DNA from: Carcharhinus longimanus
Taxonomy: Eukaryota
Assembly (NCBI GenBank): GCA_030264375.1
Contig: JASCQW010000032.1
Location: 7,244,831-7,308,830, forward strand
Length of the DNA: 64,000 nucleotides
Direction of reading: 5' to 3'
Below the pieces are notes generated by a model. That model worked only from the letters and a program-made list of their open reading frames with translations. It was not told the origin of the DNA and ran no database searches. This document shows, in pieces, positions 1-64,000 of the stretch (position 1 is the first letter of the stretch; every line of letters begins with the position of its first letter). Made by a program: the position numbers and the translations under genes.

Positions 1-350
1 CAGGTAGAGAGTCGGCCCCTCACCAGGCCGTACACAGGTAGAGAGTCGGCCCCTCACCAGGCCGTACACAGGTAGAGAGTCGGCCCCTCACCAGGCCGTA
101 CACAGGTAGAGAGTCGGCCCCTCACCAGGCCGTACACAGGTAGAGAGTCGGCCCCTCACCAGGCCGTACACAGGTAGAGAGTCGGCCCCTCACCAGGCCG
201 TACACAGGTAGAGTCGGCACTTCGCCTGGCAGTAAACAGGTAGAGTCGGCACTTCGCCTGGCAGTAAACAGGAAGAGTCGGCACTTCACCTGGCAGTAAA
301 CAGGAAGAGTCGGCACTTCGCCTGGCAGTAAACAGGAAGAGTCAGTCCCT
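1..350. repeat. GC-rich minisatellite: six 34-bp units then four 32-bp variant units
   Basis: caggtagagagtcggcccctcaccaggccgtaca x6 (1-204), then cagg(t/a)agagtcggcacttc(g/a)cctggcagtaaa x4 (205-332), then degenerating; truncated by the window start. Confidence 0.95.
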
Positions 351-2442
351 CACCCAGCTGTATACATACAGGGTGAGAGCCAGCGTTTCACCTGATTGTA
401 TCCTGAATGTCAGCGTCTTGCCTGACAGTAGCCTGGGGAGAAAGTTGGTTGATATCTCCTCTGACTGTATCCCAGGGAGCTTACATTCCGTTGTATTTTT
501 TTCTCTTGCACTTGGCAAGCACTTCCCAAAAACACCACTTTTATAAATTTTCATTCTTATCATCCCACTAAAAGAAGAGATTACATTTCTACTACTTCTG
601 TTTGAGTTGCAAATGGTGCCAAAAACTAAACCCAAGCTTTGAAATCATAAAACTAAACTCAGATACCATCCTTCAGATAAACCCATCAACAGATGCGCTC
701 CTTATTGTAACATTTCTTAACTGACTGCACTGAATGTAAATGTTTTTGAACCATTTGATAGCAGCCACTTTGAATCTTAAACTGACCAATCAATACAGTT
801 CGGACAGCCAAATTTATTATAGATGTTTTGACTTTTGGTTGTGGGAGGCCCACGGGAATTAAGTGTGGGTACACTCAGCATTATTCCTGATGGGCAAGAG
901 CCAACAGCACCAAACTAACACTTATTGTGTATTAAATTGTAGGTGTCATTTACAAAGGTGGCAAGTCTGGGTGCTACAAGTTTAGATAGGTCTCAGATTC
1001 TCTTGGGCACAAGGATCTAAGTTGCATTGTATTTAGGAATTTTCCTATGTTGCTCAATATCAAATACACAGCAGCATAATCCAGAGGTGTAAACATTTCT
1101 GTGATGGGAGCTGGATGTTGTGTTTTCATTGATGCATTTATGTGCTTATGCAATTTTTTAAAGTGAACTGAGAAACTCTTGTGTGCATAAAGCTGAGGCA
1201 TGCTGTTGGGGCAAAATACAGAGAGCTTGACAATGCATCAAACATCTGTATACTATGAGTGGAATGATGTAGAGGGAGCTTTATTTTGTATCTCACTTCT
1301 GTTGTACTTGCTCTGGGAAAGCTTTTAAGAGTCAGTGTAGAGAAAATTTTACTCAACAATTGGTGTTGCATCTGATTTGGGAGTGCTCACACTCCTCATC
1401 ATGAGTAGCATAAAATTAGAAGTTTTTTCTGAAGAATTTATTGATTGGAAAAACCTGATACCCATAATAATGTTTGTCGTGCCTATGTAGATATTTTGTA
1501 TCATAGAAAGATTTTGCATTGTAAAGCAATATAGGGGATGTGATATAAGATGTCAGGTGACTATTTTGAGAAAGATGTAACAAATACTTCAACCTAAGAA
1601 AAACCTTTACTAAAGCTAATAGGACAGAGAATTAGAAGAAAGATATCGAAATGAAGGGAGGGGAAATCCAAGTTTCAGGTAAGTGACGGAATAATCCAGC
1701 ATCTGACACCTTACTTGATAGCTTTGAAGTGTAGATGGTGTTGTATGATGTGATTGGTGGAACGGATGCCTTCTGTGCTAGACAATGCTACTACCACAAT
1801 AAGCTCATCAGACAATTGTCAAAGATCTAGTAAATGGATCTTCTAAGTAACTCTTAAAAGTAGGTATGCAAATCAATAACCAGCAGTCTGGTACACCCAT
1901 AAACCTGACAGTGAGTTGGAAGCACCGTGAGCTACTGTAAAGGTCAGTACAGATGATGTCACTCCCATGTCATTTGATAACATAATGAAGATCTATTTCA
2001 GCCAGGCGATTCTGATATTTGCCCCAGCTTAATGAAATGCCTGCAGACCTGGTCTTACACTCCCTCAAACTGCTGACTTAAAAGTGACTAAAGAATCAAC
2101 TCCTTGCAGTTCATAAGTGAAAATCAATTATCTGAAGTTTTTAAGAGGGCTTACAGTACCATTATGAATGTTGAAAGGGACAGGCCCATTGTCTTCATTT
2201 TTTTTGCCTTTCTACAAATCAAATCTGCAAAGCGATATTTCCTGGGATAAAATTGCATGGACCATAAGTCTACAATGTGAAGCAGCCTGTTTGGCTCATC
2301 TAGACATGCCAGCCTGTATATTCCACATTATCCTTCTCACGCTACTTCATCTGATCTGATCAACGTATGCTTCCATTCCTTATGCATGTTCCAATATGAG
2401 CCTATTACTTAGTTAAACCATACCATGTGACAGCAGGTATGA

Positions 2443-2640
2443 AAGTCATCATAGTCCCAGAGGACCATAGGTTGATGTTCCCTTTGTGTGAGAACGAGCT
2501 GATTGGTGGTGATTTAATCTGAGGATCATCACATCTTAGGCAAGGAGCAAGACTAAGGAGTTGGGGTCTTGTATAACCTCAACCTGAACAGGAATTGAAC
2601 CTGCGCTATTGGCTTTGCTCCGCATCATGAACCAAACAGC
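2443..2640 (-). mobile_element. tRNA-derived SINE (related, internally deleted copy at ~34490-34615)
   Basis: B-box-like ggttcaattcc on the - strand (ggaattgaacc); both copies share aaagtcatc(a/g)t(a/t)gtcc...gacc and aacctca...ggaattgaacc. Confidence 0.6.
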
Positions 2641-2649
2641 AGATACAGA

Positions 2650-5300
2650 AAATATATTATCACTCAGACCCTTGAACCTGTTCCAGCATTTGTTTAGATA
2701 ATGGCTGATCTATATATTAACCCCATCGACTCATCTCAGTTCCATAACCTTTAATGCTCTTGCAAAAATCTAGTAATCTCCATTTTGTAATTTTCAATTG
2801 CTATGCAGCCTCAATGCTGATTGGGGTAAGCGTGCCCACAACCCTTTGTGTCAAGCGTTTTCTGACATTATCCCTCAGTGAAGTAATTCTAATATTAAGG
2901 TTATACATGCTCAAGCTCCACACTTCTACCACTTCCTGGCTGAAAAAATTTACCTTAAACTCCAGACTTATTAGTGATTATTCTATATCCATGAACCTTA
3001 ACAATCAGGAAGATCTTTCCAGGTCCATCCACAAAACCNNNNNNNNNNNNNNNNNNNNNNNNNNNNNNNNNNNNNNNNNNNNNNNNNNNNNNNNNNNNNN
3101 NNNNNNNNNNNNNNNNNNNNNNNNNNNNNNNNNNNNNNGTCCATCCACCAAACCTGAAGAAGACAAGCAAAGTGTGTAACACTTACTAAACATTGGAAAA
3201 CTGACTCTCAAACATAGTGTGAGCTACTGTTTATTTCCCCGTTATTTGAAGAAACTAAACAACAGATCTGATATTCTGGCTAAGATCAATTAATTCTGCA
3301 TGAGCTGGTAATGTTCTTTTGCACATAGCTTAGTGTTGCACTAAGGAAGTAGCTGTGGGTTTTGGGAGACTGGCACTGGTATATTCTTGTTGGGGATCCC
3401 CTAATTGGTGCTTCTGAATTCACATTCAGTTAAGAACGGTGGGAGAGGAACCTCCCTAATGCTGTTGGCTCATTCAGAAGACCGTTAGCTCTGAAACTTT
3501 GGCAGCCCCATGGTGAGAGGTGGGAGCTTGGTGGGGCTTCTCCAGGGAGGCAGTCATAGAGAGGTAAGTTTAAAACAAAAATTCAAAGAAGCTAAGCAGG
3601 CATGCTGCTTGGACTGGAGAGATCCCCTCAAACCCAATTGAAATTAGCCCTCTTCCAATTTAGTTCTACTTTGGGTTGTTGCTTGCTCATCCCATAACTA
3701 ATCCAAACTCTATGGTGATCACTCTTACCCTAGAGTTCTTTCAGAGACATTTGGTTCACTTGGCCCACCTCAGTCCCCAGCTAAAGATCGCTATCCAACA
3801 GTGTTGGCTTCTTCAATGCTGAACTGACAATATATTGGTCAAGGAAGCACTCCTTGCTACATTTCAAAAATTCCTCCCCATCCTTTCCCTTGACTCTAAT
3901 ATTTTCTTAATTAACATATGGATAATTAAATTCTCCCAATGTCACCACTCTGTAGTTTTTAACACATCTCTCTGATTTTCATGCAGATTCGCTCCTCTAA
4001 CTTTCTGTGCCATTATTTGGAGGCCTGTTGAATACCCCAGTAGTGTGATTATACTCTGTTTGCTTCTGAACTCTAACTAAATGGATACTATCTTTTCCCT
4101 CTTGAGGGCTTCCTGTCTTCCAAGACTACAATGTCATCCCTATTCAGTACTGCCGCATCACCTCCCCTATCTTTTCTGAACACTGTATTTTTAGCCACAT
4201 TTCGGTTACTGCTACTGAATCATATTCTCACATGGCTATTTGTGTTTTTCCTCCCCAACCTTATCCATGGATTTACAAACATGCATTCCAAACTTATTGT
4301 TATATTCCTTGTAGTCCTTCTTAATCTTTTTCAATCTCATGTGGCACTACTTCCTTTTCTAATACTTTCTAATGCTCTCACTCTTTAATGCATCTAATTG
4401 CTATTCTGAATGCTGGTGCCCACCCGTAGAACTATAGAATTCCTGCAGTGCAGAAAGAGGTCATTCGTCCTGACACCGACTGTCCGAAAGAGTATCTCAC
4501 CCATCCTGTCCTATCCCCATAACTCGCGCATTTACCATGGCTAATCCCTATAACCTACACATCTTTGGATAGTAAGAGGCAATCTAGATCAGCTGATCCA
4601 ATGTAACCTGTATATCCATGGGATGAAAGCCAGAGGAAACCCATATAGATATGGGAAGAATGTGCAAAAGCCACACAGTTACCCAAGGTTGGAACTGAAC
4701 CTGAGTCCCTGGTACTGTAAGGAAGAGCGCTAACCACTGTGCCACCATGCCACCCTATTTAGTTTAAACTCTCTCCAACCACACTAGTGAATCTTCCTAC
4801 AAGGATCCACTCCTGTTGAGTGAAATTCATCTTTTGAATAAGTGCCTCCTGTCCTAGATTGGTCCAAATGTCCTGCCTCTTGCATTGTGCCTCAAGCTAC
4901 GTTGATTCTCCCTATCATTTTGTTTCTACTCTCACTGGCCCACAGCACTGAGAGTAGTCAAGAGAGTACCATCTGCAAATTTCTACTCTGCCCTGGCTCC
5001 TGAAAGTCAGACTACGGAACTCCAATACCTACCCTTTTTGATGTGACTCATCACTTTTGGCTTACTCCCTTCCCCTGCAGATATTTTGCACCTTCTCTGT
5101 GATGTCCTTCATACTGGCATCATATGGCAACACACCAGATGGGACTCTTGATAACATTACAGAAATGTCTACCTCTCTTCCTAACAATGGAATTTTCTAT
5201 ACTGACTGCATCTCTACTCTGCTGTTTTCCTCTGTGCAGTTCCGTGTCCATTGGTGCCATGATCTTGCTTCACAGCAGTCTCCGATGCTGAATACTGGTG
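2650..5300 (-). mobile_element. Degraded CR1 LINE fragments (3' end ~2650-3040; endonuclease/ORF1 side ~3780-5300)
   Basis: Reverse-strand similarity to the CR1 segments at 43910-44240 and 46560-47100; no intact ORF. Confidence 0.5.
4428..4755 (-). mobile_element. HE1/V-SINE-like tRNA SINE
   Basis: Head gcgctaaccactgtgccaccatgccaccc, core gaggaaacccat..., tail tagaattcctgcagtgcagaa; similar to five other copies in the window. Confidence 0.85.
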
Positions 5301-6719
5301 TGTGCTTACTGACTATGCCATAAGGGGAGATGCAGCTGGCTGTGTATTTGCCATTCAATTATATCACACACACCCATTTAATAGTGCTTGTTCAGCATGA
5401 ATGTCCTTTGCTAAAAAAGTTCATGGGTTGTTTTTCCCCTTCTCTTGATGAAGGCAGACATGCATATCATACACTGAGAGGAACCAGAACAGTTGTCATT
5501 TCCAATTAGTGTTCCCAGATTACATTCCCAACAGTATTCCAATTCAACTTCCTTTAGCTCCCTCCATTAATGGGGTCATGACCATTGGACATTAAGTTGT
5601 CACGACCCTGATATTGTTAGGTTCATTGTATATCTTTGTCCATTTGCTATTTTTTTTAAGATTAACCTTTTGATGACTTAAGCATAAAGCCTTACTCTCT
5701 GAAGCCTAAATCTCTTTTATAGCTAGGAGAGGAAAAGAGTGTTTTAAAGAATTTGGCATCTTTACCTCTGAGCCCCTCCATCAGTAAAGACTGCCACCTG
5801 ATGAGAAACCACTCAGGTTCCACTTCCTGATTTGGGCTGGATTAGCTCATATTAGTGGCACCCCACGTTTACATAAAAGGAATATTTTAGCCATAATGAC
5901 TTCTCCTGACTCTTATTCAGTGACTGTTGCTAGAAAATAAACATCTGTAGTTATTGTGGTCCTGTACCCCTCTCCTGAAGTTCTGATTTTCACTGGGCAT
6001 TCTGACACAACTACTGGGTACCATCTGGTAGCCTCCTGACTCAGGTTGGCGAATGGGTCCATTGGTACTGTGTGTCCTAGAATAATGCAGTGTCCTCGGG
6101 TCAGGTTGTATAAACAATAGTTGCCCTGTGGGGCATGTCATGCCATCCTTTCCCTCCCAAGTCTTGAGCTCCTAAGGACTTGGCCTCAGTTTGGTATTGT
6201 TCTAAGGGTTCCTGGCACAAGAGACATTTCATTCATATATCAGCCTAGATAATATATGGCGGCAAGATATTTGACTGTTGGCAGGGCTTGACACGTACTG
6301 AACCCATACTATTTCAATGTCCACATGTACACTTTTGCCATGGGAGTCCGGCTGGAACTGACCCAGGTCCCTGGTGCTGTGAGTGTAACAAGTATTCTAA
6401 GGCAGAGTATTATAAAATAAATATATAAACCACATGAGGAGATATTAAGTCACATGACCAAAAGGTTGGTCAAAGAGGTCAATTCTAGGGAGTATTTATT
6501 GAAGCCATTTTTAAGAAAGCCAGTTGTAGCATCTTTACTGTTGCTGAAATTAAGATCTGCTAACTCAGCAAGGTCAAAACAAACTTGGGACTGCCTGGCC
6601 TTTATCAGGAGAACTCACACGTAGCTTTTAACTAGTTGTTGAATCCTCATAGGAATGGATTCCCTTTGAAGATGGGCATGTTTTCTGTCACATGATATTG
6701 GCCAAAAGGAACGTCTGTG

Positions 6720-6975
6720 AAGTCAAGCACAAAGTTCAAAGGAGATGTGAGGAGCAAGGTTTTTACACAGAGTGGTATGTGTCTGGAATGCACTGCCAGG
6801 GGTGGTGGTGGATGCAGATATGATAGGGACGTTTAAGGAGCTTTTGCATAAGCACATGAATGTGCAAGGAATAGGGGAATACGGACCAAGGGCAGGTAAA
6901 AGAGATCAGTTTAAATTTGGCATCATGTCGACACAACATCGTGGGCCGAAAGGCCTGTTCAATGTTCTGTGTTCA
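6720..6975 (+). mobile_element. CR1 LINE 3' end
   Basis: FFTQ-like / VCVWNALPGVVVDADMIGTFKELLHKHM C-terminus and gtgggccgaaaggcctgtt tail. Confidence 0.85.
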
Positions 6976-7821
6976 ATAACGTGGATCATTGGGAGCCCAG
7001 GCAGCTTACATATAACAATGAGGTGCACACAGCATGAAGGCTCCATAATGCATAAAGCTTGGGACTTGTAAAATAAAAGACTGTGTGGACTGTCAAACCC
7101 TACTGCTGTAACTGAAAACTTTGTAAAGCTGGAAGTAGATTGGAAAAATTGTTAAATCTGAGAGCTTTATAATGTGTGACATGTCTCAACAGTGCGAGAG
7201 TTGGAGATGAGCGCCTGATTATGGTGAAGTTGTTCATCAGAAATTATATCTCAAGAGATTCTTGTGCTTAGGGTGGGATTTTTAACTAGGACTTTTAGTA
7301 ATTGAAATTAAGTGTATAAATTCGAACAATTTCTATACTAATAAAAACTGCAGCTGTACTATTAACATTCACTAGCCTTCCATGTGCCTTCCCCGGGTTG
7401 CTAATAAAAGTTTCATACTTAGATTCTGTTTCCTGTGCCTAAAGAAGGATTGTAAAAAGGGTGCAGAAATATTCAGCAAGTACATAATTTGAAGCTATTT
7501 TGGGTCCTCGAATGGGCACAGAACTCACACTGTTGAGGAAATGAGGAGAAATAAGAGTAAAACACTCTCTCCCTCCTCCTTCATAGAGTGGGCCCCAAAT
7601 GTGGTGAGACATTGTGCATTGGGGACTCTGCCTTCAGCTGCCTGGGCTCTGAGCTCTGGAATTTCCTCCCTAAACCTCTGTGCCCCTGTACCTCAGTTTC
7701 TTCCTTATAAATACTCCCTAGAATTGACCTCTTTGACCAACCTTTTGGTCACGTGACTTAATATCTCCTCATGTGGTTTATATATTTGTTTTATAATGCT
7801 CTGCCTTAGAATGCTTGTTAC

Positions 7822-8184
7822 ATCACAGTGCCAGGTACCCAGGTTCAGTTCCAGCCTTGAGGGTTTGCACATTCCTCCTCCTCCTCGTCCTCCTCCTCCC
7901 CCCGCCCCGGTGTCTTTGTGGGTTTCCTCTGGGTGCTCCAGTTTCCTCCCACAGTCCAAATATGTGCACATTAGGTGGATTAGCCATGCTCAATTGCCCC
8001 TTAGTGTCCCAAGATATGCAGGTTATGGGGATTATTGGGGTAAATATATGGGGTTGGAGGATAGGGCCTGGTTCAGATGCTCTGTTGGAGAGTCGGTGCA
8101 GACTCGATAGGCCAAGTGGCTCCTTTTTGTGCTTGATGGGCCAAATGGCCCCTTTCTGCACTGTAGGGATTCTCTATGACTCTA
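7822..8184 (+). mobile_element. HE1/V-SINE-like SINE (5' truncated, internal CCT expansion)
   Basis: gtgggtttcctctgggtgctccagtttcctcccacagtccaaa core; ctgcactgtagggattct tail. Confidence 0.85.
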
Positions 8185-9119
8185 AAGGCTCTACACATGT
8201 TGTTATACCCTCCAACATCTACACTCAGATATGGTGATACACTCTGTCTGCTACCTCACACAGTGAATCCTAACTTAACCCCTCACAAATGGGGACCCAT
8301 AGTTCCTATCCTTCCTGGACATGGACCACAAAATAGGCACCACACAGGGTCAATGAGATCATCTGGTAAGCCAAAATCATGATACTTAAATACTGTCTGG
8401 ATAACAATAATTTCTGTATCATTAAAATGATCATCATCTGTACAGGCATGACGAGAAATGTATGATAGCCTTTCTCAGACAGGTGATTGTTGTAGACACA
8501 GGTCTTCAGGCAATGAGATTGTAGTGTTGGCTCATAATGATGTGTTAATTTGATAATTATGGTACCTCAGGCAATAAGAAAGAGCGATTGTTTGCAGACT
8601 CGATTTGTCACTGTGTCTGTGAGTGATGATATTACATCTGCCTTATGTGAAGGGTAAAAGAGACAGAGGCTCACTGTGTCTGACTGGTGATGTTGGAGCC
8701 TTATGTGTGAGAGAGGAGTGTTTCACTGTGTCTGTTGAGACCACTCTGAGAAGGAGCAGGAAGAGAATGCCCCACCCTATTTGCAGCGCTAAAAAAACTG
8801 GAAATATTTACATTTGTCAGTTATTATCTGTGTAACGATGCTGAAATTAACCTTCAATGTTGCAAGTAGGATCAGTTGCTGTTTTATCCCCTTCGTTGGT
8901 ACCAGCAACAGGCATCTTACTGCATAACTACCCAAGAAGTGTCTGATCAGTCTTTTTTGTTGAAGTGATGGCAGCAGGCAACCAGACAATCAAATCCAAC
9001 CAAAATTTCCCCATTGTGTTGAAACATTTCGTCAAGCTGTAATTGGGAATGCCATATGTGTTAGTAAGCTGCATGCATTCCATGCTTATTACTTCAAAAA
9101 GAAGATGGCTTGCACCAAT

Positions 9120-9460
9120 GTAGTACATTACCATTTCACAAAGTGCTTCTCAGAAATGACTTAATTTTGGAATACAATAGCTGTTGTCAGAAAAGTGGCA
9201 GTAATTTTGCCTGCAGCAAGATCGCAGAGAATGCATTGAGACGATGAATCAGTAAACTTGCTGTTAATTGAGAAAGGTATGTTGGGTGGGGCATCAGATC
9301 TGAACAGGCAGTTCTGTGGTTTATGTGTTTTATCAAAATGATGATACCTCCAACAATCCCTGCATTCCTTTAGTATTGCATAGGAATCACAGCCCAGAGT
9401 TGTATTTGTACCAGGAGCAGAGATGTGGAATCTCAGATTGGACTCAACAATCCGAATCTG
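9120..9460 (-). mobile_element. SacSINE1/DeuSINE-like SINE, degenerate (related copies ~12650-12895 -, ~15560-15860 +, ~17915-18190 -, ~42500-42960 +)
   Basis: Shared blocks such as aaagacttgcattt / gcaaggtcccacaaa / tcatctgaaag among the copies; family name from recall. Confidence 0.55.
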
Positions 9461-10998
9461 GTTCACAAATGTCTTTTAAGAAAGGAAATCCTTACCTGGT
9501 CTGGCCTATTGCAGACCCACTGTGGTTGACTCTTAGAATCTCTCTGAAATGGCCTAGCAAGTCATTCAGTTGTAGCTAACTGCTACAAAGTCTACAAAAA
9601 GGAACGAATCCGGAAAGATCACCCAGGCATCGGAAACAATGAAGGCAAACTCAAGCCTATAAAGTCCTCCTTCCGAACGACAGGGGGCTTGTACCAGAAT
9701 TGGGAGAGCTGTCCCACAGGCTGTTCAAGCAACACACTAACATAGTCAGGCTCATGGAAACATACCTTACAGACATGTCCCAGTGACTACCATCATCATT
9801 CCTGGACATGTCTTGCTCCACCAACAAGACAGATGTGTCAAAGGTGGCAGGCAGCATAGTAGTATACAGTTAGGAGAGAAAAGCACTGGTAGTTCTCAAC
9901 ATTGTCACTGGACCTGTGAAGTCTCGAGGCATTGCCAGTTAGCATAATGATTATGGAACTGCTTTAGTAATCTAGAAACCTGCACTAATGATCTAGAGAC
10001 ATGAGTTTAAATTCCACATGGTAGCAGGGGAATATCATTTCAATTAATGAACTAAATCTGGAATAAAAATCTTGTACCAGTAAAGGTGATCATAAAGCTA
10101 TTGGATAGTTATTAAAAATCCATCTAGTTCACTAAATGTCCATTAGAAAAGGAAATCTGTTGGTGTATAAGTGCTTCTAGACTCTCAGCAATGTAGTTGA
10201 TCCTGAACTGCTCTTTGAAGTGGACCTTCAATCCACTCAGTTGCGTTCAAAATTGTGGCTCACCACCATCACCTTGGATATGAATTTATTCATAAATTAA
10301 AAAATGTATAGCTGCAAATTGTTATACTGTTTTGAAGTCCCAGGCCAGCATGGTATTGGAACCAGGATTATTGCACTGAACCTACAGACAGGAGTTTGAA
10401 CTAAGTGTATTTCGTTGGTAGCACTCTTGCCTCTGAGTCAGAAAGTTAATTCTATAGATTATGGAGGATACAGAGCAGGATCAGTAATGTATTTATTAAA
10501 TTCCATGATTGAAGAAGAACCCTGTTATAAATGTGATAAATCTCACAAATGATTAATAGCCTGATCCAAAGTATGTAAAGGTGATGAAAAGCTTTGATTA
10601 TTCACCATTCATTTTCATTTTGTTAATTTTGCTCAACACTTTAATATTTCGTCAACATATATAGTGGTTTTAAAGCAATTAAAGATTGCAGAGTGCTATA
10701 AAAAAGGGTGCAACAACGGTCAACTGCTAGAAGAAAGTTTGAATAAAGACAAGTGAAGTTGGAATTGAAGTTTTGGGGAGAGATGACGAAGGTGGAGTGA
10801 AATAATCAGGGAGAGGTGATTGAAAGTGGAGTCAGAGTTGTTGGGAGGTAATTGAAGGTTCAAACCTTTCCTGATTGAATGCATTTATGCTAGCTGAGAT
10901 ACTCCTGTTGGACTCTGGTAAATTACCTAAGTGTATTTCAGGGAGCCTGGTTAATTTGTTTAACTGTTTAGAACATCACAGCCAAATAAATCCTGTCG

Positions 10999-11001
<3 letters not shown>

Positions 11002-11041
<40 letters not shown>
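11002..11041. repeat. (CA)n microsatellite (others at ~39847-39874 and ~56951-57007)
   Basis: About 20 AC units read directly. Confidence 0.95.
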
Positions 11042-11043
<2 letters not shown>

Positions 11044-11149
11044 CCTGAACGCGTATTTATCGGATAGCCGTTTTGGCTGATTTTGCCATTCTCCCTTTGA
11101 TCAAAGTTACTGATGCAATTGTGGTGCCCATAATGAGGCCCTGGTTGAG

Positions 11150-11320
11150 ATTTGTGTAGAGATGCTGGCGTTGGACTGGGGTAAACACAGTAAGAAGTCT
11201 CTCAACACCAGGTTTAAGTCCAACCAGTTTATTTGATAGTAATCCTACTATCAAATTATGTGGGATTACTATCAAATAAACTGGTTGGACTTGAACCTGG
11301 TGTTGTGAGACTTCTTACTG
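11150..11320. mobile_element. Fold-back Penelope pseudo-LTR mini-element
   Basis: gagatgctggcgttggactggggtaaacacagtaagaagtct matches the terminus at 40618-40667 that adjoins the Penelope ORF (across a gap); 58-bp inverted arms. Confidence 0.8.
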
Positions 11321-12157
11321 AGATGTGTATCCAGCATTGGGCCTTGCTTGGTCTGTATGGGTCACCTCTCCATTGTTCTTTCTAACAAACTACTGGGAAG
11401 TCAGAGTATTGAATTACCTGGAGCCAGAAAATTTGGAATACCTCCACACACAGTCCAAAAAGAAACAAAACAATTAGAAAAAAGCAGGAACATGTTGGTT
11501 TTAAATTTCAATCCTTCCAGATTCCAGCAAGTGAGAAAAGAATGTCAAAGAAAGCAAGCTGTAATTGTTATCCTATGAAATGCATCTTAAACAGGGTTGA
11601 AACTGTGATTGCCATTTTTAATTGCATGAAAGCAATATAACACTTAACTATGCAAGCAGGAGTTACAGTGGATGAGGGACCTCTGGCCTCTTTAGTGTTT
11701 TTAATTCTGGGCTGGTCTGTCTGTGTGAATGAAGATGTATTTTCAGTGTTGTTGACGCTGATTGTTGGGAGAGCTTGCCAAAAGGAGTGAAACAGTAGCT
11801 GGGAACAGACAGCGTGCCTCCAGGCTTGAGACTGGTCTGGCTCCACAATTTGTAAACATAACCCTCAGCCCCATCAAGCAGGCATGCAATTCATCTGATC
11901 AACAGGCAGGAAGTTCTGGATTTTTTTGTATGTAAATTGAGCTATTTGTGCCCAAAAGGAATCTTTAGGTTTTACTGAGCTTGTTTAAAGAGGTGAAAAT
12001 CACTAGATTGATGGAATAGGCTGAAAAATTGTGCATAGGTGAGAGCTGTTTATTTGCTTTGAGGTGAATGTCACAACTGACCCCGAACAAATGTATATGT
12101 GTATCCAGCCCATTGTCATCTTACACTAATTGTAGAGTAAATTGTTTCCTTACCTCT

Positions 12158-12442
12158 CAGAATCTGCAGTGCAGAAGGAGGCCATTTGCCCCATTGAGCC
12201 TGCACCAAAGACAATTCCACCCAGGTCCCATCCCCTCAACCCCACATGTTTAGCCTCCTAATCCCCCTGACACTAAGCCAATCAATTTAACCCACACATC
12301 TTTGAACTCTGGGAGGAAACCGGAACACCCAAAGGAAACCTATGCAGACATGGGGAGAATATGCAAACTCCACATAGTGACCCGAGGCTGGAATTGAGCT
12401 CTGGTCCCTGGCGCTGTGAGGCCACTGTGCCACCATGCCACT
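12158..12442 (-). mobile_element. HE1/V-SINE-like SINE
   Basis: gggaggaaaccggaacacccaaaggaaacc core; cactgtgccaccatgcc head. Confidence 0.85.
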
Positions 12443-13419
12443 CTTATGTTCCAAAGAATTCTGAACTCAGGCTAAAGCTTATATCAACCAATCACTCCTC
12501 AGTGAAACCATCAGGGTAGACCGCCAACAGATCAAATCATTTCTCATCCACATTGATTGTTCAAAGTTTATTTTTCAAACTTAAGTGGATTGAATTATTT
12601 TCCACTCACAGCACTTGAGTTGAACTTCAATGTATTAACTATTCCTCATTTGGAAAGAAAAGAAAGACTTGCATTTGCACGTAGCTCATTTCAGGACATC
12701 CCAAAGCAGTTCACAATCAATGAAGTGCAATTAAAATATAGCCAGTTTAGTAGTATAGGAATTGTGCTGTCAATTTGCATAGCAAGGTCCCACAAATAGC
12801 AATGTGATAATGAGCAGACTACCTCTTGGTTAGTGATACTAGAGGGATGAATATTAGCTCAGACTCTGTGGGGAACTCCTCTAGCCCCCTTTCTATCTTT
12901 TTGTTGATGATTGCTTCCATCATTTTGTCAATAGTGTCGAAGTGATTTTCACAAATAATTGGATTAAATTTCATTGGTTTGTTGATTTTATGGATGGGAC
13001 AAATCTGTGAAACGATCTCTATTATTGCATGAAGCTAATGGCAAAAAAGCCAGTGGAATAACTTGATTAAAGGGGTGCCATGTGTTTGTATTGAGATTAA
13101 GTTTTGGTAGTTATTTCCAGTTTTCTCCTCATTTCCCTTGAAAGTGCTGACTCTTGCACAATACCTTGCCCTACCCACGCATGAGATTTCAAGCATTTAC
13201 CTGTTTGTCACTCACTGACAGCCTTCTAGAATTTCCTCCATGTGATCATTTGTTGTATTTGATATTGGGACACTAGCTTTTGTAGGATCTTTATTGGAAG
13301 CTGGGCTTGAAAACAGACATTTGTGTATCTACAGTTCAGTGCCAAACCTGATTGGCTTGCAGAGAGCAAGCAGCTGTTGCTGAAACTCTGCAACTCCAAA
13401 TGAAAATTTTGCACAACCA

Positions 13420-13640
13420 CTACTGTATAATACTGGAGTGCAGTATAGCCTGCACAGGTCAGGTCTGTCCCTGTGTAACACTGAGGTGCTGTACTAATGG
13501 ATACAGGTCTCACTAATACTGTGGTATGATAGTGTGACAGATCTGTCACTGTAAAACTGTGGTACAGTACTGATGGATATAGATCTGTCACTGTATAACA
13601 TTGGCACACAATCCTAATGGGTACAGGTCTGTCACTATCT
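13420..13640. repeat. Degenerate minisatellite with ~40-bp period
   Basis: Recurrent (g/a)tctgtcactgta(t/a)aac...gtac...atgg(a/g)tac motifs, about five copies; a related fragment lies at ~34870-34930. Confidence 0.6.
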
Positions 13641-15949
13641 TAAAGGTTGTTTGTCTAAGGAGCCCCACATGAAATCTTGGAGGGTAGTGATCAAGCAAGG
13701 GAACCCTGTGTTTTTTCTTCTCCTCCTTATCCCATTTGAAGTTTTGTCCAGTGGAGAGTAGCACAGACTCTAAATGCATCTTGGGACCTTTCTTGTTACT
13801 ATGGCTTAATGATAGAGCTAGGACTGTGCCTTTCTCCCTGGACTGGTGAAGTGGAGGAGAGGGGTGCTTGTTAGTGAGGAAGAGGGAGGGAGGAAATTGA
13901 GTATGAATGACGTAAAATAAGATTAAAGTAAGGTCAATTCCAGAAAATAAATAGAAAGCTAGTAAATAAGGAATGTCGAATATTGTTATCAGATATGGTA
14001 CCACAGAAGTTTCCGGTGAAGGATTTAGCTTGGCCTCTTTATATATATGATGTGGGTATGCCGGCGTTGGACTGGCGTAAACACAGTAAAAAGAATTTCA
14101 TTGTGTTAGATGACCAACATTTTTTCTGCCAGATACAGATCATTTTCCAACTATTGAAGTTTGAGCTGTAAGTGGTGGCTCCAGTCAACGATGGTCACAT
14201 GACTAGGAAATGGCAGCTTATGCATAGTAAAAGGCACATCAAAGAAGCCATTAATTTTAATTGAGCACAAAAGGGAACCTTGTTTTTCACTTGCCTCTTC
14301 AACTTTATATTCTATTTTTATCAATTTTCTTTGCTTCTCCCATCCCTATGCTAAGGTTTCCAATACAGTACCCTGAGCAACCCTACAAGTGCTCATTCTT
14401 CATGTATGAACCAAATTCTTCAGTGTTGGCAGACTGTTGAGTCACAAGTACATCACAATAAGACTTGATCCTGTACTTAGCCTGACGTCCACAGAAGCAT
14501 ATTTTCTAGCAATGCTCACGGGTTAATGATCATGAACAATAGCCTTTAATGATTCTTTCTCCTCTCCTTTGCCTCAGGGATAATAGGAAAATTGTAGTGC
14601 TTCTATGGTCTGGAAAATTGTCAACTAACTCGGTACAAATTAAAACTTAAATTTGATATCCATCTGATATCAAGCTAACTGGCTCCTGAAAAATATAAAG
14701 TAAAGTTGGACACAAGATGCATGTTGCCTACTCCTTTTTGCAAAGATGAATGGGTTCCTTTAAACATTCAGCAGGCTTGAGAAAAATCTTTAAATCACAA
14801 TTACTTTGTCTATCTAAAGTTACATGAAAAAAATCTCCCAAATTGTTGCAGAGAACAAAGGTTCACACTGGTGAAAGTCAAATTTAGGGCTAATGTCAGG
14901 AAATTGGTCTTTGAACAAGGAATCCCTTTTGTTCATGGACCAGTCTTCAGCTTTGAATTGGTCCATACAGTGCCTTCACTCAGTTTCCATCTATTGATTT
15001 AGCCAAATCCTGGACGACTGATAGGTGAAACCAGAGGAAGGTATTGGCGGTCCTTCCATCAGTAATATGGAGAAGTACCCGTCTTCAAACATACAGGTCT
15101 ATAAAAGTCGAGTGGGTAGAGGAAGTTGATCAGATGTTGACTTCAAATAAACCTTTGATGATAATAAGGAACTATGTCTTGTACATCCAGCACAATTTAC
15201 TGCATGGTATTATGGGGCACTTGCGCATTGAATGAAACACAAGATGGCAATGACATTCTGCCATGTCTCCAGTTACCACTGAATAGACTTCGGCACTGGA
15301 GCATAGAGTGTGCAATCAAGATCACAAAACAGATTTATACACTCACCTTTATCCTTCCAATCATGCGCAGTTTCTTGTTTATACCAAAATATTCTGTCTG
15401 TCAGGACTTACTAAAGTCCTTGTGCACGTCCAGTGAGAACCTTCATAACAGCTTGACCATAAAAGACAGCGCCCTGATGTTAGGTTAGTATAAGGGTTAT
15501 TCTGGGAATTGCCAATACTCCCGCCCTAATCCTGGTCATGTATCTGAATTCAGAATTCACTGGCTCAGTATTAGTTCTCTCGCATGGGCTCCAGCCCCAC
15601 TCCAGAGACTTAATTAATAATCTAGTGCTATAGTGCAGTAGTGCTACATTGTCAGATATACTGATCTTTGGCTGGAAAATAAAGTTTCCTCTTGAGTAGA
15701 CTTTAAAGATCTTGTGGCACAATTTGAAGAAGAGCAGGAGAATTTTCCTGATATGCTGGTTAACATTTATTCCGCAAGCAGCACTAAAAAATTGATAGCC
15801 TGATGGTTATTTTAATACTGTTTGTGGAGCCTTGCTGTGTGCAATTAGCTGCTGCTTTATAAAAGAAAATCGTTCTTGGAGTGTGGGCACCACTGGCTTG
15901 TCTAGATTTTTTGCAGTTTGTATGGTGAAAATGCTTCTCCCGCGCTCTT

Positions 15950-16990
15950 AAATAAGAGTTCCAGGATTTTGAATAATGACATATGTCCAAGTCAGGCTAT
16001 GGTGAGACTTGGACGGGAACTTTCCAATGGTGGTGTTTCCCATGGTCATGCTGTTATGTTGTCCTTCTCGATATTAGAGGTTGAGAGTTTGGACGTACTG
16101 CTGGAGAAGTTTTTGGTCATTGCTGCAGTACACCCTGTGGATCTTATGCACTATGGTTGTAGTGCATCTAAGGTAGAAGGAATGAATGTGCTGCTGATCA
16201 AGTGTTTTGTCCTCAGTAAGTGTTGAGCTTCCTGAGGGTTCTTGGAGATCCATTAATCCGACAAAGTGGACATTTCTTTGGTTTGTAGGTGGCGGAGCAA
16301 ATTTCAGAAGTCACAACTGAGCCACTTGCTACTTGTGGTGATGGTGACGCATTGAATGTCAAAGAAAATTGTTAGACTCTCTCTCTTGTTGGTCATTGTC
16401 TGGCACTTTCGTGTCAGGAGTATTACTCGTCATTTATAAGCTCTAGCCTAAATATTGTCCACACTTCTTGCATATGAGCATGAATTGATTCATTATCTGT
16501 GGAATTGTTAATGAAATGCAACACTGCAATCATCCGTCTACAGTCCCCCATCTGCCCATCAGATGTTAACTGAGAACACAGTTAAAAATAGTTGATCTAA
16601 GGACATTGCCCTGAGGAACTCGTACAACGATGTCCCAGACTGAGATGATTGATCTCCATCAATCTCAACCGTTTTCCTTTGTGCCATCTATGACCAAGTG
16701 GAGAATTGTTGCCCTGATTCCTGTTGGCTTTGGCTTTACTAAGGCTGTCTGGTGCCATATTTGGTCAAATGCTGCTTTGGTAGCAAGATAATCGCTCTCA
16801 CCACACCTCTGGAAATCAGCTCTGTGTCCATGTTTGGGCCAAGGCTGTATTGAGATCTGGAATCAAGTGTTTCTGATAGAATCCAAACGCAGCAATGGTG
16901 AGCATGTTATTGGTGAGTAAGTTTTCTAGCATTCTTGATCACTCTTTCCATTGCTTTCAAGTGATTGAGAATAAGTTTATTGGACAGTAA
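15950..16990 (-). mobile_element. Old CR1-type LINE fragment (same family as ~22340-22880)
   Basis: Shares ccaggattttga..., tgttgagcttc.tgag and ttggtcaaatgctgctttg (RT AAFD-like motif on -) with the 22340 copy or with CR1 RT. Confidence 0.6.
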
Positions 16991-17249
16991 TTTAAATCAG
17001 TTTGCATATTGAAGGGTGATTCTACCTCACTCATTTAACTGTGCGTTTCAAATCAGTAGTTTCACTGCATCTGTTTCTGGTTATGAAGCAGAGTCCTTCC
17101 TGTAGGAGAATCTATTTTTAAATACCCAGTGCCAGATTTTCTTTGTCCACTCATAAGTCTGTCACTTGTTAGGACACAATTCTAATAGTGGCAGAAACCC
17201 CACAGTAAAGGAGTTGATCATCATACTGGGCTTATATATTGTACACCTA

Positions 17250-17645
17250 TCGATAGGTTGAGGGAGCTAGGTCTTTTCTCCCTGGAGAGACGAAGGATGA
17301 GAGGCAACCTGATAGAGGTTTATAAGATGTTGAGAGGTATAGATAGGGTGGATTCTCAGAGGTTATTTCCCAGGGCTGAAATGGTCGCTATGAGAGGACA
17401 CAGGTTTAAGGTGCTGGGGAGCAGGTACAGAGGAGATGTCNNNNNNNNNNNNNNNNNNNNNNNNNNNNNNNNNNNNNNNNNNNNNNNNNNNNNNNNNNNN
17501 NNNNNNNNNNNNNNNNNGAGACTTCTGGATGAGTACATGGGATTTAATGGGATTGAGGGTTATAGATAGGCCTGGTAGGTAGGGATATGATCGGAGCAAC
17601 TTGTGGGCCGAAGGGCCTGTTGTGCTGTAGTGTTCTATGTTCTAT
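17250..17645 (+). mobile_element. Young CR1 LINE 3' end (spans a gap)
   Basis: ELGLFSLERRRMRGNLIEVYKMLRGIDRVD is a typical CR1 ORF2 C-terminus; tail gtgggccgaagggcctgtt...ttctatgttcta. Confidence 0.9.
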
Positions 17646-18805
17646 TATTATACTGGGGTGATGTTACAGCTGCTATCTTCCACATACTGAGCAGTGGTCA
17701 GGAGATAAGTCTCCGCTGCTCTTTAGGCCAGTTTAATTACCTGAGAATAGCACAGGGATCAGGACAGGTTCTGCAGGTCCACGTGACTCTGTCACAGTGT
17801 CACGATTAACTGACCCACCAGGCCTGCTCTGCGTTTAATGGGAAATAGATTAACGCTTTGAAACAGAAGCTCATTTTGTGAAGGAATACTACTTGGTTAT
17901 TCATAGGAAATACAGTAAAGAAAGAACCTGCATTTATATGTCGCCTTTCATGATTTGTAATGTAAGAAGCACAACAACCAATTTGTGGCCAGACAGGTCT
18001 GGATCATCTGTTTAATTAACAAAATTGATTAGTATTAGCTAGGACAGTTGGAAAACTATCCTGCTGTCCTTTGAATATGTCACAGTTTTTAAACATCCCC
18101 CTGAGAAGGTAGACAGAATCTCAATTTAATCTCATCTGAAAGGTGGCATTCCCTCATTTGAGCTGTGGATTATGTAATAGAACACTGTCTAATAATGAAC
18201 TGAATAATAAAGTAAACATTAATTTCCTACCAAAACAGTCTTCAAACAGCATCAAAGACTAGAACAAATCCCACCACCATTCTTTCTCATGCTTCTGAAA
18301 GCCAGGTGTTGTGAAAAAAAGTATGCAAAATATTTGAAGTGAACCAGAATTCCCAATTCTGCACTATGGACAATATAATTAAAGAAGCATTTAAGCTTGC
18401 TGCACTACCTCTGGCTGTAAATCCCTTAAAGAACCTACTGCTTTGTTCTTTCTTTCAGCATTATTTGTAATAGTAAATGTAAAATATTACCAGTCAGGCA
18501 TCCCAGGTTTAGTTCCTAGTCTGTGATTAACATTACAATGCTTTGGTTTTAGTGCGATTTTCCTTATACAGTTGTAAGGACTTCACGTCAACAATGTAAT
18601 ATGGTAGATTTTTTTCCCACTCTACAGTGATCAATGAGACACCTAGTGGTTGCAACCCTTGCTGCTTAAACAAGCTGATTCAATGCCAAAATGCACCTCA
18701 AATGCGGACCTTCCAGCTGAGATGGCTTCGTATCAATCAGGGATATTTTTAATGTAAATCTGGTATTGGATCTGAGAGGCATACTGTTAGCACTGTGACC
18801 CGGAG

Positions 18806-19086
18806 TTTAAAGTTTATTTATTAGTGTCACAAGTAAGCTTAATGCAATGAAATTACTGTGAAAATCCCTTAATCATTGCATTCCGGCACTGTTCTGGTAC
18901 ACTGAGGGAGAATATAGCATGGCCCATGCACCTAACCAGCGTGTCTTTTGGACTGTGGGAGGAAACTGGAGCACCCAGAGGAAGCTCACGCAGACACGGG
19001 GAGAACATGCAGGCTCCACACAGACAGTGATCCAAGCTGGGAATCGAACCTGGATCCCTAGCTCTAAGGCAGCAGTGCTTACCACT
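18806..19086 (-). mobile_element. V-SINE-like SINE with an alternative 3' tail
   Basis: Same core (ggaggaaactggagcacccagaggaa) as the HE1 copies, but the tail reads tttatttattagtgtcacaagtaagctt... Confidence 0.75.
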
Positions 19087-19812
19087 GGACAAGTGGTTTG
19101 CAAAGCATGTTGTTTTAATAACAGGCCAGACTAGCTGTTACCCTCAGTGAGATGTATATTATTTTACGTGGTTGTAATTGGATTAATGTGATGCCCACGT
19201 GAAATGCTCATACTTTGTTCACTTGAAATATGAAGAAACAATTGGTAGATTCTGATTTTCCGAAACTTTGGTGTATTTAAAGCGAACACTTGAGTTACGT
19301 ATCATTAGGGTGGATGGAGTTCTGTTAGAACTGACAAACTGAATACAAGCCACCTTGGTTCAGTTAATAGCACCCTGATTTGATGTGCAGCATTATCTTA
19401 AGTGATGCTCTTTGGAAACTCTGCTCCTCTCACCTGTTTGGATAGTTACAGTGGGAATCATTGAACTTGGGGCAGCACTATTCAAAGAGCAGGCAGCCTT
19501 TATGGTGTCCTGGAGAACATTTTCTTCTCAACCAACACCACCAAAAACAATTCATCTCTTACTGCTGTTAGTGGAATTTTGTGATCTGAAAATGTTTGCT
19601 GCGCTATTACTGTTATTGTAATAGTATAAAATGTCATTCATGGGATGTTAAGTACTTTAGAACATTTGAGAGCTCTTAGTCAGGTGCAAGGTTAACAAAT
19701 ACAATTCTGCTTTTCTTATTGGTACATTAAAGTATTTTTTATATAGTATATTGGTATCAATCAACTAACTGAAATGTGTAACAACACTGAAGTTTATGTT
19801 TCTGTCTTCTAG

Positions 19813-19923
19813 ATATTTGGAGACCGCATTATAAGGAGGAGACAATTGTAATTGCTTTGGCATCGGTTTCTGTCGTAGCTGTCCTGATTGCAGCTTTCTT
19901 CTTTGGGTATAGAATGCTTGCAG
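19813..19923 (+). CDS. BMPR2: BMPR2 exon equivalent to human exon 4 (juxtamembrane + transmembrane helix)
   Basis: ttctag|...GCAG|gtgagt; 111 nt, phase 1/1; encodes [36 protein letters not shown], matching the BMPR2 TM segment ([27 protein letters not shown]). Not in the ORF track. Confidence 0.95.
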
Positions 19924-20817
19924 GTGAGTGTCTGCAATTAAGTTTGCCTTCATTCCTTTTAGTTTAAAGATAATTCAAAGCTTTCATTCACTCACCTCTC
20001 CACCGAAAACTGTGAGCATAACAGTTCTTTCCTTTTTGAGTTTCTTTTTCGCTGCCTACCTAGGCTCCATTCATCTGGTTTCTCACTGATTCCACAGGCA
20101 CCAGCAATTGCCAGTATCCTGCCCGTGTAACCATTCTTCACACAAGTGTCAACAGATTTTATTTTTAATCATGCTGTTGTCACAGCTGAGCTACATCTTG
20201 TCCTCACTCAAGCCGTGTATGCAAAGTATAAGCAGAAAATGCTAGAATTCCTGGCAGGTCTGTCAAGAAGCAAAAGTCACTCAGTTAATGTTTCAGGTCC
20301 AAGAACTTCCCTCAGGATTGGAAGATATTGCAGATAAACAGCATTTAAAAAAGATCAGAATAAGAGAAAGAAAGGAAAAAAGAAAAGACATATGGCCCCA
20401 AGTTCCCTGTCAGATGCCATTTTAATTGCCGATGGCAGCTTCCTGTGCCCCTTAGATAGTGACTTTTACTCCTGTACAATTACCTTCCCATGTTGCACCC
20501 AACTAACTTTTGCTAGATGTAAACTGTGTCAGCAGGCAACTTGCTAGTTAAGGATATCTCACCCTATGCCCACAAACAGTAACTTTGCAGTGACAAATAC
20601 TGGATAATGACTCAGAGCAGGAGATTCAGGAAATGTATTCCCTCCCTCTTCCTTGGCCAATTGTACCACGCCCAACAGTTAAAGCACAAGGTAATTGAAT
20701 ATGAGACCTTTGTGTCTACATGTCCTAGTGACACCTTTGGCATGCATTAATCCAGTGAGTCATTGGAAGAGTTTACTTTTTGAATGTAACAATAGCATGT
20801 TGAATTAAATAGGGAGT

Positions 20818-21080
20818 TACATAAGAACATAAGAAATAGGAGCAGGAGTAGGCCATCTAGCCCTTCGAGCCTGCCCCGCCATTCAATANNNNNNNNNNNN
20901 NNNNNNNNNNNNNNNNNNNNNNNNNNNNNNNNNNNNNNNNNNNNNNNNNNNNNNNNNNNNNNNNNNNNNNNNNNNNNNNNNNNNNNNNGGCTCTCCTCTA
21001 TCCACCACCCTAGACACATCCTCATAGAACTCCAATAAATTTGTCAGACACGACTTCCCCTTAATGAAACCGTGTTACGT
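20818..21080 (-). mobile_element. CR1 LINE fragment (spans a gap)
   Basis: cataagaacataagaaataggagcaggagtaggccatc tail, identical to 29001-29040; RT HGF-like segment after the gap. Confidence 0.8.
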
Positions 21081-23029
21081 TTCCACGTTACCATGTGGAA
21101 AGGTATAATTCAACCCAATCAGTTGTATTGATTGGGACTATTCACAATCATATATACCCATCATTTCCTCCCTATTCTTTAAGCCAATTTTCCTTCACAA
21201 ACCTATCCAATCCAATCTAATCTTGAATGTTGACAATTTCTGCTTCAACTGTGAGCCCTCAGAGTGAATTCCACATCTTTAAAACTGAGAGAGAAGTGGC
21301 TTTCTCCTGCCTCCTGTTTCAAATCTCTCCTATTTAATCTTGAATCTGTGATTTCTTATTCCAGCCTCATCAGGGAAGAGTCTGCTTCGAACTACCCCCT
21401 AACTATCTCATATTGCCCCACCAATCTGTGATGTTCTGAGTTATAATGTATTTCCACATAGCAGACATGCTATGATTCTATGTTGTTCTGTTGCTAAAGT
21501 TTCATTATCTTCCAGTGTGGAGCCCGGTACTAAACATAGCATTCGGTAATTAAGGTCTGTTTAAAGCTTTATAAAGGATCATTATTACCTTGTAATCTTT
21601 ATATTCTATACCTCTTATGATAAAACCTGCCTATTAACCTGAGCTGTTAACTTTAATGTTCCATGAGTTTGTGGCCTCAAACCCCTTTGCTGTTCCATGG
21701 CAGAAGCCTCTTCCGTTGTAAGTAACAAAAATTTTGATGAAAGATTGGTGACCTTGGACCATGTACTCTGTTTCCCTCTCCACAAGCACCGGCTGATCTG
21801 CTGAATATTTCTAGCAAATTTGGATTTTATTTGGTTAAGAATATAACTGGATAACTACTATTTTAAAATAAAATAAATTACTTCACATTTACTGATTTTT
21901 CAATTTTATCTGCCACATTTTAACCAATTTCCCCAATTCATTACTTTGAACTTCTGAAGAATTTAATTTACCCCCTATTTTGGCATCATCTGCATATTGT
22001 TGCATCATTTCCTCTAGGCCTTATGTAAATTATTCTCCCAGTGAACAGAGCCAATCATTGAATTGAATTGTGTAGAATGCTCAGAAAAGCTGTCCATTAA
22101 TGAAAGGGTGGTGAGTTGAATAGCAAGTAGCAAATGCATTTCGTTAATATTCAAAATGAAAGCTGAGTTTTTGCTTAAGCGCAAAGAAATATCTTGGACC
22201 AAAATCAATGGCGAGAAAGAAGAAACACTTCCATCTTGCTACACTCCCATCTAGTGGTCAAATTACATATTTTGATCAAGAGCTGTGGTTTGGGACCAGC
22301 TAGATGTAGCATGGTTATCATATTAATTTTTAAAGTTCTTTCATGGGAAGTAAGTGTCACTGACTAGGCCAGCATTTATTGCCCATCCTGAATTGCTCTT
22401 GAGATGATGGTGGTGAGCCTTCTTGAACCATGGTGGTTCAACTGTGGTTCGACTAAAGGAGTTCCAGGATTTTGACCCAGTGTAGGAACAGTGGTATAGT
22501 TCTAGGTTAGGATGATAGGTGGCTTGAGGAGAACTTGCAGGTGGTAGTGCTTCTATGCATCTGCTACCCTTGTCCATCTTGATGGTAAAGATGATTGGTT
22601 TGTTGATAGAGCCATGGTGAGGTCCAGCAGTACGTTTTGTAGATCGTACCCATTGCTGTAACTGTTTGTCAATGGTGGAGGGAGTGAATGTTGAAGGTGG
22701 TGGATGGGGTGACAATCAAGCAGGCTGTTTTGACCTGGCTGGTGTTGAGCTTCTTGAGCGTTGCTGGAGTTTTAAGCATCCATCACACTCCTGACCTGTG
22801 TCTTGTAAATGGTGAACAAGCTTTGGGAGTTGAGAGATGAATTACTTGTTCCAGAATTTCCAGCTTCTGTCTTGGAAGACATAATTTAGCCATACAATTA
22901 AGAATGTATCAGATTCAGATTGTTGCCTAAAAATGATTTGGCTTACTTGTTAAGGAAGTAGTTTGAAGAGGTGAAATTGACCTGTTCATAGAACAGTAGG
23001 TGCTGTTTGGTTTCTCTTGTCAGAACCCC

Positions 23030-24460
23030 CAAACAATGAGAAACTTATAATACAGGGAAATCAGGGGACTAAAAACCAGCTAGCCTAGCATTTGCTGTTA
23101 GGAAATTGCTAACGTCTATGATTAAGGATAGAATTACTTGTAAATTTTCAGTTTGTCAGAGAGACAGCATGAATTTGTAAGGAGTAAGTCATGCTTGATA
23201 AAACTGATTTAATTTTTTTGAAGAGGTGATTAAAGTAATACTGAAAGGAATGTCTATGGGTGTGATTTTGTTGGAATAATGTTGTTTAAAGTCTTTCATA
23301 AGAGACTATTAACTAAAATTGAAGCTCATGGAACTGAAGGCAAGGTATTGACCTGGTTTGGGAAGTTGGATGAGTGACGAAGACAGAGTGTAGGGATAAT
23401 GGGTAGATACTACGTGTCACATTCTGCCAGTTAAGAGTATCTGACAGGGATATGTGTTGAGGGCTCAATTATTCACCATATTTATTAACAACTGAGATGA
23501 TGGAATAGGAATCCATATATCCAAATTGGCTGATGACACAAAGATAAATAGCATTTTAAGCAGTGGAGATAGAAACATAAAATTACAAAAAGACATTGAT
23601 AGATTAACTGAATGGGCAAAACTAACAAATAGATTTCAATGTAGGCAAATGTGAGGAGATCCAGTTTGGACCCAACAAGGATAGAAAGGGTATTTTATAA
23701 ATGGTGAAAAGCTTAAGATAGTGGAAGTCTAGGGAGACTTGGGTATCCATCTACATAGATCATTAAAATGTCATAAACAGGTACAGAAAATGATNNNNNN
23801 NNNNNNNNNNNNNNNNNNNNNNNNNNNNNNNNNNNNNNNNNNNNNNNNNNNNNNNNNNNNNNNNNNNNNNNNNNNNNNNNNNNNNNNNNNNNNNATGATC
23901 AGAAAGCCTAAAGAAGAGATACTTCAGCTATTAAAAGCCTTGGTTAGACCACAACTGTGGTACAGCGAACACTTTTGGGCCCCACACCTTAGGAAGAATA
24001 TATCGTAGGATTGTAAATTTATCAGAATGTTATCTGGACTCCACAGGTTAAATTACAAAAAAACAGGGTTATATTCCCTGGAAATCTAACAATGTTAAGG
24101 GGAACAAATCGGAGTAGGTAAATAGAAACTATTTCTGCTAGTTGTGGGGCTGTAGGACTAGGGGGCACAGTCTAAAAATTAGACACTGATCTTTCAGTTA
24201 TGAAATTAGGAAACACTTCTTCAACCAAAGGGTACTGGTAGTTTGGAATTCTATTTGCCAAATGGCAGTTAAAGCCAACAGTTAATTGTTAGTTTTAAAC
24301 ATTAGCTGGATGGATTTTTGTTAACCAGGGGTACAGTGTGAAGAAACTTGGGGCACTAACCGATACATGGAGTTGGTTTGAAGGTCAGCCAACAAGGCAG
24401 TGAATGGCAGAACAGGTTCAAGGAGGTAAATGGCTGACTCCTATTCCTACATTGTAATCC
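23030..24460 (+). mobile_element. Degraded CR1 LINE ORF2 (RT) to 3' end
   Basis: KSCL..NL, LFTIFIN, SKLADDTKI and KALVRPQL motifs, broken by stops and frameshifts. Confidence 0.85.
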
Positions 24461-24992
24461 TTTGCATCTTTGAGATTTGCATATGCCAACCAGGAAAATG
24501 ACCAAACATGACAACTCTGCACAAGGCCTGAAGGGAAAGATGCTAGATGAGGTAAAAGACTCTCACTTTCTGGAGGCCATTTCTTCCTGCACTGCCTGAC
24601 TGTATATCCATCCTTGGGATTTTTAATAGAGCTGCCCCTTGTTAGCACACTTCAGCCTGTCATTAGTATCAGGGGGGAAGGGAGGTGGTAAGGGGACTCG
24701 GTAACATGGGAGGGAGGGGGAGGCCGAATCTGGTCCGTGGGGGCTCATGTGGAGTATAAATATTGAAATAATAGACAAATATTGTGGTATGTTTGTATGC
24801 GTTAGATTTCATACCGTTCTTTGTAAAGGATATTGAGAAAACGTGAAAGTAAATATATGGTCTCTGTGAATTTTGTATTCATTAACTTTAGTGATAGTAG
24901 TAATGGTAAATGGAACACATTCCAGTAAAGACACTTAATGTTAACATAAAGCATGAATAGCATTAAATATAACTCATTTTACTCAACTTTAG

Positions 24993-25305
24993 AAGAATCA
25001 TAGAATCCCTACAGTGCAGAAGGAAGCCATTCGGCACATCAAGTCTGCACCAACTGCAGTCCCATCCAAGCCCTATCCCCATAACCCTGCTTATTTATCC
25101 TGACACTAAGGAGCAATTTATCACGGCCATACAAGCCTACGCGCATATCTTTGAACAATGGGAGGAAAGTGGAGCACTCAGAGGAAACCCACGCAGATAC
25201 AAGGAGAACATGCAAACTCCATATAGACAGTGACACAAGCCGGGAATCAAACCCGAGTCCTTGATGCTGTGAGTCAGCAGTGCTAACCACTGTGCCACCG
25301 TGTGG
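24993..25305 (-). mobile_element. HE1/V-SINE-like SINE
   Basis: gaatcatagaatccctacagtgcagaagg tail; cagtgctaaccactgtgccaccgtg head. Confidence 0.88.
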
Positions 25306-28110
25306 CCCCAAGAACACTTCTATTAAGTGTGATTCTTTCATTTCCCACTCCAGTTATCTATGGTATTTCTGAGTGTCATTGTCAATTAGTGCCAGTTTGA
25401 GGTGAGTTTATGTTGTGGGCTCATGCCCACTAGGAGACTGGTCAAATTAATTTCAAGTAAGGCCCACCCTTTCAGCACTCATCTGGGCACCTGTCAGAAT
25501 TTAGAATGTATCTTGTTCTTCTGAAGGAAACCTTTTCTTTACGAAAATTCAGAGGTATAAGCAATTACTGAACATGTTAGCAAAGGAAATCTCAGCTGCT
25601 GTGTGAGTGAAATGATACAGTGGAATTCTTGCTTAAAGCATGAAATCCATTTACTGAAATTCCACGTGAGCCATGAAGGGATTGAGACCTATTTGGTGCA
25701 GTTTCAAAGACAATTCATGCAAAACTTAGCATAAATATTGTAATAACCTTTTTGAACGCTTTCTCTCTGTTTCCATTCTGAAAGGCACTCAGACATTTTT
25801 TTGATATTGGTCAATGGAAATTGACCACCTTCTGATCTCCAAGTAGCTATTCTTCCTGTTTTCTTCAGATAGCGATGTCCAACTCAATCATGAGGGCAAT
25901 ACAGCCAAGCGTAATCATTTACTCATTTGGCATTTGTGCATGCAAGGACTCACTGGAGAATGATCAGTTTGGATACATTGCCAACCCAGGAAGCATTGGT
26001 TGGTAATTGGGGGTCGGTCCACTGCCAATCCAGGAATAATTGATTAATGATCAGGAACAGGCAACTCCAAGCTCTGGAATCACTGTATAGGGATAAGGAG
26101 TGGGTCTCTTCTTAAACAGGAATTACAAATGCCAAAATTCTTTATTGTTGATTATCTTGAGATCGGCTAATTCGTTGCAGATAGGATCAAATCCAGAAAG
26201 TTCAAGTCCAGATGTAAAGTTTCCCTTTAACCTGATTTCTGCTTCATACCAAAAATAGCAGTAGAGTTGTGTTTAGCTCAGTTGTTTTTCATCCTATTTA
26301 GATAAACATTCAACAGCCACCATTTTGTAATTAGGCTCCCAAACCTGGCCTCAGTATCCCTGGGCTATGGAGTACAATGATCAAAAGATTTGCACTCCTG
26401 CTAGCTTTAAATTGCATAGGTCATGGTGGCATCCACAGTCAAATACAAATGATCGTATGGCCAAAATTGGCCAGCAGTGTTTCTTTTAAGCGCATAGTAG
26501 TATAGCAATCTGAAAGTTCTCACGCAGCCGATACACAAGTTGATCCTGTTAGGTTACTGCCCGTGCATGACCTTGCAATTAAATAGATTACCTGTGTACT
26601 CCAAAAGAAAAAAAGGAGGGAGTGCATTCAGTGTCCATGTAATTAAGTGTTACTCTTCCGGAACACTAAGAAAGATAAAAATTTTGTTGATTACCAGGAT
26701 CTTTATGGGACATAAAGGGATTGCTCTCAAAATATTGATAAAGACATGTTGGATTTTGGTTTGTAAAACTCACTGTTCATCTTGTTCTTCTTAATTCAAT
26801 ATTATGTTCTAAAATTGAAAGATAGTATTAATGTTTTGAGCTCCTTTGTTCATGGATTCTATCACCATGTTGCAGTTTAAACATGAATGTCCTTGCAAAC
26901 TTTACAAATAGTTAGTATGGTAATGGAACCTCCTGTATTTCGAAACCTCCAATCCTGCATGACACACAGTCTCTCAGATGTTGTTTTATAGATCACCTGT
27001 GCTAAGATAAAGACGCAACAAGTAGATTCACTCAATGTTCACTGACCTTTCCTCTCATTTGCCTTTCACTCCTGCAGCACAGCAGACAAATATTGTAGTG
27101 AAAAGTATTTTTGTTTTCAAGAGAGGGAACTAAGGAATGTTCACAGTAAGAGAGCTCATAAGCAATAAACTGTGGTCTCAGTTAGCAAAAGCAGCATGTT
27201 GCTGTGACTAATAGGCCAGAAAAAACTAGATTTGATTCTTCATGAAGAGTGTGTTGATCTGAGCTAGGCTGAGAGAGAGTTTACGACAATTGACCTCAGG
27301 ACAGGACTCACTGTGATGCTCTCCACNNNNNNNNNNCCAGCACTATCTCGGATGGATGGCCAATAGAGTGAGCCACCACGTTGTTTGGTCAGTGATGCCA
27401 CGTAGCCTGACAGAAGGAAGCCAATTAGATCATAGTGCCAAGTAGGCCAATAGTACTATCTGAGACAGCAGATGGTAGATTTTTCTGTCACTGCCAAATA
27501 AAAGCAGAATGGAAAATGACAGAAATGCACAGAGGTTTCCTTGGCATCAGTATTAGAATAAGACTGATTAACATTATCTTTTATATTTCCAACATTTACA
27601 ATGCATTGCTTTTCCTGATTATTATTCCAGGCTTGATGGCATCTCCCTGAGAATATTCTCATCTGGGACCGGTTTATGCAGTGGGTTAGAGATGCTAACT
27701 TTTTTTTCCCTTTTCCCACATTAGTCATCCTGTGATTTCCAAGTTGGTGCTAAATGCTACCAAGTATGGGGCATGAGTTTGATGCTGGTTCTCAACCTGT
27801 AGGAAATTGATTCAAATTAAGTCTAGACTGATGCTATTTCTGTTAGCCTTATGATTTAATCATGAATTGAGCTTTGAGCAGTATTGGCACTCCTATCCTT
27901 TCAGCGACATTGGAAGGAAGATGGGTGATGTGGAGAATGGAAAACATCATGGGTGCAATTGATTCTGCTGTTCTGAAATTGGGAGACTTGTGGCACATTG
28001 CCAGGACACTGGAGAGGGAACTTCACTCTATGTAACCTGTGCTATGCCTGATCTGGAAGTATTTGATGGGACAGTACAGATGGAACTTTACTCTGTATAT
28101 AACTCGTCCT

Positions 28111-29954
28111 GGTGCCGGAATATTACGACCTCTTTGCGTCTGTTTTGCAGTGGGAAAATGTCACAAAATCGGACGTAAAGCGGCTGGTGGAAATGGCGCC
28201 CGCTTTCATGCCTCTCGCGATTTTATGACACCCGGATTTCCGACATGGTCAACCTCTCACCGGAAATGGATGAGGGGCTGATTAATTTATTTTAATAATG
28301 TTTTGCAAGTGTTTAGCGAGCTGGCATTTCTATCAAAGAACAAAGAAAATTACAGCACAGGAACAGGTCCTTCAGTCCTCTAAGACTGCACTGACAAAGA
28401 CCATCCGGGCTGGCTTGCCTTTATGGCCTCACTGGGAGAGGTTCTCTCCGGTGAGGAAAATACCTGCTCCCCATGAACAGGAACAGTCGTGTTGGCCTTG
28501 TCAGTGGAACCGAAGGCCATTGAGGCCTCCCCGGGGAGGACGAGTGCAAGGCAGGGGTGCTCCTTGGGCAGTGCCAGACTGGTAATGCCATGTTGGCACC
28601 TTGACACTGCCAACTGGCACCTGGGCAATGCCTACTGAGCATCTTACCACCATCCACTGGGCAGGACTGGAGGCAGGGCCCAGGGAAAAATGGAGGGGGT
28701 GGGGAGGCTCACTGCCACTCTGCCTGTGATCAATGGGAGAGGGAGGGCGTGATGGGGGCCCACTGCCACTGTGCTTGCGATCGATGAGAGGGGGAACAGG
28801 GACTACAATTGGTCTGGCCGGTGGGGGCTGCATCTCAGCCCATGGGAGCCCCTCCCAGTTGCAGCGGGGTGGAGGGTGTTGCTGGTTGAGGCTGCCTGCA
28901 ATAGCAGGGGCCTGACAGCTTTCTTTCTCTCTTTCTCTCTCTCTCTCTCTGTCAGACCCCTGCTATTGCTAAAGTGCACGTGCCACCTCAGAGGTCTGCG
29001 CATAAGAACATAAGAAATAGGAGCAGGAGTAGGCCATCTAGCCCCTTGAGCCTACCCTGCCATTCAGTAAGATCATGGCTGATCTGAAGTGGCTCAGTTC
29101 CACTTTCCCGTTTTCTCCCCATAACCCTTAATCCCCTTGCCTACCAAAAACCTATCTACCCGCGTCTTAAATATATTTAGCGAGGTAGNNNNNNNNNNNN
29201 NNNNNNNNNNNNNNNNNNNNNNNNNNNNNNNNNNNNNNNNNNNNNNNNNNNNNNNNNNNNNNNNNNNNNNNNNNNNNNNNNNNNNNNNNNNNNNNNNNNN
29301 NNNNNNNNNNNNNNNNNNNNNNNNNNNNNNNNNNNNNNNNNNNNNNNNNNNNNNNNNNNNNNNNNNNNNNNNNNNNNNNNNNNNNNNNNNNNNNNNNNNN
29401 NNNNNNNNNNNNNNNNNNNNNNNNNNNNNNNNNNNNNNNNNNNNNNNNNNNNNNNNNNNNNNNNNNNNNNNNNNNNNNNNNNNNNNNNNNNNNNNNNNNN
29501 NNNNNNNNNNNNNNNNNNNNNNNNNNNNNNNNNNNNNNNNNNTTTGTGTCATCAGCAAATTTCGACACCCTACACTCAGCTCCCTCCTCCAGATCATCTA
29601 TATAAATGGTAAATAGCTGGGGTATTCCACTAGTCACCAACTGCCAATCTGAATAGCACCCGTTGATACCTACTCTCTGCCTCCTATTAGACAGCCAATC
29701 CTCTATCCACGCTAACACCTTACCCCCAACTCCATGTCCCCTAACCTTCTGTAACATGCGCAATACCTCCTCCTACAGGCTGGCTGGTGAATTAAGTCCT
29801 GCCCACAGCCTGTCTGGTGAGAAACTGACTAGCCCATCTTTTCAGAGACAGAGTGTATAAGATTGGGTGCGAATACTCACCCAAAAAACAGATCAGCAAC
29901 TCTGCCATTTTCATGCTAGCTGGACACTTAAAAAAATGTCGTAAAATTCCGCCC
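28111..29954. mobile_element. GC-rich non-autonomous TIR DNA transposon (MITE-like, possibly Harbinger-type) with nested CR1 pieces
   Basis: Imperfect TIRs gccggaatattacgac / gtcgtaaaattccgccc; GC- and CpG-rich interior; CR1 tail at ~28335-28400 and CR1 at 29001-29756 inside it. Confidence 0.55.
29001..29756 (-). mobile_element. Young 5'-truncated CR1 LINE (spans a 354-N gap)
   Basis: [33 protein letters not shown]...[24 protein letters not shown]; possible TSD tgcgca (28997-29002 / 29757-29762). Confidence 0.9.
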
Positions 29955-30437
29955 TGAATGTCTGAAATGCCAGCTATTAACATCCTCACCTTGATGAGAG
30001 CCAAAAGATTCCCACACAATTAATTATAAAATAATAATAATTCTTATTTTGATTTACAGCATAGGATTTGAGGGGGTTTAGCAGGAGCTTTAAATCATTG
30101 GCACTGTTAACTTCAGGTTATATGCCACTGGTGGGTTTTTTGTATTTTCTCTCATATTCCACCGCTCACTGATTTTGATTCCATATGTTGATATTAAAGA
30201 TTGTTCCTTTCTTTAAAAATCCTTCTTGATGTTCATGATTCTCAATTATTTAATAACACTTGAGTCAAATCATTTCTCACTGAACTCTGACTTTGTAGCT
30301 GCAGATAGAATCTTCATGAGTGATATGTTTTTAAAATGATATCCTATTATACATCATCTATTTCACAAACTATACGAATGTAGAACTTGATTTGACTTGT
30401 ATTCATCATTTTCCATTTGTGATGCTGCTTTTATTAG

Positions 30438-30529
30438 GAGACAGGAAGCATGGACTTCACAGTATGAACATGATGGAGGCTGCACCCTCTGAACCTTCCC
30501 TGGACTTGGACAGCCTCAAGTTGCTTGAG
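30438..30529 (+). CDS. BMPR2: BMPR2 exon 5
   Basis: tattag|GAGAC...CTTGAG|gtaggc; 92 nt; (G)[30 protein letters not shown]. Confidence 0.96.
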
Positions 30530-30829
30530 GTAGGCAAAATATACCTTCTCCATGTTTTAATGAAGCAGCTGAATTTGTGGATTTAAATCATTTGTGCTAT
30601 GAAACTCCCAAATTTGATTCCAGCTTAGATAGCTGATCACTATAGTTGGTGGCATTAGAACTGGCTGCTGGGTTTGGAAAGGGGAGTGTCGCCACTAAAT
30701 TGATTGGAAAACAGATGAGGAGAGGATTAGACTTAGCCGTGACTCATGAGTGTCAAATATTCTGTCCGTGTTTCTTTGAATGGTCACTCAAGTTTCAGAT
30801 GTGCAAAGAAGCCCATCTCAACGTTTAAG

Positions 30830-31330
30830 TCAAAAGCAAAATACTGCTGGAATCTGAAACAAAAACAGAAAATGCTAGAATATTTCAGTTGGCCTGACAA
30901 CATCTATGGAGAGAGAATAGAACCGTTTGAGTCAGGATGACTCTTTGTCAGAGCTGAAGACAAAGAATATCAGACCAGGTTTATACTGTGAGGGTTGGTG
31001 GGTGTGGAGGGGAGCTGTAATTTATAGGAATGGCGTAGACAAAAAGACAAAGGGAATGTAAATGGTGATGATAAAGGCGAGGTGTGGTGCTAAGAATGTC
31101 CATTAAGAAATTGGAATGTGCAAATGCAGATCAAAGGTGCAGAGTGTGGGAACGTTGCAGTGGGGTGAGGGAAGCAAGATGGAGCGAGATTTTAAAAGTG
31201 AGAAAATAAAATAAAGTTAGAATGTAATAAAAATGGATGCATAAGATGAAAAGAAGAAATAAAATAAATGGAGATGGAGTGGAGGTGGAGATGTGAGTTC
31301 ATGCTCTGAAGTTCTTGAACTCAATGTTCA
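30830..31330 (-). mobile_element. Penelope-like element 3' end, second family (related fragments ~20240-20320, ~21730-21830, 46826-46948)
   Basis: Reverse complement of ctctctccatagatgttgtcagg...ctgaaatattctagcattttctg, shared with the other fragments; family assignment from recall. Confidence 0.55.
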
Positions 31331-31399
31331 GTATTAGGCACTTTACAGCCTTCTAGACTTCCTTTATACCCAACTTTCTTTCCTGGCCTCTATATTAGG

Positions 31400-33490
31400 T
31401 GATACTGTTAATTAATCTTTCTCCTCAGGTATTGCCATCACATTCTGTTTCAAATCTGACATTGCCTTGAAAAACAACGACCACTGCATCTTTGCAAACT
31501 ACCACACAATTTCCAGCCCCCCTTTCCCCTCCACGGTTCTTGAACATGCTATCGTTTCCAAATCCCTGTTATTCATTCTCGGAACTATATTTGAATTCCT
31601 ACAGCATGTTTCTGCTCTGTTCCAGTACAAGATCGCATCCTATTACTCTGTGATTATGCTCTGCTGTTCCTTCTTATCCTGTCCACAGCCTTTAACATTG
31701 TTGACTTCACCATTCTCTAGAGCCCCATTGCTACCAGCCAGCTGGGTGAGACTGATCTTGTCTGGTTTCATTCCTTTTTGTTCAGTCATTGCTATTACAT
31801 GCAATGGTTTCTTTCCCTGCTCCTTTGGTGTTCCCCTTCCATTTCTCATTTACATGGCCCCCATTGGCAACTTGATCTAAAAATGCAACTTCAGAGTCCA
31901 AATGTTCAACACACAACTCTACCTCACCACCACCTATCTTAACCCATCCACTGCCTCTGAATTATCTGACTACTGCTCCAACATTCAGTTCTGGATGAGT
32001 GGAAATTTCCTTGCAATTTAATATGTGAAAGGCCAAAGCCTTTGTCTTCAGTCCCTGCTGCAGTCTCTGTACCATAACCACCATTCTCTTCCTGGCAATT
32101 TTCTAAGGCTGAACCAGATTATTCCTAACCTTGATGTTATGTTTGACCTTGAGATTAGCTTCTGATCAAATATTCATGCTATCACCAAAACCAGATCTGA
32201 TTCCAGCTTAGATAGCTGATCACTATAGTTGATGGCACTGGAACTAGCCATCACATTGTGTTTCAAATCTGACATTGCCTCAAAAAACAATGATCATTCC
32301 ATCTTTGGAAACTACCACCCAATCTCCAGCCTCCCTTTTCTCTCCACAGTTCTTGAACATGCTATCATTTCCAAATCTGTGTATTCTTTCTCAGAACTCC
32401 TGGGTTGAATTCCTGGGTTTGGAAAAGGAAATGTCACCACAAAATTGATTGGAAAACAGATGAGGAGAGCATTATACTTAGCCATGAATGTCAAATATGC
32501 CATCACATATTTTGCCTGACTTTATCCTTGCATCAGCTCATCTGCAGTTGAAACCCTCATCCATATCTTTATTCTCTCTTGACTTGAATATTCCAGTGCT
32601 TTCCTGGTCAGCCCCTCATCTTACATCCTCTACTGGATACAAATCAGCTTCCCATCCATTGACTCAGTCTACACTTCCTGCTGCTTCAGCTAAGCAGCCA
32701 GCATAATTAAGGATCCCACACACCCCAGACATTCTCTCTTCCACCTTCTTCCTTCAGGAAAAAGATACAAAAGCCTGAGGTGACATACCACCGACTCAAG
32801 AACAGTTCTTCCCTGCTGCTATCAGACTTTTGAACAGACTTACCTTGCTTTAAGTTGGTCTTTCCCTACACCCTAGGTATGACTGTAACACTACGTTCTG
32901 CATTCTTATGTTTCCTTCTCTATGAATGGTATGCTTTGCCTGTATAGCGCACAAGAAATAATACTTCTCACTGTAGTTAATACATGTGGCAATAATAAGT
33001 CAAAATCTATAAACTCAAGATCATTCAAAACTTTGCTGCCTCTATCTTCACTCACACCAAGTCCTGTTCACCCCTCACCTTTAGGGTCACTGAACTACAT
33101 TTTCTGCTGGTTAAGGAACACCTCAAATGCTAAAATTCTCATCCTTGTTTTCAAATTTCTGCATGGTCTCACTCCTTCCTACCTCTAATCTTCTCTAGCT
33201 CTACATGAACACTATACTCCTCCAATTCTGGCCTCTTGCCCACCTTCAATTTGGATTACCAATGATAGCTGTGCTTTCATCTGCCTCAGTTCTAGAAATG
33301 TCTCCTAAATTTCTCTTCTCCTCTATTTCTCTTTCTTTCATTAAATTTCCCTAAAAACCTAACCATTGACCAAGCATTTGGTGATGTGCTCTAATAGCTC
33401 CTTATTGTGGGTTGATGTGAAATTCTGTTCGATAACACTCCTTTGAATATTTTACTATTAAAGGCACTATATAAGTTCAAGTTGTTGTTT
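31400..33490 (+). mobile_element. Degraded L2 LINE (RT to 3' tail), interrupted by a mosaic duplication and a Rex/Babar insertion
   Basis: ANYHTIS..PF.STVLEH (NYRPISNLPFLSKVLE-like), FKFLHGLTPSYL; tail tactattaaaggcactatataagttcaagttgttgtt. Confidence 0.75.
32685..33010 (+). mobile_element. Rex1/Babar-type LINE 3' end
   Basis: AASIIKDPTHPRHSLFHLLPSGKRYKSL...RLKNSSSPAAIRLLN-like C-terminus. Confidence 0.8.
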
Positions 33491-33847
33491 TAGAATTAGA
33501 AGTACACCACACAGCAACAATAGAGTCAGTATCATGTGTTGGGAATGAAAATATCTCACCAAGATCCTCACACTTAATAGTGATTCAGTTGGCTCTGCTT
33601 GGGTGTGTATAAAAGGTTTGGGTTGCGGATTGGGTCTTTGAGGACAAGATCTATTGCAAATGAGATGTTTATCATCTAGTAATTTATGAGAGGTAAAGCC
33701 ATTTGGGCAAGTTATCAGTGGATTCATGGTGTGTCCTGAATCAAAGAGGTAACAATTTCGACACACCATTTTCAAGCAAGATTCAGGGAGGGCGTTTGGG
33801 AAGTTGGTAGAAATTGCAATGAAATGTTTAATTTGTTTCATCTCCAG

Positions 33848-34078
33848 GTAATTGGTCGGGGTCGGTATGGTGCAGTGTATAAAGGGTCGTTGAACGAACG
33901 CCCAGTTGCTGTGAAAATCTTCAATGCCTCAAATCGTCAGAACTATATTAACGAGAGAGACATATACAGGCTCCCGTTGATGGAGCATGAAAACATAGCA
34001 CGCTTCATTGTGGGTGAAGAAAGAATATCGAGTGACAGCAGAACAGAATATATGCTGGTGATGGAGTACTATCCCAAT
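33848..34078 (+). CDS. BMPR2: BMPR2 exon 6 (kinase N-lobe: Gly-rich loop, VAVK)
   Basis: ctccag|GTAATT...CCCAAT|gtaagt; 231 nt; [23 protein letters not shown]...MLVMEYYPN. Confidence 0.97.
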
Positions 34079-34936
34079 GTAAGTCTCCTAGATGGCTACA
34101 ATGGGAGGGTCAGATTAACCAAGCACATAAGGCAGCCCAGAGTATTTACTGATGCCAGTGGGAATGGTGAGCATGTGAGACCTGTGTTCTATGGTGGAAC
34201 CACCATTTATGGAAGGAGTCTGTTGGAATATAATAGAGTTTGTCACAGTGCAGAGATTCTGGCAGTTTATCATGACAATGGAAATGTATGGCAAGATTGC
34301 CTGTTTCTTCATTTATGTCATGTCGGGAAGGTCTTTTGGAGTGTGCACTGAAGTCCTGCTAAAGGTTTGCTCTTGGCAAAATTCTGACAGATAAGTGTAG
34401 GTACTTCTATGGGGTACATATTTTCAGTGGTATCTGCTAGAGGGGAATGATTCCCATTACCATTGCCTACCTAGGAAAATGTAAAAGTCAATAAAGTCAT
34501 CGTTGTCCTAGATGACCTTCATTGAGAACCTCAGCCGGTATGGGAATTGAACCCACACTGTTAGCATCACTCTGCAGCATGAGCCAGCTGTCCAGTCAAC
34601 TGAGCCAAACTGACCCCTTAGGAAAATTTACATGTACATTCACATGCACATGTACATATATCCATAATTAGATACACATTACTTTTTATAAATGATATAT
34701 ATATATATATATTATTCAACCATGTATATACTTCAGAATATAAAGATAAATGCATTTTTCTAATTTTAAATCCTACTGAATTATAAGAGCTGTCCATCAG
34801 GATAATCATAAATTCCTTAGTTCCAGCACCAGGTAAAGATTTTTAGCTATATATCAGTCACAGTAATGGATGCAGGCCTGTCACTGTACAATGCTAGGGT
34901 ATAGTATGGTTAGCTGCAAGTCTATCACTCAGCTGA

Positions 34937-36077
34937 TGTTAATCCTGATTAATTAGATCCCAGAGTGAAACCTGGCTAGATAGATCCTAACTTGTATTTA
35001 GAAACCATTGAAGGAAGTTACTGACCAAATTCACAAGAGTTTGCTGATGGACTTTTAACTCAAAGAATAAAATATTTATCAAAACAAGAAAAAGTAACCA
35101 TATTACATGAGACAAAAAGGTTGCAAAGATCTTAATGCAAACATAACATTATTCACACTCACACTATTCTTTTCACCTCAGCAGTGACTTTACAGATATA
35201 TACCCATTCAAAAAGATAAAACAATTTACAATATTAATCTTATTCTTCAATATTCAGGGATGTATGAGGTACAAGTGAATCAACAGGCAAGCTGTGGTCA
35301 GGCTCACCACACTTTCAAGATAAATGATAGGTGCAGCCAAAGCAAATTCCTTGAATTTATCAACAATCCACCCATACATTTGACATATTGTGAGCCAACC
35401 AGTTTTACGGAAACTTTGTTTTTCTTACAAGGGTTTACAATGTCCACATGAAGAACTTACCTTGGGATATTCTTCAAATATCATTCCCACTCAGAAGGCT
35501 TTAACAAGGATCCATACCCATGTTTTCAATCTCACCTTCTGAGATTCCTTTCATCTGGATCTCCGAGTACACTCAAACTTCACTTCCAAGTATGGTTTAG
35601 ACCAGGCCAAGCAGAACACCACTGCTCTAAAAGACCCACAATCAGGGGTCACCAACCAGTCACCAATATTCGGCTCCCTCCTCGAGTCTTCAGGTCTTCT
35701 CTCAAGTCCACTTTGTTTCAAATTTGCTCCCTGCAGCTCTGTCTTTAATTTGGAGCGTGCTTCTCTACTTTTTTTCAATTTTGCTTATCGGGACCTCTTT
35801 CAAGTCCCTATTTTTGTCCCTACCGGTGACTTCCTTCTGCTCTCTATCCTGCTCCTTGGGATATCTTCTTTGGAATGATATGCCAGTTCAAGTCAGTTAA
35901 CCTACAGTTTTGTGCTATTTCACTTCCTTTCCAAGACTGATTCTTGCTTTGATGATGCAAAAACAAACTGCACATGCGCGGGCAGTTCCCAGCCAGGCTC
36001 AACACTCTCTGGTAACTGGAGTTCCTGACCTACAATTGTTAATTTAAAATTAAGGCAAGTATCTGAATTTCCTAACA
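34937..36077. mobile_element. Possible solo LTR (~1.14 kb)
   Basis: Bounded by TGTTA...TAACA; no coding signal; no clean TSD seen. Confidence 0.35.
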
Positions 36078-39000
36078 ATAGCTTTGGTGTTTATATGCCA
36101 CATGGACCTCCCTCATGTCTCCATCATCAGCTATTTCCTGAAATGAATCGATGCTATCTGCTTCAGTCATTCCCTGTGCTGTGAGCTCCATGTTCTTTAT
36201 TTGATCTGTTCGCAACTATATGTTTGTCCCCCTTTATTCTGAGCTATCCCACATGTGGAGCAATTATTTCCACATTCACCCCCGTCAATCCCCTTTGTGA
36301 TTTTGAAGATCTTAATTACGCCCCTGCTTAGAGAAAAAACCCTAATTGTTTAGTCTTTCCTGAGGTTGAGCAGCAGTTGATCAACCATTGTACCCACATA
36401 AGCAGAAGTGCTAACCCTACAGGGCATAACAACTAATCCAATGGGAGAATATACCAAGGGATAACTAATGATGGGAACTGAGTGATGGAGTGGGTTATTC
36501 ACTGACCTTTCATCTCTCAAATCCAGTCCATCTGATGAGATGAAGGGACTATCTGCTTGACTGCCTGAGCGTTCTTTTCCTTTATGATACTGGTTCCATC
36601 TAGTTTTCCTAATGCGCAGCCCTCATCTTTAGTCATTATTAGTCCAATTGAGTATTTTTATAGGACACAACAGAGGACTATTCAAAAGTCAGTCATGTTG
36701 GTGTGAGTCTGTAATCAGAGTGTTTTAAGTAGACCAGCACTAACATTTCTCACCTTTATCACTCTAACCTGGGTTTTAGGTAGAGGTAAAACCAGCCACA
36801 GTTCATCCCAATTCCTAAGAGGAATTAATTTACTTCTTGCTTTCCCATAATTCAGTTGATAGTAGAATAGTCAACTTGAGGTATCAGAAGGGGAGCAACA
36901 TCTTTTTCTGAGAATATGTTTCATAGACATCTTCCATTTTACATTTACCACAAAACATAACATATCCCCTAAATCTTGAAGAGTACAGGGTAATCATTAT
37001 TTCACACGAACATACAGAAAAGACCAGCGAATAGTCATACAAATGATTCCAGTTATCAGTCATTGCAGTCGGCGTCTCCTCCTGTACGGATAAAGAAAGG
37101 ATACAAAGAAGAGTTGGGGATCTGAGAATAACGGGATACAATCATGAGCATATGGCTCCATGGTGCACACCCTCCTCTACAGGATAACAGATATGGAACT
37201 GCACAATATATGGGATCCCTGTGGAATAATATACAACCAACCGGAGCCTAACACAACATCCCAGGACCTCCAAGCAATGAAAGGGGGACCTCGGGAAACT
37301 GCCATCGGTGCAGGATGTGGTATGTCAATGGAAACTTTAATGTACGGTAACCAGTATGCCAAAGATTTGTATACCTCACCTTGGCTCACAACATTACAAA
37401 CTTCCCTCCTCTCCAACCATATCAGAGGCATCGATCAGGCTGCCAATACTGGAAAACCTAAACCATTTTCCACCTAGGAAACCCCACTAACAAGGAGAAG
37501 AAGAATTGTCAAGATACCCATCTATGCGGTATCCTGGGGAGAGATATAGCCCTCCTCTTCCTCCCTACAAGACGAGGGAAACTCTCCATGATTAACCATA
37601 ACAAATCAGAGCCTATATCAACACCTCACCTACCTGGATGAAGTAAGGAAGCCCCAGAGAGAGAGGAGCATTAGGGTTATCCAGTAGACACCAGGCGTAG
37701 TTTTTCCACAGACACTTTCGCAGGAAGGATACCAAGAGCACAAGTTCACAAAGAACAGGACACTGCCTCCCCAAGGAAGCCCAAACTTAGAAGATGAACA
37801 GACTGGAAATCTCCATATAAAACCATTTAGAGGTGATGACATACTTCTCCAACCAGCTTAGTCTCCAATCAATGAGGGACTCCAACAAGGCTGCACCCAG
37901 TCTCACAATCGGGCCCCAAAAGGACACTACATCCCCAGGGGAATGAAGTCTTTGGAGCCAGAGCAGTCCCAAAGCCCCCAGAAAGGGAGCGTCAATGGGG
38001 GAAGGTAATCTACTGCCCCATCCAACATACCCTTCACCTGACCTGGGCAAATACAGCCACTGCCGTCCTAACTTGTTCAATGATACCTTAAAATAAGGGC
38101 TAACAAGTGAATACTCACGTCACTCCACTACATTGAACAAAGCAAACTGCCTCTTTCTCCTGGTACCCCAAAAGAGTCATTTAGACCCTTATATCAATGA
38201 GATTCAACGACTTCCCCCCAATAGAGAAAGCGCAACAACTGGATAATATGCACACCATCCATTCCATGAACTGAGTAATCAAACAACCACTGCCACTACC
38301 TGCACGCCCAAACCAGAACAGAAGATCAGCCTTAAAAGGGTCCAAGAATAGGTCAGCNNNNNNNNNNACCAGATCATAAATCATCAACTCCAGCAATGCC
38401 ACAGATGCCGACAACAGAAAAAGGCTCCAGTCTTTTCCAGTATGCATGATCTGCTTGTTTCTCAGGAAACAAGCAAGAATTCCTAATCCCAAAATAACCA
38501 AATACAAAAGAAAACCACGATCCCAAAGGTTCTATTGGGAAATTTTCCTCACCCACAACATCCACTTACAAGGTCAAACCACCCACCCAACATCCTGCTA
38601 TGGCACTACTCATCTAAAAAATAAAGTGAACCGTACTAAAAATTGAACTCAGTGTAAATGCAAGGATTACAGCACATAAAAGAAAAAACAAATGCACAAC
38701 CCTTATGTAATACAATCAACTTGGTGTACTCCCCAGTAGAAAGACCGAGACCCACAAATAGTTAAACTATGGCCTCCCTCATTCCATTGCCAGAGCACAG
38801 TGTGGACAAATAACATGAAAGAAAATTAGACAATCCTGATTTTCACAATATAACAGGTGACATCTCTATGCTCATATATCACGTATTCTTGTCAGGATAA
38901 AAGAATCACAAATTCAGGATTATAATCTCAAGGGAACAAAATTCAGAATTAGAAATGAATTGTAAGATAATATAACCATCTATGAAGCTTGTAAAGCCAA

Positions 39001-39330
39001 AGCCATGACAAGATCATTGAGCAACGTCCAGAATCCATCCAGAGTTTCATCAAAGCCTCTGTACCTCTGCCGTGTCATCATCTTGAGACTCCGGCAAAGC
39101 AAAGCTTAAGTTCCGGCAGGTGGTAAGGACCTGACATTTCCAGTCACCTCCGGCCCTTCTTGAGGAACACTGAGGACAAGCCAACATAAGAACAATGGCC
39201 AGAACCTTTGACTGATCCCGGGCCTCAAAGACTGAATACAATGTGCTTTATCAAACTCAAGATGCCCAGCCCTTAAATCAAGATTGTGAAAGCATGACAG
39301 CCAATTCTCAAATTTGGCTGCGAATTCATC

Positions 39331-39643
39331 GTAAAAAGTCTGACAACACCAGGTTTAAGTCCAACCGATTTATTTGATAGTAAACTCACTAGCTTTCGAG
39401 GTTACCCNNNNNNNNNNNNNNNNNNNNNNNNNNNNNNNNNNNNNNNNNNNNNNNNNNNNNNNNNNNNNNNNNNNNNNNNNNNNNNNNNNNNNNNNNNNNN
39501 NNNNNNNCAACACCAGGTTTAAGTCCAACCGATTTAGTTGATAGTAAACTCACTAGCTTTCGAGGTTACCCCTCGACTTAAACCTGGTGTTGTCAGACTT
39601 TTTACTGTGTTTACCCCAGTCCAACGCCGGCATATCCACATCA
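39331..39643. mobile_element. Fold-back Penelope pseudo-LTR element with a 12-bp TSD (spans a gap)
   Basis: gtaaaaagtctgacaacaccaggtttaagtc and its exact reverse complement; flanked by tgcgaattcatc (39319-39330) and tgcaaattcatc (39644-39655). Confidence 0.8.
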
Positions 39644-40616
39644 TGCAAATTCATCCCCAGTTTCCCCTGAGAGACCAGGTATATGGATACTCTTCTGCCC
39701 CTGAGTCAGCCAGAATATATGACACACCGTGCAGCAGGATTTCCAAAACTGAAGGTGAGCCTTCGCCGAGGAAACTACCCTCTCGACCGACAGGATTTGC
39801 TTCTCTGCTTCATCCATTCCCCTGTGCTGGAACACACAGACACATGTACACACACACACACACACACACACACACCCCCCCCTCCCTGGGGAAAAACTTT
39901 AACACTGACAGGATGGGCTGATCTACTTTAACTTATTATTTTTAATCAGTGCTGTGTCCAGTGTTAGTCAATGAGTGGTATTTCTGCCTCTGAGTGAGAA
40001 TTGTGTTTTTAATTAACATGCATAAATCAACAGCTCCCCTTGGAGGGCACTCAACACTACTATGCCAAAAGGGCCTGACTGTGAAATTCAGCGCGATTTG
40101 AGTTCATGATCATTGAAAACAGCATGAAATATACTTCATGTAAAAATGTCAGAGCCCATTGTGTATGTAACAACCTCAGACCAGCAGCATGTGTTAGTGA
40201 AAATGTTTATTGTCAGAATATCTTCAGCTGAGAAACAGGCAACGTAAATGCCGCAGTCAAATACCTGCACTGTGCTCATTGAACTGATTACTGCCTAAAT
40301 TCCTTCATACATGGTACATTTTCTCATTGCCCAATCTCCTTGTTCTTGAGGTTCTTATGACATGGCTGTTGGGAAGCCACAGTAAGGCCCCAGATGTGGA
40401 GGAATAAATCAGCCAGGGATCATGATCTGATCCAGTTGCTGCTGCTGGAACATGTGTGGTGTGGAAACTGGTTGAGATGATGTGGAGATGCCGGCGTTGG
40501 ACTGGGACTTGGGAAGCCACAGTAAGGCCCCAGATGTGGAGGAATAAATCACCAGGGGTCATGATCTGATCCAGTTGTTGCTGCTGGAACATGTTTGGCG
40601 TGGAAACTGGTTGAAA

Positions 40617-41665
40617 TGATGTGGAGATGCTGGCATTGGACTGGGGTAAACACAGTAAGAAGTCTCANNNNNNNNNNNNNNNNNNNNNNNNNNNNNNNNN
40701 NNNNNNNNNNNNNNNNNNNNNNNNNNNNNNNNNNNNNNNNNNNNNNNNNNNNNNNNNNNNNNNNNNNCTTCAACCGATGCTATACACTAGATACATTGAT
40801 GACATTTTCTTCCTTTGGACTCATGGTGAACAATCACTGAAACAGCTGTATGATGACATCAACAAGTTCCATCCCACCATCAGACTCACCATGGGCTCTC
40901 TGGGATCAGTTGCATTCTTGGACACAAGCATCTCCATCAAGGACAGTCACCTTAGCACTTCACTGTACTGCAAACCCACGGATAACCTCACGATGCTCCA
41001 CTTCTCCGGCTTCCACCCATAGCACTTTAAAGAAGCCATCCCTTATGGACAAGCCCTCCGTATACATAGGATCTGCTCAGATGAGGAGGATCGCAACAGA
41101 TACCTCCAGACGCTGAAAGACGCCCTCATTAGGACAGGATATGGCACTCGCCTCATTGATTGACAGTTCCGACGCGCCACAGCGAAAAACCGTGCCGACC
41201 TCCTCAGAAGACAAACACAGGACATGGTGGACAGAGTACCCTTCGTCGTCCAGTACTTCCCCGTAGCGGAGAAGCTACAACATCTTCTCTGGAGCCTTCA
41301 ACGTGTCATTGATGAAGGCGAAAATTTCGCCAAGGCCGTTCCCACATCCCCACTTCTTGCCTTCAAACAACAGCACAACCTCAAGCAGACCATTGTCCGC
41401 AGCAAACTACCCAGCCTTCAGGAGAACAGTGACGACAACACTACACAACCCTGCCACAGCAACCTCTGTAAGACGTGCTGGCATGGATGCCATCATCTCA
41501 CATGAGAACACTATCCACCAGGTACACGATACGTACTCTTACAACTCAGCCAATGTTGTCTGCCTGATATGCTGCAGGAAAGGATGTCCCGAGGCATGGT
41601 ACACTGGGGACATCATGCAGACACTACGACAACGGATGAATGAATACCCCTCGACAATCACCGAG
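40617..41665 (+). mobile_element. Penelope-like element: pseudo-LTR, RT C-terminal part and GIY-YIG endonuclease, disrupted
   Basis: YTRYIDDIFFLW...INKFHPTIRLT...VAFLD...LYCKPTD...FHP, then NVVCLICCRKGCPEAWYTG...LRQRMNE; contains stops and a frameshift. Confidence 0.92.
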
Positions 41666-43014
41666 AATAAATCGAGAATAAAATCCATTGCTCATTAAAA
41701 AGAGCCACACTAACTTTTTTGCCCTTTGTCAACAGGTCACCAATGGCCAATCCTTCTGTAGGTCTCTGCTAATCTCACGTTATGGAACCAGGTCCATTTT
41801 ACATCTATGATGCCCCATTGAGAAATAAGGTGCCAATGTAGAACTTGAGATTTACACAACAGTGCAATGAGATTGTGCCTTCCAGTGTCCTGGAATTTGC
41901 TCAGTTGAGCACTTCCATCTGAATTCCAGTGCCTGGATATTTTGCTGGGGATACACCCCACACTACTGGAACTATAAAGAAATGTGGTGGAAACCTATTG
42001 GGAAGATATTTCACTGGCCACATGCCTTTGCCCACCACGTCCAGATATTTAACTCCAGAAAGAATCATGACAGATGAAGGGATATGTCAATAATGTTGTT
42101 ACTGTTATGTGCATCTTAGCAACACATTGTAATAGTGATAACTTTTGTGTTCCTAGTGTCCAGTGTTCTACAGGGCCTGGGGTGGGGAGGGGGGCCAGTG
42201 GAGAGAACCAGTAGGCTTATGCAATCAGTCTCTCAGGACAATTGATTGCACAGCCAATGCTATTTTCTTGCGAATATTTATAACAGCACAAGTAAGTATT
42301 TTTCTCATCACAGCCTCTGAGACTGGCTGCATCCAATTTCCTCCTCCTTGACCAGGCAGAGACAGGGGACCTGCCTAAGGGAAACAAATGAGTTGATTGT
42401 GACCTCAAAAAATCAGCAGTTGTATGGATTGGTGTCACTGTGACAGGTAAAATCTCTGCTCTGCTGCAGCTGTGCCATCATTCCACAATGATCAAAGATT
42501 GCCAGGCCCTTTGCAGGGACTTGAGCACAACATCTGGAGCAGGCCAGTAATGTCAGAGATGCTGTGCTTCAGATAAGATATGAAACCCACTTAGTCTCTG
42601 CCTGCCCAGGTGGTCTTTAAAGAATCCATTGTACTTTTGGAAGGACAGGTGAATTCTTTCATTGTCCTGGCTACATTCTTCCCTTGCAACATCACTAAAT
42701 GCTGAGGAGCTAGTTATTCACTTCCTTGTTCTCTGTTAGACCTTGCTGCCCTACTATGGCTGATACCATTGCCTACATAAGATGGGCCAATCATGGGCAA
42801 TTCGGACTAGTTTAACTAGGCGGCATGTACAAGTTGGGCCGAAGGGCCTGTTTTGACGCTGTAAGCCTCTATGACTATAATCAAATAATTAGTCTTGCAA
42901 GGCACTTGGAATGTTTCAGTGATGTACCATGCAACAAATTGTGATTTACAAAAATTCAATTGGCTGCAAATCTTTGTTCATTTTATTATGTTTGTGTGTT
43001 CCCTTGTCATTTAG

Positions 43015-43129
43015 GGTTCATTGTGCAAGTACCTGAGTCTGCATAGCAGTGACTGGGTTAGCTCCTGTCGCCTGGCACATTCCATTACAAAGGGCCTTGC
43101 CTACCTTCACACAGAACTGCTGCGAGCTG
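43015..43129 (+). CDS. BMPR2: BMPR2 exon 7
   Basis: atttag|GGTTCA...GAGCTG|gtgaga; 115 nt; [38 protein letters not shown]. Not in the ORF track. Confidence 0.96.
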
Positions 43130-43909
43130 GTGAGATATTGCAAAGCCCATAGCATTTGCCCTTCTTACTGTCACACTGCCTAGTTTTTGTTTCATGATTT
43201 GCTTTTTTGTTTGTCTTGCTTGTGTGTGCGTTGAACTTGCTGATATATTTTGAAGTTGTTCTATTTGAGAGCTGTGAAATTTGATGCACAATAGTCCAGT
43301 TTTCAATAGCTGCAATTAAAACATGATGATGCATTTGCCCGAGGAGACCATGTCATGATCACACATGCACAAGAGACAAGCCAGCCTTGAGATCAGATGC
43401 ACAAAGCACCAGTCTTGTGTAGTGGTTCGAGTGTGAAGAGTTCTGTCGCATGCTCATTTGCGTGGACCTACAACAATATTAGATAATCACTCCCTTAGGT
43501 TTTCCGGCTCTCTTTTGCACTCTCATTTCTGTCCTTTCACCTGCCTCCTCTTCCTCTATCTTGCCATTTTCCTTTTCCCCACATTGATTTCTACCATTCT
43601 CTGTTAATTTGCCTTTTCCTTTGTTGGAGCCTCTCTGTGGTCTTCTTACACTTTCTCTTTGCCTCTCCATGCTGTATAATTTTCTGCTTCTCTCTTTCCT
43701 TTGGAACAATGAGGATGGCTTCATTCTCCTTAACACGTTGCTCTGTCGAGTATTCTGCCAAAGTCCGAGAATTAAAGGTTGTTGATAAGGAGGTTGATGA
43801 CAGCGGGACACTATTGATATTGGGTTGTCTTTCGAGGGATTGCTTTTGAGGGTATGGCCCTCTATGTCTGTATGTGCCAGGTAACTCCACTGAACCATGG
43901 TATTTCTTT

Positions 43910-44240
43910 CATCGCACTAGGAACAGGAGGAGGTGATTCAGCCCCTGATCCTGCTCCCACTTTTGAATTAGATCATGGCTGAAATGTAGCTGAATTGATT
44001 TTGCCCACCTTTGCTTCATATCTGTTGATATCCTTGCGTAAAAATCTATTGATGTGTGTTGAAAACTCTAATTGACCCAGCGACCACATCCTTTTGGGGG
44101 AGTGTTCCAGATTTTGAGCATGAAAATGCTTCCTGATATTACTTCTAAATTGCCTTCTTCTGGTAGGGGAATCCAGAACAAAGAAATCATTTCTCTTTAT
44201 CCACCCACCATATCCCCTTTTAAACACTTCAGTAAGATCA
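43910..44240 (-). mobile_element. CR1 LINE 3' end, degenerate
   Basis: taggaacaggaggagg...ttcagccc tail; FRSNIRKHF on the - strand. Confidence 0.7.
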
Positions 44241-44384
44241 GCTGAGGAATTGCAAGCTTGGGTGAGGTGATGTGAGGCAGTACCAGTGAAGTGTTATGTG
44301 ATATCAGGAGAGAAAAGAGAAGGTTTGGAAGAAACGTTTGGCTTGGCCAGGCATTCTAACAGTTATACTTTATGGCTCCCCCAG

Positions 44385-44545
44385 ATCAGTATAAGTCAGC
44401 CATTACACACCGGGACCTCAACAGCAGGAATGTACTGGTGAAAAACGACGGAACATGTGCCATCAGTGATTTTGGCCTCTCCATGAAACTGACGGGCAAT
44501 CGACTGGTTCGACCAGGAGAGGAGGATACTGCGGCCATCAGTGAG
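44385..44545 (+). CDS. BMPR2: BMPR2 exon 8 (catalytic loop [11 protein letters not shown])
   Basis: ccccag|ATCAG...AGTGAG|gtgaga; 161 nt; (D)[53 protein letters not shown]. Confidence 0.97.
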
Positions 44546-45311
44546 GTGAGAATCAAAAGAATTTGTGCAGGTATATTAGCATACTTTCTGCAGATTTAAA
44601 GCACAAGGGGGCACCATTGTCAAGCGTAAAGAAATAAAGTAATACATTTCCTGATGTGTGTCTGTTCTGTACTGGTAGAAGGCAATGTTTCAGGGGTACA
44701 TGAGAAGCTCCATATATTTAGTACTGTGACTTTGTTGATTAACAAGAGAGATTGACAGCTTTATTTTGCTTTGAAGTTTAGTTGCTGTGTAACATATAAA
44801 TGAGTTGCTGTGTAACATATAGATGAGGATGGCTTCATTCCCCTTAACATGTTGCTCTGTCGAGTATTCTGCCAAAGTCCGAGAATTAAACGTTGCTGCT
44901 AAACCACAACTATTGCTTTTATATGACAGCCTCATCTCCCCTACACCAGCCCACATGGCTTGTCGGAAAATGATGCTTGTCAAACCTGAGCCAATGGCAG
45001 CTACTGCTCGTAGCAATAGGCTTCCTTAGCCCTTCACAGCATCCCTGTTTTTAACTTGCAGCTATGAGCATGTTGCTGTATTGCTGCTTGAATATGTTGT
45101 GATGCTGGCCAGCACTCGAAATAACCTTTCTGCTTGAGGCCAGAGGAGATCTGATTCCCAGTGAATAACTTGCTCCTACATGGCGCTATCATTCAGTCAT
45201 TTGGACTCTTGTGTGCTGAATCACCTAATGTTCGCTGTGTGAAGCTTTGAAAACATGAGAGATTTTCCTCTGTTGGTGGTGACATCTCTTTCTGTATCTT
45301 GCCTTACACAG

Positions 45312-45459
45312 GTTGGCACAATCCGTTACATGGCACCTGAGGTACTGGAGGGGGCTGTAAACCTGCGGGACTGTGCATCCGCACTCAAGCAGGTAGATAT
45401 GTATGCACTTGGCCTCATCTACTGGGAAATATTTATGAAGTGCACAGATCTTTTCCCAG
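45312..45459 (+). CDS. BMPR2: BMPR2 exon 9 (GTIRYMAPE)
   Basis: acacag|GTTGGC...TCCCAG|gtaaga; 148 nt; [49 protein letters not shown]. Confidence 0.97.
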
Positions 45460-45479
45460 GTAAGAAAATACGTACACCA

Positions 45480-45870
45480 ACTTGCATTTCTGTCGTGTCT
45501 TTTACATACTGAACATCTCAAGATGCTTCACAGGAGCATTATCAAACTGAATTTGACATTGAGCTAATAGGGTAAAGGGCCTAAAACTTGATCAAAGAGG
45601 TAGGTTCTGGTGACTGTCTTAAGCAAGGAGGGAGAAGTGGAAAGATTTAGGGAGGAAGTTCCAGAGACCAAAGACATGTCGTCAATTGAGGATATGCAAG
45701 AGGCCAGAATGAGAGGAGTGTAAAGTTTTCAATGGGTCATAAGATTTGAAGAAGTTAAAGTGATTCAATGATGGGGAGGAAGGGATATAGTGAGGGGAGG
45801 AGTGCAGGTGGGAGTGGTGGTGTGACAATGGAGGGATTTGAAAGCAATTATGAGATTTTTAAAGTCTAGC
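45480..45870 (-). mobile_element. L2-type 3' tail
   Basis: caacttgcattt...caagatgcttcacaggagcattatcaaac...cttgatcaaagaggtaggtt is the reverse complement of the tail at ~33340-33490. Confidence 0.65.
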
Positions 45871-46539
45871 TGTTCACAGGAATCATAGAAAATTTATGAC
45901 ACAAAGCCCATTCTGTCCAAGCAGCTCAATAAAGAGCTAGCCAGCCTAGTCAAAACTTCTGTATTAGGTCCCTAACTTTGCTATGGGCCAATGTGTGGTG
46001 ATGGATAAATGGTACTTGTTGTCAGTGAGGATATAGGCAATAGAGTTTTAGATGAGGTTCAGGGCTAGCAAATGCATATTGGAATAGTCAAGAACAACAA
46101 TCAGAAATAGCAGTAGTCTGGTTTAGCAGAAGACTCGGCTGCTTCCCTTCCTAGTGGAATTTCACTATTCCTTACGAGGGATTGTAATCTGGGGACAGGT
46201 ATTTGTGTTCCACCCCAAGTTCTGATGCACTGGTGGGAGATCAGGCTTCTGTTTGCTTCCTGACTTTTGGGACTCCAACAAAAAACACCATGATTACTAC
46301 CTGAACCATAAGAAAATTGGCAAAGAAAATAAGATTAAATAGTTAGATAGGGATTAAGTTTGGACAGAAATAATACATTAAGCAAAGACGACAAAGCAAG
46401 AGAGCCAGGTAACAGCAAGGAATATAATGATCAGAGCATAGCAGGAAGGGACAGAGTTTACAAATCTCAGAGTGCACTAACAGAGGAGTTAGAGGTTACA
46501 ACAATAGCAAAAAGACAGAATGAATGGCCCTGTGTGAGA

Positions 46540-49430
46540 ATGCATGCAGCATTTGTAACAAAATAGATTAATTGACAGTGCAGATTTTAATAAATATGCA
46601 TGACCTGATAGCCATTGCAGAGACATGGCTGCAAGATGACAGAGTGGTATGTGAATATTCAAGGGAACATGACATTTAGGAAGGACAGGAAGCTAGGAAA
46701 AGATGGAGGTGTAGTTCTGTTAATTTAGGATGATATTAGTACAGTACAGAGAGAGATTATCTTAGTTCTGGAAATCAAGGTGTAGAATCAGTTTAGGTAG
46801 AAATTAAAAATAACAAAGAAATCACTTATCATCCAGACTCAATGTTAGTTATGTTCTCTCTCCACAGATGCTGTCAGACCTGCTGAAATTCTCCAGCATT
46901 TTCTGGTTTTGTTTCACATTCCAGCATTGGCAGTAATTTGCTTTTACCTGGATGATTAATTCATAAAGAGTGTTGCAGGACAGTTTGAGAGCAACATGAT
47001 TTAGAACAGGTTATACCAGGTCTGGTAATGTGTAATGAGACAGAATTAATTAATGATCTTATTGCGGAGGTTCCCCTAGGTAGCAGTGATCAGAAAATGA
47101 TTTAATTTCCCATTCAGTTTGAGGGAGAGAAGAGCTTAAATAGGGTAATTATGAGGGTATGAAGACAGAACTGGCTACAAGGAACTGTGAATTTAGCTTC
47201 AGGGATAAGTCAGAAGAGATGCAGTAGTAGACATTTAAGGAGATATTTTGGAATAGTCAGAAAATATACATTCCAGTGAGAAGGAAAGGCTCTAAGGGAA
47301 GAACGTACCATCCATGGCTAGTTAAGAAAGTTTATGGAAGTAACAAATTGAAAGAAAAATCATACAGTTCCACAGAGAGGAGTGGCAGGTCAAAAGATTT
47401 GACAGACTATAAAGAACCATAAAGAATGACTAAAAGATTAATGAGGAAGGAGAAATGAGAATACCAGAAAAAACTAGCTCAGAGTATAAAAACGGGGAGT
47501 AAGATTGCCTATTGGAATTTAAAAAGGGAAAGAGTAAGTAAAGTAAGCTATGGCCCTGACTCAAGTGAGAGTCTAAGAATTGATAATGGAAATGAGGAAA
47601 TGGGCGATGAATTGAACATATGTTTTGTGTCTGTCTTCACTGTAGAGGATACAAATTACATCCCAGAAATAAGTATGAATCATGAGGTGAAAGTGAAGGG
47701 GGAGCGTAAAACAATTAGAATCACCAGGGAAAGAGACCTGAGAAAATTCTGAGAACCATTGGTTAAAAGTCCACAAATCATAGAATAACACCGAAAATTC
47801 ACCATGGCTAATCCATCTAACCTACACATCTTGGGACACTGAGGGGCAATTTAGCGTGGCCAATCTGCCTAACTTGCATATCTTTGGACTGTGTGAGGAT
47901 ACCGGGAATACCTGAGGAAAGCCAAATAGCCACGGAGAGAACATAACTCCACACACACGTGAGTCCCTGGCACTGTGAGGCAGCAGTGCTAACCACTGTG
48001 CTGCCCTGACTTCATCCTTGGATCTTAAAGAAAGTGTCTGCTGAAGTAGGAGATGCATTAGTTTTAATTTTCCAAAATTTCAGAGTCTCTGGTAAAGCCT
48101 CAACAGATTTGAAAATGACAAATATAACTACGCTATTCAAGGAAGGAGGGATTCAGAAAGCAGGAAACTATAGGCCAGTCAACTTAACATCTGTCAGAGG
48201 GAAAAGTACTGGAATCTATTGTTAAGGATGTTATAGCTATATAGAAATCTCCATGCTTCAGGCAGAATCAACGTGGTTTTGTGAAATGGAAGTCATCTTT
48301 GAGTAAATTATTGGAATCCTTTGAGGAAATAACAAGCAATGTGGACAAAGGGGAACCCATCGATGTGCTATACTTAGACTTCAAGAAGGAATTTGGCAAG
48401 CTTGCATCAAATGTTACTATGCAAAATAACAGTTCATGGTATAGGGGTAACATATTAGCATGGATAGAGGATTGATTAACTAACAAAAAAAGAGATAGGT
48501 ATATATGGGTCACTTTTGGGTTATAAGATGTGACAAATGCCACAGGGATCAGTGCCGAGGTGTCAACTATTTACAATTTATATCAATGACTTGGGTGAAT
48601 ATATAGTTGCAAAATTTGCTGATGACACAAAGGTAAGTAGGAAAAGAATATAGATAGGTTAAACGATTGGACAAAACATTGGCGGGGGAGAATAATATTG
48701 GAAAGCAAGTCTATTTTGGCAGGATGTATAGGCAGCTTGTTATTTAAATGGAGAGAGATTGCAGAACTCTGAGATGCAGAGAGACCTGGATCTCCTGGTA
48801 CACACATCACAGAAAGTTAGTATGTAGGTACAACAGATGATTAGGAAGGCAAATTGAATATTGTAGTTTAATGCAAGTTGATGAAACCGCATGCAGAGTA
48901 TTGTGTTCAGTTTTGACCTCCTTATTTAAGAAAGCAATTAAATGCGTTAGAAGTCATTCAGAGAGCATTCACTTGACTGATACCTGGGATACGGATTTAT
49001 CTTATGGGCTGTATTCATAGGAGTTTGGAAGAATGAGAGATGATCTTATTGAACGTATAAAATTCTGAGGGGACTTGACAGGGTGGACACTGAAAGGGTA
49101 TTTCTCCTTGTGAGAGAGACTAGAACTTGGGCACACAATTTAAAAATAAGGGGTCTCACATTTAAGATGGAAATGAGGAGAATTTGTTTCTCTTGATCAT
49201 GAATCTTTGAAAAATTCCCCAGAGAGCAATGGAAGCAGGAGCATTGAATATTTTTAAGGCAGAGTTAAGGTTTAAGTTAGATTCTTAACTAAAAAGGGAA
49301 TCAGAAGTTATCAGGGGTAGGCAGGAATGTAGAATTGAGGCCACAATCAGATCAGCCGTGAATGGTCTTACTGAATGGCAGTGCAGGCTCAAGGACCGAG
49401 TCGGCTCTTTCTGTTCTTAATTCATATGAT
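46540..49430 (+). mobile_element. Near full-length degraded CR1 ORF2 (APE endonuclease + RT) with nested Penelope fragment and SINE
   Basis: DLIAIAETWL (endonuclease), LGSSD, GNYRPVNLTS, DVLYLDFKK, AKFADDTK, then the 3' tail; many stops. Confidence 0.9.
47776..48006 (-). mobile_element. HE1/V-SINE-like SINE nested in CR1
   Basis: gtgaggcagcagtgctaaccactgtgctgccc head; ggggcaatttagcgtggccaatc core. Confidence 0.85.
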
Positions 49431-49659
49431 TCATTAACGCAGGCCTTGTGGTTTTTGTTCAAAAAGACAAGACATGTTGCTGATCCCTGTGCTCTGCAAT
49501 ACGATTGCTAAGATCAGTTAAGATTCGTACACAAGCTCCTGTATTGGGGCTTCAGGAGACAGAATATGAGTGCGGTGCAGAGTGGGGCATCTTCTGCTGC
49601 CCATCTGATCAGGACAGAGGCTCATCAGTGCTTCTAACATGAATTTATTTGCCCTGTGA

Positions 49660-49866
<207 letters not shown>

Positions 49867-50389
49867 TAGAGAATAGCATAGTGGGCTGGACGCTGGAGAA
49901 AGTTCAATTCCAGCCTCGTATCATTCCATCAACTGTTTACTCTGTCCTGGAAGATTCAAAATTCCTCCGGGCACTCTCAGTCCAGTCACTGGTTTTGACC
50001 TGGGCAGCGTTGGTGTAAGATTGGCCGAAACTAGGGAAGGAAAAATCAACTGAGGTTTCCACTCCTAATTGTCACACAGTGACTCCTCCTGGGAAGTAGA
50101 TATGTGTGTCAGATGAGGATATTATCAAACATGGTAATGATAGTCTTCTCCTGAATGGTCAAGTCACATTCGCTGTCCAAGCATGGAACTCAATGCATGG
50201 ACTGGCAGAACTCTCCCCTTCCCCTCCCCCCATTGTTTTATTACAAGTTGATGAAGAATGAATCAAAAGCTAGTCTTTACTTGAAATTGATTGACGGAGT
50301 GGAAATATTGCAGGTATTAGTCTTCTGACTTCACTCTATTCCACTCTTATGACCGTATCTCTTTATATGCCCTTTTTATAATCAATAAG

Positions 50390-51330
50390 CTAATTAACAA
50401 ATAAACTAATTAATTGAAATCCCCTTAAAGGGCCATTGTGATGAAAAATTTAACTTAATAGGTTAAATTAAAATGTTTTTTGCAGGACTGATGGTACTCC
50501 ATGCCTGCAGTGATCAGTAGTGGCCTCTAGTGTACTGGTGGATACTTCGTACTCCCTCTCCAGGGACACTTGGACACTAATGTAGCCATGGAAGAGGAGA
50601 GACTGTCGGGCCAAATAATCCCCTCAATTGCCCGCTGCCTTTTCCTGTGAATGGCCACTTGAAGAGGCCAGCAGCAGCCTCACCAAAATGTCCTCCACAC
50701 AAGGTAGCATAGATTCTCAAATAACCAAACAGTGGCTGCAACCTCACATAATCTGTGTAGACGTGGAACATAGACTTCCTGAGGGTGCAGATAATACAGG
50801 TGACCTGTGAGTCTGCGAATCATATTAATCGGCTGTTGTACTGCATGCAACACCCTCCACACTAAGTCCCCAGTGGTAATGGGGAGCATTCCCATGTGGA
50901 GAGCCCTCAGCTGGAGACTCTGCTACCTCCGGATGGCAGGACAGAACGCCACACGCAGTGTATCTAGGCAGTTGACAAGGATTGGAGGGTGGGCATCAGC
51001 AGCCCACACAGGAAACTCTTTTGTACAGAATCGAAAGGTACGGAGGGCTCAAATTGTGAGATTGAACTTTCCAAGGGAAGTTTCAGGACATGGACCAATG
51101 TGAAATTCTGTTCAAACAGAGGTTGGTCCAGACAGGAGTCCACCACTTGCTTGAACCAATGAAAAAGCAAACAGGCCTGACACCAGGGTTTTAAGGCTGT
51201 GGATGGCTTTGCATGCTCCCAACAGAAGACACAAACATGAGCTTCGCCCTTGTCCCAAAATGGGACGCCACTTATCCGTCCACTGACTGAAGTGCCTCAA
51301 ATGCAAATTAACTGATTGGTAATGCATACT
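50390..51330 (-). mobile_element. Tx1-clade L1 LINE remnant (zf-RVT C-terminus), probably internally deleted
   Basis: GDLVWRVLHAV and FHVYTDYVRLQPLFGYL resemble the Tx1 ORF2 C-terminal zinc-finger region; AT-rich tail near 50390-50480; the 50900-51330 part is less certain. Confidence 0.65.
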
Positions 51331-51744
51331 TCCACAAAAACGTAAAACTTAAACCAGTGCCATAGACAGCTCAATCACACCACAATTTTTAAATTCCACT
51401 AGCTGCAATTTCACATTAGATTTGAACCCATGTCCTTGAGCATTAGCTCAGGACTCTGTCTCATTATATTACCATTACATCACCCTCTCTGGGTTAACTA
51501 ACTATCCAATCATTGTCCTTCCCTGTATGTACCTAACATCAGTAGATTCATTAACACCCATAACCACCTGCCCATCTCCAGGAAAAGTCATCACCTTCAA
51601 GCAAGAAAGAAGTCTCACAACACCAGGTTAAAGTCCAACATGTTTGTTTGGAATCACATTCAGGCAAGAATGGGGGAAGGAAAGTTTTTTTTAAAAAAAT
51701 GTATTGGACCTGGAAAATGAGAAAATTGTTGCTGTGCTCCATAG

Positions 51745-51929
51745 GCTGTCCGGTCGCTAAAGGAAACAATGGATGACTGCTGGGACCAGGATGCAGAGGC
51801 TCGGCTCACAGCTCAGTGTGCAGAAGAGAGGATGGCAGAGCTCATGGTTATGTGGGATAGAAACAAGTCTGTGAGTCCCACAGTCAATCCCATGTCACAA
51901 TTTAGTACAACGGCCATGCAGAATGAACG
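51745..51929 (+). CDS. BMPR2: BMPR2 exon 11 (end of kinase domain)
   Basis: ccatag|GCTGTC...TGAACG|gtaggt; 185 nt; [61 protein letters not shown](R). Not in the ORF track. Confidence 0.96.
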
Positions 51930-52349
51930 GTAGGTAGCCAAACAGCAAAGAAGTGCATATCGACCTGAATTTCCTTGAGTCCATTTTGGCTGTTGCTTCA
52001 GACCCAAGCACAGTATTTATACCTCCATTTTTCTTCTCTTGTTCCGCTGATCAGACCCTTCTTTTCTTTCTCCTCCCTTTATTTGCCATACTTTTTTTTA
52101 TTCCTCCCCCATGGGTGCTCTGCCCCTCTCCACTACAGTCACTACCCAACCCATCTGCTTTCTTACTTCCCTCCACTGTTCCATGCTTGAATCCCACTTG
52201 GATATGCTCACAGCATAAGAACTTTTGCCCACGTTGGTTTTCCCCGAAAAGCCTCTTGAGGTTCCTACATCCTTAAAAGCAGCAGCCCCAGTTTACCTAT
52301 TTCCCCCCCTCTTAATCATTTTCCCCCTTTCTCCTGTCACCAACTTTAA

Positions 52350-53720
52350 CCAGTACAAGGAGTTCATGGATGTCTTTATCACCATGATTGAGACAACTCA
52401 TTCAACTGCTTCTGCTGCCTCTTGTACGCCACGCTAAGCCAAGCCTCCTCCAAAACCCATGCCCTAACCCTCAGTCTGCGTCGTTCTTTATTATCATACC
52501 TTATGCCCTTTTTAAATGAGACCCATCAGCTGCTTCCTTGACCTCATGCTAAAGAGCTGGTTACTCAGTTTCCCTTCCTAGCCACGAAACTAGCTGAAAT
52601 TGTAAATAGTTTCCACTCTTCAGATACTGTTCACCTTGCCTTCAAAGCCATCATTATTCCTTCCTTAGGTTGCCCATCTCTAACTCCTCTTTCCTCTCCA
52701 AGTTGAAAGTGCTATCACTTCCATATTCCTGTTATTTTCCCTGTGATCTCAAATCTGAGCCTTTCCAGTTTGGCTTCCAGCTCTGCCACAGGACTGAAAT
52801 AATTCCAGTAACGATCACAAATAATGTCCTCTGGCCATGACCTTGGTGTACTTTTCCTCTTTGACCTATTTCAGCCTTTGACAAGGTCAGCCCCCTCCAT
52901 CAGTACTTTTCCTTGATTGTCAGCACATTGGGATTGTTCTCTCTTGATTTAAATCTTACCTTTCTAATAACTACCAGAGTATCTCCAGCTATGGCTTCTT
53001 TTCCCACTCCTTGCACCATTACCTCTAGAGTCTCCCAGGGTCCTGGCCTTGCCAGGTCTTAATCCTTAAGTACATGCAAACTCTTGGCGATACCATCTCT
53101 GAGAGTTGAGGTCAGCTCTTGCATGCTAACAGTATACAGTTCTACATTACCACCGCCTCTCTTGACCCCTCCATTATCTCTTTGCTGTCAGATTGTTAAC
53201 CTAATATTCAATCTTGGAGCAGCACAATTTCTACAATTAAGCATTTGTATGATCAAAGCCTTTGAAAGGGATTTTATGGCCTTGCTTGTCCCAAAATTGC
53301 AAGATTTCGCCCGAGGTCAACGGACCTTCCCTCGCCCACCCCAATTCCCGTGGTGGTTCTGGTGTGGGGGAACAATAGGCAGGATTCCAGCCATTGTCTT
53401 CATTTCCCACCACAAACTCTGTTCCCCAACCATCAATATCATCCTCCGCCGCCACCTCCCACTCACTGTCTGTGGCTGAACCAGATTGTTTGTAATCTCA
53501 GCATCCCATTTGATTCTGAGGTGAGAATTTCACCATGTACGTTTCCCAGGATGAAATCTGTCTCCTTCTACCTCCCTAATATTGCCCACCTTTAGACATA
53601 TCTAAACTCATCTACAGTTAAAGCTCTCATTCATGCTTTTTCTATCTCAGACTGAATATTCTAATGCTACCCTCTCTGGTCTCCCTGAACCCCTTAATTC
53701 CTCCTCTAGCCCCTACACTC
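52350..53720 (+). mobile_element. Degraded L2 LINE RT fragment
   Basis: ccagtttggcttcc..ccacaggactgaa (QSGFR..HSTE-like), gacctatttcagcctttgac (DLSAAFD-like), ggagtc.cccagggtcc-like; collinear with 31400-33490. Confidence 0.7.
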
Positions 53721-53777
53721 CCATTATTCTGCTTCACAGCATTATGTAACTTGATGTTTGGGCTTGTCTTATTTCAG

Positions 53778-55057
53778 GAACCTTTCACATAATCGCCGAG
53801 TGCCAAAGATGGGTCCCTACCCGGATTATTCGTCATCCTCATACATCGAAGACTCCCTTCACCATTCCGAAGGGATGGTGAAAAACATCTCCACAGACAA
53901 CTCCACATCTGGTACCCCGTCAACTACCAGTGAGAAGAATCGCAATTCTATCAACTATGAAAGACAGCAGGCGCAGGCTCGCATCCCCAGCCCAGAAACT
54001 AGTGTTACCAGCTTGTCTGCAACAACCACCACCACAGCAGGCCTTACCCCCAGCACCGCCATGTCCACCATATCAGAAACACAATACTCTGATGACACTA
54101 ACACACAGGCAGGCAATTTGCTGCCATCCTTGGGCCCCACCCCAGTGTGTCTGCAGTTGACTGAAGAAGATCTGGAGACCAACAAGCTAGACCCTAAAGA
54201 GGTGGACAAGAACCTCAAGGAGAGCTCAGATGAAAACCTGATGGAGCACTCCCTCAAGCAGTTCAGTGGGCCTGATCCTCTCAGTGGAAGCAACCCCAGT
54301 TTGCTGTACCCGCTCATTAAGCTAGCAGCTGAAGTAACTGGGCACCAAGATTTCTCCCAGCCAAGCACCAGTCAGGCATGCCTGATCCCTGACATCCCAG
54401 CCACTCAGATGTACCCTCTCCCCAAGCAACAGAACATCCCAAAACGACCCACCAGCCTCCCACTGAACACTAAAAATGTGGCTAAGGAATCACGGCTGAA
54501 GTTCAGCAGCAAGCACAAGTCAAATCTTAAGCAAGTGGAGACAGGAGTGGCGAAAATGAACACTATAAATGCAGGTGAGCCCCAAGTGGTAACAGTCACA
54601 GCAAATGGCATTGCTGGAAGGTGCCATACAGGAAACTCACATCCAGTGGTTAAGCAGTATGCTAATGGTTCGGTATCTGGTCCTCAGACATCCAACTCTT
54701 CAAGCCACCGGGGCCATGAGACCCTCCAGTCCCAGTTTAGTGGGGATGACAGCAGAGTGAACATAAACCCCAGCCCAGATGAGCACGAGCCACTCCTGAG
54801 GAGGGAGCAACAGGCCACGCGTGATGACATTATTACCGAACGGCTAATGGACAGGAGAGACCGGCCACTCGATCAGGGGCGGACAAACTCCAACAACAAC
54901 AACAACAGCAACCAGTGCAGTGTGGCAGATGGCACACTGGCCAGTGACCAGGATCACACAATAGCACCAGTAGCACGACGGCAGGGGAGGAGAGCTGAGC
55001 GGCCAAACTCACTCGATCTTTCATCAGCCAACATTTTGGACAGCTATAGTATGCAGT
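53778..55057 (+). CDS. BMPR2: BMPR2 exon 12 (long cytoplasmic tail)
   Basis: tttcag|GAACC...GCAGT|gtaagt; 1280 nt, inside ORF 53758-55065; [84 protein letters not shown]. Confidence 0.97.
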
Positions 55058-57269
55058 GTAAGTAAGAGGGGCTGCTTAAAATGTTACTGATATCGGTTAT
55101 TTAGGGTAACTCTCCCTTCATTGTCCAATGAGTAAAATGAGGTATTGTTGTTCCATGCAGACTTAAACTGTCATCGTATACTAAAGCGAAAAAAGGGGAA
55201 AAAAAGACATAAATAATGAACTACTGTACTAATGTGCAAGTTTCGTGACGCCTGGCCACCTACCATTTTGCAACACTGAGATAAATAGATTAGCTGGACA
55301 TCATAATCCAAATATATATTGTGTTGTAATATTTCAGCAAAGAAAGCCGTCAGTTAACATGGTATGTTTCATACTTTTTAACTTCTTCGATATCTTAGAT
55401 GACCTACTTGCTTTCTTTGAATCTCCTTCAAGTTGGCTGAGATCTGAGTTACATCAAAACAACATTAAATTTAAGTTATTAAAAGTGTTTGCTATTCTCG
55501 ATCGCAACACATATCTTGTTCAGTTTTATTTGTTTAATTGCGTATCACTAATATTAAGTATCAATTGCCTGATTATAACTATCATGTGTCCCATACTAAC
55601 AATATTTACATAACATTTTTAAGACATGGGATCGGACCATGCCATGATATGCAGAAGGATTCAGTTTCTGTCGTTGTGACTGAGGCGATGTTGTGGGTAA
55701 AACATGCTCCTTCCATCGGTACGAAACAGGTGCGGTGAGATCGTCTCATTTAGCTGATTTTTCAATTTCTAACTCCATTACCATGGGCATCAATTTTCAC
55801 AAATATTTCCTTCATTTCCTGGAGCCACAAGTTAGCATTTTGGTCCAACCGTCAGAATATTATTATGTTAATCCAAATAGTTTTTTTTCTAATTGCTGTC
55901 CGTCATATGCAATATGTAATATGTAGATGATCATCAAAACAACGAATTGAAAGTCATTATTTATTGTGGGGAATAGCACAAGCCGCAAATGAACTTATGC
56001 TGAAGTCACCTATGCTGAAAAGATACGACTAATGGATAACTTATATAGACATTACTTCTCATTTTACCTTTGGCCATAACGTATAGCATGCGTTTCCTTT
56101 CATAATTATCACTTGCCACTTATTTGGCGATTTTCTACATCATATTGTGATTCAAAATATCTCCAGGATTGATGTCATTCACAGATTATTGAATTCTTCT
56201 CTATCGTTCAACAACCTAGTGATGGAGACGTCATTGTCTGAAGGTAGAGAATATTCCTTAATCATTAAAGTGTAACAACCAGTTTATATGAATGACTTTT
56301 CCCCATTGAGAGACGTTTCTCTACATTGATGGGATGTAGGCGTTGCTGTCGACAAAAACATTTATTGCCCATCCCTTGTCGCGTTTGTGGAAGTGCCTCG
56401 GAATTTTCTTCGAAAGCTACTGCATTTCTATTTTACAGATGCACCAACAGTCTTACTTGAGGGGAACCTGCGGAATTTGCCATCTGATGTTGAATAGTCG
56501 ACACATTGCCAGACAAGAACGTTGAGTGGCATAAGTCTTCCAAGTGGCGGTGTTTCCATCTACACTTCTCGCTTTCAAAATAATAGTGTTTTTTTTTATT
56601 TGAAAGCTGCTTCATGAGGGAAATAGGATTTTCTCCTGCATTGCTTATGGCGGATGTTCACAAAGCAACCAGTGAGTAGCATCTCGACTTAATTAGATGC
56701 AATAATGCGTCAATTTCGTGGCATTATTATTTTTTTATTATTGTCTTATACTTCTTTGCTATTGCAGGATTAGTCTATTTTCAGAGTCCTGCGGGATATT
56801 CCATCAGTCCCCTGATTTTGTCCTGTCACTGCATGACAAGATTTGGTGATACAGGAGTTAACTGTTCCCCAAAGAATAAAGATATTCTGAATTGCTGTCG
56901 ACCTGACCTCACTGATAACCCTAAACCTCCTCCCGCCACCATGTATTCCAGCACACAAACACACACACACACACATACACACACACACGCGCGCACACAC
57001 ACACACATTAATGCGTGCCAGTGTGATTCTCTGCATGCATGTCATAACTGCTCTTGTTTTGCCTGGAGCGAATGTTACTTCCTACTTGCCGATCTAAGAT
57101 TGGTTATGCTCCAGAAATTGCTGACTTCAGAAATGCGCTGCCTCATGTAATTATGACGTTACAATTAACATCTTCAAGACTATTATCACAATTGTTACCC
57201 GTTTGTCTAAGCTTGCAGTGGCGTCGAATCTGGAAGAATGTAGTTTTCTCAACCAGCAATGAAAGAGAG

Positions 57270-57560
57270 TTGATTTGATCTGATGTGTTTTGATTTGATA
57301 TTGTCATCTGTAGTGGTGTACATTGCAAAGCACTGTTTCATGCTCGTGTACAGACAATTCAGACCCGACATACAGAAGGAAGGGAAAGACTGCAGAATGT
57401 GTTGTTGCAGTTATAGAAGGGGAATAGAAATAATCAACTTAATGTGATTCAAGTCCATTCAGAAGATTGATGACAACACATATGAGGCTCTTTTTTGAGT
57501 CGGTTGGTACTTGTCCTCGGATCTTTGTGTTTTTCTTCGCCAGAAACGAAATGGAAGAAT
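57270..57560 (-). mobile_element. Highly diverged Rex1/Babar 3' end
   Basis: Aligns by eye, as reverse complement, to 32750-33010 (tcttttttgagtcggttggtac, gtccattcagaag, tgcagaatgtgttgttgcagttatag). Confidence 0.7.
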
Positions 57561-60500
57561 ATGCCGGTGTACATGGATCCTTAATTAATTACTTCTGTTT
57601 GTGTTCTCTCAAAAGCTAAACGATACCAATAGCTTGATGGTTCAGGATAGGAATTGACTATCAGATAACGTATTAAGTTGATAGACAATGGTCCTGTAAA
57701 ATATAATCTTATGATTGGAAATGTTGTTCATCTTTGGAACATCTTACTCCACAATCATGATGGTTTCCTCATCAGGTCGCAAAATCAATCTTTTTTTTGA
57801 CGTCCAGTTAACTACAAAAATTCTCGACGGCAATACGCTCACTGATATGTGTTACCACCACGCCTTTTACCCCTTGATTCTGATTCTTTTCCATTCAAAT
57901 TTTCTCCATTGGGTAAGCAGCCATTCCAATTGAGCAACGATGCTTTATTGCATTTACCTTATATCTGCATGAATATGTCGTTTTGCTTTTACTTACGCTG
58001 TTTCCAAATCAAATTCCTTGCATTTAGATGTGGTATTGTAGCACTGTCGTATTTAATCGTTTCCTTATTCAACCTGATTCTGCCTGCTTTTCTGCCGTAC
58101 CATCCAACAGTAAGACATAACATCGTTTGTTCTCTATGCATATACATATTTGTAATGTTTTCCAAGCAACATTTATTTTCGTAATTAGGTCCAAGCACAA
58201 ATGTGGACTTCAACGTGAGTACCCACAACACAATCCTTCTACGGTGCAAAACGTCAATAGTCCGTATCTAAACATAATTGACCACTGGCCAGATCCCTCG
58301 ATCTTCAGCATTTCTCGAAGCAGATATTTATTTTTTCTGATCTTTCATTTAGTTTACACCTGGCAATGTTTCAGGGTCGCCTGAGGCTGTTTGCCATCCG
58401 CAGATTACTTCTGGGGAGTCCATACTTTCTAGCTTACTCCCTAGCTAATGAACATTTCAACCAAATGCATTAACATTCCTGGTTTCTACATCGATTGTAT
58501 ACTCTCAATCTTTATCACTGGAAGCAAAGAAATGTTCTATTTTAGCTTGGGATACTTAGATGCAACACAACACTCAGCAGTCTACGTCATGGTTTCAAGC
58601 AGAAAGCACAAATGCATAGTCAAATCCAATCTTTGCATTCATTTGGTGTTATCAACTGCATTTTGAATTCCAGGATCTGAACGTAAACTGATTATGCCCG
58701 GGGGTCTCCATGCAAAGCCCTAAACATTTCAGCAGGGAGGAGGAGCCCTCGTGCAGCAACACTTGCTTATGAGTTCAATAACGAGAGTGTTGTGTGACAA
58801 ACGCAGCTCCACGTCTCATTTTTAAAAGTAATGTTTCAGGAGTTGAATATTCAACTGTATTCTTTCACGATGTTATTGCTTCATATTATGTCAATTGAAC
58901 AAATCCGCTGTTAAATACTCTGCTAATTTGATTGTTTTGAGCTACCTGCATCGTTGATAACCATTTCAGTTTCTGTTAATGAATACAATAAAATAATGAT
59001 TATTAACTAAACAAACACATTTCAATACTTCCTTTTGAATCTTGCTGGAAAAGTGGTGTTTATATATGGAATTAAAATATACATCGCACTCACTAAATGT
59101 ATGATTAAAGATGAATATTGTTTTAAAATCTTTAATTAGTGAGAATGCAATCTTTAAGTAATTGGATGTCTGCACGACTTGATTTTAATATTTGAATATT
59201 CAATTCATGCGCAGACAATATTTTAGAATAGGTAAACTTCGCGATTTCTCATCTGTCAGCAGCATGTATTATTCGGTCTCTACTGCTCAAGACGAAATTT
59301 TCACTTAAGTGTGGGACTTTAACAGGCGTTTCCCGAAGTAAATAGAATTACTGGAAGATTGAGATAGAACACAGTTTGTGAATGCACATCTGACAGAGAT
59401 GATATCCTTCATCCAGGAAGACACAGCAACATTCAGGAAAATGTCGATGGACGACCTCTGCTTTCGTGGACTCTCTGGCATTATCTCTGAACCTAAAGCC
59501 AAGAATGGCAACTTGTGAACGCTACATGCAATGTAACTCGATAATTACTTGCATATATGCTAATACCCAAATTAACGTTGTGAANNNNNNNNNNNNNNNN
59601 NNNNNNNNNNNNNNNNNNNNNNNNNNNNNNNNNNNNNNNNNNNNNNNNNNNNNNNNNNNNNNNNNNNNNNNNNNNNNNNNNNNNGACATCAGTTCAGCTT
59701 TCCACATCATTCTTATACCCCTAATCCTCACTCCCTGCCCACCTTCCAGAATCCTCTTAATCTCCATGCCTTTTCATATTCCCCAAGGTCCCTCCATGAT
59801 GTTATGTACCCTCTGTAGCTACTGGATTAGTATCCAGCTTGTAGAATCCTCAGGAGCTTTGTAAACTCACCTAAACCCTCAAAAATACTGGGCATGGCAA
59901 ATACAAATGTCCCCTAGGGTTGTCAGTACAACCCCAACATCATAAGATGTACATGTGGGGTCGTGACCTGACCCTAATTGAACCTCATTCCAAAAATGGG
60001 AAGATTGCATGGGCCCATTTTTATACAGGAGATTTAAGTTTGCCACAAGAAAACAATTTTTTCCTGATCCCAGGAGGACACAAAATTCTGGCCTCAAACG
60101 TGCACAAAGTGACTTCTAGAGTTTAAACAGCTAAATCCAGGCAATGTACCAGTCTGATTTCTGCTGCATGTCCAGCTGCAATTACTTTACCTGCTGGAAC
60201 ATGGGCTTACAGGTTGTTCTGAAGCCAAGTGGACCGAATACTGACCCCCTTTAGCTTCCATTAATGAGCTAGCTTGACAGGTCAATTGCCAGTATCCTGC
60301 TATGCCATGAACGTGGCTTTGAGCTTCTGTTATCAGGCATGCCATCTTTGTGCCACTTCGATGTCTGCTTACTTCTTTTCTCACCCCTTGTCCAAGGGTA
60401 ATAATCATATGGCCAATCACATGTCCCTTGTAGTCTATTTCATCCCCTACTCCCCACATTGCATAAGTCATTAGTCACTGAGCAAAAGGCTGAGATAAAA

Positions 60501-62369
60501 GTGGCACATTTTCCATTGGATTCAGTCACTTTCCTCATAGACTCGGAGAATTGTTGGCAATGCTGTGCTCTCATTCAGAGCTACAGAATTGTTATTATCC
60601 TTCAAATAACAAATGGCTTCTTTTCCAAACGCAATTCAGTGTGTCAAAAACAAAGGTGTTTTGATTTGGATGAGTGCTTAGATATGCAAAGTTTAGCAAT
60701 GCAGCAAAACATTGAATTTCAATTTCTAATTATGCTGAAAGGCTTGTGACGAGAGGCAGGGACATGAATAGTAAACAAGCTACAATGGTGAACTCTGCAT
60801 TGTAACTCAAGAAGTGTGANNNNNNNNNNNNNNNNNNNNNNNNNNNNNNNNNNNNNNNNNNNNNNNNNNNNNNNNNNNNNNNNNNNNNNNNNNNNNNNNN
60901 NNNNNNNNNNNNNNNNNNNAGTGTGATTTAGATAGAGATGCCATAATCCTGCAAGAGTGACAACTTGTCAGCTTACAAGCTGATGCCTGCCAATTGCTGG
61001 CTGAGGAACCGTAGATGGTGTCCAAAAACAGAGAACTGATAAATTAAATGTAAAGGAAATTAAACACAGGTCCATACTATCCCCAACGATAGTGGCAATG
61101 TGCAGCTAGCCCATATAGAAACAAATCAGTTGTGAACTTGTTTGGGTTCATCTGTGATGCCCATGCAGTTGAATAGACTCCTCATGCACACTGTTCAGGG
61201 ATAATTGCTTGGCAAACACAAAAATATTGTCGTTCTTAAAAGAAAAGCAAATCAGCTTTAACAAGAAATTGGTATAATCAGCCCTTGTGTCCTGTTCCAT
61301 CAGCCTATGAAATGGTCATGTCTCAGATCTGTCCAAGCTGAGAATTGTGGATTAATCACAGCAGAAGACAAATGCCAAACTTGTAGTCCAAAAAGCAATC
61401 CAGCAATTCAAGGGCCAAGCAAGAAGGGAATGCATAGTATGAAAGTAAAGCAACTGCCCAGAAAGCTTGGCCTATAATATAAGTTTTTACAAAAGTAAGT
61501 GACCAAAGTGCACCATTAGGAGTGAATTTACTTAATGGCTACAGTCTGTAATTTCCACTTTGGGCAGTACAATAGACATCTGTCAGGCTCCCAGGTAGGT
61601 CAGGTATTTTATTGAGCTGACTGTCCTAATTTGAACTACAGTCTCATCTGAATCTCAGCTGGGGCGGGTGATTGGCTCCTCACAATTGGCCACAGCATTG
61701 CAAGGCCAATAAGATAGAAAACAACTAAGATTTCTGGTCTCAATCACCCCCTTGTGCACATGTTGGTGAAGAGAGAATGGGATTCAACATCCTAGAGGCC
61801 CACTCTCGACTTACTTGTGAAAAATAACAACGGAACTGTGCTGCAGCGAGGTGTCGGTGCTGTTTGGCAAGGAATGAGAAAAACATGCACTTATTTGCAG
61901 TCTTTATATGCTATGTTGTATGTATCTGTCACATTTAGGCATTGTACTTGGCTACATGTGCAAAACACTCTCTTTAAGAAAGAAAAAAATGAAAGCATTC
62001 ACTTTGCACTGGGTCCTTTCTCACATGGATCAGGCACTTATAAGGAATTTCCCATATTTCTACTTGCCAGTTTCTACCGTCACTCCACAGGGAGTAACTA
62101 AGCTGTGACTTTCCAGAAACAGGCCCTTGTTAGCTACTAACATTCACAACATTGCCCGAAATCCCAGACTATCTGTAGGCAATGCCATAGAAAACCAACT
62201 GATTTTTAAATAAATCATATAAAAACTTAGAGTTGAAAATAGTTCAATACAAATTTTGCAAAAACTTTTTTGAACAGAATGTGAGGCAACTCAATTCTAA
62301 ATAAGTGAATGTGCTAAAGTGACACAGCAATGTTCTGTTCATCCCCCATTCCCTCACCCTCTTTCCCAG

Positions 62370-62626
62370 GCGAGATGACGCAGGAGAACAAGCAGGCCAC
62401 CTCTGGGGACAAGATCAAGAAGCGAGTTAAAACTCCATACTCCCTGAAGAGATGGCGGCCTTCGACGTGGGTCATTTCGACAGAACCCATTGATGGCGAG
62501 GTCAACAACAACAGCAGTGCAGTGGGGCGCTCAAAATCCAGCACCACTGTTTACCTCGTTGGGGATGGCAGCGGGGGCACTGCCACAGCAATGGTCAGCA
62601 GGGAAACAGGAGTGAACTGCCTGTGA
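62370..62626 (+). CDS. BMPR2: BMPR2 exon 13 (last coding exon, stop TGA 62624-62626)
   Basis: pyrimidine tract ...ctttcccag|GCGAG; (C)[38 protein letters not shown]...SKSSTTVYL...GVNCL*. Confidence 0.95.
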
Positions 62627-64000
62627 ATCTTTGACTTTTACTTTATACTTAGTAATGAGAGAGGAGAAACAAATATAATGGACAGCTATCCCACCCTCGA
62701 ACCAACCCCCTACTGCCCCTTCCCCAATTGAGATTTGCTTTAGAGATCAGCTATGCAGCAGAAGCTTAGAATATCTAATATTTGAGAGCTTGTTTTTTTT
62801 TTCCTCTTGTTGCACTTTTTTTTGGGAAAGGTAAAGAGATAATCTTTAAGTGAAGCCTAGCCTGGGGCAAGCACTGTGAAGAGCCTCACAGGGGTTTCAG
62901 AAAAATAAGCAGCACACAACTTGGTAAACCCCGATTATAGATGAGGTGAGACCAAGCAAGTGGGTCTTTGAGGCATGTTCAACGTGACAAACCCTTTTGC
63001 CTTTCCTTTGATGCTATTTCTGCCGACATTCTGATTCTGTTACTGGCTTATGAAACACATACAATACCCTTTTTTAAACATCAAAAACTTTGTTGGAATG
63101 TGCAATAGGCTTAGCTTAGTAATGCTTTTGAAAAAAGAAAATGATTATTATTTAAAAGTTGCGTCTCTGTATATCATGAAGGTTGCTGGTAGTGCATGGA
63201 CCGGTGGTGACCTTGTTTTCTTCACTCTCCCTCCCCCAGTCCCCATTCCTGCTGGAAACCTTGGCTGGTACAGTACGCATGGTCCCCAGATGTGGAAAGT
63301 AGGGTGGCACATATCTCTCCTCCCTTCCCGTAGGATTCCCATTACGTGTTAGTCCCCTCAGGTATCTGACCCATCACTACACATCTAATGTTCATGGACC
63401 AAACACTTCAACTCAAAACAAGCCTTTAAATCCCCATACAAAAGTTGTGTTTGATGCTAGTGCTACATTGCTTTTAGTGCAGGATTTTCTCCCTCGGCAC
63501 CAATATTTTTTGCACCATTTTCTCATGCCTCATGTAGAGTATCAATCCAGACATTCTGGGTGAGGCATTTAATTAGACACTAACTTTTTATCTCTGGGGC
63601 ATGGGCTCAGTCCAGTCTTCAACTGCCTCCTCTGACTGTTGGCTGTAAGCCTCTTTCCAAGAGTGAGGTCAGATAGCCTCCATGCACTCAATACAAAATT
63701 GCCCCTAATTGGGAATAAACTCAGAATCTTACAGATCTTATAATTCAGCTGCTGTAATTCGGTATCAAAGTTGAAAGAGGATTTCCTGCTCTCAGCTTTC
63801 CCTGATCTTGCATGTTTTTGTCTTGCTGAGCTACAGCCACAGAGAGGAAAAAGAAGGGTGCAGGATTTTCTTCTCTGATTTGAGATCTGTTTGAAGTTTG
63901 CTGCACTGGATTTTTGCTTGTTTTAAACTCTTGTTTCGAATATAGCTGACCATTTGGACCTTCTGCTTCAGAAGTGGACTGTGGCATCAAGAGAAGTGAG
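62627..64000 (+). other. BMPR2: BMPR2 3' UTR (proximal part; end not defined)
   Basis: Follows the stop codon; U-rich tracts; one AATAAA at 63714-63719, usage unknown. Confidence 0.7.

What the first reader, a model, noticed from the sequence alone, without database searches (positions are those of the whole stretch)
55080..59584. 4.5-kb AT-rich intron-12 block with no CpG depletion and over-diverged repeat copies
Seen: by eye-count there are about 1.5 CpG per 60-nt line from just after the exon 12 donor to the gap at 59585, versus about 0.5 in intron 11 and in the rest of intron 12. The block is AT-rich, so it is not a CpG island, and its CpG rate approaches the random expectation. It still contains ordinary host repeats, but much more scrambled than their siblings: the Rex/Babar tail at 57270-57560 versus 32685-33010, and catttattgcccatccc at ~56360 versus ~22372. 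Exon 12 on the same contig is intact. Inference: host DNA went through heavy, CpG-blind substitution. Candidates are local hypermutation or error-prone repair, a long-unmethylated fast-evolving segment, or a poor-quality or altered consensus.
Basis: partly seen in the sequence, partly recalled or inferred. Interest (0 to 1): 0.7.

Follow-up and report, generated by a model that had tools for sequence, protein, structure and literature searches.

The report
Mutation hot zone in BMPR2 intron
A 4.4-kb stretch of a BMPR2 intron, in what is likely a shark genome, is real, keeps its CpG pairs and has changed about 1.4 to 3 times faster than the DNA around it, likely because it is a long-lived germline site of DNA damage and error-prone repair.

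Summary
Observation confirmed. The block has CpG o/e 0.72 at 37.5% GC, against a genome median of 0.26. It is single-copy, and an independent contig set differs at only 3 letters, so it is not a consensus error.

Both LINE fragments in it are the most diverged of their families, each about 3.2 times the family median. The excess arose after insertion, not from an old subfamily. Related organisms differ 2.4, 2.5 and 1.4 times more in the block than in intron 11. The excess is led by transversions (C>A, T>A), CpG decay is low (2 of 21 sites), and there is no GC bias.

Other AT-rich, CpG-rich domains exist in this genome, but their repeats are barely faster (median 1.11x, 45 copies). The block is therefore more than an ordinary non-methylated island.

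In two relatives the intron continues with other sequence at 55169. Either at least 9 kb was lost here or the block was moved in; this is unresolved. The mechanism and the methylation state are inferred. The scan's earlier notes held nothing similar.

The parts
53778..55057 (+). BMPR2 exon 12 (long tail exon), intact; GT donor at 55058
55058..55165 (+). First 108 nt of intron 12; collinear with exon 12 in relatives; 1 CpG
   Evidence: X2 record 14 and X7 record 28 run through it to 55169
55166..55169 (.). Structural junction relative to relatives, with a 4-nt overlap (AACT): microhomology of a deletion or move in this lineage, or target-site duplication of an insertion in the relatives
   Evidence: X2 record 14 leaves at 55169 with 4685 unlike letters; X7 record 28 with 9170; X2 record 15 enters at 55166 after 108 unlike letters; X1 record 6 spans the junction
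55166..59584 (.). Hot zone: single-copy, AT-rich, CpG o/e 0.63-0.78 in all four sub-parts; lowest CC/GG and AG/CT of the windows sampled; CA/TG normal
   Evidence: between-organism divergence
56316..57243 (-). Decayed CR1-like LINE 3' fragment (clade label recalled), interrupted by the microsatellite; K2P 0.665 vs family median 0.211
56944..57013 (.). (CA)n tract with a CGCGCG core (alternating purine-pyrimidine; Z-DNA potential is inferred)
57278..57590 (-).
59585..59684 (.). Assembly gap of 100 N that hides the right edge; CpG o/e falls to 0.16 beyond it
   Evidence: X1 record 8 ends at 59584, X2 record 16 runs 858 letters further
62370..62626 (+). BMPR2 last coding exon (exon 13) to the stop codon
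   Evidence: read from the sequence; likeness of the C-terminus to BMPR2 is recalled

Best explanation
A real, single-copy stretch of BMPR2 intron 12 has gathered non-CpG substitutions about three times faster than ordinary intron DNA, likely because it is a long-lived germline site of DNA damage or breakage mended by error-prone synthesis, in DNA that is probably under-methylated. SHOWN: the composition, the single copy, read support, 3.2x divergence of two resident LINE fragments of different family age, neutral post-insertion decay, 1.4-2.5x divergence against three related organisms, a transversion-led spectrum without GC bias, and a junction at the left edge. INFERRED: (1) CpG looks undepleted partly because CpG-blind changes outrun CpG decay and partly because methylation is low; (2) the source is recurrent lesions or breaks repaired without interhomolog gene conversion; (3) the left-edge junction is a microhomology-mediated deletion at this fragile site. 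I put the existence of a standing hot zone at about 0.85 and this particular mechanism at about 0.45.
For: Repeat divergence: LINE tail K 0.326 vs median 0.102 and maximum 0.231 among low-CpG copies (74 copies in the family); CR1-like K 0.665 vs median 0.211 and maximum 0.556 (94 copies). Not an old subfamily: tip length 0.357 vs median 0.09 on a star-like tree of 46 copies; 0-fold sites 119/269, highest of 55 copies, and not below 4-fold sites at 24/73. Recent divergence, block vs intron 11: X2 97/4347 vs 21/2284 (p 5e-5), X7 88/2482 vs 35/2493 (p 9e-7), X6 47/2524 vs 39/2885 (p 0.08) (counts). Spectrum, in the two copies: C>A 4.6x and 5.8x, T>A 4.3x and 3.4x, T>G 3.8x and 2.9x, transitions 1.7-2.5x; CpG>TpG 2 of 21 vs 254 of 753. 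Equilibrium GC 0.35 in both copies, as in other copies (0.35-0.37, my arithmetic). A simulation with a 3.2x CpG-blind rate and unchanged methylation raises o/e from 0.45 to 0.70. Junction with a 4-nt overlap. Precedent: repair after transposon excision raises mutations over 3 kb of flank (PMC5023962, abstract only).
Against: No break, lesion or methylation was observed. X6 is only 1.4x and not significant, and the three comparisons share this genome's own branch. They also rest on the longest listed pieces only; X7 barely covers 57.9-59.6 kb. With a shorter, mixed consensus the CR1-like copy ranked 3 of 54, not first. Only two repeat copies inform the long-term rate and spectrum, and saturation or misalignment inflates transversions (ts/tv shift p 0.07 for the younger copy). 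The simulation's background o/e is 0.45 against a real 0.27, so it is rough. CA/TG is unreduced (1.31), which sits oddly with full demethylation. (CA)n tracts are common and explain nothing alone. Own-organism differences are 3 of 4482 vs 0 of 5831 (p 0.08).
Confidence: 0.45

Rival explanations
1. A stable, PRDM9-independent meiotic recombination hotspot on an unmethylated island, as in dogs; meiotic break repair would raise all mutation classes.
For: Dog sperm-hypomethylated CGIs show 2.34x across all mutation types (PMC12465969, section 9 read), close in fold and scale. Low CpG decay here. Cartilaginous fish PRDM9 lacks or has only a weak SSXRD domain in some species (PMC5519329, passages).
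Against: No GC bias over two repeat ages (GC* 0.35), and the block is AT-richer than its flanks. Other CpG-rich domains of this genome are only 1.11x faster.
Confidence: 0.15
2. The block is a relocated segment. It would have evolved in a fast, unmethylated compartment elsewhere and been moved into intron 12 in this lineage only, with 55166 as its left insertion joint.
For: X2 and X7 continue from 55169 into unlike sequence for 4685 and 9170 letters, and X2's block contig has a different left neighbour. Both edges are abrupt, and the right one is hidden in a gap.
Against: A plain deletion gives the same picture. One copy in G000 and single-copy depth in four runs. No terminal repeats. No coding remnant in 21 of 38 frames scanned. 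Depth is not halved, which argues against a sex-limited copy.
Confidence: 0.15
3. An ordinary AT-rich non-methylated island of the fish type, whose two repeats happen to be old or unusually decayed.
For: Fish NMIs have high CpG o/e with background GC (PMC3583005, passages). 8 of 120 random 10-kb pieces reach a 3-kb o/e of 0.5 or more, one around a PR-domain exon. These domains show lower CpG decay (116/510 vs 3169/9768) and a milder form of the same AG/AT/GC shift.
Against: In those domains median relative divergence is 1.11 (45 copies, p 0.12) and 2 of 45 reach 2x, whereas both block copies are 3.2x. Age is excluded by the tree and by 0-fold vs 4-fold sites, and age cannot raise between-organism divergence.
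Confidence: 0.13
4. A repair shadow: a chromatin state (germline promoter, Polycomb or centromere-like domain) that excludes both DNA methylation and mismatch or base-excision repair, with no extra breaks.
For: All non-CpG classes are raised and CpG decay is low. Human TSSs active in testis are hypermutable (PMC13712754, abstract only). The link between H3K36me3, DNA methylation and mismatch repair is recalled.
Against: TSS peaks span hundreds of bases (PMC12658150, search listing), not 4.4 kb or more. No Rfam hit. Other unmethylated-looking domains are not hot.
Confidence: 0.1
5. Assembly or consensus artefact.
For: The block ends at a gap, and X1 may be the sample the assembly came from.
Against: X1 contigs agree at all but 3 letters. 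X2, X6 and X7 hold the block at 96-98% identity.
Confidence: 0.02

Closest known systems
Hypermutable hypomethylated CpG islands of dogs (PMC12465969; abstract and section 9 read)
   Same: Kilobase scale, about 2.3x across mutation classes, no CpG excess among the mutations, stable location.
   Different: The dog elements are annotated CpG islands and the effect is ascribed to recombination without PRDM9. This block is 37.5% GC, intronic, shows no GC bias, and the genome's other CpG-rich domains are not hot.
Non-methylated islands and broad NMIs of cold-blooded vertebrates (PMC3583005; 12 of 28 passages read)
   Same: High CpG o/e with background or low GC, several kb long, may lie away from promoters; reduced CpG decay.
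   Different: Threefold non-CpG divergence, unreduced CA/TG, and extreme CC/GG and AG/CT depletion are not shared by NMI-like domains sampled here. Methylation was not measured.
Mutation tracts beside DNA transposon excisions in grasses (PMC5023962; abstract and outline only)
   Same: Break repair raises point mutations over about 3 kb next to a structural scar.
   Different: That is a one-off event per site. Here the excess covers two repeat ages and recent divergence, and no transposon was identified at the junction.
Human TSS germline hypermutation peaks (PMC13712754, abstract; PMC12658150, search listing)
   Same: Local germline rate peak tied to a chromatin or transcription state.
   Different: Hundreds of bases wide and at gene 5' ends; no start site is known here.

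Membership tests
Classical CpG island | GC above 50% | tested here: not met
   GC 0.375
Classical CpG island | CpG o/e above 0.6 | tested here: met
   0.73, CI 0.60-0.88
Non-methylated island (NMI) | Experimentally non-methylated DNA in gonad | not testable with these tools
   No bisulfite or Bio-CAP data; only indirect evidence, CpG decay 2 of 21 vs 254 of 753
Non-methylated island (NMI) | Raised CpG o/e against control DNA, with GC near background in fish | tested here: met
Non-methylated island (NMI) | Association with a TSS, non-coding RNA or enhancer | tested here: inconclusive
   No Rfam match; no Pfam hit at cut-off in 21 of 38 frames; transcription not tested
PRDM9-independent recombination hotspot | All mutation classes raised about 2-3x | tested here: met
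   Non-CpG classes 1.7-5.8x in two copies
PRDM9-independent recombination hotspot | GC-biased substitution from long-term gene conversion | tested here: not met
   GC* 0.35 in both copies
PRDM9-independent recombination hotspot | PRDM9 lost or partial in the species | tested here: inconclusive
   SSXRD search found nothing, but nothing rang in the controls either
PRDM9-independent recombination hotspot | Elevated crossover or double-strand-break rate | not testable with these tools
   Needs population LD or DMC1 mapping
Mobile element or captured segment | Several copies, terminal repeats or coding capacity | tested here: not met
   Single copy; no long terminal repeats in the part assembled; the right end is hidden in a gap
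Old LINE subfamily relics | Shared diagnostic changes and synonymous excess against the young consensus | tested here: not met
   Star-like tree with a long private tip; 0-fold 0.44 vs 4-fold 0.33; one site shared by 6 of 11 best hits and 0 of 34 random copies

The most novel reading that the evidence does not exclude
Sharks, among the slowest-mutating vertebrates, carry rare, sharply bounded, multi-kb 'mutator islands'. These would be fixed loci that are neither ordinary non-methylated islands nor GC-biased meiotic hotspots, keep a threefold, C>A- and T>A-led germline rate through the ages of two LINE families, and can be found from sequence alone by high CG, low CC/GG, low AG/CT and normal CA/TG.
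Probability: 0.25. Interest if true: 0.75.

Novelty: new variant of a known kind. Interest (0 to 1): 0.55.

Why it matters
Germline rate variation at the 1-10 kb scale is poorly mapped outside mammals, and sharks have one of the lowest measured vertebrate rates (7e-10 per base per generation, PMC10587355, passages). A fixed intronic segment that runs about three times faster, with three internal clocks (two LINE fragments and orthologs in relatives), is a directly testable case for separating breaks, methylation and repair access as causes. It also warns that CpG o/e can rise from a faster background rate, and that repeat ages read from divergence can be off threefold locally.

Tried and rejected
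- Consensus artefact: rejected.
- Extension of the LINE-tail homology beyond 57590 and a divergence gradient: rejected by shuffles.
- My interim idea that all CpG-rich domains of the genome are hypermutable came from one copy in L110 (K 0.30). It failed on the larger sample: 48 vs 958 copies, p 0.27; 45 vs 1002 copies, p 0.12.
- Old-subfamily origin: rejected. Codon positions in the short tail were uninformative (6/21, 4/21, 9/20). The first codon test on the CR1-like consensus used a broken frame and was redone.
- Hidden gene or RNA: none found. Rfam gave 0 matches; 21 of 38 frames gave only weak Pfam hits (E 0.02-0.1). Profiles of the 18 library families found no further repeat family in the block.
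- A GG/CC-context effect on transversions: not seen.
- PRDM9 SSXRD search: inconclusive.
- No relative's locus in metagenome contigs (0 matches).
- No RNA holder listed.
- ESM Atlas on exon 12: uninformative. A bacterial promoter scan was irrelevant.
- T>A skew of 0.076 +- 0.019 with negative G-C skew: mixed, not used.
- Earlier-findings look-ups: nothing on this phenomenon.
Full report
1. Observation. Per-kb CpG o/e is 0.56-0.84 across 55001-59500 and never above 0.57 elsewhere in the window. The block 55060-59584 has 114 CpG in 4525 nt at GC 0.375 (o/e 0.72), against 0.25 for 49000-53780 and 0.16 for 59685-62369. No 1-kb window in 100 kb on either side of the window exceeds 0.50. In 80 evenly spaced 10-kb pieces the 674 one-kb windows have a median of 0.26. 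Among 574 four-kb windows of a 1.44-Mb sample (120 spaced pieces, flanks I added around CpG-rich hits, and the window's neighbourhood), 1 exceeds the block in CG, none is lower in CC/GG (0.90 vs median 1.16) or AG/CT (0.92 vs 1.11), and CA/TG is ordinary (1.31). The gene is BMPR2.

2. It is real. The window is G000:C32:7244831-7308830. The non-repeat parts match only themselves in G000. Run X1 holds 0.96 of the sampled words; its contigs cover about 4480 nt of the block with 3 other letters and 2 gap letters, at depth 9-12 against 8-11 in the flank. X1 may be the source sample. X2, X6 and X7, which differ from the window by about 1% in intron 11, also hold the block.

3. Long-term rate from repeats. 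Two LINE fragments lie in the block, both antisense to BMPR2: a CR1-like piece at 56316-57243 and a Rex/Babar-like tail at 57278-57590. Clade labels are recalled; Pfam did not name the tail's frame, though the family consensus carries an open reverse-transcriptase C-terminal frame. Copies under 100 aligned non-CpG sites or without enough flank were dropped. Among the rest, the tail has K2P 0.326 against a median of 0.102 and a maximum of 0.231 for low-CpG copies (74 copies). The CR1-like piece has 0.665 against 0.211 and 0.556 (94 copies). An earlier run with a shorter, mixed consensus ranked the tail 1 of 36 but the CR1-like piece only 3 of 54. Age does not explain this. The tail sits on a private tip of 0.357 (median tip 0.09) in a star-like tree of 46 copies, and only one of its 76 differences looks like a subfamily mark. 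The CR1-like piece has the highest 0-fold divergence of 55 copies (119/269) with 4-fold at 24/73, while the next four most diverged copies have 0-fold/4-fold ratios of 0.71-0.89, as older subfamilies should.

4. Recent rate from relatives. From the pieces listed (only the longest are shown), block vs intron 11 is 2.23% vs 0.92% for X2 (p 5e-5), 3.55% vs 1.40% for X7 (p 9e-7) and 1.86% vs 1.35% for X6 (p 0.08). These share the window's own branch. Of the 40 of 426 difference rows shown, 9 are in the block; 4 of these are seen in X2 only, so the excess is not confined to this genome's branch. CpG/TpG-type changes are 1 of 9 in the block and 8 of 27 in intron 11; the numbers are small.

5. Spectrum. 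Relative to other copies (for the CR1-like family only copies with K under 0.25), C>A is 4.6x and 5.8x, T>A 4.3x and 3.4x, T>G 3.8x and 2.9x, C>G 2.0x and 2.7x, and non-CpG transitions 1.7-2.5x. CpG>TpG is 2 of 21 against 254 of 753. Saturation inflates the transversion share, above all in the older copy. Equilibrium GC is 0.35 in both copies, so there is no trace of GC-biased conversion. A simple simulation shows that a 3.2x CpG-blind rate alone lifts o/e from 0.45 to 0.70 with methylation unchanged, and to 0.83 with half the methylation. The model's background is too high (real 0.27), so some loss of methylation is probably also needed. The tail's 1 of 16 decayed CpG sites has p 0.02 against the ordinary 31%.

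6. Is it just a fish-type non-methylated island? Such domains exist here: 8 of 120 spaced pieces reach a 3-kb o/e of 0.5, including about 34 kb on C105 and a domain on C148 around a PR-domain exon. This matches zebrafish NMIs, which have high o/e at background GC (PMC3583005, 12 of 28 passages read). Repeats with CpG-rich flanks show less CpG decay (116/510 vs 3169/9768) but only 1.11x median divergence (45 vs 1002 copies, p 0.12; 2 of 45 reach 2x against 29 of 1002). The block is an outlier among them. Parts of the C105 domain show a milder version of its dinucleotide shift, so a continuum is not excluded.

7. The junction. X2 record 14 and X7 record 28 follow exon 12 and the intron to 55169, then go on for 4685 and 9170 letters that are not listed as lying on 49000-59584. 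X2 record 15 enters the block at 55166 after 108 unlike letters. X1 record 6 spans the joint. X7 is further from the window than X2, so the window's state is probably derived (inference). A deletion of 9 kb or more at 4 nt of microhomology fits, and so does relocation of the block. The relatives' letters beyond 55169 and the right edge in the gap were not obtained, so this stays open.

8. Mechanism. I commit to a standing germline hot zone, most likely from recurrent lesions or breaks repaired by error-prone synthesis without interhomolog conversion, in under-methylated DNA (0.45). The reasons are the transversion-led spectrum, the missing GC bias, the scar at the edge and the failure of other CpG-rich domains to share the rate. 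Rivals: a dog-like PRDM9-independent hotspot (0.15; PMC12465969 section 9 gives 2.34x in all classes; PMC5519329, 12 of 14 passages, reports absent or weak SSXRD in some cartilaginous fish; my SSXRD search was inconclusive), relocation from a fast compartment (0.15), an ordinary NMI (0.13), a repair shadow (0.10), and artefact (0.02).

9. Novelty. Local germline hot zones are known in dogs, at human TSSs (PMC13712754, abstract) and beside transposon excisions (PMC5023962, abstract). In human somatic genomes hypomethylated kb-scale regions are mostly coldspots (PMC11077091, abstract). Nine searches (listings only unless stated) showed no paper on AT-rich, GC-unbiased, multi-kb hot zones in sharks. 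The library lacks most subscription papers and I opened no supplements, where shark methylome or alignment tables could bear on this. The scan's earlier notes held nothing similar. Verdict: real and unusual, a new variant of a known kind, mechanism open; interest 0.55.

Noticed in passing
G000:C105:30,002,000-30,036,000 (L110, L156-L158): About 34 kb of CpG o/e 0.5-0.8 at GC about 0.42, with a dip at 30.010-30.012 Mb; looks like a broad NMI or methylation valley. No gene identified. One LINE tail in it is 2-3x diverged (L110:5328-5494).
   Followed up: partly
G000:C148:9,991,000-10,004,000 (L165, L128): CpG-rich domain around an exon with a PR domain (PF21549, E 3e-7), as expected for a developmental PRDM gene.
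   Followed up: partly
G000:C112:59,960,000-59,968,000 and 59,998,000-60,004,000 (L159, L162, L119): Two further AT-rich CpG-rich domains; a 201-aa frame at L162:7931-8533(-) recalls a Harbinger-type transposase but had no Pfam hit.
   Followed up: partly
G000:C1:13,000,001-13,010,000 (L060): The opposite extreme: CpG o/e 0.00-0.10 over about 8 kb at GC 0.41.
   Followed up: no
window 55058-55087: X1 contigs break with their 30-nt overlap starting exactly at the exon 12 donor GT; may be chance.
   Followed up: no
window 55579-55664: In X7 this 86-nt stretch of the block is replaced by 12 letters (record 29), and X7 barely covers 57.9-59.6 kb.
   Followed up: no
window 60813-60926 and 39344-39571: Contig ends overlap across 100-N gaps (7 nt at 60820; 64 nt at 98% at 39408), so some 100-N gaps probably hide little or no sequence.
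   Followed up: no
window 55166-59584: T exceeds A on the BMPR2 sense strand (skew 0.076 +- 0.019) against 0.006 over 1-53780; G-C skew is negative.
   Followed up: partly
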